Below are positions 1-40,000 of a DNA stretch of 40,000 nt, piece after piece. The notes beneath the pieces were generated by a model. It saw nothing but the letters and a program-made list of their open reading frames with translations. It did not search any database and had not been told where the DNA came from. Both the position numbers and the translations under genes were made by a program. Origin of the DNA: Rhodovulum sp. DZ06 (GTDB lineage Bacteria; Pseudomonadota; Alphaproteobacteria; Rhodobacterales; Rhodobacteraceae). Every line of letters begins with the position of its first letter. Positions within the stretch are counted from its first letter, which is position 1. Location: assembly GCF_050586345.1 (NCBI RefSeq), contig NZ_JBOCEF010000042.1:5362-45361 (forward strand), read 5' to 3'.

Positions 1-418
1 CCGAGCCGATGAAGCGCGCGTCGCCGCGATGCGAGATCGCCGAGGTCCAGTTCTGGCTCGCCGGCTTCTCGCCCTCGGTCGGGGTCCAGATGATCCGGCC
101 GCGCATGATATTGCCCTCGACCTCGTTGATCAGCAGGGCGTTGACGCCGCTGATCGGCCCGGTCCAGCCCGCGGGGGCGCCGAGGTGGTCGTTGTTCATC
201 GGGTCGTAGGGGGTGTAGACGCCCTCCCACAGCCCGACCAGGTCCTGCCCCTCGACATCGAGGCGCAGCACGCGGACCGGGCCGCCGCCGGGTTCGAAGC
301 GCGAGGCGGGGGCGGGCGCGGCGGCGGCCCCGTCGGGGGCGGCGGCGTCGGGGGCGACCTGCGCGCAGGCGGCGAGGGCGAGCGCGGCGAGGGCGAGGAA
401 CGGGGCGCGGGCGATCAT
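1..418 (-). CDS. hypothetical lipoprotein; its 3' end runs off the window
   Basis: The minus-strand ATG at 418-416 opens MIARAPFLALAALALAACAQVAPD..., a signal peptide with an L-A-A-C lipobox. The frame stays open to position 1 with high GC3. It is absent from the ORF track because the window edge truncates it. Confidence 0.55.
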   Translation of the reverse strand, partial: MIARAPFLALAALALAACAQVAPDAAAPDGAAAAPAPASRFEPGGGPVRVLRLDVEGQDLVGLWEGVYTPYDPMNNDHLGAPAGWTGPISGVNALLINEVEGNIMRGRIIWTPTEGEKPASQNWTSAISHRGDARFIGS

Positions 419-958
419 GCGTGGGGGTCTCCGGCAAAGCGTGGGGCCGCGGCGGGCGCGGCGGTCGGCGCGGCCCGGGCGCGCGCCGACCGGGCGCGGG
501 GGCGGGGGCCGCCGCGCGCACCCTCGGGCGCCGGGCGCGCGCAGGCAAGCCCGCGATGCGCCGCGGGGCAGGGGCGGGCGGTCGCCCGGGCGCCGATGCG
601 CGCCCCCGCCCCTTGCCGCCCCGCCCCTGGCGCCCCGCCCCTGGCCCCCGCGCTGCGGCCCCGCGCGTCGCCCGGTCCATCCGCCCCGCCGGCCCGCGCC
701 CCCCCCCGCGCCGCTCGCGCCATCCGGGCGCCGCGGCCCGCCGGTCCCGCGCCGCTTGCGCCGCCCGCGCCCCGCCCGTGCGGCGCCTCGCCGCTCGCCC
801 CCGCCCGGGCCGGGAAAAACCGCCGCGCGCCGCCGCGCCGGGGTTCCCTTCGCCCGCCCCCGGCGCTACCTCTCTTGCGTCCGGCGCGCCGCGCGGCGAC
901 CCCCCCGTCGTCCTGTCGCGCGCGGCCTGCATTCCCCCTCTCTCGCCCGGAGGCGCCC

Positions 959-2419
959 ATGACCGACCGCCCCGACCGCGCCCCCGAGCCGGAAGACGCC
1001 GCGCCCGAGGCGCTTTCCGCCCGGATCGACACCGAGGCGCCGGAGGAGCGGCCGGAGGAGCGCGAGGAGCCCGAGGACGAGTTCGCACTGGAGCGCGAGG
1101 TGGTCCAGCGCGTCCGCGCCGCGGTCGAGGCCGAGGACCGCGAGACCCTCCTCGCCGAGGTCGAGGAGCTGCACGCGGCCGACCTCGCCGATCTTCTCGA
1201 ACAGCTCGGCCATGACGACCGCGCCGCGGCCGTGCGGCTGCTCGGCGGCGATCTCGACCCGGACGTGTTCTCGGAGCTCGAGGACGACGTGCGCGACGAC
1301 GTGCTCGAGGCGATGGAGCCCGAGAACCTCGCCGCCGCGGCCAAGGAGCTGGACGCGGACGACGTCGTCTACCTGGTCGCCGACCTCGAGGACGACCAGC
1401 GCGACGCGGTGCTGGACGCGCTGGACCCGGTGGACCGGACCGCGGTCGAGCAGGCGCTGGAATACCCCGAATACACCGCCGGCCGCCTGATGCGGCGCGA
1501 GCTGGTCGCCGCCCCGCCGTTCTGGACGGTGGGGCAGATGATCGACCACCTGCGCTCGCGCGACGACCTGCCGGACGAATTCACCGACATCATCCTGGTG
1601 GACCCGGCGCTGAAGCCGGTGGACCTGGTGCCGCTCTCCCGCGTGATGGGCGCCGGGCGCGACCGCAAGCTGCAGGATCTCGCGCGCGACGACATGCGGG
1701 TGCTGAAGGCCGAGACGAGCCAGGAGGACGTCGCCTACGCCTTCAACCAGTACCACATGATGTCCGCCCCGGTGGTGGACGAGGACGGGCGGCTGGTCGG
1801 CGTCATCTCCATCGACGACGCGATGGAGGCCCTGGACGAGGAGGCGGAAGAGGATCTCAAGCTGCTGGCCGGCGTCGGCGACGAGTCGCTGTCGGACAAG
1901 GTGACCGAGATCGTGAAGGCCCGCTTCCCCTGGCTGGCGGTGAACCTGTTGACGGCGATCCTGGCGTCGCTGGTGATCGGGATGTTCGACACCACGATCG
2001 AGGCGATCGTGGCGCTGGCGATCCTGATGCCGATCGTCGCCTCGATGGGCGGCAATGCGGGGACGCAGACGCTGACGGTGGCGGTGCGCGCCATCGCGAC
2101 GCGCGACCTGACCGCGGCCAACATGTGGCGCATCGTCGGCCGCGAGACGCTGGTGGGCCTGCTCAACGGGGTCGCCTTCGCGATCCTGATCGGGGTCATC
2201 ACCCTGCTGTGGTTCGGCGACCCGATGCTCGGCGGCGTGCTGGCGGCGGCGATGATCGTCAACCTGCTGGTGGCCGGGCTGGCGGGGATCCTGATCCCCA
2301 TCGCGCTCGACAAGGTGGGGGCGGACCCGGCGCTTGCCTCGGGCACCTTCGTGACCACGGTGACGGACGTGGTGGGGTTCTTCGTGTTCCTCGGGCTGGC
2401 GGGCGCGGTGCTGCTGTAA
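959..2419 (+). CDS. mgtE: magnesium transporter MgtE
   Basis: The product has an acidic N-terminus, then MgtE_N-like (LHAADLADLLEQL) and CBS-pair regions, then a C-terminal membrane domain (PIVASMGGNAGTQT, DVVGFFVFLG). The ATG at 959 follows GGAGG at 949-953. The track ORF from 29 is an Arg/Pro/Gly-rich artefactual extension. Confidence 0.9.
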   Translation: MTDRPDRAPEPEDAAPEALSARIDTEAPEERPEEREEPEDEFALEREVVQRVRAAVEAEDRETLLAEVEELHAADLADLLEQLGHDDRAAAVRLLGGDLDPDVFSELEDDVRDDVLEAMEPENLAAAAKELDADDVVYLVADLEDDQRDAVLDALDPVDRTAVEQALEYPEYTAGRLMRRELVAAPPFWTVGQMIDHLRSRDDLPDEFTDIILVDPALKPVDLVPLSRVMGAGRDRKLQDLARDDMRVLKAETSQEDVAYAFNQYHMMSAPVVDEDGRLVGVISIDDAMEALDEEAEEDLKLLAGVGDESLSDKVTEIVKARFPWLAVNLLTAILASLVIGMFDTTIEAIVALAILMPIVASMGGNAGTQTLTVAVRAIATRDLTAANMWRIVGRETLVGLLNGVAFAILIGVITLLWFGDPMLGGVLAAAMIVNLLVAGLAGILIPIALDKVGADPALASGTFVTTVTDVVGFFVFLGLAGAVLL

Positions 2420-2587
2420 CGCGCCGCCGCGGCAGGTGGATTCAAGGGGGCGCGCCCGGGCCGGGCGCGCCCCCTTCGTTTGCGCGGCGTGGTCGCGGGG
2501 CGCCGCCACGTCATCGCGATCCGCGCTTGGGCGCGGCGCGTCTTCGCCCTTAGCCTGTCGCGCAAATGGCGCGGGGAGGGCGTTGGG

Positions 2588-4237
2588 ATGGCGGATGCTG
2601 CGGATGTGATCGTGGTGGGCGCGGGGCTTGCGGGCCTCGTCGCCGCGACCGAGGCGGCGGACCGGGGCCGCAGGGTGCTGGTGCTGGAGCAGGAGGGGCG
2701 CCAGAGCCTCGGGGGGCAGGCGCACTGGTCGCTCGGCGGGCTGTTCATGGTCGACACGCCCGAGCAGCGGCGGATGGGCATTCGCGACGGGCGCGATCTT
2801 GCGGCGATCGACTGGATGGGCTCGGCCGCGTTCGACCGCCGCGAGGATGCGAACCCGCGGGCGGTGGCGGAGGCCTATCTCGATTTCGCCGCCGGCGAGA
2901 TGCGGCCCTGGCTGCACGCCATGGGGATGCGCTGGTTCCCCGTCGTCGGCTGGGCCGAGCGGGGCGGGGGCGCGGCGGACGGGCACGGGAACTCCGTCCC
3001 GCGCTTCCACGTCACCTGGGGCGTGGGGCCGGGCGTCGTGGCGCCCTTCGCGCGGCGGCTGGCCGAACATGAGGCGGCGGGGCGGATCGAGCTTCGGAAT
3101 CGGGTCCGCGTGGATGGGCTTCTGGTCGAGGGCGGGCGCCTGGCCGGGGTGCATGGCGCGGTCCTGGCCCCCGACGACGCCCCCATCGGCGCCCCGACGG
3201 GGCGGGAGGTGGTGGGCGATTTCGAGGCGCGGGCGGGCGCCGTGGTGCTCGCCTCGGGCGGCATCGGCGGCGATTTCGACAAGGTGCGCGCCCGCTGGCC
3301 CGAGGCGCGGCTCGGCAAGGCGCCGCGCAGGATGGTGGCGGGGGTTCCGGCCTATGTCGACGGGCGCATGGTCGACATCGCCAAGGCCGCCGGGGCCGGG
3401 GCGATCAACGAGGACCGGATGTGGCATTACTGCGAGGGGCTGGAGAACTGGGACCCGATCTGGCCGTCCCACGGGATCCGCATCCTGCCGGGGCCGTCCT
3501 CCCTGTGGTTCGACGCGCTGGGGCGGCGGATGGAGGCGCCGTGCCTTCCGGGGTTCGACACCATGGCCACCCTGCGCCGGATCCTCTCGACCGGGCATGA
3601 GCACAGCTGGTTCGTGCTGACCCAGAGCATCATCGCCAAGGAGTTCGCGCTGTCGGGGAGCGAGCAGAACCCCGATCTCGCCTCGGGGAAATGGGCGGAG
3701 GTGATCCGGTCGCGGCTTGCGGCGAAGGGGGCGCCGGGGCCGGTGGAGGCGTTCAAGGAGAAGGGCGCGGATTTCGTGGTGGCCGAGGGGTTGGAGGAGC
3801 TGGTGGCGGGGATGAACCGGCTGGTCCCGGAGGCGCCGCTGGACGCCGCGGCGATGCGCGCGCAGATCGAGGCGCGGGATGCGCAGATCGACAACCCCTT
3901 CGCCAAGGACGCGCAGGTGATCGCGATCCGGCAGGCGCGGGCCTATCGCGGCGACCGGCTGGTGCGGACGGCCAAGCCGCACCGGATCCTGGACCCGGCG
4001 CATGGCCCGTTGATCGCGGTGCGGCTGAACGTGCTGACGCGCAAGACGCTCGGGGGGCTGCACACGGATGTCGGCGCGCGGGCGCTGCGGCCGGACGGGG
4101 AGGTGTTCGACGGGCTGTTCGCGGCCGGAGAGGCGGCGGGGTTCGGCGGCGGCGGCTATCACGGGTGGAATGCGCTCGAGGGGACGTTCCTCGGGGGCTG
4201 CATCTTCTCGGGGCGGGCGGCGGGGCGGTCGGTCTGA
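2588..4237 (+). CDS. FAD-binding dehydrogenase (KsdD/succinate-dehydrogenase-flavoprotein-like predicted oxidoreductase)
   Basis: There is an N-terminal dinucleotide fold (DVIVVGAGLAGLVAATEAADRG) and a C-terminal FAAGEAAGFGGGGYHG motif. The ATG at 2588 follows GGGGAGGG. Confidence 0.8.
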   Translation: MADAADVIVVGAGLAGLVAATEAADRGRRVLVLEQEGRQSLGGQAHWSLGGLFMVDTPEQRRMGIRDGRDLAAIDWMGSAAFDRREDANPRAVAEAYLDFAAGEMRPWLHAMGMRWFPVVGWAERGGGAADGHGNSVPRFHVTWGVGPGVVAPFARRLAEHEAAGRIELRNRVRVDGLLVEGGRLAGVHGAVLAPDDAPIGAPTGREVVGDFEARAGAVVLASGGIGGDFDKVRARWPEARLGKAPRRMVAGVPAYVDGRMVDIAKAAGAGAINEDRMWHYCEGLENWDPIWPSHGIRILPGPSSLWFDALGRRMEAPCLPGFDTMATLRRILSTGHEHSWFVLTQSIIAKEFALSGSEQNPDLASGKWAEVIRSRLAAKGAPGPVEAFKEKGADFVVAEGLEELVAGMNRLVPEAPLDAAAMRAQIEARDAQIDNPFAKDAQVIAIRQARAYRGDRLVRTAKPHRILDPAHGPLIAVRLNVLTRKTLGGLHTDVGARALRPDGEVFDGLFAAGEAAGFGGGGYHGWNALEGTFLGGCIFSGRAAGRSV

Positions 4238-4334
4238 CGGGGCCGCGGCGCGGAGGGCAAGGGCGCGGGCCGGGGTTCCAGGGGGGGAGCGGCCGGCGCG
4301 CGCCTGCGCTGCGCTTGCCGACGCCCCGCCCGCC

Positions 4335-4430
4335 CGGACGCTGCCGCGTCCTTCCCCCCGCCCCGCGCGGCCCATCCCTCGCACCCCATCCGCCCCCTCG
4401 CGCCCGCCGCGCCCCGCGCGGCGCGGGCGC
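4335..4430. repeat. 96-bp direct repeat, copy A, abutting the element terminus at 4431
   Basis: cggacgctgccgcgtccttcccccc...gcgcggcgcgggcgc aligns with 12639-12734. By eye I count 2 substitutions and two 2-nt indels. Confidence 0.85.
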
Positions 4431-4477
4431 TGTCTGCTTTCATATCAGTTGACCCGTGCTTTCAGCCGTCCTGAGCC
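4431..4477. repeat. gene-distal (Mu R-end equivalent) terminal region with two putative transposase-binding motifs
   Basis: Site 1 is TTTCA(4438-4442)-TAT-CAGTTGA(4446-4452). Site 2 is TTTCA(4460-4464)-N6-CTGAGCC(4471-4477). The same two motif types recur in inverted orientation at 12548-12638. Confidence 0.6.
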
Positions 4478-4533
4478 GGGCATTTCCGAGAACAGCCGTC
4501 CACAGCCGAGAACCCGAGAGAGCGCCGGAGGCG

Positions 4534-4920
4534 TCAGCGCCCGCGCGTCTTCTTGAGCCAGGCGCGGACCGACACGTCCGACGCGAGGATAGTGCGGGCG
4601 ATTTGGGCGGTGGACATGCCGCGGGCGGCGAGGGTGCGGGCCAGCCAGGGCTTGGCAAGGGGAATCCGGCGCGGAAGGAGGTCGCGCGCGGCGGCCAGCG
4701 CCTCGGCGCCCTCCGCTCCAAGCGTCTCTTGCAGCCGCCCGCGCGGCGAAGGCGTCGCGGGAATCGTCAGCTCGGCCCCGCCGAAGTTCAGCAGGAAGCG
4801 GATCGCGTGGTCTTCCCCCAGCGCATCGACGAAGGGGGCGACCTGGGCCGGGGCGCGCACGGGGGCGACGCCCTCGGCCCTCTCGGGCAGGCAGGGCCTG
4901 CGGGCCTGCGGCGGCGTCAT
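4534..4920 (-). CDS. Mor/C-family-like transcription activator (C-terminal HTH)
   Basis: The product has FLLNFGGAELTIP, a second RRIPLAKP segment and a C-terminal HTH (GMSTAQIARTILASDVSVRAWLKK). This resembles the Mor family layout (GGxQ.YIP ... HTH). The ATG at 4920 overlaps the upstream stop (ATGA at 4917-4920). Confidence 0.5.
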   Translation of the reverse strand: MTPPQARRPCLPERAEGVAPVRAPAQVAPFVDALGEDHAIRFLLNFGGAELTIPATPSPRGRLQETLGAEGAEALAAARDLLPRRIPLAKPWLARTLAARGMSTAQIARTILASDVSVRAWLKKTRGR

Positions 4921-5351
4921 TGGCCCGTACCCCGCGCCTTGCGCTGGCGATGCCACCAGCGGTGAAGCGAGCTTGCCGACACGCGGCGCTCCGGCGGGAA
5001 GGCCCGGGCGATGTCCTGGGCCAGCTCCTTGAAGGTCATATCGTCCACCCGGTCGCGGACGAAGGCGTTCAGCTCGGCGTCGGTGTCGAGCAGGGACGGA
5101 CGGCCACGCCAGCCTCGCGCCCGCCAGTCGCCGTTCCTGCGCCCGACGAAGCTTCCGGCGCCGGGCTGTTCAAGACCGTCTTGAACGGGTCTGGAAAGGC
5201 GGGCTGCAAGCCGCGCAAGAATACCTGTCAGGCGGCCCGCCAGCTCGTGCGCCTCAGCCAGGTCGGCGGCGAGCGGGTCGGCGTCCTTCAGCTCGGGCGC
5301 CGGGGCCGCGGGGCGCCCCCCGCCGTCGCCCGACTTCAGTTCGTCCCGCAT
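4917..5351 (-). CDS. hypothetical protein with a C-terminal HTH resembling the N-terminal DNA-binding domain of Mu gp27/DUF3486-type small terminase
   Basis: The ATG at 5351 follows GGAGAGGG with 8-nt spacing; an alternative GTG lies at 5423. The C-terminus reads RPSLLDTDAELNAFVRDRVDDMTFKELAQDIARAFPPERRVSASSLHRWW. The family resemblance is recalled from memory and has not been searched. Confidence 0.45.
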   Translation of the reverse strand: MRDELKSGDGGGRPAAPAPELKDADPLAADLAEAHELAGRLTGILARLAARLSRPVQDGLEQPGAGSFVGRRNGDWRARGWRGRPSLLDTDAELNAFVRDRVDDMTFKELAQDIARAFPPERRVSASSLHRWWHRQRKARGTGQ

Positions 5352-5467
5352 TTCGTGTACCCTCTCCGCCAGCGCATCGCAGCACCGGGATATGGGCCCG
5401 GCCCGTTTTCGGACGTTCGGCACGGGGCGCCGACCTCACCATGCCTTTCCCGACCCACGGTCGGCGT

Positions 5468-6439
5468 TCAGTCGCTCAGCGCATCCGGCGCAAGCCCGAG
5501 CTGGGCGCAGACAGCCGCCGCGGCCTCGGACGCGGGCCGGGCGCTCCGACGCGCGGGCGGATCGGCAGGCGCCGTGCGGCGGGTCAGGTGCGCATAGGCC
5601 GGGGCGCCGCTGTTGATGAAGGTGTCGAAGCTGTCTTCGTCGCTCAGGCACAGCGCCAGCGCCCATTCGCGCATGGGCGTCGTCAGATACCCCCGGCGGA
5701 AGGCGTCTTCGACCTTCGCTTCCGCCCGCTCCTGGGCGGCGCGCGCAAGCTCGAGCTTGCGATCTTCCATGAGGCTCTGCACCGCTTCGATGGGCACGAA
5801 GCGCGACGGGTCGGGCGCCGCGGCGTTGGCCGCCGCCGAAGCCCCTTCGGACGTGTCGCGCCCGGCGACCTCCAGAAGCGCCGCCACCGCGTCGAACACG
5901 TCCCCCTCGCCCGCCATCGCGTCCAGGCCCAGCAGCTCGGCCAGGCGGGCGAACATGCCCTCCGCCGGCGCGCCGTCCTCCGACGCCAGGGCGACCAGGT
6001 TCAGGTTCGGGTTGTGCACCAGCCCGGCGCCCTTGAGGCGCACCACGCTCCGGTCCTTCATGTGATAGAAGGTCGGGCTGAGATAGCGGTATTCCTTCGC
6101 GCCGATCAGCGACCGGGCGCGTTCGGTCCAGGCGACCCGGCCCCAGATCCCGTTCGGCGCCACCTTCAGCTCCTTGATCCAGCCCGCGGCGGGGATCGGA
6201 CCGGAGGGGGCGGCGTCGCCCTTGGCCTTGGTGTCGTTCTGGTGGTTGTAGTCCACCGGCAGGTCGATCCCCCCGGCTTCGAAGTCGTTCACCAGCGCCT
6301 GCGGGTCGCGCAGGACATAGCGGCGGCCATCGCGCCCGGTCATCTCGCCCGCGGGCAGGAGGTGAACCCATTCGGGCGCGCCGTTCTCGGACGGGGCGCC
6401 CAGTTCGCTGTCGAAGCGGGCGAGGAACAGTTCGGTCAT
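5468..6439 (-). CDS. Mu-like prophage protein I (head maturation protease/scaffold, gpI family)
   Basis: MTELFLARF...PEWVHLLPAGEMTGRDGRRY...IDLPVDYNHQ...AAGWIKELKV..GIWGRVAWTERA...YRYLSPTF matches gpI (COG4388-type) signature blocks. The C-terminal half is helical and scaffold-like. Confidence 0.85.
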   Translation of the reverse strand: MTELFLARFDSELGAPSENGAPEWVHLLPAGEMTGRDGRRYVLRDPQALVNDFEAGGIDLPVDYNHQNDTKAKGDAAPSGPIPAAGWIKELKVAPNGIWGRVAWTERARSLIGAKEYRYLSPTFYHMKDRSVVRLKGAGLVHNPNLNLVALASEDGAPAEGMFARLAELLGLDAMAGEGDVFDAVAALLEVAGRDTSEGASAAANAAAPDPSRFVPIEAVQSLMEDRKLELARAAQERAEAKVEDAFRRGYLTTPMREWALALCLSDEDSFDTFINSGAPAYAHLTRRTAPADPPARRSARPASEAAAAVCAQLGLAPDALSD

Positions 6440-6468
6440 GCGCGGAGGTCCTTGCAGTTCGCCGTGGA

Positions 6469-7365
6469 TCAGTCGGCCAGGAAGGGCGACACGATCAGCT
6501 CGGCGGCGCCCTTCCATTCGTTGGTCATCCCGCCATCGCCCAGCTCGGAGTTGAGGATTTTCCGCGCGGCGCCTTCGAGCGAGGGCGGGACCACCAGGAC
6601 GTCCGGCCGCACGCCCAGCGGGCGCCCGCCATCGGCGCGGAAGGACATCATCGCGGCGCGCGCGGTCTGATAGGCGGCGGCGTTGAGAGTCTGCCTGGGG
6701 CCATAGGCGAGCTGCCAGAGGCCGAACCCGGCGTTCACACGGGCGCGGATCCCGTACAGGAACTGGTCGTTGAAGAAGACGTCGTCGTCTTCCGGGCGGT
6801 CGCGCCGCTGGAACTCGTAATCCTCGCGCACCTGCCAGATGAGCGGGCGCACCGCCCGCGACGTGTCGAGCAGGAACCAGGGCGCGCCGCCGCCCCCATC
6901 GGTGTTGGAGACGCTGACGGTGTCGCCTTCCGCGTCGACCACCGGGTGGTCCGCGTCGAAGAAGTACTGGCCATCGTAGCATTCCGACGTGAAGCCGTCC
7001 TTGAGCAGCGAGAACAGCAGCTCGTCGGGATGCGTCCGGGCCGTCACGCCCATCTCGGCGAACATCGGCTTGAAGATGCCCAGCCGATCGTCGCTGATGG
7101 TGTTGCGCGGAACTTCGACCGTGCTTTCGAAGGTCCGGTTCAGGATGGTGAAGGAGGAGGTGGACAGGCTGTGAACATGCCGCGGCCCGACCCACTCGCG
7201 CAGGTTCGGGAACTGGCCGAACCAGCCATAGGTTTCATCGCGGGCCGAGCTGGGGACCGTCATGGCGACCCGCTCGTGATGAACCGGGGTCCGGTCATAG
7301 CTGTCGCGATAGACGGTCTGGAAGCCCTTGAAGGCCAGTTCGAGGTTCGGTCCGGTGAGGTCCAT
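6469..7365 (-). CDS. Mu-like major head subunit (gpT family)
   Basis: Signature blocks are YGWFGQFPNLREWVGPR, DGFTSECYDGQYFFDADHPV, WFLLDTSRAVRPLIWQ and ADGGRPLGVRPDVLVVPPSL, as in Mu gpT. The ATG at 7365 follows AGGAA. The track start at 7431 is probably too far upstream. Confidence 0.88.
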   Translation of the reverse strand: MDLTGPNLELAFKGFQTVYRDSYDRTPVHHERVAMTVPSSARDETYGWFGQFPNLREWVGPRHVHSLSTSSFTILNRTFESTVEVPRNTISDDRLGIFKPMFAEMGVTARTHPDELLFSLLKDGFTSECYDGQYFFDADHPVVDAEGDTVSVSNTDGGGGAPWFLLDTSRAVRPLIWQVREDYEFQRRDRPEDDDVFFNDQFLYGIRARVNAGFGLWQLAYGPRQTLNAAAYQTARAAMMSFRADGGRPLGVRPDVLVVPPSLEGAARKILNSELGDGGMTNEWKGAAELIVSPFLAD

Positions 7366-7634
7366 GCTCTGTTCCTGCGCTGTTGCTTGAAGCGCAGAAT
7401 GCCGCCCCGCCTTTTCGCGTTCGACCCGCAAGGGCTTGCGCGAAAGGCGGGATGAAGCGGGGCGGAAGGCGGCTTGTCGGGGCGCGAGAGGGGCGGCGAA
7501 AGAGGCCGCGGGGCGGCGTCGCGCGATTAAACGGCAAATCTTCGTTTTTAAACGGAGCGCCGGAGTTTCGCGGGGCGACCCACCCGGAGAGGAGAAGGCC
7601 TGTCAGCGGGCCTCTCAGAGGCTCTGAGAGCCGA

Positions 7635-7661
7635 GGGGCGGCGCGTCGGTCGCGCCGCCCC
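7635..7661 (-). terminator. GC-rich hairpin 17 nt downstream of the gemA stop (terminator-like, no clear U-tract)
   Basis: ggggcggcgcg-tcggt-cgcgccgcccc forms an 11-bp perfect stem with a 5-nt loop. It is followed on the transcribed strand by the 19-bp palindrome CTCTCAGAGgCTCTGAGAG (7612-7630). Confidence 0.4.
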
Positions 7662-7678
7662 TGTTCGCGTTCCGGGCC

Positions 7679-8101
7679 TCAGCCCGCGGCGGCGGCGCGA
7701 AGCCGCCGCTTCATCGCCTTGAGCGCGGTGATCGCCCGCGGGGCCTCCGCCGCCGTCAGGAACCGCAGGCTGTCCACCTTGAAGCAGCGGCGCAGCCAGG
7801 CTTCCAGTCCGGCGCCGTCCGGGCGCCCGCTCCACTCCGCCCACAGCGCGCGGATCAGCTCGCACTGCGCGCGGCTCGCGAAGCCGGGACGGTCGCCATA
7901 GTCGGGGCCGGTCCGGCGCGTGGGCTCGAACCCGTTCCGCTCGAAGAACCCCATCACCGCGTCGAACCCGTCCTGGTCAAGCTCGGTCGAGCTGGTCACG
8001 CCCGCCAGCCGAAAGAGCGCGAGCCGGTACACGTCTTCGTCCAGCCCGAGCTTGGCCTTGGCGACGTGCAGAAGCGCCTTCTGCTTGTTCGTGATGGTCA
8101 T
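7679..8101 (-). CDS. gemA: GemA / Mu gp16-like regulatory protein (DUF1018)
   Basis: MTITNKQKALLHVAKAKLGLDEDVYRLALFRLAGVTSSTELDQDGFDAVMGFFERNGF matches the gp16/GemA family pattern. The ATG at 8101 overlaps the upstream stop (ATGA at 8098-8101). Confidence 0.8.
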   Translation of the reverse strand: MTITNKQKALLHVAKAKLGLDEDVYRLALFRLAGVTSSTELDQDGFDAVMGFFERNGFEPTRRTGPDYGDRPGFASRAQCELIRALWAEWSGRPDGAGLEAWLRRCFKVDSLRFLTAAEAPRAITALKAMKRRLRAAAAG

Positions 8102-8466
8102 GCCGCCTCTCCCATCCTGGTCGCGCTCAGCGCCCGCGCATAGGCCCGGATCAGGGCGATGCGGATAAAGGGCGTGCACAGCATCCGGTCGATCAGAGCG
8201 GCGTCCGAAGCGAGCGCCGCGCCGCCCGAGTCCACGACCCCTTCGAAGCCAAGCACCACCGCGCGCAGGAACTCCCTGACGCCGCCGGAGGTCGAGGTGC
8301 CGAAGGCCGCGGCCTCATCGTCCCTCAGGGCGCGAAAGCGCGTCTGCAAGACCTGTTCCTGGTGGCCGTCATCGACGGGAACCAGGACCTGAACGGCGTG
8401 GGTGAACTCGGGGTTCGAGACGAACGTGAACATGGGGCTGCGGACCTCTTCGACTACGCAGTTCAT
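8098..8466 (-). CDS. hypothetical protein (pattern reminiscent of siphovirus tail-assembly-chaperone families)
   Basis: High GC3 and ATGA coupling at both ends. FTHAVQVLVPVDDG...LQTRFRALRDDE...FLRAVVLGFEGVVDSGG resembles the TAC layout. This is a recalled pattern only. Confidence 0.5.
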   Translation of the reverse strand: MNCVVEEVRSPMFTFVSNPEFTHAVQVLVPVDDGHQEQVLQTRFRALRDDEAAAFGTSTSGGVREFLRAVVLGFEGVVDSGGAALASDAALIDRMLCTPFIRIALIRAYARALSATRMGEAA

Positions 8467-8699
8467 TCCGCGTCCTCCGCTTCGGTCGCGTCAGCCAGAA
8501 CCCCGAGGGCGAACGCGATGGCGCCGCTCAGCTGGCGCCCTGCGCCCTCGGCAAGGGTAAGGTCAACCGCCCGGACAGAAGACGCATGGAAGGACTTCGT
8601 CCCGTCCGCGTCGGTCTTGGTGAACAGCCAGGGCCGCACGGAACCGGCGGGCGTTTCCACGGCGTCTTCCAACAGGAGGGCCGTCGCATCCCGTTCCAT
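8463..8699 (-). CDS. hypothetical protein (78 aa)
   Basis: AGGAG lies upstream of the ATG at 8699. GC3 is high and the stop overlaps the next start (8463-8466). I recognise no family. Confidence 0.45.
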   Translation of the reverse strand: MERDATALLLEDAVETPAGSVRPWLFTKTDADGTKSFHASSVRAVDLTLAEGAGRQLSGAIAFALGVLADATEAEDAE

Positions 8700-8723
8700 G
8701 TGCTCCTGCCAGGCCCGAGCATT

Positions 8724-8816
8724 CTACAGCGTCTCGGTCATGATGGTCGCGCCCTGCGCCGCGGCCTCAAGGGCCTTGCGGAGCGCGTCGATCTTGTCGG
8801 CGTCGGTCATGGTCAT
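8724..8816 (-). CDS. possible micro-ORF (28-30 aa)
   Basis: A GAGGAG RBS lies immediately after the MuB-like stop. It reads ATGACCATG... MT(M)TDADKIDALRKALEAAAQGATIMTETL; the second ATG (8810) has better spacing. It is too short for the ORF track. Confidence 0.3.
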   Translation of the reverse strand: MTMTDADKIDALRKALEAAAQGATIMTETL

Positions 8817-8825
8817 CTCCTCACG

Positions 8826-9641
8826 TCATCTGCTGCGGCGCGACGCCTGCGGCCCGCCCTTCATGGTCAGGCCCTCGGCCAGGATGGCGGCCCGGATCGC
8901 GGCGCCGTCCGGCGCGGCGCCCCCGGCGAAGTCCGCCGCCGCGGCGAGAACGTTGACCACGGTGCGCAGGCTGCCGCGCCCGCGGGCCACCGCGTCCAGG
9001 GCGGCGAGCGCCTTGGCGTCCGTCACGCCCCAGCGCGCGGCCAACAGCGCCGCGTCGCCCGCGCCCACGCTCTTGAGCGTCAGCGGGCGGCGCATCCGGC
9101 TCCACAGCTGCGGCATGTCGGCGATGATCGGCGAAAGGGTCGTGTCGCCGATGAAGGCCAGCGCGAAGCCGCCTTCCTCCTGCATGGCCCGCAGCCACTC
9201 GAACCCCGCCCCCATCAGCCGGGACTTGCCGTCGTACTCGTGCAGGTTCTGCGCTTCGTCCACCAGGACGATGCAGGACTTGCCGACGATGCGCGCCAGG
9301 TATTCGCGCCTCTGGGTGAGGGAGCCGTAAGAAGACAGCGCGCTTTCATGAAAGCCCATGGCGTTCAACAGGTTGTAGGCGATGTTCCACGGGCGTCCCT
9401 CGCCCTTGGCGACCCGCAGATAGACCGCGTCCTGGGCGCCGAGCTCCTCGCACAGGTGAAGCAGCGCTTCGGTCTTGCCGATGCCCGGCGCGCCCGAAAT
9501 CATCGTCACGCCCCCGTTCGCGCCGGAGCGGACGAGGTTCAACGACCTGAGAATTTCCGCGGCGGTCTCGGTCATCACGAACCCGCCGGGCTGCGCCTGC
9601 GGGGGCGCCTCCGGCTTTCCAAGCCTCACGACTTCTGCCAT
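8826..9641 (-). CDS. MuB/TniB-like AAA+ ATPase (transposition target-selection protein)
   Basis: Walker A is GAPGIGKTE and Walker B is IVLVDEAQNL. It sits directly downstream of the transposase. GGAGGA lies 4-5 nt before the ATG at 9641. Confidence 0.8.
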   Translation of the reverse strand: MAEVVRLGKPEAPPQAQPGGFVMTETAAEILRSLNLVRSGANGGVTMISGAPGIGKTEALLHLCEELGAQDAVYLRVAKGEGRPWNIAYNLLNAMGFHESALSSYGSLTQRREYLARIVGKSCIVLVDEAQNLHEYDGKSRLMGAGFEWLRAMQEEGGFALAFIGDTTLSPIIADMPQLWSRMRRPLTLKSVGAGDAALLAARWGVTDAKALAALDAVARGRGSLRTVVNVLAAAADFAGGAAPDGAAIRAAILAEGLTMKGGPQASRRSR

Positions 9642-9708
9642 ATCTTCCTCCGTTTGTGGGTGCGGGCTTGGCCCGCGCGCATCGGTCTGAGGGGCGTTGC
9701 CGCGCCTC

Positions 9709-11643
9709 TCAGACCACCTTCTTCCCCATGGCCGCGAGACGTGCGGCGATGGCGGAATCTTGATTTCTCAACATCTCGTCGGGGATCATTTCGACAGGCT
9801 CGCTCCGTTGGACCGCCTTGGCTGGCAGGTCGCGCAACGGTCCGCCGGACCGTCCCGCCACGACCCGCTCCGGTCCGGGCGCCTGGGGGGACGGCGCCGG
9901 AAGGTCCGCCAGCGCCGCCTCAAAGGCGTCTTCGTCCAGGCAGGCGTTGGCCGCGTCCGCGCGGGCGACCAGGTCCCGCGCCGCCTTGCGATTCCGCGCG
10001 GCGTCGCGAATGCCGTCCGCACTGCCATATGCGCCGGGCTTGATCGCCTCGATGCCCTCGCAGATCAGGCGCCCGTCTTCGTCAAATGCGCGCGCTGGCG
10101 CGGAGAAATCCGAAGGATCACGGCCAATCAGCAACCGCCGCCCGTCGCCGTGGTGCTTCATAAGGGCGTCCTGCGTCTCCATCCCGCCATGGGTCCAGCC
10201 ATCAAGCGTGACCCGCCCCCAGCGATCCACCGCGGCAGGCGTGTAGATCAGCCCGGCAAGGTAGAGCTGGCGCGCCGTCGGCTGCCGCCGCCGCCGGGCG
10301 GACAACCCCGCCTCGAACACCGCCTGGTAGGAACGGCCGCGCGCGCCCTGAGACCGGCGCCCGGTTTCGCGGTTGTAGCGGTGCACTTCGCGCCGAAGCA
10401 CGTCCTGCGCAAACTCGATTGGAACCGGGCGAGGATCACCGCCAGGAGCTTCGCCAGGATTATGCCCCGTGTGCGCTCCTGCGAACTCCGGGCGGTCGTC
10501 AATCACGCGCGAAAGCGCGGCGAAGGTCCGTTCTGCAATCTTCGCCTGCGCGTTCTTCGGCAGGGCGAAGTGCAGCTTGATGCCGAGATGATCGCAGATG
10601 CCGAGGGGCCGGACCTTCTGAAGCTTCGCGCCTGCGTTGCGGAAGCGATGCACACTGCCTCCGGCCACAAGATGACCCGCAAAAGCAGACCCGTTGTCGG
10701 TGTAGAGACGGTCGAAGATGCCGTAGCGCTCGCAGGTCCGCCGGATCAGGCGCACGGTCGCGGGGGCGTTCTCGGACTTCGACACCTCGAAATCCAGGAT
10801 GTAGTTGGACGCCACGTCCACCAGTAACAGGATAGTAGCCTGCACCGGCTGACCGTCTCCATAATGGACCCTAAAGTCGAGGTCTCGACCGTTAAGCGAC
10901 ACCCATTCGAGCACGCCAAGGCCGCTCTTGTCGCGAAGCGCGGGCTGCGCCAGGCGGCGGTTGGCCTCGTCCTTCCCGTGGCGGGCGACAAGCTGCTGGG
11001 CGAGGGGCAGTTCATGCCAGCGGCGGTTCACGGTCGGGTAGGACGGCCAGTCCCACCCGCGCTTCGCCGCCACGTCGCGCACGTCGCGCCACGCCTGCTG
11101 AAGCGGAAAGTCCGGGGCCGCCTTTTGCACCGTGGTCATGAAGAAGGACCACGCATCCGGCGTGATCGGCTTGCGCTCCGATCCGCCCTTGCGGTCAGGA
11201 AGCAGGGCGGGCGCGAAGTTGATCGGATCCACGCCGCGCACCGCCTTCAAGTACCGCTTCAACGAGGCCAGGCAGGCCCCTTTAACGCCGAATTTCGCGT
11301 GCACCAGGGCGAGCCGGTCCGCCCATGCCGTCGGTGCGCCCGGCGCCACCAGAAGGCGCATCATCGCCGCCCGCCGCTCCGCCTCGCCCCGCGCCCAAGG
11401 GGACGCCGCCAGGAACCGCGTGTGGGCTTCGTCGTCGTACTCGCCGGGGTGCAGGGTCTTCTCCGACAGGTCGCGCGCCAGGTAGGCGCGCCGAACGTCG
11501 TCGGGCAGGTCGGAGAGGGAGAAGACGAAGCGGCCGGCTTCTTCGGAGTACGGAATATTGTTCCGGGCCAGCCACTTCCGCGCACCGAATGGTGTTGTGG
11601 GAAGGCCATCCAATCCGGTGATAACTCTGACGGAGAGTTTCAT
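9709..11643 (-). CDS. Mu-like DDE transposase (MuA family), 644 aa
   Basis: rve-type core blocks are present (LYTDNGSAF; ALPKNAQAKIAERTF), with N-terminal DNA-binding regions. The ATG at 11643 overlaps the ner-like stop (ATGA at 11640-11643). The size is close to MuA. Confidence 0.85.
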   Translation of the reverse strand: MKLSVRVITGLDGLPTTPFGARKWLARNNIPYSEEAGRFVFSLSDLPDDVRRAYLARDLSEKTLHPGEYDDEAHTRFLAASPWARGEAERRAAMMRLLVAPGAPTAWADRLALVHAKFGVKGACLASLKRYLKAVRGVDPINFAPALLPDRKGGSERKPITPDAWSFFMTTVQKAAPDFPLQQAWRDVRDVAAKRGWDWPSYPTVNRRWHELPLAQQLVARHGKDEANRRLAQPALRDKSGLGVLEWVSLNGRDLDFRVHYGDGQPVQATILLLVDVASNYILDFEVSKSENAPATVRLIRRTCERYGIFDRLYTDNGSAFAGHLVAGGSVHRFRNAGAKLQKVRPLGICDHLGIKLHFALPKNAQAKIAERTFAALSRVIDDRPEFAGAHTGHNPGEAPGGDPRPVPIEFAQDVLRREVHRYNRETGRRSQGARGRSYQAVFEAGLSARRRRQPTARQLYLAGLIYTPAAVDRWGRVTLDGWTHGGMETQDALMKHHGDGRRLLIGRDPSDFSAPARAFDEDGRLICEGIEAIKPGAYGSADGIRDAARNRKAARDLVARADAANACLDEDAFEAALADLPAPSPQAPGPERVVAGRSGGPLRDLPAKAVQRSEPVEMIPDEMLRNQDSAIAARLAAMGKKVV

Positions 11644-11858
11644 GCGCGACCCTTGCTGACCTCGGCTTCCACTCGGGCAATGAGGGCGTCCGCTTTCCGA
11701 CCCCGCCAACGACCGAAGTAGGCATCCCGCACGTTCTGAATATGCGTGCCGTTTTCCCTGCACCATTCGGTCAGTGTCGTACCCCGCAGGATGAAAGCGG
11801 CTCGTGCCCGCTGGTAGCGAGCTTGGTTTGCGCACATTCCTGTGTTAGGCACTGACAT
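11640..11858 (-). CDS. Ner-like small DNA-binding regulator
   Basis: A 65-72 aa protein sits immediately upstream of the transposase and is coupled to it, divergent from the repressor gene. The start is ambiguous (11858 or 11837). The call rests mainly on position and size, with weak similarity to Ner/Nlp. Confidence 0.55.
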   Translation of the reverse strand: MSVPNTGMCANQARYQRARAAFILRGTTLTEWCRENGTHIQNVRDAYFGRWRGRKADALIARVEAEVSKGRA

Positions 11859-11922
11859 TGAACCGACATACCTCCGGAGTTACATCGGATCGTATGCTAG
11901 GCGTGCAAAACGGTGGTTGCCA

Positions 11923-12441
11923 ATGCATGACGAGTCCAGCCCGTCCGAACTTGTGCTCAGGCTGCACCAGCTGAGGGTTGAGCGAGGCGTGACCATCCAA
12001 GCGATGGCCGAACTGTGCGGGCTGCCTAAGAGTACGCTAGAGAGCTACATGAAGATGAAGGCCGCGCGCAGGCCCGGACTTGATGCTCTGATTGCAATAG
12101 CCAATGGAATGGATGTAAGTATTGACTGGCTTGTTGGGCGCGCATCATCAAAGGCACTTGATGAGGATGCAAAGAGAAAACTGGCCGTTGCCGCCTATGA
12201 TGCGACCGTCCACTTGCTGCAACAGCTCTGCAAAGCGCAAGCGGAAAGCAGTAAGCCAGTGATATCCGAGGATAGGATTGCAGGGCGAACCATCGACCAT
12301 ACCGCTGTCTTGGCCATGCTGGATTTCGTTGCGTCTTCAGGGCTGTTCGCAGCGCCTGGTGGGCAGGCTGGCCGTACCGATCTGCGCGATGTGGATGCCG
12401 TGCTTGAGGTCATCGAGGCAAGGCAACCGGCAACTGAATAG
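11923..12441 (+). CDS. phage repressor (c-like), HTH_XRE N-terminal domain
   Basis: LRLHQLRVERGVTIQAMAELCGLPKSTLESYMK...LIAIANGMDVSIDWLVGR is a classic XRE helix-turn-helix. The gene is divergent from ner/A/B at the element end, as in Mu. I see no S24 peptidase motif. An alternative GTG lies at 11842. GC content is markedly lower (estimated mid-50s %). Confidence 0.8.
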   Translation: MHDESSPSELVLRLHQLRVERGVTIQAMAELCGLPKSTLESYMKMKAARRPGLDALIAIANGMDVSIDWLVGRASSKALDEDAKRKLAVAAYDATVHLLQQLCKAQAESSKPVISEDRIAGRTIDHTAVLAMLDFVASSGLFAAPGGQAGRTDLRDVDAVLEVIEARQPATE

Positions 12442-12547
12442 TTGCCAAGCGCCCGAGCGACGCGCACAGGGCCCATTGAAATCATTGAGTTTTTCCAAAG
12501 GCCGCTCGCGCGGCCTTTCGCGTTCCTGCCTCCTTCACGGCCAAATC

Positions 12548-12638
12548 GGCTCATGTGGAGTGAAATGGTATCCCCTCAACTGTCTGAAATCATTGCATCT
12601 AGAAATTCGCCGCGGCTCATTTGACCTGAAAGCGCTCA
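12548..12638. repeat. repressor-proximal (Mu L-end equivalent) terminal region with three putative transposase-binding motifs
   Basis: The three sites are GGCTCAT-N6-TGAAA at 12548-12565, TCAACTG-TC-TGAAA at 12576-12589, and GGCTCAT-N6-TGAAA at 12614-12631. The region ends ...GCGCTCA at 12638. These are inverted copies of the motifs at 4438-4477. Confidence 0.6.
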
Positions 12639-12734
12639 CGGAAGCTGCCGCGTCCTTCCCCCCCCGCCCCGCGCGGCCCATCCCTCGCCCCATCCGCTCC
12701 CTCGCGCCCGCCGCGCCCCGCGCGGCGCGGGCGC
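12639..12734. repeat. 96-bp direct repeat, copy B, abutting the element terminus at 12638
   Basis: cggaagctgccgcgtccttcccccccc...gcgcggcgcgggcgc aligns with 4335-4430. Confidence 0.85.
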
Positions 12735-12909
12735 CCGAGCGGGGGGCTTGCCCCCCTCCGAGGGCGGCCGCCCCTCCCCCCACAAGGGCAAGGGCGAAAC
12801 CGTTTCAGCCCCCGCGACGCCCCGCCCCGGCGCCATAGGCGGGGTTGACCCGGCCCGGCGCAGCGCTTCCATTGCTCCCGACCCGACCGCCGCGAGCAGG
12901 AGCCGACCC

Positions 12910-13833
12910 TTGACCCAGATCCCCGCCTCAATCGACGAGATGCAGTCCGGCCTCGCCGATGTGGGCTATGTCGCCGACCGCGCCCTCGCCACCGTCGCCT
13001 TCCTGTCGCTCAAGCTCGGCCGCCCGCTGTTCCTCGAGGGCGAGGCGGGCGTGGGCAAGACCGAGATCGCCAAGGCCCTCGCCGCCATGCTGGGCCGCCG
13101 CCTGATCCGGCTGCAGTGCTATGAAGGCCTCGACGCCTCCTCCGCGGTCTACGAATGGAACTTCCCGGCGCAGATGGTCGCCATCCGCACCGCCGAAGCC
13201 ACAGGAGTCGGGGGGGGCGGCGCCGACCGCCAGCGCCTGACGGATGAGCTGTTCTCGGACGAATTCCTCATCGCCCGCCCGCTGCTCGAGGCCATGCGCC
13301 CGCAGGAGGGCGGCGCGCCGATCCTGCTGATCGACGAGCTCGACCGCACGGACGAGCCCTTCGAGGCGTTCCTGCTCGAAGCCCTGTCGGACTTCCAGGT
13401 GACGATCCCCGAGCTTGGCACGGTGAAGGCCGAGGAGCCGCCCATCGTCATCCTCACCTCCAACCGGACCCGAGAGGTGCATGACGCCCTGAAGCGCCGC
13501 TGCCTCTATCACTGGGTCGGCTATCCCGATTTCGAGCGCGAGCTGGAGATCGTCATGGCCAAGGCCCCGGAGGCGCAGGAGGCGCTGTCGCGCGAGGTCG
13601 TCGCCTTCGTGCAGACCCTGCGGACCGAGGACCTGTTCAAGAAACCGGGCGTGGCCGAAGCGATCGACTGGGCGAAATGCCTCGTGGCGCTCGACGCCAT
13701 CCAGATGTCGCCGCAGGTCATCGCCGACACCCTGGGCGCCATCTTGAAGTACCAGGATGACATCGCGAAGATCCAGGGCTCTGAAGCCACGCGGATCCTG
13801 GAAGAGGCCAAGAGGTCGCTCGAGCCCGCGTAA
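12910..13833 (+). CDS. MoxR-family AAA+ ATPase (CoxD-like)
   Basis: Diagnostic blocks are LFLEGEAGVGKTEIAKALA, RLQCYEGLD, YEWNF and ILLIDELDR. I propose a TTG start at 12910, 8 nt after AGGAG (12897-12901). The track start at 12748 would read through the flanking repeat. Confidence 0.85.
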   Translation: MTQIPASIDEMQSGLADVGYVADRALATVAFLSLKLGRPLFLEGEAGVGKTEIAKALAAMLGRRLIRLQCYEGLDASSAVYEWNFPAQMVAIRTAEATGVGGGGADRQRLTDELFSDEFLIARPLLEAMRPQEGGAPILLIDELDRTDEPFEAFLLEALSDFQVTIPELGTVKAEEPPIVILTSNRTREVHDALKRRCLYHWVGYPDFERELEIVMAKAPEAQEALSREVVAFVQTLRTEDLFKKPGVAEAIDWAKCLVALDAIQMSPQVIADTLGAILKYQDDIAKIQGSEATRILEEAKRSLEPA

Positions 13834-13854
13834 GAACGGCGGGGAGGTTTTCGG

Positions 13855-14250
13855 ATGGACTGGCTCAGGCGCTTCGAGACGCGACGCCGCAAGATGACCA
13901 GGGGCGAGATCCTCGCGCTTGTCGGGATCATCGCCGCGGCCACGGTCGCCGATTGGGCGCCGGAGGCCGCCGGGCGGCCCGCCGCGGGCGGCGCCGCGTC
14001 GCTCTTCCTCATCATGCTCGGCTGCCTTGCGCTGTTCGCCGGCTGGACCCTCGGCGGCGCGCTGGCCTTCAGCGCGCCCCGGGCGGCGGCCGCGGCGGCG
14101 TCCGCGTTCACGGGCGAAGCGCTTCGCGACCGGCTGGGGCGGCTGACGAGCGTCCTGGCGGGCCTGGCCGTCTTCGCCCTGTGCGGGCTGGCCGCCTGGG
14201 CGCTGACCCGGAAGATGCGCGCGCGCCGCTGCGCCCCGCCCCAGGACTGA
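13855..14250 (+). CDS. hypothetical membrane protein (about 3 TM segments)
   Basis: GGGGAGG lies upstream of the ATG. Hydrophobic segments include ILALVGIIAAATV, LFLIMLGCLALFAGWTLGGALAF and LAGLAVFALCGLAAWAL. It sits between the MoxR and VWA genes. Confidence 0.5.
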   Translation: MDWLRRFETRRRKMTRGEILALVGIIAAATVADWAPEAAGRPAAGGAASLFLIMLGCLALFAGWTLGGALAFSAPRAAAAAASAFTGEALRDRLGRLTSVLAGLAVFALCGLAAWALTRKMRARRCAPPQD

Positions 14251-14287
14251 CCGCCCGGCGCGCGCCGGGCGACGACAAGGAAACGAG

Positions 14288-15550
14288 ATGGCTGATTTCG
14301 CCGACCTGGGCATCCCCGAGAACGGGAAGCTGGAACACAACATCATCCATTTCGCCCGGGCCCTGCGCAATGCGGGCCTGCCGGTCGGCCCCGGCCGCGT
14401 CACCGACGCCATCCGCGCGGTCGAAGCCGCCGGGTTCACCTCGAAGCGCGATTTCTACCACACCCTCGCCGCCTGCTTCATCTCGAAGCCCGAGCACCGG
14501 CAGGTTTACGGCCAGGTGTTCCGCCTGTTCTGGCGCGATCCGCAATTCCTCGAGCACATGATCTCCATGCTCTCGCCCATGGTCCGGGGCGTGGCCGAGC
14601 CGCACAAGCCGAAAGACGCCGAGAAGCGCGCCGCCGAGGCGCTGCTGGAAGGCGCCGACCAGCCGCCGCCCCCGATCAAGGAGCAGGAGGAGGAGGGGCG
14701 CGAGATCGAGATCGACGCGACGCTGACCTTCTCGGCCGACGAGAAGCTCAAGACCCTCGATTTCGAGCAGATGACCGCGGCCGAGCAGGCCATGGCCCGC
14801 CGCGCCATCGCCCAGCTGCGCCTGCCGGTCAAACCCATCCAGTCGCGCCGCACCCGGCCCTCGGCCCAGGGCCGCCGCCCCGACTGGCGCGCGACCATGC
14901 GCGACGCGATGCGCCATGGCGGCGAGATCCACGAGCTGAAGATGCGGGCGCGGCGGGAACGCTGGCCGAACCTGGTGGCGCTCTGCGACATCTCGGGGTC
15001 GATGTCGGGCTACAGCCGGATGCTGCTGCATTTCCTCCATGCCGCCGCCAACGCCAAGGGGGCGGGCTGGGCCAAGGTCCACGCCTTCACCTTCGGCACC
15101 CGGCTGACCAACATCACCCGCCACATGCAGGCGCGCGACGTCGACGCCGCCCTGCGCGCCGCGGGGGCCGAGGCGCAGGACTGGGAGGGGGGCACCCGCA
15201 TCGGCGCCTGCCTCGAGGAGTTCAACCGCGACTGGTCCCGCCGGGTGCTGGGGCAGGGGGCGGTGGTGCTGCTGATCACCGACGGGCTCGACCGCGACGA
15301 CCCGGAGCGGCTGCGCGCGGCGGCCGAGCGGCTGCACCTGTCCTCGCGCAAGCTGATCTGGCTGAACCCGCTGCTGCGCTGGGACGGGTTCGCGCCGAAG
15401 GCGGGGGGCGTGAAGGCGCTGCTGCCGAACGTGGACAGCTTCCGCGCCTGCCACAACGTGGACAGCCTGCAGGATTTCGCCGACGCGCTGGGCAAGCCGG
15501 ATGACAATGGCGACAAGCGCCGCCTGATGGGGCTGCTCGAGAAGGGCTGA
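14288..15550 (+). CDS. VWA domain protein, CoxE-like
   Basis: The conserved N-terminal region reads FARALRNAGLPVGPGRVTDA. The VWA/MIDAS region reads ALCDISGSMSGYS ... LLITDGLDRDD. An AAGGAA RBS is present. This is the typical partner of a CoxD-like MoxR ATPase. Confidence 0.85.
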   Translation: MADFADLGIPENGKLEHNIIHFARALRNAGLPVGPGRVTDAIRAVEAAGFTSKRDFYHTLAACFISKPEHRQVYGQVFRLFWRDPQFLEHMISMLSPMVRGVAEPHKPKDAEKRAAEALLEGADQPPPPIKEQEEEGREIEIDATLTFSADEKLKTLDFEQMTAAEQAMARRAIAQLRLPVKPIQSRRTRPSAQGRRPDWRATMRDAMRHGGEIHELKMRARRERWPNLVALCDISGSMSGYSRMLLHFLHAAANAKGAGWAKVHAFTFGTRLTNITRHMQARDVDAALRAAGAEAQDWEGGTRIGACLEEFNRDWSRRVLGQGAVVLLITDGLDRDDPERLRAAAERLHLSSRKLIWLNPLLRWDGFAPKAGGVKALLPNVDSFRACHNVDSLQDFADALGKPDDNGDKRRLMGLLEKG

Positions 15551-15678
15551 GGCGGGGCGGCATTCACGCCGCGCTCATCCCAGCGCCGAAACCGCCCGGT
15601 TTCCGCCGCGACCCCGGCGCCCGCGCGCCGCATCCTTCCCTTGCGGCATTTGCGCCGCGGACAGAGGGGAGGACGACC

Positions 15679-15942
15679 ATGCAGGACCATTTCGACGTCG
15701 CCGCCGATGACCGCTTCGTCGGCAAGCGCCCGCTGCCGCCGATCGAGTTCTACGACGAATCCGGCCCGGGCATCGTACATTTCGAGCTCGAACCCGCGTC
15801 CGAGGGGCTGACCATGCCGCGGGTCCTGTCCATCGCCGCGCCGGGGGTGGAGCTGGAGATGGATCACGGCACGCTCGAGCTGATGCACGTGGACCCGGCC
15901 ATCGCCCGCGGCGAGGCGCCCGAGGACCTGCTGTTCGGCTGA
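15679..15942 (+). CDS. hypothetical acidic protein (87 aa)
   Basis: GGGGAGGA lies 7 nt upstream of the ATG and GC3 is high. I recognise no family. Confidence 0.45.
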   Translation: MQDHFDVAADDRFVGKRPLPPIEFYDESGPGIVHFELEPASEGLTMPRVLSIAAPGVELEMDHGTLELMHVDPAIARGEAPEDLLFG

Positions 15943-16125
15943 GCCGCGCCCTTCCGGGGCCCGCGGGGGGACCCGGGAGGGACCCGGGGGCGGAGGCCGG
16001 CGGCCGCGCGCGCGTGGGGGCGCGCGGCCGCGGGTCCGGCGACCGACGACCGGCGATGCGCGCACGTGGGGGCGCGGGACGCCGGATGCCGGCCCCGGGG
16101 GGAGAGGGCGTGCGGGGGCGCGCCC

Positions 16126-16821
16126 TCACTCCGCCGCGGGACGGCAGGCGGCGCCGATCAGCCGCTCCGCCCCCGGGTCGTGCCAGCGCAGCAGAAGGCG
16201 GCGCGGCTGGCTGCGGCGGTGCAGCCCGCCCCGCGCGCCCGGCGGGCTTTCATCGACCAGCGCGCGGGCGGCCTCCGCGGCGATCCGCTCGGAGAGGGTC
16301 GGGCGCGGCGCGGCGGGGGGCGCGGGGATCTCCCGCTCGCCCGGGCGCAGCAGGTCGGCGGCGCTGCGCGCGAAGGCCGGGCCGCCGGTCCAGTCGAAGG
16401 CGACGAGGTGCAGCACCCCGCCCGGCAGCCGCCAGGCCGCCGCCCGCACCCGGTCCCGCGGCGCGTCGCACAGAAGCCCGGGCGGGCCATGCGCCCCGGT
16501 CAGGGCGGCGAGGACCGCCTGCGCGTCGCCCGGCGTCGCGTCGGGGCCGCGCCGCTCCATCAACACCTGGCGCAGGCCGCCCGCGTCGAATTGCCAGAGG
16601 GCGCGGAAGACGCGGCCGGCGACGCGCTCCTCGCCCATCAGCCGGGCGGTGAGGCCGCCGCCATAGCCGAGCGCGATCTCCTGCGCCTGGCCCGCCACGG
16701 CGCGGGCCTGTTCAGGGGCGGCGTCCCAGCGCGCGGCGCGCCAGTCGGCGGCGGCGGGCGGGGCGGGCAGGGCGCAGAGCGCGCAGGCCAGCAGGGCGGC
16801 GAGGGGGCGGAGCGGGGACAT
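16126..16821 (-). CDS. hypothetical secreted protein
   Basis: The ATG at 16821 gives MSPLRPLAALLACALCALPAPPAAADW..., a signal peptide. The upstream part of the track ORF (to 17064) is translation of the tandem repeat. Confidence 0.55.
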   Translation of the reverse strand: MSPLRPLAALLACALCALPAPPAAADWRAARWDAAPEQARAVAGQAQEIALGYGGGLTARLMGEERVAGRVFRALWQFDAGGLRQVLMERRGPDATPGDAQAVLAALTGAHGPPGLLCDAPRDRVRAAAWRLPGGVLHLVAFDWTGGPAFARSAADLLRPGEREIPAPPAAPRPTLSERIAAEAARALVDESPPGARGGLHRRSQPRRLLLRWHDPGAERLIGAACRPAAE

Positions 16822-16888
16822 GCCGCCCGAGATGGCGTCCCGGCCGGGATCGGTCAATCCGCGCGGGACGCCGTGCCGCGCGCGGGCC

Positions 16889-17041
16889 GCGCGACCCATG
16901 CCGCGCGCGCCAGCGCACGACCCAGGCCGCGTGCGCCTGCGCACGACCCAGGCCGCGTGCGCCTGCGCACGGCCCATGCCGCGCGCGCCTGCGCACGACC
17001 CATGCCGCGTGCGGGCCGCACGACCATGCCGCGCGCGGGCC
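16889..17041. repeat. tandem array of about 6 copies of a 24-27 bp palindromic unit
   Basis: The unit is gcgcacgacccaggccgcgtgcgcct, identical at 16913-16938 and 16939-16964, with variants on either side. Each unit contains the inverted arms GCGCACG/CGTGCGC. Confidence 0.85.
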
Positions 17042-17213
17042 GCGCGTCCCCGCCGCGCCGCCATCCCGCCCGGTCGACCCGCGCGGCCGGGCGGACGCCC
17101 CCGCCGCGGCGCATCTCCACCTTTCGCAGCCCTTTCCCCGGGCCCCGTCCCGCCCCATAGTCACCCTGTCCCATCGTCCCCGTCGCCTCATCCGCGCCGA
17201 AGGAGCCGTGCCC

Positions 17214-18253
<1,040 letters not shown>

Positions 18254-18257
<4 letters not shown>

Positions 18258-19900
18258 TCTTCGGACCCACCCGCCTCCGGGATGCCGGGGGCGCGATCCT
18301 CGCCCATTCCCTCACCGCCGGGACGCGCAAGCTCAAGAAGGGCCTGCGCCTGGGCCCGGAGGAGATCGCCGCGCTCGAGGCCGCGGGGTTCGTCGAGATC
18401 ATCGCCGCGCGTCTCGGCGACGACGACGTGCACGAGGACGAGGCCGCGCAGGTTGTGGGCCGCGCCTTCGCCCCGGCGCCCGAGGCGGCTTGCCTGTCGA
18501 TGTCGGCGCCCTTCACGGGGCGGCTGAACCTCTACGCCCTGACCGGGGGCGTGCTGGAGGTGGACGCGGAGGCGGTGAACGCCGTCAACGCGCTGCACGA
18601 GGCGATCACCATCGCGACGCTTCCCGACAAGGCCCGGATGCGGCCGCGGCAGATGGCGGCGACGGTGAAGATCATCCCCTACGCGGCCCCCCGCGCGGCG
18701 GTCGAGGACGCCTGCGCGATCCTTTCGGCCGCCGCCCGCCCGATCCGCCTACGCCCGCCGCGGCTGCGGCGCGCGGGGCTGATCCTGACCGAGACCCCGG
18801 GCCTGAAGCCATCCCTGCTGGAGAAGGGCGAGGAGGCCGTGCGCGCCCGCCTGACCGCGCTGGGGGTCGAGCTGTCGCAGGTCGTGCGCGTGCCCCATGC
18901 CGCCGCCCCGCTGGCCCGCGCGCTGCGCGATCTGCCCGGGGATGTCGCGCTGATCCTCGGCGGCTCGGCCACGTCGGACAGGCGCGATGTCGGCCCCGGC
19001 GCGGTCGAGGCCGCGGGCGGCACGGTGGACCGTTTCGGGATGCCGGTGGATCCCGGCAACCTGATGTTCCTCGGGACCCTGCCGGGCGAGGCGGGGGCCG
19101 CGCGGCCCGTCGTCGGCCTGCCGGGCTGCGTGCGCTCGCCCGCGCTCAACGGCGTCGACTGGGTGCTGGAGCGGCTGGTCTGCGGGATCGAGATCAGCGC
19201 CTCCGACATCGCCGGGATGGGCGTCGGGGGCCTCTTGAAGGAGATCCCCTCGCGCCCCCAGCCCCGCTCGGGCGGCGCCGCGGCGCCGGAGCGCCCGCAG
19301 GCGGCGGCGATCCTGCTCGCCGCCGGGGCCTCGCGCCGCATGGGCGGGCGCGACAAGCTGGTCGAGGACGTGGCCGGGGAGCCCGCCCTGCGCCGGGCCG
19401 CGCGCGCGCTGCTGCAATCGGGGGTGGACGGCGTCTGGGCCGTGCTGCGCCCCGGCGATGCGCGCCGCCGCAAGGCGCTGGAGGGGCTGCCGGTGAAGAT
19501 CGTGGAGAACCCCGAGGCGTCCGAGGGCATGGCGTCCTCGATCCGCGCGGGCCTTGCGGCGCTGGGCCCCGAGATGGACGCCGCGGTGGTGGCGCTGGCG
19601 GACATGCCCGAGGTGGGGGCCGAGCACGTGGATCGGCTGCTCGCGGCCTTCGATCCGGGAGAGGGGCGGGCGATCTGCCGGGCGGTGGATTCCGAGGGCC
19701 GCCCGGGCCACCCGGTGCTGTTCGGGCGGCGGTTCTTCGAGAGCCTCTCGCGCCTGTCGGGGGATGAGGGCGCGCGGGACATCCTGCGCGCGAACGAGGA
19801 GTTCGTGACCGACGTGCCGACCCCGGGCCGGGCGGCGCGGCTCGACCTCGACACCCCCGAGGCCTGGGCGGCCTGGCGGGCGGAACTGGCGGGACGCTGA
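18254..19900 (+). CDS. fusion protein: molybdopterin-binding (MoCF_BD) domain plus MobA/MocA-like nucleotidyltransferase
   Basis: The middle region reads ILGGSATSDRRDV...GMPVDPGNLMF.G. The C-terminal region reads AILLAAGASRRMGGRDKL ... ADMPEV (MobA-like NTP transferase). The GTG start overlaps the xdhC stop (GTGA). Confidence 0.8.
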
Positions 19901-19963
19901 CAATTCGCGCAAGATGCCGGGGCGCCCGTTGGGGCGTTCCGTGAAGTTCTTTGGGGAATTACC

Positions 19964-20383
19964 ATGAGAAACAGTTTTCTCGGGGCGATGCTGGTCTGCC
20001 TCGCGCCCATGCTCGCGCCCGTCCACGCGCAGGCGGGCCCGCTGCGGGGCGCGGACCTCTTCGACGCCTGCAAGCCCGGCGCCTCGCCGGTCGAGTCGGC
20101 CAGTTGCGACGCCTATATCCTCGGCGCGATCGAGGGGATCGGCTTCGGCGGCCTGATCCTGCTCTATCGCGGCGGCGCGGTGAAGGAAGGCGAGGATGCC
20201 GGGGCCGTGCTGCGCCAGGCGGTCGGGTTCTGCACCCCCGATGGCGTCACCCAGGAAGGGACCCGCCAGCTGGTGATCGACTACCTCGCCGCGAACTCCG
20301 ACGCCCATGGCGAAGAGGCGCGGGTGCTGGTCTGGAAGGCGCTGGTCGACAGCTATCCCTGCCTGGGGCAGGACGGGGACTGA
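19964..20383 (+). CDS. Rap1a/Tai4-family-like periplasmic protein (putative T6SS amidase-effector immunity protein)
   Basis: The signal peptide is MRNSFLGAMLVCLAPMLAPVHAQA. After it come C..C.AYILGAIEG, FCTPDGVTQEGTRQLVIDYLAANSD and a C-terminal YPC. Cysteine spacing and layout are as I recall for Rap1a/Tai4 family proteins. Confidence 0.6.
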   Translation: MRNSFLGAMLVCLAPMLAPVHAQAGPLRGADLFDACKPGASPVESASCDAYILGAIEGIGFGGLILLYRGGAVKEGEDAGAVLRQAVGFCTPDGVTQEGTRQLVIDYLAANSDAHGEEARVLVWKALVDSYPCLGQDGD

Positions 20384-20629
20384 TCCGGGCCGGGCGGGCG
20401 CCGGTCCGGCCGGGTCCGCCGGCGCGGCGCGATCGGCGCGCCGCGGCTGGGCCTGCGCCCCCGCGGCGCTGTCCCGCCCGCCTTGCCGGTTGCCTCGCCC
20501 GCCCGCGGCGGCGAGAATGCCCGCAGGGGCCAGGCCGCCCGCGGCGGCCCTCCGCCGCCCCGCGCGCCCGCCCCTGCGCCGCCGCCCCGACCGCTGCGCA
20601 AGGCGGGGGCGCAGCGCGGCCCTGCGCGC

Positions 20630-20663
20630 TTGATTGATCGCTCAATCAACAGGCGTCTTGACA
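20630..20663 (+). promoter_or_regulatory. perfect 20-bp palindrome (operator-like) immediately upstream of a consensus -35 hexamer
   Basis: TTGATTGA-TCGC-TCAATCAA at 20630-20649, then TTGACA at 20658-20663. It lies about 115-145 bp upstream of the TSUP exporter gene. It is an AT-rich island in otherwise over-75% GC spacer. Confidence 0.45.
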
Positions 20664-20775
20664 CCGCCCCCCCGCCGGGCCGAGTCTGGGACGGCCCCGC
20701 CGGACCTGCCGGCGACGGGCCGCCCCGGCGCCGCCGCCCGCGCGGCGCGCCGGGCCCTGCGCATCACGAGGGCCC

Positions 20776-21693
20776 ATGCAGATCTACCTGCCCATCGCCG
20801 AGGTGTCGGTGAACGCGTTTCTCCTCCTCGGGCTGGGCGGGGTGATCGGGTTGTTATCCGGCCTGTTCGGCGTGGGCGGCGGCTTCCTGATGACGCCCTT
20901 GCTGATCTTCATCGGCATTCCCCACGCGGTCGCGGTGGCGACGGGGGCGACGCAGATCGTCGGCTCCTCGGCCTCGGGGGTGCTGGCGCACCTGAGGCGC
21001 AAGACCGTGGACATCCCGATGGGGCTGGTGCTGCTGGCGGGGGGCGTGCTGGGCTCGTTCCTCGGGGTGCAGCTGTTCTCGATCCTCAGCGCCATGGGGC
21101 AGGTGGAGCTGATGGTCAGCCTCGCCTACGTGCTGTTCCTCGGGGTCATCGGCGCGCTGATGTTCATCGAGAGCCTCGCGGCCCTGCGCCGGGCGCGCTC
21201 GGGGCGGATGCCGCGGCGCAAGCGCAAGCGGCACAACTGGGTGCACGGGCTGCCGCTGCGGATGCGGTTCCGGGCCTCGAACCTCTATATCTCGGCGATC
21301 CCGCCCTTCGGCGTGGGGCTGATGGTGGGCGTGCTGGCGGCGATCATGGGCGTGGGCGGCGGCTTCGTGATGGTGCCGGCGATGATCTACATCCTCGGGA
21401 TGCCGACCGCGGTGGTGGTCGGCACCTCGCTGTTCCAGATCCTGTTCGTCACCGCCGTCACCACCATGCTGCACGCGACCGAGAACTACACCGTGGACGT
21501 CGCCCTCGCGGTCCTGCTGCTGATCGGCGGCGTGATCGGGGCGCAGTTCGGCGCCCGCCTCGGGATGCGGCTGAAGGCCGAGCAGATGCGCTTCGCCCTC
21601 GCCGCGCTGGTGCTGCTGGTCTGCCTGAAGCTGGCCTGGGACCTGGTGGCCACGCCCGAGGAGCTTTATTCCATCGCCAGGAGCGGGGCATGA
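20776..21693 (+). CDS. TSUP-family (TauE/SafE) anion exporter
   Basis: A multi-TM protein with the repeated GVGGGFLMTP / GVGGGFVMVP motifs. Confidence 0.85.
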   Translation: MQIYLPIAEVSVNAFLLLGLGGVIGLLSGLFGVGGGFLMTPLLIFIGIPHAVAVATGATQIVGSSASGVLAHLRRKTVDIPMGLVLLAGGVLGSFLGVQLFSILSAMGQVELMVSLAYVLFLGVIGALMFIESLAALRRARSGRMPRRKRKRHNWVHGLPLRMRFRASNLYISAIPPFGVGLMVGVLAAIMGVGGGFVMVPAMIYILGMPTAVVVGTSLFQILFVTAVTTMLHATENYTVDVALAVLLLIGGVIGAQFGARLGMRLKAEQMRFALAALVLLVCLKLAWDLVATPEELYSIARSGA

Positions 21694-22658
21694 GGGCGCC
21701 GGCGGCGGGGCTCGCCGCGATCCTGGTGGCGCTGGCCGGCGCGGGCGCGGCGCAGGACGGCGAAGGCGCCGGGGCGGAGGCGCGCAAGGCGCTGGACGCC
21801 GCCGCCGGGGCGCTGGAGGCGCCGCTCGACGCCGCGCGCGACGCGGCCGGGGCCGCGGCGGACGCGGCGCGCGAGGCGCTGCCCCTCGCCCAGCCCCCCG
21901 GCGTCGCGGCGCAGGAGGCGGAGGCGCAGGCCGACCCGCTGGATGCCGAGGGCGCCGGGCGCAGCATCGTCGCCGCCCTGTCGCAGAACCGCGTCTCGAT
22001 CACCGCGGATTTCTCCGGCTCGCAGATCTTCGTCTTCGGCGCCGTCAAGCGCACGGCGCCCTCGGACGAGCCGCTGCAGGTGATCGTCACCATCGCCGGC
22101 CCCTCGGCCCCCGAACTGGTGCGGCGCAAGGACCGGGTGGCGGGCGTCTGGGCCAATACCGACGAGGTGCTGATCGACGAGGCCCCGAGCTTCTACGCCG
22201 TCGCCTCCTCGCACCCGGTGGAGGAGATCCTGAGCTTCCGCGAGGACCTCAAGCACCGGATCGGCATCAACCAGCTGGTCAGCCTGCTGTACCTGCCCGA
22301 GGGCGTGGCGGAGCCCGAGAGCTTCCGCGAGGCGGTGATCCGCATCCGCCGGAACGAGGGGCTTTACGTGGAGCTTCCGCGCGCGGTGGAGGTGGTGGAG
22401 GACACGCTGTTCGCGGTCGACGTGAACCTGCCCGCCAACCTGGTCGAGGGCGATTACCGCGCCCGGGTGTTCCTGCTCGGCGAGCAGGAGGTGCAGGACG
22501 TGTTCGAGACCGACATCGCCGTGCGCAAGGTGGGGCTGGAGCGGTGGCTCTATGCGCTGAGCCGCGAGAGCCCGGCGGCCTACGGCCTGCTGTCGATCTT
22601 CATCGCGCTGACCGCGGGCTGGGGCGCGTCCGAGGTGTTCCGGCTGATGCGCCGCTGA
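21690..22658 (+). CDS. TIGR02186-type conserved alphaproteobacterial membrane protein
   Basis: It has a signal peptide and a C-terminal TM (AAYGLLSIFIALTAGWGASEVF), and is ATGA-coupled to the TSUP gene. This gene pair is a recurrent alphaproteobacterial arrangement. Confidence 0.65.
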   Translation: MRAPAAGLAAILVALAGAGAAQDGEGAGAEARKALDAAAGALEAPLDAARDAAGAAADAAREALPLAQPPGVAAQEAEAQADPLDAEGAGRSIVAALSQNRVSITADFSGSQIFVFGAVKRTAPSDEPLQVIVTIAGPSAPELVRRKDRVAGVWANTDEVLIDEAPSFYAVASSHPVEEILSFREDLKHRIGINQLVSLLYLPEGVAEPESFREAVIRIRRNEGLYVELPRAVEVVEDTLFAVDVNLPANLVEGDYRARVFLLGEQEVQDVFETDIAVRKVGLERWLYALSRESPAAYGLLSIFIALTAGWGASEVFRLMRR

Positions 22659-22742
22659 GGGGGGTGCGGACGGGGCCGCGAATGGGGCGGGGGGCATCCC
22701 CCGGCCCCCTTTCGCCGCGGCCCTTCACCCTTGCGCGCCTTG

Positions 22743-23450
22743 TCAGCGCGCCTTCTGGCCGAACAGCACCTTCTGCGCCTCCTTGTCCTGGTCGGCGCCC
22801 TTGCGCAGCTCCTTGTGCAGGGCCCGGCCCTTCTGCACCGCCGGGCGCGCATAGACGCGGTCGAGCCAGGCCGCCATGTGCGGGAACTGGCCGAGGTCCT
22901 GCTCCTGCCGCGCCCAGAGGCAGGCCCAGGGCCAGATCGCCATGTCGGCGATGGAATAGTCCCCGGCCACGAATTCCCGGTCCGCCAGCCGCTTGTCGAG
23001 CACGCCGTAGAGGCGGTTCACCTCGCCCCGGTAGCGGTCCTTGGCATAGGGAATGTCGTTCGACGGCTCCATCGCCGGGGCGTAGTGCAGGAAGTGATGC
23101 GCCTGTCCGGCCATGGGGCCGAGGCCGCCCATCTGCCACATCAGCCACTGGTCGACCTCGATCCGCGCGCGCTCGGTCGCGCCGCAGAAGCGCCCGGTCT
23201 TGCGGGCGAGATATTGCAGGATCGCCCCGGATTCGAAGAGCGAGACCGGTTCGCCGTCCGGGCCCTCCGGGTCGGTGATCGCGGGCATCCGGTTGTTGGG
23301 CGAGATCGCGAGGAAGGCGGGCTCGAACTGCTCGCCCCGGCCGATATTCACCAGCTTCGTCTCGTAGGGCAGCCCGAACTCCTCGAGCGCGATGGAGATC
23401 TTCCAGCCGTTCGGCGTGGGCCAGTAATAGAGCGTGATGGGCGCCTGCAT
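22743..23450 (-). CDS. glutathione S-transferase, Nu-class (YfcG/YghU-like)
   Basis: ITLYYWPTPNGWKISIALEEFGLPYE...GEQFEPAFLAISPNNRMPAI...SLFESGAILQYLARKTG closely parallels E. coli YfcG. GGAGG lies 5 nt before the ATG. Confidence 0.85.
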   Translation of the reverse strand: MQAPITLYYWPTPNGWKISIALEEFGLPYETKLVNIGRGEQFEPAFLAISPNNRMPAITDPEGPDGEPVSLFESGAILQYLARKTGRFCGATERARIEVDQWLMWQMGGLGPMAGQAHHFLHYAPAMEPSNDIPYAKDRYRGEVNRLYGVLDKRLADREFVAGDYSIADMAIWPWACLWARQEQDLGQFPHMAAWLDRVYARPAVQKGRALHKELRKGADQDKEAQKVLFGQKAR

Positions 23451-23702
23451 GGGGACCTCCGGCGGCGATTGCGGGAGGCGGCAGGGTGGACCGGCGCGGG
23501 CGGCCGGGCAAGGGGCGGCGGCCTCGCGCGGCGGTGAGGGGGAGGCGAGGAGGGCGTGGCGGCCGGGCTTGGGGGGCGCAAGGCCCCCGCGCCGCCCGGC
23601 CGCGCCGCGCCGGGCAGGCGGCGCGCAGGGGGGCGGGCCGGGGCGCGGGGCGCGGCAGGCCCGGCGGCGACCTGCGCCCGGGGCCGCGCCCCGGGCCGCG
23701 CC

Positions 23703-25010
23703 TCAGGCGGTGGCGTCGCCCCAGTCCTCCTCGGCCCCCGTCGCGTCCCCGGCCGGGCGGCGGCGCGCGGCGGCGGCATAGGCGGCCCAGCGGGGGGCGA
23801 CCGTTTCCGGCGCCCCCGCGCGGCGCAGCGCCTCGGGCGCCCAGGCCGCGCCGCCGCGCAGCATCGCGGCCCAGAGCGCCAGCGCCCCCGGCCGCTCGTA
23901 GAACCCCCAGTGGCACAGCAGCCGCGGCGCGGGGCCGAGCGCGTGGCCGCGGGCGGCCAGCCAGGCCTCCTGCGCCGGACCGTCGAGCTGCAGGTCGATC
24001 CAGTCCGCCCGCCGCTCGCCCAGCCCGGCGCGGCCCAGCGCGGCGCGGGCGCCGCCGCGCCCGGCGGGGGCGGCGGCCTCGAACAACAGGTCGAACAGGT
24101 CGTTCCGGCGGGAGATGACGTTGATCACCTCGGGGCCGCCGCCCTGTCCGGCGGGACGGGGCGGGGGCATCAGCCGCCGGGCCTCCTCGGCATGGACCGC
24201 GGCGCCGAGCAGGATCGCCCGCCCGGCCCCCGGGGCGCGCAGCGCGTGCAGCGCCACCCGCGCGCCCAGCGAATGGGCGAGCAGGTTGACCCGCAGGTCG
24301 GGGCGGGCGTCGTGCACCGCCTCGATCAGCGCGCCGAGCTGCGCCCCCGCGCCCTCGGCCCGCCGCCAGGCCCGCGCGAAGCCAAGGTCGGGCGCCGCGC
24401 GCAGGGCGGCCCCGGCGAGGTGGCGCAGCCCCGCGCGCAGGCCCCCGGGCCGGTCCGGCGCCGCGGGGCCGGGGGGAAAAATGCGCCCCGCCGGATCGGC
24501 GGGGCGCGGGGGGGCGCAACGGGGATGCTCGGCGGTGGGAAGGCCCGTGTCGGGAAGGCCCGTGTGGGGGCGTCCCGTGTCGGGGAGTCCCGGATCGGGA
24601 AGGCCCAGGTCGGGGCGGTCCATGTCGCGAAGGCCCACGTCGGGAAGTCCCGGCGCGGCGGGGGCGCCGCGCCCGCGCGCGTCCCAGCCGAAGGCGATGC
24701 ACAGCCCCGCGCGGGGGTCCGCCGCCCCGTGGCCCAGCCCCGCGGGCCAGCCGCGCGGGTCGGCGGGGTGGAACAGGCCGGCATGGGGATCGTTGTCGGG
24801 GGAGTCGGGGTCGAAGCGGAACCCGTGCACCAGCGCCGTGACCGGGGCGCCGCGCGGCAGCTCCGCCAGCGCCCGCGCCACGCCCTCGGCCGCGTCGGCG
24901 CCGTGCAGCTCCGGGCCGGGGCAGGCCGCCCGCGCGCCGCCCGCGCCCCCGGCGCAGGATGCGCGCAGGGCCAGGCCGCCGGGTCTCGCCGTCACGTGGA
25001 TCATGGTCAT
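23703..25010 (-). CDS. alpha/beta hydrolase (DUF900-like) with an internal pentapeptide-repeat insertion
   Basis: VTALVHGFRFDPD and the nucleophile elbow LLAHSLGARVAL are present. The overlapping alternative frame (track ORF 22600..25017) is Arg/Pro/Gly-rich junk. Confidence 0.6.
   Translation of the reverse strand: MTMIHVTARPGGLALRASCAGGAGGARAACPGPELHGADAAEGVARALAELPRGAPVTALVHGFRFDPDSPDNDPHAGLFHPADPRGWPAGLGHGAADPRAGLCIAFGWDARGRGAPAAPGLPDVGLRDMDRPDLGLPDPGLPDTGRPHTGLPDTGLPTAEHPRCAPPRPADPAGRIFPPGPAAPDRPGGLRAGLRHLAGAALRAAPDLGFARAWRRAEGAGAQLGALIEAVHDARPDLRVNLLAHSLGARVALHALRAPGAGRAILLGAAVHAEEARRLMPPPRPAGQGGGPEVINVISRRNDLFDLLFEAAAPAGRGGARAALGRAGLGERRADWIDLQLDGPAQEAWLAARGHALGPAPRLLCHWGFYERPGALALWAAMLRGGAAWAPEALRRAGAPETVAPRWAAYAAAARRRPAGDATGAEEDWGDATA
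24538..24657. repeat. 15-bp x 8 imperfect tandem repeat, in frame within the hydrolase ORF
   Basis: The units gggaaggcccgtgtc / gggaaggcccgtgtg / ggggcgtcccgtgtc / ... encode ...GLPDVGLRDMDRPDLGLPDPGLPDTGRPHTGLPDTGLPT. Confidence 0.85.
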
Positions 25011-25167
25011 GGACCACGCACCCCCTGGGATCAGGCGCGGCCCCCGGCTGTCCGAGAACCGCTGCTACGACGCTCGAATGCCTGCATTTGACGACAGACT
25101 GGTTTCAACAAGGTGAAAATTCGACGGATATCCCGCCAAAACCCTGTGAAACCCCGGGAATCTCCCG

Positions 25168-25196
25168 TTGACGGGGATCGCGCGCGGGCCTAGACC
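25168..25196 (+). promoter_or_regulatory. candidate sigma70-type promoter for the metZ leader
   Basis: TTGACG (25168-25173), N17, TAGACC (25191-25196). The predicted start would fall at the 5' edge of the riboswitch-like element. The -10 hexamer is weak. Confidence 0.35.
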
Positions 25197-25199
25197 CGC

Positions 25200-25258
25200 G
25201 GCCGTGGCGATTTGTGACCGGATTGCGGGCCACGGTAAACATGCCGCTAAAAGGTCGG
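25200..25258 (+). promoter_or_regulatory. SAM-II (SAM_alpha/metA-type) riboswitch candidate
   Basis: GUGGCGAUUUGUGACCGGAUUGCGGGCCACGGUAAACAUGCCGCUAAAAGG. It has a GUGGC/GCCAC stem, the conserved CGAUUU and the 3' GCUAAAA tail expected for the pseudoknot. It is located in the metZ leader, the classic alphaproteobacterial context. Confidence 0.65.
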
Positions 25259-25336
25259 GTCGACGGGCAGGCGCCCGGTTCCTTCCCGATCTCACGGTCG
25301 GGACCAGAGCCGAGGAGCGGGGGCGCGCCCCCCGAT

Positions 25337-26545
25337 ATGAACCCGATGACCGATTCCAACGACCGCACGCTCAGCCCCCGGACCCAGATGGTGCATGGCG
25401 GCGTCGACCGCTCGCAGTTCGGCGAGGTGTCCGAGGCGCTGTTCCTCACCCAGGGCTTCGTCTACCCGGACGCCGAGACCGCCAAGGCGCGCTTCACCGG
25501 CGAGATCCCGGGCTATATCTACGCCCGCTACGGCAACCCCACCGTGGGCATGTTCGAAAAGCGCATGGCGCTGCTGGAGGGGGCCGAGGACGGCTTCGCC
25601 TGCGCCTCGGGGATGGCCGCCGTCCACGCGGCGCTGATCTGCCAGCTGAAGGCCGGGGATCACTTGGTGGCCTCGAAGGCGCTGTTCGGGTCGTGCCTCT
25701 ATATCGTCGAGACCCTGCTGCCGCGCTTCGGGGTCGAGACCACGCTGGTCGACGGCCCGAACCTCGATGAATGGCGCGCCGCGATCCGCCCGAACACGAA
25801 GGCGGCCTTCATCGAGAGCCCCTCGAACCCGACGCTGGAGCTGATCGACGTCGCCGCGGTGGCCGAGATCGTGCATTCCGTCGGCGCGCGGCTGGTGATC
25901 GACAACGTCTTCGCCACGCCCCTGTTCCAGAAGCCGCTTGAGCTGGGCGCGGACGTGGTCGTCTACTCCACCACCAAGCACGTGGACGGGCAGGGGCGCT
26001 GCCTCGGCGGCATCGTGCTCGGGAGCCAGGAGTTCATCCGCGGCGAGCTGGAGCCCTACATCAAGCACGCCGGGGCCGCGCTGTCGCCGTTCAACGCCTG
26101 GGTGATGCTCAAGGGGCTCGAGACGCTGCACCTGCGGGTCGAGGCGCAGGCCCGCGCCGCCGCGCAGGTGGCCGACGCCGCCGCCGCGCATGGCGCCGCG
26201 GTGAAGGTCCTCTATCCGGGGCGCGAGGATCACCCCCAGCACGACCTGGCGAAGAAGCAGATGTCCGGCTTCGGCACCGTCGTCGCCATCGAGGTCGCGG
26301 GCGGCGAAGAGGGGGCGTTCCGCTTCCTCAACGCGCTCGAGGTGGTGAAGATCTCCAACAATCTCGGCGACGCGAAATCGCTGGTCACCCACCCCTCGAC
26401 CACCACCCACCAGCGGCTGAGCGAAGAGCAGCGGCTGGAGCTGGGGATCGCCCCCGGCCTGGTGCGCCTGTCGCTGGGGCTGGAAGCGCCCGAGGACCTG
26501 GTGGCCGACGTGCTGCGCGGGCTCGACGCCGCCGCGGCGGGCTGA
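25337..26545 (+). CDS. metZ: O-succinylhomoserine sulfhydrylase
   Basis: TQMVHGG..RSQFGEVSEALFLTQGFVY...YARYGNPTV.MFE...STTKHVDGQGR (PLP lysine motif). The start is 25337 (MNPMTDS) or 25346. Confidence 0.88.
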   Translation: MNPMTDSNDRTLSPRTQMVHGGVDRSQFGEVSEALFLTQGFVYPDAETAKARFTGEIPGYIYARYGNPTVGMFEKRMALLEGAEDGFACASGMAAVHAALICQLKAGDHLVASKALFGSCLYIVETLLPRFGVETTLVDGPNLDEWRAAIRPNTKAAFIESPSNPTLELIDVAAVAEIVHSVGARLVIDNVFATPLFQKPLELGADVVVYSTTKHVDGQGRCLGGIVLGSQEFIRGELEPYIKHAGAALSPFNAWVMLKGLETLHLRVEAQARAAAQVADAAAAHGAAVKVLYPGREDHPQHDLAKKQMSGFGTVVAIEVAGGEEGAFRFLNALEVVKISNNLGDAKSLVTHPSTTTHQRLSEEQRLELGIAPGLVRLSLGLEAPEDLVADVLRGLDAAAAG

Positions 26546-26655
26546 GGACTGGCGGGGTGGGCGGCACGCCCGCCCTGCGCGATGAGCGACGCGACCGGCG
26601 CGGGGCGGCCCGCGCCGGTCGGTTCGTTTTGCGGGTCTGAGCGGGGGCGGCGGCC

Positions 26656-26991
26656 TCAGCGGCTCGGGCGCATGCCCTGGAGGCGGCCCTGGGCGCGGAT
26701 CTGCAGCGCGACCTGCTGTTCGGGCGAGGCGGCGAAGGCCGGGCCCGCCGCGCCCGGTTCGGGCAGGATCGCGATCAGCGGCGCGACGCCCAGCGCGATG
26801 GCGGCGGCGGCCGCCGCCGCCGCCGGCCCCGTGCGCCGCAGCCGCGCTGGGCGGGACAGGGGCCGCGCCGCGCGGACGAGATCGGCGCGCAGGCCCGGAT
26901 CGGCGGCGGCGCCGGGACCGGCGACGGCGCGGCGCCGGGCCTGCAGGCGCGGATCGGACGGGGCGGTGTGGAGGCGGACGGCGCGGGGCAT
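26656..26991 (-). CDS. hypothetical single-TM protein (111 aa)
   Basis: AAGGA lies 8 nt upstream of the ATG at 26991 and GC3 is very high. It has a poly-Ala/TM segment (AAAAAAAAIALGVAPLIAIL). I recognise no family. Confidence 0.4.
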   Translation of the reverse strand: MPRAVRLHTAPSDPRLQARRRAVAGPGAAADPGLRADLVRAARPLSRPARLRRTGPAAAAAAAAIALGVAPLIAILPEPGAAGPAFAASPEQQVALQIRAQGRLQGMRPSR

Positions 26992-27256
26992 CGCGTGGGT
27001 CCTTCGGGGCCTTGCGCCGCCGGCGGGGCCTGCCGGGGTCGCATGGAGCGCGCGGGGCGGCGCGGACCGACATGGACAAGCGTCGGCTTCGTCTTACCTC
27101 GCCACCATCGCCCGGGCGGCGTGACGCGAACGTGATTCGCCCCGGCGCCCCCTGCGCGTGATCCGTTCCGGCGGCGCGCGCGTACCAAGCCCAGAACGCC
27201 AAGCCAGAACGACACGTCCTGACCGCAGCCGTCGCCCCACCGACAGGAGAGCCCCC

Positions 27257-27880
27257 ATGAACCACCCCGCGCCCGGCTTCGCCCCCGCACATCTCGCCGA
27301 CCGCCCGAGCCGGGAGGAGGCCGAGGCCGCCGTCCGCACGCTCCTGTCCTGGGCCGGGGACGACCCGGACCGCGAGGGGCTGCTCGACACCCCCGCCCGC
27401 GTCGCCCGCGCCTGGGGCGAGTGGTTCAAGGGCTATGCCGAGGACCCCGAGGCGCTGCTCGCCCGCACCTTCGAGGAGGTCGAGGGCTATGACGAGATGG
27501 TGCTTCTGCGCGACATCCGCTTCGAGAGCCATTGCGAGCATCACCTCGCCCCGATCATCGGCAAGGCGCATGTCGCCTACCTTCCGACGGACCGGGTGGT
27601 CGGCATCTCCAAGCTCGCCCGCGTGGTCGAGGCCTATGGCAAGCGGCTGCAGGTGCAGGAGAAGATGACCGCCCAGATCGCCGCCGCCATCGAGGGCGCG
27701 CTGCGCCCGCGCGGCGTGGCGGTGTGCCTCGAGGGCGAGCATCACTGCATGTCGACCCGGGGCGTGCACAAGCACGGCGTGTCGATGGTCACCACCAAGA
27801 TGACCGGCGCCTTCGCCGAGGACCGCGCCCTGCGGCGCGAGTTCATGGACCTGGTCGGGAACCCCGTCTCGCGCGGGTGA
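27257..27880 (+). CDS. folE: GTP cyclohydrolase I
   Basis: Signature blocks are [53 protein letters not shown] and CMSTRGV. There is an AGGAGA RBS. Confidence 0.92.
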
Positions 27881-28106
27881 TCCCGGCCGGGGGTCGCGGC
27901 GCCCCCGCCCCACGGGGGGCCGCGGCTTTCCCCCTTGCGCGCCCTCCTCTCCCGGCGCGCGTGCGGCCGCTCGGGGGCGCGGGCCCCCCTCTCGCGGCCG
28001 CGGGCGGCTGCGCCGCCGGGCCCGGGGCCGGGCGTGTCGCCCAAGGCCCCCGGGGCGCCGTTCCGTGTCTGGCGCCGGGCGGGGCGGGCCGGTACAACCC
28101 GCGCCC

Positions 28107-28985
28107 ATGCACGATCCGACTCCCCTCTGCGTCCCCGACGGCGCCTCCCTTCTGCACCGGCCCGACCGGCCGCTGCTGATGGCGGTGCTCAACGTCACGC
28201 CGGACAGCTTCTCGGATGGCGGGCGCTACATCACCCCGGAAGCGGCGCTGGCGCAGGGGCGCAGGCTGGCGGCCGAGGGGGCCGACATCCTCGACATCGG
28301 CGGCGAATCCACCCGCCCCGGGGCCGAGCCCGTCCCCGAGGCCGAGGAGATCGCCCGCGTGGTCCCGGTGATCCGCGCGCTGGCCGCCGAGCTTTCGATC
28401 CCGATCAGCATCGACACCTTCAAGGCCGCGACCGCCGAGGCGGCGCTGGAGGCGGGCGCGCGCATCGTCAACGATGTCTGGGGTTTCCAGCGCGAGACGC
28501 GCATCGCCGAGGTCGCCGCCCGCGCGGGCGCCCACGCGGTGCTGATGCACAACCGCCCCCATGACGCGCCCCCCTGCGGCGACATCGAGGACGAGATCCG
28601 CGCCTTCCTGTCCCGCAGCCTCGAGATCGCCGAGGCCGCGGGCGTGCCGCGGTCGCGCCTCGCGCTCGACCCCGGCGTGGGCTTCGGCAAGAGCATGGCG
28701 CAGAACGCCGCCCTCTGCGCCGACCCGGGCTTCCTGCGGCGCGCATTCGGCCTGCCGGTGCTGATCGGCGCCTCGCGCAAGCGGCTGATCGCATCGCTGA
28801 TCGGGGATGCCGGGAAGGACCGGGACGCGGGGACCCTCGCGCTCCATGCCATCGCGGCGATGGAGGGGGCGGACGTGATCCGCGCCCATGACGCCGCCGC
28901 CCATGCCGACGCCATGCGCGTCGCCGCCGGGCTGCGCGCCGCCCGCGCCGCGGGCATCGGCGCCGCCCCCGGTTCCGCCCCCTGA
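28107..28985 (+). CDS. folP: dihydropteroate synthase
   Basis: Signature blocks are MAVLNVTPDSFSDGG, ADILDIGGESTRPGA, ISIDTFKA, DPGVGFGK and RAHDV-like RAHDAAAH. Confidence 0.9.
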   Translation: MHDPTPLCVPDGASLLHRPDRPLLMAVLNVTPDSFSDGGRYITPEAALAQGRRLAAEGADILDIGGESTRPGAEPVPEAEEIARVVPVIRALAAELSIPISIDTFKAATAEAALEAGARIVNDVWGFQRETRIAEVAARAGAHAVLMHNRPHDAPPCGDIEDEIRAFLSRSLEIAEAAGVPRSRLALDPGVGFGKSMAQNAALCADPGFLRRAFGLPVLIGASRKRLIASLIGDAGKDRDAGTLALHAIAAMEGADVIRAHDAAAHADAMRVAAGLRAARAAGIGAAPGSAP

Positions 28986-29032
28986 CCCCTGACCTCGCCC
29001 AGACCCTTCGCGCCGTTTCGGGAGACACGCGC

Positions 29033-29518
29033 ATGAACACCTTCTCCGACCCGCAGGCCTTCGCCGCCGCGGATTCCGGCGCCCCGGCCCATGCGGCCCC
29101 GCGCGCCCGCGACCGGGTGGCGATCCACGGGCTGCGCCTCTTCGCCCGCCACGGCGTGCACGAGGAGGAGGCGCGGCTCGGCCAGCGCTTCTCGCTCGAC
29201 CTCGTGGCGCATCTCGACACCCGCCCGGCGGGGCGCTCCGACGCGTTGGAGCAGGCGGTGGATTACGGCGCCATGGTCGCCGTGGCCGAGGCCGCCTTCG
29301 CCGAGCGCAAGGCGCTGATCGAGGCGGCGGCGGAGGGCGTGGCGATGGCGCTCTTGCGCGCCTTCCCGGCGCTGGCGGCGGTGGAGGTCGCGGTGCGCAA
29401 GCCCGCCGCGCCGGTCGAGGCGATCTTCGAGCATGCCGAGGTGCGCATCCTGCGCGTCCGGCAGGACCTGGCGGAGTTCGAGGGCCTCGGCCCCGACAAC
29501 GCGGGAGAGAGCGCATGA
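29033..29518 (+). CDS. folB: dihydroneopterin aldolase
   Basis: DRVAIHGLRLFARHGVHEEEARLGQRFSLDL...DALEQAVDYG is typical FolB. It has an N-terminal extension of about 27 aa, so a later start is possible. Confidence 0.8.
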   Translation: MNTFSDPQAFAAADSGAPAHAAPRARDRVAIHGLRLFARHGVHEEEARLGQRFSLDLVAHLDTRPAGRSDALEQAVDYGAMVAVAEAAFAERKALIEAAAEGVAMALLRAFPALAAVEVAVRKPAAPVEAIFEHAEVRILRVRQDLAEFEGLGPDNAGESA

Positions 29519-30030
29519 CCCTGCACCGCGCGGCCATCGGCATCGGCGGCAATATCGGCGAGCGGCAGGCGGCCCTCGCGGGCGCGCTGGCGGGGCTGGA
29601 AGGGGCCGAGGGCCTGCGCCTGCTCGCCGCCTCCTCGGCCTGGGAGACGCCGCCCTGGGGCGACACCGACCAGGCCCCGTTCCTCAACGCCTGCGCGCTG
29701 GTGGAGACGACGCTGGCCCCGCGGGCGCTGCTCGAGACCCTGCTGGGGATCGAGGCGGCCCTCGGGCGGGCGCGCGACAAGGCGCGCCGCTGGGGGCCGC
29801 GGCTGATCGATCTCGACCTTCTGTGGCACGGCGCCGGGGCGGTGAATGAGCCGGGGCTGGAGCTGCCGCACCCGCGGATGCTGGACCGGGCCTTCGTGCT
29901 GGTCCCGCTGGCCGAGATCGCGCCGGGGCTGGAGATCGGCGGGCGCAGCATCGCGGACTGGGCCGAGGCGGCGGATCGGGACGGGATGACCTGCCTCGGG
30001 CCCGCGCCGGTTCCGGCGGCGCTGGGGTGA
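29515..30030 (+). CDS. folK: 2-amino-4-hydroxy-6-hydroxymethyldihydropteridine diphosphokinase
   Basis: AAIGIGGNIG, WETPPWG, RWGPRLIDLDLL and LPHPRMLDRAFVLVPLAEI are present. The start overlaps the folB stop (ATGA). Confidence 0.9.
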   Translation: MTLHRAAIGIGGNIGERQAALAGALAGLEGAEGLRLLAASSAWETPPWGDTDQAPFLNACALVETTLAPRALLETLLGIEAALGRARDKARRWGPRLIDLDLLWHGAGAVNEPGLELPHPRMLDRAFVLVPLAEIAPGLEIGGRSIADWAEAADRDGMTCLGPAPVPAALG

Positions 30031-30237
30031 GTGGCGGGGGCTGCCGCCCGGCGTCGCAGTGCGCCGGCCCCCGCCCAGGGGGGCGGCGCCCCCCTGGGAC
30101 CCCCCGACGCGCGTCTGTTGCGCCCGCGGCGGGCGTGGCGCGTCGGGGGCGCCGAGGGATCGGCCGCGCCGCCTGCGGCCCCAAGCGCGCCCGCGCGGCG
30201 TTGACAGGCGCCGCGCCGCAGCGGACAGTCTCGACAA

Positions 30238-31689
30238 ATGATCGACCTGCGCCCCCCCTTCTACGTGATCGGCCTGCTGACCGTGCTCCTGGGCGCGTCG
30301 ATGATCATGCCGCTCACCCTCGATTTCATCGACGACGACCCCAACTGGCGCGCCTTCGCGCTGTCGGCCTTCATCACCATCCTCTCGGGCGCGGCGATGG
30401 CGCTGACCTGCAAGACGCGCGCGGGGCAGGGCCTCACGCTCCAGCAGACCTTCATCCTCACCGTCTTCTCCTGGGCCCTGCTGCCGGTCTTCGGCGCGCT
30501 GCCCTTCATGCTCGGCGCCCCCGGCGCCTCGGCCGCCGACGCGTATTTCGAGGCGATGTCGGGCCTGACCACCACCGGGTCGACCGTGTTCACCGGCCTC
30601 GACGCGCTGCCGCCGGCGGTGAACCTGTGGCGGGCCGAGCTGCAATGGATGGGCGGGCTCGGCATCGTCGTCGTCGCCCTCGGCTTCCTGCCGGCGATGC
30701 AGGTCGGCGGCATGCAGATCTTCCGCTCCGAGTCCTTCGAGACCTTCGGCAAGGTGCTGCCGCGGGCGGGCGAGATCGCGGCCTCGATCTCCTGGCTCTA
30801 CGCCGCGCTGACGGCGCTGACCGCGGCCGCCTACGCCGCGGCGGGGCAGAGCGCTTACGACTCGGTGGTCCACGCCTTCACCACCATCTCCACCGGCGGT
30901 TTCGCGACCTCGGACGAAAGCTTCGGCGATCTCGGCGCAGCCTCGGAATACGTGGCCGTGGTGGGCATGACGGTGGCGAGCCTGCCCTTCGTGCGGCTGA
31001 TCCAGCTCGCCTCGGGCGAGGCCGAGCCGATCTGGCGCGACAAGCAGGTGCGCGCCTTCCTCGCGATCATGGCGACGATCACCCTTGTGATCACGTTCTG
31101 GATCATGTCCATGGGCGTGATCACGGATCCCGAGCTGGCCTTCCGCAAGGCGCTGTTCAACGCCACCTCGGTGCTGACCGGCTGCGGCTACGCCTCGGCC
31201 GATTACAACGCCTGGGGGCCGTTCCCCGCGGCGATCATCTTCATCGCGGGCATGATCGGCGGCTGCGCGGGCTCGACCTGCTGCTCGGTGAAGGTGTTCC
31301 GCTACCAGATCGTGTTCGCGGCGATCGCGGCGCATATCCGGCGCATCCACTCGCCCCACGGGGTGTTCCGCCCGCGCTATGAAGGGCGGGTGGTGGATGA
31401 CGAGCTGTTCGGCTCGGTCATGTCCTTCATGTTCATGTTCTTCCTGACGCTGGGCTTCGTGGCCGTGGCGCTGGGGATGATGGGCTATGACACGGTGACG
31501 GCGGTGTCTGGGGCGGCGACGGCGCTGGCCAATGTCGGCCCCGGTCTCGGGGACATCATCGGGCCGGCGGGCAATTTCGCGCCGCTGTCGGATTCGGCGA
31601 AATGGCTGCTCTCGGCCGCGATGCTGGTCGGGCGGCTCGAGCTGGTCTCGGTCTACGTGCTGTTCACGGTGGCCTTCTGGCGCAAGTGA
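30238..31689 (+). CDS. trkH: TrkH-family potassium uptake protein
   Basis: A 483-aa polytopic protein with TrkH blocks (FEAMSGLTTTGSTV, TGGFATSD, LTGCGYASADY, ANVGPGLG). Confidence 0.9.
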   Translation: MIDLRPPFYVIGLLTVLLGASMIMPLTLDFIDDDPNWRAFALSAFITILSGAAMALTCKTRAGQGLTLQQTFILTVFSWALLPVFGALPFMLGAPGASAADAYFEAMSGLTTTGSTVFTGLDALPPAVNLWRAELQWMGGLGIVVVALGFLPAMQVGGMQIFRSESFETFGKVLPRAGEIAASISWLYAALTALTAAAYAAAGQSAYDSVVHAFTTISTGGFATSDESFGDLGAASEYVAVVGMTVASLPFVRLIQLASGEAEPIWRDKQVRAFLAIMATITLVITFWIMSMGVITDPELAFRKALFNATSVLTGCGYASADYNAWGPFPAAIIFIAGMIGGCAGSTCCSVKVFRYQIVFAAIAAHIRRIHSPHGVFRPRYEGRVVDDELFGSVMSFMFMFFLTLGFVAVALGMMGYDTVTAVSGAATALANVGPGLGDIIGPAGNFAPLSDSAKWLLSAAMLVGRLELVSVYVLFTVAFWRK

Positions 31690-31705
31690 CGGGCCATGGG
31701 GCGGG

Positions 31706-32812
31706 TCAGTAGCCCACCAGCTCCATGTAGCCGATGACGCCGCCGGTCCCCTCGACCGGCCCTTCCCAGTAGTCGAACCGGGTCGCCATCAGCGCGTTCG
31801 GGTTCAGCGCCTCGACCTCGGTCTCGATCCGCCCATGGACGCTGATGCGCCAGCGCGTCGGGATCTCCCGCCCCTCCACCATCGAGGCCGCCAGGCGGGT
31901 CAGCGCGAGATCCCCCGGCCCCAGCGGCTCGGACCGCCCGCCGCGGTGGATCCAGCTGCCCGAGAGGTGGTGGTTCCCCTTCGCGTGCCGCAGCCGGTAG
32001 ACCATCAGGCAGTCGCCCGATTGCAGGCGGAGCGAGAACCAGTCCCACCCCTCCTGGTCGGCGCTCAGCGGCTGAGAGGACCATTCGCGGTCGAGCCAGG
32101 CGCGGCCCGTCACCGGGACCTCCCGCCCCTCCAGCGCCAGCGTGCCGCGGGCGTCGTACCAGGGTTGGGAATAGTAGTGCGAGGCTTGCCCGCCGTCGGA
32201 TTTGACCGAGAACCCATTGCCGCCATGCAAGGCCAGCGGCCCGTCGGCGGCGAGCGCGAGGTCATAGGCGAAGCCGTCCCCATGGGCCGACAGCCGCAAC
32301 GCCCCGTCCCGGCCCGCCAGGTCCGGCCCGGTCAGCCGCCAGTCGTCGATCCACGCATCGAAGGGCGGGCCGAGGACCGCGCCCGCCTGGCCGACGCCCC
32401 CGCGGGCGATCTTCTCGGCGAAGCGATGCGCGCCGGCCGAGGTCGACGCCGCATGGGCGAGCCACACGTCCGGCGCCTGCCAGCCCGAGGCCGCGCCCGC
32501 GCCCGGCGGGGCGATCGCCTGGCGGAACAGGGTCCACTGGATGCCGAACGCCTCGCCATCGGGGCCCGAGAGATTGGCGGTGATGTACCACCACTCGATC
32601 CGGAAACCGGGGTGGGGGGCGTGGTCGGCGGGGAAGGTCAGCACCGTGTCGGGGCTGGGCAGAAGGTAGCCCTCGGCGTCCGAGGCGAGCCCCGCATAGC
32701 CCTGTGCGAGGGCGCGGCCCGGCAGGGCGGCCGCGGCCAGCAGCGCCAGCGCACGGCGGCGGGAAAGGGCATGGGCGTGGGTGTGGGTGTGGGTTTGTGT
32801 GTCGGTCATCAT
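31706..32812 (-). CDS. AttH-like lipocalin-domain / CrtC (hydroxyneurosporene synthase)-family protein, Tat-exported
   Basis: The Tat signal is SRRRALALLAAAALPGRALA. FPADHAPHPGFRIEWWYITANL and WLDREWSSQ are present. It is ATGA-coupled to the upstream permease. Confidence 0.75.
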   Translation of the reverse strand: MMTDTQTHTHTHAHALSRRRALALLAAAALPGRALAQGYAGLASDAEGYLLPSPDTVLTFPADHAPHPGFRIEWWYITANLSGPDGEAFGIQWTLFRQAIAPPGAGAASGWQAPDVWLAHAASTSAGAHRFAEKIARGGVGQAGAVLGPPFDAWIDDWRLTGPDLAGRDGALRLSAHGDGFAYDLALAADGPLALHGGNGFSVKSDGGQASHYYSQPWYDARGTLALEGREVPVTGRAWLDREWSSQPLSADQEGWDWFSLRLQSGDCLMVYRLRHAKGNHHLSGSWIHRGGRSEPLGPGDLALTRLAASMVEGREIPTRWRISVHGRIETEVEALNPNALMATRFDYWEGPVEGTGGVIGYMELVGY

Positions 32813-35346
32813 CTCTCCCCCGCGAACCGGGCCAGCAGGCGGGCGGGCGCCATTCGCGCCAGCGCGCGGGCCGAGGGCAGGGCGGCCAGCGCCGCCGCCG
32901 CCGCGGCCAGCAGCGCCAGCCGCAGCCAGTCGCCGGGATAGAGGTGCAGCGGCAGCCGCCAGCCGAAGGCCGCCGGGTTCACCACCGCCGCCAGCACCCA
33001 GGCCAGCGCCACGCCCAGCGGGATCGCCAGCGCCGCGGTGGCCAGCGCCAGCGCCACGGTCCGCCCCAGCTCCAGCGCCGCGATGCGCCGCCGCGTGACG
33101 CCCATGGCCCAGACCGGCGCCGTCAGCGGCAGCCTTGCCGAGGCCAGCGTCGCCAGCGCCGTCAGCAGCGCCGCCCCCGCCACCCCCAGCGTCAGCGCGT
33201 CGAGCGCCGCGGTCACGGCGAAGGTCCGCTCGAAGATCCGGCGGCTCTCGGCCTTCACGGCGGCCTGGTCGGCGGCCTCGAACCCCTCGGCCCGCAGCGT
33301 GTCCAGCACCGCCGCCGGGTCTTCGGCGGCGATGGCGAAGCGGGAGCGGTCGAGGCCGGGATGGAGGGCCGAGAGGCGCTCGGCCGACAGCCGCAGCTGG
33401 CCCTTCGGGTTGCCGTAATCGGCGAACACCGCCACCACGTCGAAGCGCGCGTCTCCGCCCGGCGCCGGGATCGTCACCCGGTCGCCGGGGCCGAGGCCGC
33501 TGCGCCGCATGAACTGCTCCGACACCATCGCCCCGGTCCCGTCTTCCAGCCGGTCCCAGGCGCCGCCTTCCGCCCGCAGCAAGGGCCAGGCGGCGCGCAT
33601 CTGCGGGGCGGCGGACATGCCGTAAAGCTCCACCGGGGCGCCCTCCATGCGGACCTCCGTGCGCCAGTTGGGCAGCAGCGCGCCGCCCGCCTCCTCCGCG
33701 ATCTCCTCGAGCCGCGCGCGGCCCGCGTCATCCCCGGCCTGCACGTAGATCGGCGCGAAGAGCCGCCCGTCGAGCCAGTCGTGGAACGTGTCCCGGAAGC
33801 CCCCGACCATGCCGCCCACGCCGATGGAGCTCGCCAGCGCCAGCAGCAGCGCCATCAGGGCCAGCGACAGGCCCGAGAGCTGCTGGCGCGCATCCGCCCA
33901 GGCCCATTGCGCCAGCGGGCGCCGCGCCGCCGCCGCGCCCCGGTCCAGCAGCCACGCAAGGGCCGAGGGCAGCAGCAGCGCCCCGCTCAGCATGATCGCC
34001 GCCATCAGCGCGAAGCCCGAGAGCAGCCCCGGCAGCAGCGCCGCCGCCCCGGCCCCCGCCGCGCCGATGGCGATGGCGGCGGCCCGCTGGCGGCGCAGGG
34101 TCCGCGACTGCGCCGCCCGCCACGCCTCGGGCCGCGCGGCGGCGAGGGGCGAGAGCCGCGCCGCCCGCGCGATCGCCCCGGCCGAGGCCGCCGCGGCGCC
34201 CGCCAGCGTCATCCCCATCCCCGCCGCGGCCCAGGCGGGCGACAGGGACAGCGCGCCCGGCGTGCTCGCCCCATAAAGCCCGCGCAGCGTGGCGGCGACG
34301 TCCGGCAGCAGCGCGCCCGCCACCGCGTATCCCGCCGCCAGCCCCAGGGCCCCGGCGAGGACCGCCAGCAGCGCGATCTCCGCCGCCAGCGCCGCGGCCA
34401 GCATCCGGGCCGAGACCCCGATGGCGCGCAGCGTGCGCATCAGCGGCAGGCGCTGCTCGAAGGCCAGCCCGATGGCGGAATGGGTGATGAAGAGGCCGAC
34501 GAGGAAGGCCAGCAGGCCGAAAGCGGCGAGGTTGAGATGGAAGGACCCGGTCAGCGCCGAGAGGTCCGGGCGCTCCGGCGGCGGGCGCAGGACCAGGGCG
34601 CGGCCCGCGGCGGCCGAGGCGGCCTCGGCGGAGACGTCGCCGGCGACCAGCAGCCGGTCGATCTCTCCCGCCCGGCCCAGCAGCGCCTGCGCGGCGCCGA
34701 CATCCACCAGCAGCGCGCCGGGCGCCATGTCGGCCGAGATCGCGGCGGGGGGCAGGGCGCCGCCCGGGATCGGCGCGGCCTCGCCATCCTCCACCCCCAG
34801 CGCGGCGGCGGTCTCGGGCGCCAGCAGCGCCGTCCAGGGCGCGCGCAGCCAGCCCGCGGGCGACGCGGCCTCGGTCCCGCCGCCGTCCAGCAGCGCCGCG
34901 GGGGTCTCGGCCTCGGGCAAGGAGAGGATGTCGAGGCCGATCACCCGCAGCGGCCCCGCCGCGGTTTCCACCCGCCCCGAGATCATGGGCGAGACCGGCA
35001 GCCCCGCGCGGCGCAGCGCGCCGAACAGGGCGTCCGGCAGGGGATCGCCGCGCGGGTCGGCCAGCGCCGGAAGATCGGCGCCCGAGAAGGCCGAGGCGGC
35101 GCGCGCGTAGCTGCTGCGCGCCTCGGCGTTCAGCGCCTGCACCCCGGACCAGAGCGCGGTGGCGGCCATCAGCCCAACCAGCAGGGCCAGGAGCTGCCCG
35201 GGCCGCCTGCGCCAGTGGCTGAGCAGCGCGCCGAGCGCGGCGCGGAAGGCGGGCCAGGCGGGGGCCTCCGCGGGGGGCGCCGCGGGGGCCTGCCCGGGGG
35301 CCTTCGCCGACAGGCCCGCCGGCGCCTCGGGGCGCGCCCCGCTCAT
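32809..35346 (-). CDS. ABC transporter permease with two FtsX-type domains (AttF/G-like)
   Basis: An 845-aa protein with duplicated 4-TM FtsX-like modules separated by large periplasmic regions. The start overlaps the ATPase stop. Confidence 0.75.
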   Translation of the reverse strand: MSGARPEAPAGLSAKAPGQAPAAPPAEAPAWPAFRAALGALLSHWRRRPGQLLALLVGLMAATALWSGVQALNAEARSSYARAASAFSGADLPALADPRGDPLPDALFGALRRAGLPVSPMISGRVETAAGPLRVIGLDILSLPEAETPAALLDGGGTEAASPAGWLRAPWTALLAPETAAALGVEDGEAAPIPGGALPPAAISADMAPGALLVDVGAAQALLGRAGEIDRLLVAGDVSAEAASAAAGRALVLRPPPERPDLSALTGSFHLNLAAFGLLAFLVGLFITHSAIGLAFEQRLPLMRTLRAIGVSARMLAAALAAEIALLAVLAGALGLAAGYAVAGALLPDVAATLRGLYGASTPGALSLSPAWAAAGMGMTLAGAAAASAGAIARAARLSPLAAARPEAWRAAQSRTLRRQRAAAIAIGAAGAGAAALLPGLLSGFALMAAIMLSGALLLPSALAWLLDRGAAAARRPLAQWAWADARQQLSGLSLALMALLLALASSIGVGGMVGGFRDTFHDWLDGRLFAPIYVQAGDDAGRARLEEIAEEAGGALLPNWRTEVRMEGAPVELYGMSAAPQMRAAWPLLRAEGGAWDRLEDGTGAMVSEQFMRRSGLGPGDRVTIPAPGGDARFDVVAVFADYGNPKGQLRLSAERLSALHPGLDRSRFAIAAEDPAAVLDTLRAEGFEAADQAAVKAESRRIFERTFAVTAALDALTLGVAGAALLTALATLASARLPLTAPVWAMGVTRRRIAALELGRTVALALATAALAIPLGVALAWVLAAVVNPAAFGWRLPLHLYPGDWLRLALLAAAAAALAALPSARALARMAPARLLARFAGER

Positions 35347-36029
35347 GCCGCCGCGCCCGTCTCGTCGCAGAGCCGCCCGCCGCGCAGCTGCGCCCGGCGC
35401 CCGAGCCGGGCCGCGAGGGCCGCCGAATGCGTCGCCATCAGCAGCGCGCAGCCCGCGGTCCGCGTCAGCTCGAGCATCAGCTCCATCACCGCGTCGGCCG
35501 AGGCCTCGTCGAGATTCCCCGTCGGCTCGTCCGCCAGCAGGAGCGCGGGGCGCGCCGCCAGCGCCCGGCCCACGGCGGCCCGCTGCTGCTGGCCGCCCGA
35601 CAGTTCCTCGGGCCAGCGCGACAGGAGGGGCGACAGCCCGAGCCGGTCCGCCAGCTCGGCCGTCCAGCCCGGGTCCTCGCGCCCCGCAAGCCGGGCCTGG
35701 AAGGCGATGTTGTCGCCCACGCGCAGGGACGGGACCAGGTTGAACTGCTGGAACACCACCCCGATATGGGCCCGGCGCAGCGCGGCGCGGCCCGCGTCGT
35801 CGCGCCCGGCCATGTCGGCGCCGCAGACCTCGATCACGCCGCTCTCGGCCGTATCCAGCCCGGCGGCGAGGTGCAGGAGCGTGGATTTCCCGGCCCCGGA
35901 TTCCCCGGTCAGCGCCATCGTCTCGCCGCCCGAAAGCGACAGGTCCACGCCGTCCAGCACCGGGAGGCGCCCCTGCGGCGTCGGATAGCCATGGCGCAGC
36001 GCCTCGAGGCGCAGGACGGGGTCGGTCAT
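35343..36029 (-). CDS. ABC transporter ATP-binding protein (AttE/LolD-like)
   Basis: Walker A is GESGAGKST, the signature is LSGGQQQR, and Walker B is LLLADEPTGNLD. The ATG at 36029 follows GGGAGA. Confidence 0.88.
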   Translation of the reverse strand: MTDPVLRLEALRHGYPTPQGRLPVLDGVDLSLSGGETMALTGESGAGKSTLLHLAAGLDTAESGVIEVCGADMAGRDDAGRAALRRAHIGVVFQQFNLVPSLRVGDNIAFQARLAGREDPGWTAELADRLGLSPLLSRWPEELSGGQQQRAAVGRALAARPALLLADEPTGNLDEASADAVMELMLELTRTAGCALLMATHSAALAARLGRRAQLRGGRLCDETGAAA

Positions 36030-36073
36030 GCGGGGGGTCTCCCTGTCCGTGGCTGTCCGTGGGCGGGCGCCGT

Positions 36074-36469
36074 TCAGGCGGCGCCGAACCGGGCGGCGGC
36101 CCTGGCGGCGGCGAAGGCGCCCACGGCGCTCACGAATGCGCCCCAGGCGAGGTCGAGCGCGACCATGCCCCAGGTCCAGCCGGAGATGGTGGCCATGTTG
36201 GTCGCCTCGTAGACGCCATAGCACACCAGGCCGAACAGCGCGCCCTGCCGGGCCGCCGCGGCGGGGGCGCGGCCGCTTGCGGCGAAATGGACCACCGCGG
36301 CGGGATAGAGCAGGTAGAAGGCGAGGGCGGCGGGCAGCACCGGGTCGTCGCGCAGGATGCCGCCGACGCGGGCCTCCACGAAGGGGCCGATCAGCTGGGT
36401 CAGCGCCACGGCGTCGAGGGCCGAAATCACCAGGAAGGCCGCGCCCCAGGTGGCTGCGTATCTGATCAT
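36074..36469 (-). CDS. DUF2177-like small membrane protein
   Basis: MIRYAATWGAAFLVISALDAVALTQLIGPFV... gives 4 predicted TM segments. The ATG at 36469 is preferred; the track start at 36652 is too far upstream. Confidence 0.6.
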   Translation of the reverse strand: MIRYAATWGAAFLVISALDAVALTQLIGPFVEARVGGILRDDPVLPAALAFYLLYPAAVVHFAASGRAPAAAARQGALFGLVCYGVYEATNMATISGWTWGMVALDLAWGAFVSAVGAFAAARAAARFGAA

Positions 36470-36718
36470 TCTCACCGGTCCTTCCGTTTCGGGCGGTCGT
36501 CGGGCCTCCGCCGCGCCGCCGACCGGGCGGCATTCGCCTGCCGCCGTGCTTCGGAACTGATACGCGCGCGGGGGCGCGCCCGGTTCACCCCGCGCCCGCG
36601 CGCCCTTGCCGCGCCCCCGCCGCCCCGCGCCGCCGGGTCCCGGGGCGCGCACGGGCGGGCGAGCGGGGGGGGCGCCCCCCCGAGCCCGTCCGTTCCCCGA
36701 GTCGCGCTCAGCCCGCGC

Positions 36719-37534
36719 TCAGCCCGCGGTCGGGTCGAACCAGAAGAACGGCCCCGGCCCGTGATCCACCGGCATGGTGCGCACCCGCAGCCCGAGATCC
36801 GCGTCCCAGTCGAAGATCCGCAGCGCCGGCGCCTCGAGCAGGAAGCCCAGCGCCCGGTCCGGCGCCGCGTCATGCGGGATCTGGGGCGAAAGCGGCGGGC
36901 AGGCGCCGATCACCGTGCCCGCCAGCGTCCGGTCCACGTCGGCATGGACATGCCCGCAGGCCACCCGCAGCGGCGGCGCGGCCGAGAGGATCGCCTCGGC
37001 CCGCGCCGCGCCCTCGAACGGCCAGGCGTCCATGAAGGGCAGGCCCATCGCGCAGGGCGGGTGGTGGCAGAACAGCAGCGACGGTCCCCCGGCGCCCCCC
37101 GGACCGGCCAGCGCGCCCTCGAGGAACGCGGCGCCGTCATCGTCGAGCCGCCCGCCGGTGGCGCCCGGAATGATGGTGTCGAGGCCGATGATCCGCAGCC
37201 CCTCCGCGTCATGGGTCCAGTCGAGCCGCGCCTCGCCCGCGCCCCCCGCCGCGAAGCCCGCCCCGGGGAAATGCGCGCGCAGCAGCGCGCGCCGGTCATG
37301 GTTACCGGGGACCAGCCGCAGGGGCGCGCGCAGCCCCGCCAGGATCGTCGCGGCGCGGGCGGTCGAGGCCGCGTCGCCGCCGTCGCACAGGTCCCCGGTA
37401 TGCACCACCAGGTCGGCCCCGAGCGTGTTGATCCGGCTCACCGCCCGGGCCAGCGTCGCCGCCGTGTCGACGCGCTGTTTCCACAGCCGCCCCTCGGGGA
37501 CCACGTGGCTGTCCGTGACCTGGATAATTCGCAT
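36719..37534 (-). CDS. metallophosphoesterase (CpdA-like phosphodiesterase)
   Basis: Motifs are IIQVTDSH, VHTGDL, VPGNHD, FCHHPP and CGHVH. Confidence 0.82.
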   Translation of the reverse strand: MRIIQVTDSHVVPEGRLWKQRVDTAATLARAVSRINTLGADLVVHTGDLCDGGDAASTARAATILAGLRAPLRLVPGNHDRRALLRAHFPGAGFAAGGAGEARLDWTHDAEGLRIIGLDTIIPGATGGRLDDDGAAFLEGALAGPGGAGGPSLLFCHHPPCAMGLPFMDAWPFEGAARAEAILSAAPPLRVACGHVHADVDRTLAGTVIGACPPLSPQIPHDAAPDRALGFLLEAPALRIFDWDADLGLRVRTMPVDHGPGPFFWFDPTAG

Positions 37535-37765
37535 TTTTCGAAACTCCGACAGGGAAGGTTCATTTTGTCTTCTTGCGCCGCGGCGGCGCAGGGGGTGTAT
37601 GTTGGCCCGGTCGGCGCCGCCCGTCGCCTCGCTGGGGGCGTATTTGGGCGGCGCCTTTACGGACGGGCGCGGTGAAGGGCCCCAAGCCTTCGCCGTCGGG
37701 GAAAGGGGACAGGTTTTTTGCCGGCCCCCTGTTTCGGCGGAGAACTTCGCGGCGTTCTGACTTGG

Positions 37766-37795
37766 TCCCGGGCCCTTGCGGTCCGGGATTTTTTT
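37766..37795 (+). terminator. intrinsic terminator oriented for plus-strand transcription
   Basis: A 9-bp stem, TCCCGGGCC-cttgc-GGTCCGGGA (one G-U pair), is followed by T7 (37789-37795). It lies 17 nt beyond the stop of the minus-strand ABC permease, where only an A-tract precedes the stem in that orientation. Confidence 0.7.
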
Positions 37796-37811
37796 CGTCT
37801 TGCCGCCCGCG

Positions 37812-38981
37812 TCAGGCGTAGGGATCGAGCGCGTCGCGCAGACCGTCCCCGAGGAAGTTGAACGCCAGCACCACCAGGATCACCGGGGCCATCGGCGCCA
37901 GCAGCCACGGGTAGATCTCGACCGCCGTCAGGTCGAGCGCGTCGTTGAGCATCAGCCCCCAGCTGACCGCCGGCGGCCGCAGCCCGAGCCCGAGCAGCGA
38001 CAGCGCGGTCTCGCCAAGGATCATCGCCGGGATCGAAAGGGTGGCCGAGGCGACGAGGTGGCTCATGAAATTGGGCATCATGTGCGCGCCGATGATGCGG
38101 CCCGTGGAGGCGCCCATCAGCTCGGCCGCGCGCACGTAGTCTTCCTCGCGCAAGCTCAGGAACTTGGAGCGCACGGCCCGCGCCAGCCCCGGCCAGTCGA
38201 GCAGCCCGAGGATGGCCGAGATCATGAAGAACACCGCCACCGGTCCCCAGTTGGGCGGGATCGCGGCCGAGAGCGCGAGCCAGATGGGAAGCTCGGGCAT
38301 CGACCGCACGATCTCAATGCTGCGCTGGACGATGGCGTCGACCCAGCCGCCGAAATAGCCCGCGAGGCCGCCGACCACCATGCCGATGCCGAAGCTGATG
38401 GCGACGCCGATCAGCCCCACGGTCAGCGACAGCTGCGCGCCGTGGATGATGCGGCTGAGGATGTCGCGCCCCAGCCGGTCCGCGCCCCACAGGTGCAGCG
38501 ACGCGCCCTCGGGCGGGCAGACGAAGCGGAAGCTGGTCTCGATCAGCCCGAACAGGGTGTAGGACGCCCCGCAGGAGGTGAAGAAGCGCACCGGCCGCGG
38601 ATCCTCCAGGTCCGGCGTGAAGACTGGCTGGAACGTCTCCATGTCGATGGCGCTTTCCAGCGGATAGGTCACCGCGAGATGCCCGGCGGTGAAGAAATCC
38701 ACGTGCTCGGGCGGCGCGAAGATGGCGTCGGAATTGCGCGCCGCCGGATCGTAGGGCGCCAGCATCCCCGCGAACGGGAGGGCGAGGTACAGCAGCAGCA
38801 GGAACAGCCCCGACACCATCGCCAGCTTGTTGCGCCGGAAGCGCCGCCAGATCAGCACCCGGGTCGAGGCGTCGAGGTCCTTGCGGTCCAGCGCCTGCAG
38901 GTCCGCGACGCGGTCATAGGGCTCGTCCGAGACGTAATGCGCGTCCGGGTCGGCGGGACCGCCATACTGGCCTTGGGTCAT
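37812..38981 (-). CDS. ABC transporter permease (OppC/DppC-type, BPD_transp_1)
   Basis: RLGRDILSRIIHGAQLSL, the EAA-loop-like YVRAAELMGAS and a C-terminal LGDGLRDALDP are present. The ATG at 38981 overlaps the upstream stop. The track start at 39671 is an artefact. Confidence 0.85.
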   Translation of the reverse strand: MTQGQYGGPADPDAHYVSDEPYDRVADLQALDRKDLDASTRVLIWRRFRRNKLAMVSGLFLLLLYLALPFAGMLAPYDPAARNSDAIFAPPEHVDFFTAGHLAVTYPLESAIDMETFQPVFTPDLEDPRPVRFFTSCGASYTLFGLIETSFRFVCPPEGASLHLWGADRLGRDILSRIIHGAQLSLTVGLIGVAISFGIGMVVGGLAGYFGGWVDAIVQRSIEIVRSMPELPIWLALSAAIPPNWGPVAVFFMISAILGLLDWPGLARAVRSKFLSLREEDYVRAAELMGASTGRIIGAHMMPNFMSHLVASATLSIPAMILGETALSLLGLGLRPPAVSWGLMLNDALDLTAVEIYPWLLAPMAPVILVVLAFNFLGDGLRDALDPYA

Positions 38982-40000
38982 TTGCGCCTCCCCGAAAAGC
39001 GGATCCGCGGGTCGAGCACGGCCAGCAGCAGGTCCGAGACCAGCATGCCGACGAGCGTGAGCGCCGAGACGAACAGCAGGATGAACCCCGAGAGGAAGTA
39101 GTCCTGCGACCGCAGGGCGGCGAGCAGGATCGGCCCGATGGTCTGAAGCCCCATCACCAGCGAGACGAGGACCGAGCCGGAGACGAGGCTGGGCAGCAGG
39201 TTGCCGATATCCGCGACGAACGGGTTCAGCGCCATGCGCAGCGGGTAGCGCACCACCGTGTTGACCGGCCCCACGCCCTTGGCCTGCGCGGTGACGACGT
39301 ACGGCTTGGAAAGCTCGTCCAGCAGGTTGGCCCGCAGCCGGCGCACCATCGCGGCCATGCCCGAGGTGCCGATGACGATGATCGGCACGATCATGTGGAC
39401 CAGGATGTCCTGCAGCTTGGCGAAGCTCATCGGCTGGTCCAGGAACTCCTTGCCCATGAGGCCGCCGACCGGCAGCCCGAACCATTGCGCGCCCTTGTGA
39501 TAGAGGATGAGCGCGAGCAGGAAGTTCGGGGTCGCGAGGCCGATATACCCGACGAAGGTCGCGAGGTAGTCGATCCAGGTGTTCGCCTTCACCGCCGCGA
39601 TCGCCCCGAGCGGCAGCGCGACGGTGTAGACGAAGAGGATGGCGAAGAAGTTCAGCGCGATGGTCATCCACAGCGCCTCGGCCACGACTTCCGAGACCGG
39701 GCGGTCAAGCTCGAACGACCAGCCGAGGTCGCCCTGGATGATCCCCGAGAACCCGTTCGGCCCGGGGTAGAACCCCATCCAGATCAGGTACTGTTTCCAC
39801 AGCGGCGCATCGAGCGCGTATTGCTGCATCAGGAACTCGGCCTTGGCGACCGAGGCCGCCTCGCCCGACGCATTGAGCGCCGCGATCTGGTTGGACAGGA
39901 AGTCCCCGGGGGGCAGGTTCACGATCCAGAACACCAGCGCGCTGACCAGGAGCAGCGTCCAGAGCATGGTGCCCAGTCGTCTGACGATGTAGACGGCCAT
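38978..40000 (-). CDS. ABC transporter permease (OppB/DppB-type)
   Basis: MAVYIVRRLGTMLWTLLLVSALVFWIVNLPPGDF is the typical N-terminus, with the ATG exactly at 40000-39998. PYVVTAQAKG is the EAA-loop region. Confidence 0.85.
   Translation of the reverse strand: MAVYIVRRLGTMLWTLLLVSALVFWIVNLPPGDFLSNQIAALNASGEAASVAKAEFLMQQYALDAPLWKQYLIWMGFYPGPNGFSGIIQGDLGWSFELDRPVSEVVAEALWMTIALNFFAILFVYTVALPLGAIAAVKANTWIDYLATFVGYIGLATPNFLLALILYHKGAQWFGLPVGGLMGKEFLDQPMSFAKLQDILVHMIVPIIVIGTSGMAAMVRRLRANLLDELSKPYVVTAQAKGVGPVNTVVRYPLRMALNPFVADIGNLLPSLVSGSVLVSLVMGLQTIGPILLAALRSQDYFLSGFILLFVSALTLVGMLVSDLLLAVLDPRIRFSGRRK

Follow-up and report, generated by a model that had tools for sequence, protein, structure and literature searches.

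Sequence comparison identified an 8.2-kb Mu-type element of Rhodovulum sp. DZ06, located at positions 4431-12638 of the window (the whole 40-kb stretch of DNA analysed here), as a member of a conserved family of Mu-type transposable elements about 8 kb in length. Their mode of insertion is Mu-type transposition, which leaves 5-bp target duplications. The elements contain a repressor/ner switch, MuA, MuB, GemA, usually Mor, a head-assembly cassette and a family-specific HTH protein, and terminase, portal, lysis and tail genes are missing family-wide. We found no earlier description of these elements in the literature; the family is apparently widespread in Rhodobacterales and undescribed. On balance we lean towards reading it as a helper-dependent phage satellite that replicates by transposition and supplies its own head shell.

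Ends, genes and transposase of the DZ06 copy

A preliminary description of the locus had claimed TG...CA termini with inverted repeats. Indeed, TG is found at 4431 and CA at 12638, and the terminal TGTCTGCTTTCATATCA pairs with the reverse complement TGAGCGCTTTCAGGTCA. Within the window the 22-bp site TTTCAN7TGASCC has exactly four occurrences, two at either end of the element with the pairs in inverted orientation; 0.35 copies are expected for the whole 40 kb, and none of 100 shuffles scored as high. The mor-proximal (S-type) end (4431-4477, plus strand) comprises the TG terminus and, in tandem, two 22-bp transposase sites at 4438-4455 and 4460-4477; it has a counterpart in the relative L037 from the TARA data. 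The c-proximal end (12548-12638, minus strand) comprises the CA terminus and the 22-bp sites 12614-12631 and 12548-12565; its terminal motif TGA[CG][GC]GCTTTCA is common to the DZ06 element, L012 and L014. These ends, with multiple inverted predicted transposase-binding sites, are of the Mu type and have no similarity to those of Rhodovulum phage RS1.

A 5-bp target-site duplication is absent, the flanks being GGCGC and CGGAA. In its place a 96-bp imperfect direct repeat adjoins both ends, the left copy (4335-4430) finishing directly before the TG and the right copy (12639-12735) starting directly after the CA. The two copies, the only ones within the window, differ in alignment by two substitutions and two 2-bp indels.

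Pfam and PHROG profile matches upheld the family calls previously made for c, Ner, MuA, MuB, GemA, Mor, gpT and gpI. The 11 ORFs are all uninterrupted, as had been stated, and the four reported ATGA start/stop overlaps were all recovered at their reported positions. GC3 measures 0.78-0.93 in the nine genes from A to mor and is near 0.6 in c and ner. The divergent c-like repressor gene (11842-12441; HTH_3, repressor PHROGs) is on the plus strand, and all other genes are on the minus strand. The early genes start with a small Ner-like HTH regulator of 72 aa (11640-11858; phrog_15281, E 4e-12), which has a weak match to the BcepMu gp16 family and keeps its position across the compact family. It is followed by a MuA-like DDE transposase of 644 aa (9709-11643; DDE_2, HTH_Tnp_Mu_2; phrog_310, E 4e-77) and a MuB-like AAA+ transposition ATPase of 271 aa (8826-9641; AAA_22, Phage-MuB_C) with the Walker A motif GAPGIGKT. 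Then come o78 (8463-8699), a small intact early ORF with a GC3 of 0.78 and without a family match, the accessory gene o122 (8098-8466; phrog_569) and the gene of the 140-aa GemA (7679-8101; PF06252, E 1.5e-23). The o122 protein is homologous to the product of a tail-module gene of RS1 and RC1 (34% identity to RS1 RHVG_00048 over the full length, E 5e-19); o122 is absent from the other compact loci L001-L032.

Direct reading of the intergenic region between the gemA and gpT genes (7524-7661, minus strand) revealed two features that are kept in L037. A GC-rich hairpin 3' of gemA (7661-7635) resembles a terminator, and a late promoter may lie in the AT-rich island CCGTTTAAAAACG..CCGTTTAAT (7555-7524); both roles are putative. 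In RS1/RC1 the candidate promoter motif CCGTTTAA has a single occurrence, which falls within a coding sequence rather than at a late promoter.

Downstream lie the genes of the major head protein gpT (6469-7365; PF10124, E 1.2e-125, full length) and the head protease/scaffold gpI of 323 aa (5468-6439; PF10123, E 1.5e-59, profile positions 1-327 of 330; phrog_328, E 1e-68). Hence the element has a major capsid protein and a prohead protease of its own. The gpT ORF is open from 7431, with the ATG at 7365 as the probable start (298 aa). Read along the coding strand, gpI (6439-5468) follows gpT (7365-6469), and the two lie between gemA and mor, which is not the order of Mu. A long ORF at 5436-6371 was rejected as a gene, being an out-of-frame artefact of the high GC content. 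Last in the series is mor (4534-4920), encoding a Mor-like late transcription activator of 128 aa (phrog_836, E 2.9e-18) with 56% identity to Mor of RS1.

Between gpI and mor lies o168 (4917-5351), whose product of 144 aa (NCBI annotation) is specific to the family. By alignment and an AlphaFold2 model (pLDDT 80), it combines a long helix at the N terminus with a homeodomain-like HTH at the C terminus; profile matches to HTH_32 and Sigma70_r4_2 were both weak. Homologues form 292 clusters at 50% identity, and none was found in RC1 or RS1. We considered o168 as a TerS and rejected this, because it showed no detectable TerS likeness and its Foldseek matches were not significant.

As the preliminary description had it, no ORF of the element matched a terminase, portal, lysis or tail-shaft gene, and the ORFs do not include a complete virion module (terminase, portal, head completion, tail, lysis). 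Profile searches of the element detected neither an integrase nor a primase or rep gene; MuA and MuB stand in for these. Possession of a part of a virion gene set without the rest, together with replication and regulation functions of its own, is a generic feature of satellites that the element displays.

That the element can probably still transpose, another earlier claim, is doubtful for the DZ06 copy, given its MuA and the missing duplication. Asn251 of MuA (codon AAC, 10893-10891) aligns with D269 of Mu, the first residue of the catalytic triad. The position is Asp in 38/38 relatives (7/7 genome loci and 31/31 metagenome loci), while D316 and E371 are intact. Thus the DZ06 transposase lacks an intact triad, in contrast to its relatives. 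From the alignment, Asn251 is likely a disabling mutation, and with D251N at the first catalytic residue and the rearranged flanks the copy is probably non-autonomous. A dead-looking transposase and a missing duplication mean that it may do nothing at all.

We consider it an even question whether the DZ06 copy is a domesticated or fossil insertion, immobile and kept by drift or for expression of T and I. The MuA substitution is unique among 39 family sequences, and the four differences between the flanking 96-bp repeats suggest age or recombination; both would fit such an insertion, as does the lack of a 5-bp duplication. Yet every ORF is uninterrupted, and MuA has only three unique changes at invariant sites, no excess over several relatives. 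Moreover, transposase from another copy could still move the DZ06 copy in trans, because both ends keep their sites.

The compact family and its relation to RC1/RS1-type phages

The same compact layout was seen in about 70 loci from Rhodobacterales genomes and metagenomes, including 20 of 21 genome loci and 8 of 9 IMG/VR loci. A family-type MuA was present in 40 metagenome loci. Most of those reaching past MuB continue with gemA-T-I-(mor)-o168, and a few are internally deleted. Homologues of RS1 TerS, TerL, portal, F, tail and endolysin were found in 0/40 of these loci, and family loci contain no RS1 late-gene homologues except T, I, X, G and Mor. The core structural genes are gpT and gpI; in some members a small virion protein, X, and gpG are also encoded, and the order is T-(X)-I-(G). 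In our searches the family was almost confined to Rhodobacterales.

The right end lies about 100-130 bp beyond the o168 homologue in every compact element traced. Nine relatives have matching ends and 5-bp target duplications at different sites; eight of them measure 7751-8488 bp and one 11,018 bp. Hosts of copies flanked by such duplications include Sediminimonas qiaohouensis DSM 21189 and Maritimibacter fusiformis HY14. Among the relatives' contigs, one breaks off precisely where its element ends, and another has roughly the length of an element.

The gpT proteins of the compact elements form one clade apart from eight canonical references (neighbour joining, 187/200 bootstraps). MuA of the DZ06 element is at most 28.5% identical to that of any sequenced phage and 53-59% identical to the closest family members; for gpI the corresponding values are at most 34.5% and 44-50%. 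The gpT clade, the divergence of MuA and gpI from phage proteins and the T-X-I-G order point to a single old origin of the family. A comparison of dN/dS with the nearest relative, L037, gave values below 0.5 for both head genes (T 0.25, I 0.45); those of gemA, mor and o168 were 0.18, 0.31 and 0.47, respectively. These values and the lack of unique changes at family-invariant columns of gpT and gpI are evidence of selection.

Among sequenced phages, RC1 and RS1 have the gpT closest to that of the DZ06 element (52.5% identity). With RC1, RS1 and vB_ThpS-P1, which are Mu-like siphoviruses of Rhodobacterales, the compact family shares a homologous gpT (about 50-52% identical), gpI, Mor and, in some members, X, the c/early/late layout, Mu-type ends and replication proteins of the MuA/MuB type. 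However, phages of this type are 39-40 kb long and have genes for terminase, portal, F, G, tail and lysis, all missing from the 8.2-kb element. The full RC1 and RS1 records have the order G-I-X-T, whereas that of the compact family is reversed to T-X-I-G; four partial phage records that we checked have I-X-T. Furthermore, MuA and MuB of the element are essentially unrelated to their RC1/RS1 counterparts, with no RC1 match at E<1e-5. The matches of RS1 A in other family loci were weak and partial (about 25%), and the DZ06 window gave no match.

A possible satellite of transposable phages

Because only head-assembly genes are kept, the family probably parasitises full-size transposable phages. 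Likely helpers are phages like RC1 and RS1, to which the similarities of gpT, Mor and o122 provide links. For RS1-type TerL more than 4000 homologues were found, and the named organisms in the best 120 are all Rhodobacterales/Paracoccaceae-type taxa. No helper prophage was found within the 40-kb window or within the 10-kb flanks of relatives.

As a satellite of full-size RC1/RS1-type transposable siphoviruses, the element would upon derepression amplify itself by replicative transposition. The late operon (T-I-o168-mor in DZ06), set behind a terminator with a promoter of its own, would be turned on by Mor, which might also cross-talk with helper late promoters. Capsid and scaffold proteins of the element would then assemble on the helper portal, possibly as smaller shells. 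Headful packaging by the helper terminase would start from the c end, and tails of the helper would finish the particle. With neither portal nor TerS, packaging would depend entirely on the compatibility of the element's shell proteins with a foreign portal. Further points against a satellite are the dissimilarity of the ends to those of RS1, the position of the promoter motif in RS1/RC1 and the lack of TerS likeness in o168. It is with some reserve, slightly short of even confidence, that we propose the family as the first satellite lineage of transposable phages with heads of its own on a helper portal, headful packaging and helper tails. Equally tentative are the suggestions that the size of 7.75-8.5 kb equals the shell capacity and that Mor and o168 mediate the cross-talk with the helper.

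Integration by site-specific recombinases and episomal replication characterise the known phage satellites (P4, PICIs, cf-PICIs, PLEs and others), of which none is known to derive from or parasitise transposable phages. P4 provides the external scaffold Sid only and no capsid protein, integrates by a tyrosine recombinase and replicates as a plasmid; the compact family, in contrast, encodes the capsid protein gpT. The late operon of P4 alters the capsid assembly of P2, and the homologous late activators P4 delta and P2 Ogr transactivate reciprocally. The mor gene in the late operon of the element suggests, by analogy, a comparable arrangement. Engineered mini-Mu consists of two Mu ends with c, A and B and no morphogenesis genes; it is transposition-proficient and is packaged only by helper Mu, by headful from the c end. 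Mu ends, c, A and B are common to both, but mini-Mu are laboratory deletions without capsid genes, whereas the compact family is a natural lineage, ancient and diversified, that has a T/I cassette of its own as well as the family-specific HTH protein.

A functional likeness, and only that, exists to cf-PICIs, small chromosomal elements with their own major capsid protein and protease and without tails (bioRxiv 10.1101/2022.09.08.507074): own capsids with the rest taken from a helper, which for the compact family is presumed. Yet cf-PICIs have an integrase, their own replicon and encoded portal, connectors and TerS (bioRxiv 10.1101/2022.09.08.507074). The compact family uses Mu-type transposition; neither portal, head-tail connectors and small terminase nor a site-specific integrase with a PICI-type replication module were detected in the DZ06 element. 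The Streptomyces satellites MiniFlayer and MulchMansion resemble the family in having encapsidation genes of their own; they lack replication genes (PMC10690885), whereas the family has a complete transposition/replication module and few structural genes.

If the satellite interpretation is true, a natural mini-Mu lineage with its own capsid gene would mean a replication strategy new to satellites, and the control of head size by capsid and scaffold proteins could be studied in a simple system of two genes. The lineage would also be a new vehicle by which host DNA is transduced in marine Rhodobacterales, as flanking genes are carried along when an integrated copy is packaged by headful. Such loci will be labelled incomplete Mu-like prophages by prophage finders and annotation pipelines, which leaves an abundant mobile element overlooked.

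Cargo, gene transfer agents and decay

We rate it as rather unlikely that the element is a non-viral, autonomous transposon that carries the capsid/protease pair as cargo for a cellular or defensive function, without particle-borne transfer. The pair could then poison head assembly of invading Mu-like phages or form an encapsulin-like compartment. Such a role would agree with an element that has all parts for transposition and none for DNA packaging, and with gpT being its most conserved protein. In addition, gpT and gpI of the DZ06 copy have no unique change at family-invariant columns even though the copy looks immobilised, as would be expected if the host benefits from them. However, no protein of the element matched a known defence component; the hits of PADLOC were limited to weak, generic ones of the HTH/AAA type for c and MuB. 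There is a tight linkage between the head genes and late regulation of the Mor type, and the variable extra morphogenesis genes (X, gpG) resemble virion assembly rather than a compartment. The narrow size range in 8/9 end-mapped elements suggests a packaging constraint. Helper interference is also a normal satellite trait, so that a defensive role overlaps with the satellite interpretation.

RcGTA-type gene transfer agents are present in most Rhodobacterales, to which the family is almost limited, and the parts missing from the element are exactly those of the GTA cluster. The family might thus exploit a GTA, with a larger shell and GTA portal, terminase and tails carrying 8 kb. We regard this as very improbable. 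None of the results connects the element with GTA genes, the nearest relatives of gpT, gpI and Mor are in phages of the RC1/RS1 type, and Mu-type scaffold and capsid proteins would need to fit an unrelated portal. The element itself was rejected as an RcGTA-like agent, which is an immobile head-tail cluster of the chromosome with terminase and portal that packages random DNA; the element is a transposon by its ends and by the target duplications of relatives, and it lacks terminase, portal and tail genes.

Loss of the late genes of a 35-40 kb Mu-like prophage by chance deletion in the DZ06 genome is effectively refuted at the family level: the catalytic-site substitution, the missing duplication and some clearly decaying relatives (L054, L065, L048 and L076/77, with frameshifts in L019 and L021) would suit it, but boundaries and a non-canonical gene order are common to about 70 loci, gpT is monophyletic, nine relatives duplicated 5 bp at different sites, dN/dS is below 0.5, and searches of phage, genome, viral and metagenome sequences yielded no full-length relative. 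The DZ06 copy is free of frameshifts, no near-identical full-length prophage was found, and the search for similar elements elsewhere that had been recommended returned many with the same layout. The preliminary view that the element is not a lucky deletion was thus borne out by a conserved, monophyletic and mobile family of Mu-like elements.

Gene content and ends of the element

The window has a G+C content of ~73%, which fills raw ORF lists with artefacts, and genes were therefore called by third-position GC together with family searches. The element starts with TG at 4431 and finishes with CA at 12638, and its termini match (TGTCTGCTTTCATATCA versus TGAGCGCTTTCAGGTCA). The 22-bp site TTTCAN7TGASCC is present in the window in four exact copies, two per element end in inverted orientation, at an expectation of 0.35 per 40 kb. 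The c repressor is encoded on the plus strand (11842-12441, HTH_3). On the minus strand are the ner-like regulator (11858-11640, phrog_15281), MuA (11643-9709; DDE_2 and HTH_Tnp_Mu_2, phrog_310 with E 4e-77), MuB (9641-8826; AAA_22 plus Phage-MuB_C, Walker A motif GAPGIGKT), o78 (8699-8463, no family match), o122 (8466-8098, phrog_569), GemA (8101-7679, PF06252), the major head protein gpT (7365-6469; PF10124, E 1e-125), the protease/scaffold gpI (6439-5468; PF10123, E 1.5e-59), o168, an HTH protein specific to the family (5351-4917), and Mor (4920-4534, phrog_836).

These Pfam-type domain and PHROG matches bear out the assignment of MuA, MuB, GemA, Mor, gpT, gpI, c and ner in the preliminary description, as the four inverted sites do for its TG...CA ends with matching terminal inverted repeats. 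The ORFs, described there as uninterrupted, are all intact, the four ATGA overlaps were confirmed, and no ORF of the element resembles the terminase, portal, lysis and tail-shaft genes that had been reported absent. Overlooked at that stage was the gene order, which differs from that of Mu: gpT comes before gpI, and the pair is placed between gemA and mor. The early operon would run from ner to gemA and stop at a GC-rich hairpin (7661-7635). The AT-rich stretch at 7555-7524, upstream of T-I-o168-mor and conserved in the TARA Oceans sister element L037, probably holds the promoter of this late operon. A candidate late-promoter motif, CCGTTTAA, was sought in RS1 and RC1, full-size Mu-like siphoviruses of Rhodovulum and Rhodobacter; its single occurrence was within a coding region and at no late promoter.

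Alignment and structure prediction of o168 gave a long helix and a homeodomain-like HTH. Clustering at 50% gave 292 relatives of the protein, 79 of them with E≤1e-10, and T-I-o168-mor recurred in both contexts checked among the closest ones. o168 was rejected as a small terminase (TerS): the hhalign probability was 0.4%, with a weak phrog_426 match in one family member, and a Foldseek comparison of its structure with the PDB yielded no significant match, the top folds being homeodomain/Myb-like, against the TerS reading. o168 may recognize pac or serve as a regulator.

A family of compact elements

A genome scan with gpT as query and one genome per species gave 21 loci, 20 of which have the layout c-ner-A-B-...-gemA-T-I-(mor)-o168 as far as the sequence reaches; only an Elusimicrobiales locus is canonical, with I ahead of T and with terminase and portal genes. 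The compact loci are from Rhodobacterales/Paracoccaceae with the exception of one MAG labelled Exiguobacterium. This MAG ('uncultured Exiguobacterium sp.', a Firmicute) carries a typical high-GC Rhodobacterales-type element (L006, contig CAZNPW010000033.1), and its label probably reflects misbinning and not cross-phylum transfer. IMG/VR contributed eight further compact loci, on contigs 4-8.6 kb long, and 40 loci were added by scanning metagenomes with aligned family MuA proteins. Most of those reaching past MuB run into gemA-T-I-(mor)-o168 and a few are internally deleted; homologues of RS1 TerS, TerL, portal, gpF, major tail, tape measure, J and endolysin were found in none of the 40. In L054, L065, L048, L076 and L077 internal deletions have fused A-B-T, joined A to I or placed a truncated A by T. 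Thus the family also leaves decaying copies.

Element ends were located by a search anchored on target duplications, a brute-force search for inverted repeats being too noisy at this GC. The right end ...CA lies ~100-130 bp past the o168 homologue in the 16 loci examined. Nine relatives at unrelated sites have recognizable inverted termini and perfect 5-bp duplications: L012 (7951 bp, GAAAC), L014 (8173 bp, CCCGG), L015 (8488 bp, CTTTC), L052 (8061 bp, AGAAC), L050 (7751 bp, GGCCG), L060 (7920 bp, TGGGG), L083 (8128 bp, CCCCC), L071 (8386 bp, GCCGG) and L009 (11018 bp, AGAAC). In L009, the 11-kb element, ~1.2 kb interrupts the MuA region (4914-6078), and in an Amaricoccus MAG element ~2 kb is inserted between T and I (L013, 1896-4062). 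A plasmid search returned only canonical full-length Mu-like prophages with a gpT identity of <48%. One of them, on the 81-kb Aeromonas plasmid NZ_CP077204.1 (L042, 5317-24234), is complete and has a HEPN/Toprim-associated gene inserted into its tail region; several other Aeromonas plasmids have similar gpT matches.

In a neighbour-joining tree of gpT all 26 compact-element sequences formed one clade in 187 of 200 bootstraps, with the window as its earliest branch and to the exclusion of RC1, RS1, vB_ThpS-P1, vB_RhkS_P1, RS138, JBD25 and two canonical metagenomic loci. The gpT of the window is 55-64% identical to family members and 75% to L037, with at most 52.5% to any sequenced phage. The corresponding values among the closest family members and to any phage were 53-59% and ≤28.5% for MuA, and 44-50% and ≤34.5% for gpI. 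One subfamily adds a 144-aa 'virion structural protein' X (phrog_1731, E 5e-44) between T and I as well as a homologue of gpG (PF05069). The resulting T-X-I-G, all on the same strand, is seen in L027 (3817-7523), L004, L009, L010, L025 and L029 and exactly reverses the canonical G-I-X-T of the full RC1 and RS1 records; four of four partial phage records checked have I-X-T. A simple deletion or inversion cannot yield T-X-I-G with a uniform strand. Mor occupies three different positions across three subfamilies. As judged from these sequence comparisons the compact family is an old, separate lineage.

The closest relative, L037, shares the exact order gemA-T-I-o168-mor-end with the window, with amino-acid identities of 75% for gpT, 62% for gpI, 81% for GemA and 72% for Mor. 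The dN/dS values of this pair were 0.25 for T, 0.45 for I, 0.18 for gemA, 0.31 for mor and 0.47 for o168; they are probably overestimates because the strong GC3 bias compresses dS. The observation at the level of the family is solid: its members are transposons of the Mu type in which the regulatory and transposition module is complete, and purifying selection acts on their capsid and protease/scaffold genes.

The copy in Rhodovulum sp. DZ06 and its surroundings

Residue 251 of the window MuA is Asn (codon AAC, 10893-10891) and aligns with the catalytic D269 of Mu, while in the relatives this position is Asp at seven of seven genome loci and at 31 of 31 metagenome loci. The remaining triad residues, D316 and E371, are intact. 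Because substitution of D269 in Mu abolishes cleavage and strand transfer, the transposase of the window copy is probably inactive. The earlier view that the element can probably still transpose is doubtful in the light of this residue and of the absence of a 5-bp target duplication, the flanks being GGCGC and CGGAA. Otherwise MuA has no excess of odd substitutions, and gpT and gpI have none at family-invariant columns.

Both termini are exactly adjoined by an imperfect 96-bp direct repeat (4335-4430 and 12639-12735), which the preliminary description had missed. Two substitutions and two 2-bp indels separate the two units (~4% divergence), which are the only copies within the window. Each starts and finishes with a GC-rich hairpin; since there is no single long palindrome, a cruciform target as source of the 'duplication' was dropped. 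An empty insertion site was not recovered, the closest CoxD-like homologues (93% identical) being on short contigs or in different synteny. The data fit two independent insertions in the same orientation, 96 bp apart in different strains, followed by homologous replacement of one junction, with U-element-U' (U and U' being the two repeat units) as the outcome. This scenario would account for the mismatched 5-bp flanks and for the divergence of the repeat.

It is quite plausible that the DZ06 copy is a fossil or has been domesticated, as suggested by D251N, the absent duplication and the diverged repeat. Yet its ends are intact, so that a wild-type transposase in trans could still move it. Taken together this particular copy is probably crippled.

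The remainder of the window consists of ordinary host genes (MgtE, an FAD oxidoreductase, CoxD/CoxE-like proteins, XdhC, folate genes, TrkH, CrtC and others). Amid metabolic genes lies a homologue of Rap1a-family type VI secretion immunity proteins (19964-20383, plus strand; PF18602, E 6e-16), and no adjacent effector was noticed. Two long minus-strand ORFs in stretches of ~82% G+C (16126-17064 and 23703-25010) are very high in GC3 and match no Pfam family; they may encode genuine low-complexity proteins or be composition artefacts.

Proposed helper dependence and rival readings

A capsid of the HK97 fold needs both a portal and a terminase to be filled. Because the family never encodes either, dependence on a helper is the most economical reading. 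The element would multiply by replicative transposition and produce shell proteins of its own, and a co-resident or superinfecting transposable phage would package it by headful and supply the tails. We give this satellite mechanism about an even chance. Siphoviruses of the RC1/RS1 type would be the likeliest helpers, because they infect Rhodobacter and Rhodovulum, possess the closest phage homologues of gpT, have in the RS1-type a Mor 56% identical to that of the window, and carry a homologue of o122. The window Mor is nearer to the RS1-type than to the Mor of genome-scan members, that of the TARA sister being nearer still. o122 (8098-8466, minus strand) is a full-length homologue of RHVG_00048 of RS1/RC1 (34% identity, E 5e-19), which sits just upstream of the tape-measure genes in the tail module of RS1; it was found in no other compact locus among L001-L032 and may have been captured from the putative helper. 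RS1-type TerL matched >4000 proteins, and the named organisms in the top 120 were all Rhodobacterales/Paracoccaceae-type. A comparison of the element ends with those of RS1 for a shared pac site gave only chance 9-11-mers.

Alternatively, the head genes may be defensive or cellular cargo of a transposon, a reading that overlaps with satellite-type interference. We consider it plausible but less likely. No element protein matched a component of a known defence system, and c and MuB gave only weak generic HTH and AAA matches. Exploitation of the RcGTA machinery by the family is conceivable, but nothing was found in its support. A chance prophage remnant, put forward earlier as a 'lucky deletion derivative', is excluded at the level of the family by the layout shared at many loci, the nine 5-bp duplications and the single gpT clade.

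A description of such compact elements was not found in the full-text literature, with a mention in the 2023 ISME J census of transposable phages being possible. A study of roseobacter 'Mu-like head' phages (PMC5488378) lists short 'prophage remnants' without further analysis. Functionally the element is like an engineered mini-Mu that additionally brings a capsid, and the way in which it would supply or redirect head assembly recalls cf-PICIs and P4. It differs from a complete transposable phage in lacking the virion module and from a cf-PICI in lacking portal, TerS and integrase. The narrow spread of sizes among eight of the nine end-mapped elements would be in keeping with a shell of limited capacity, although any statement on capsid size is pure speculation.
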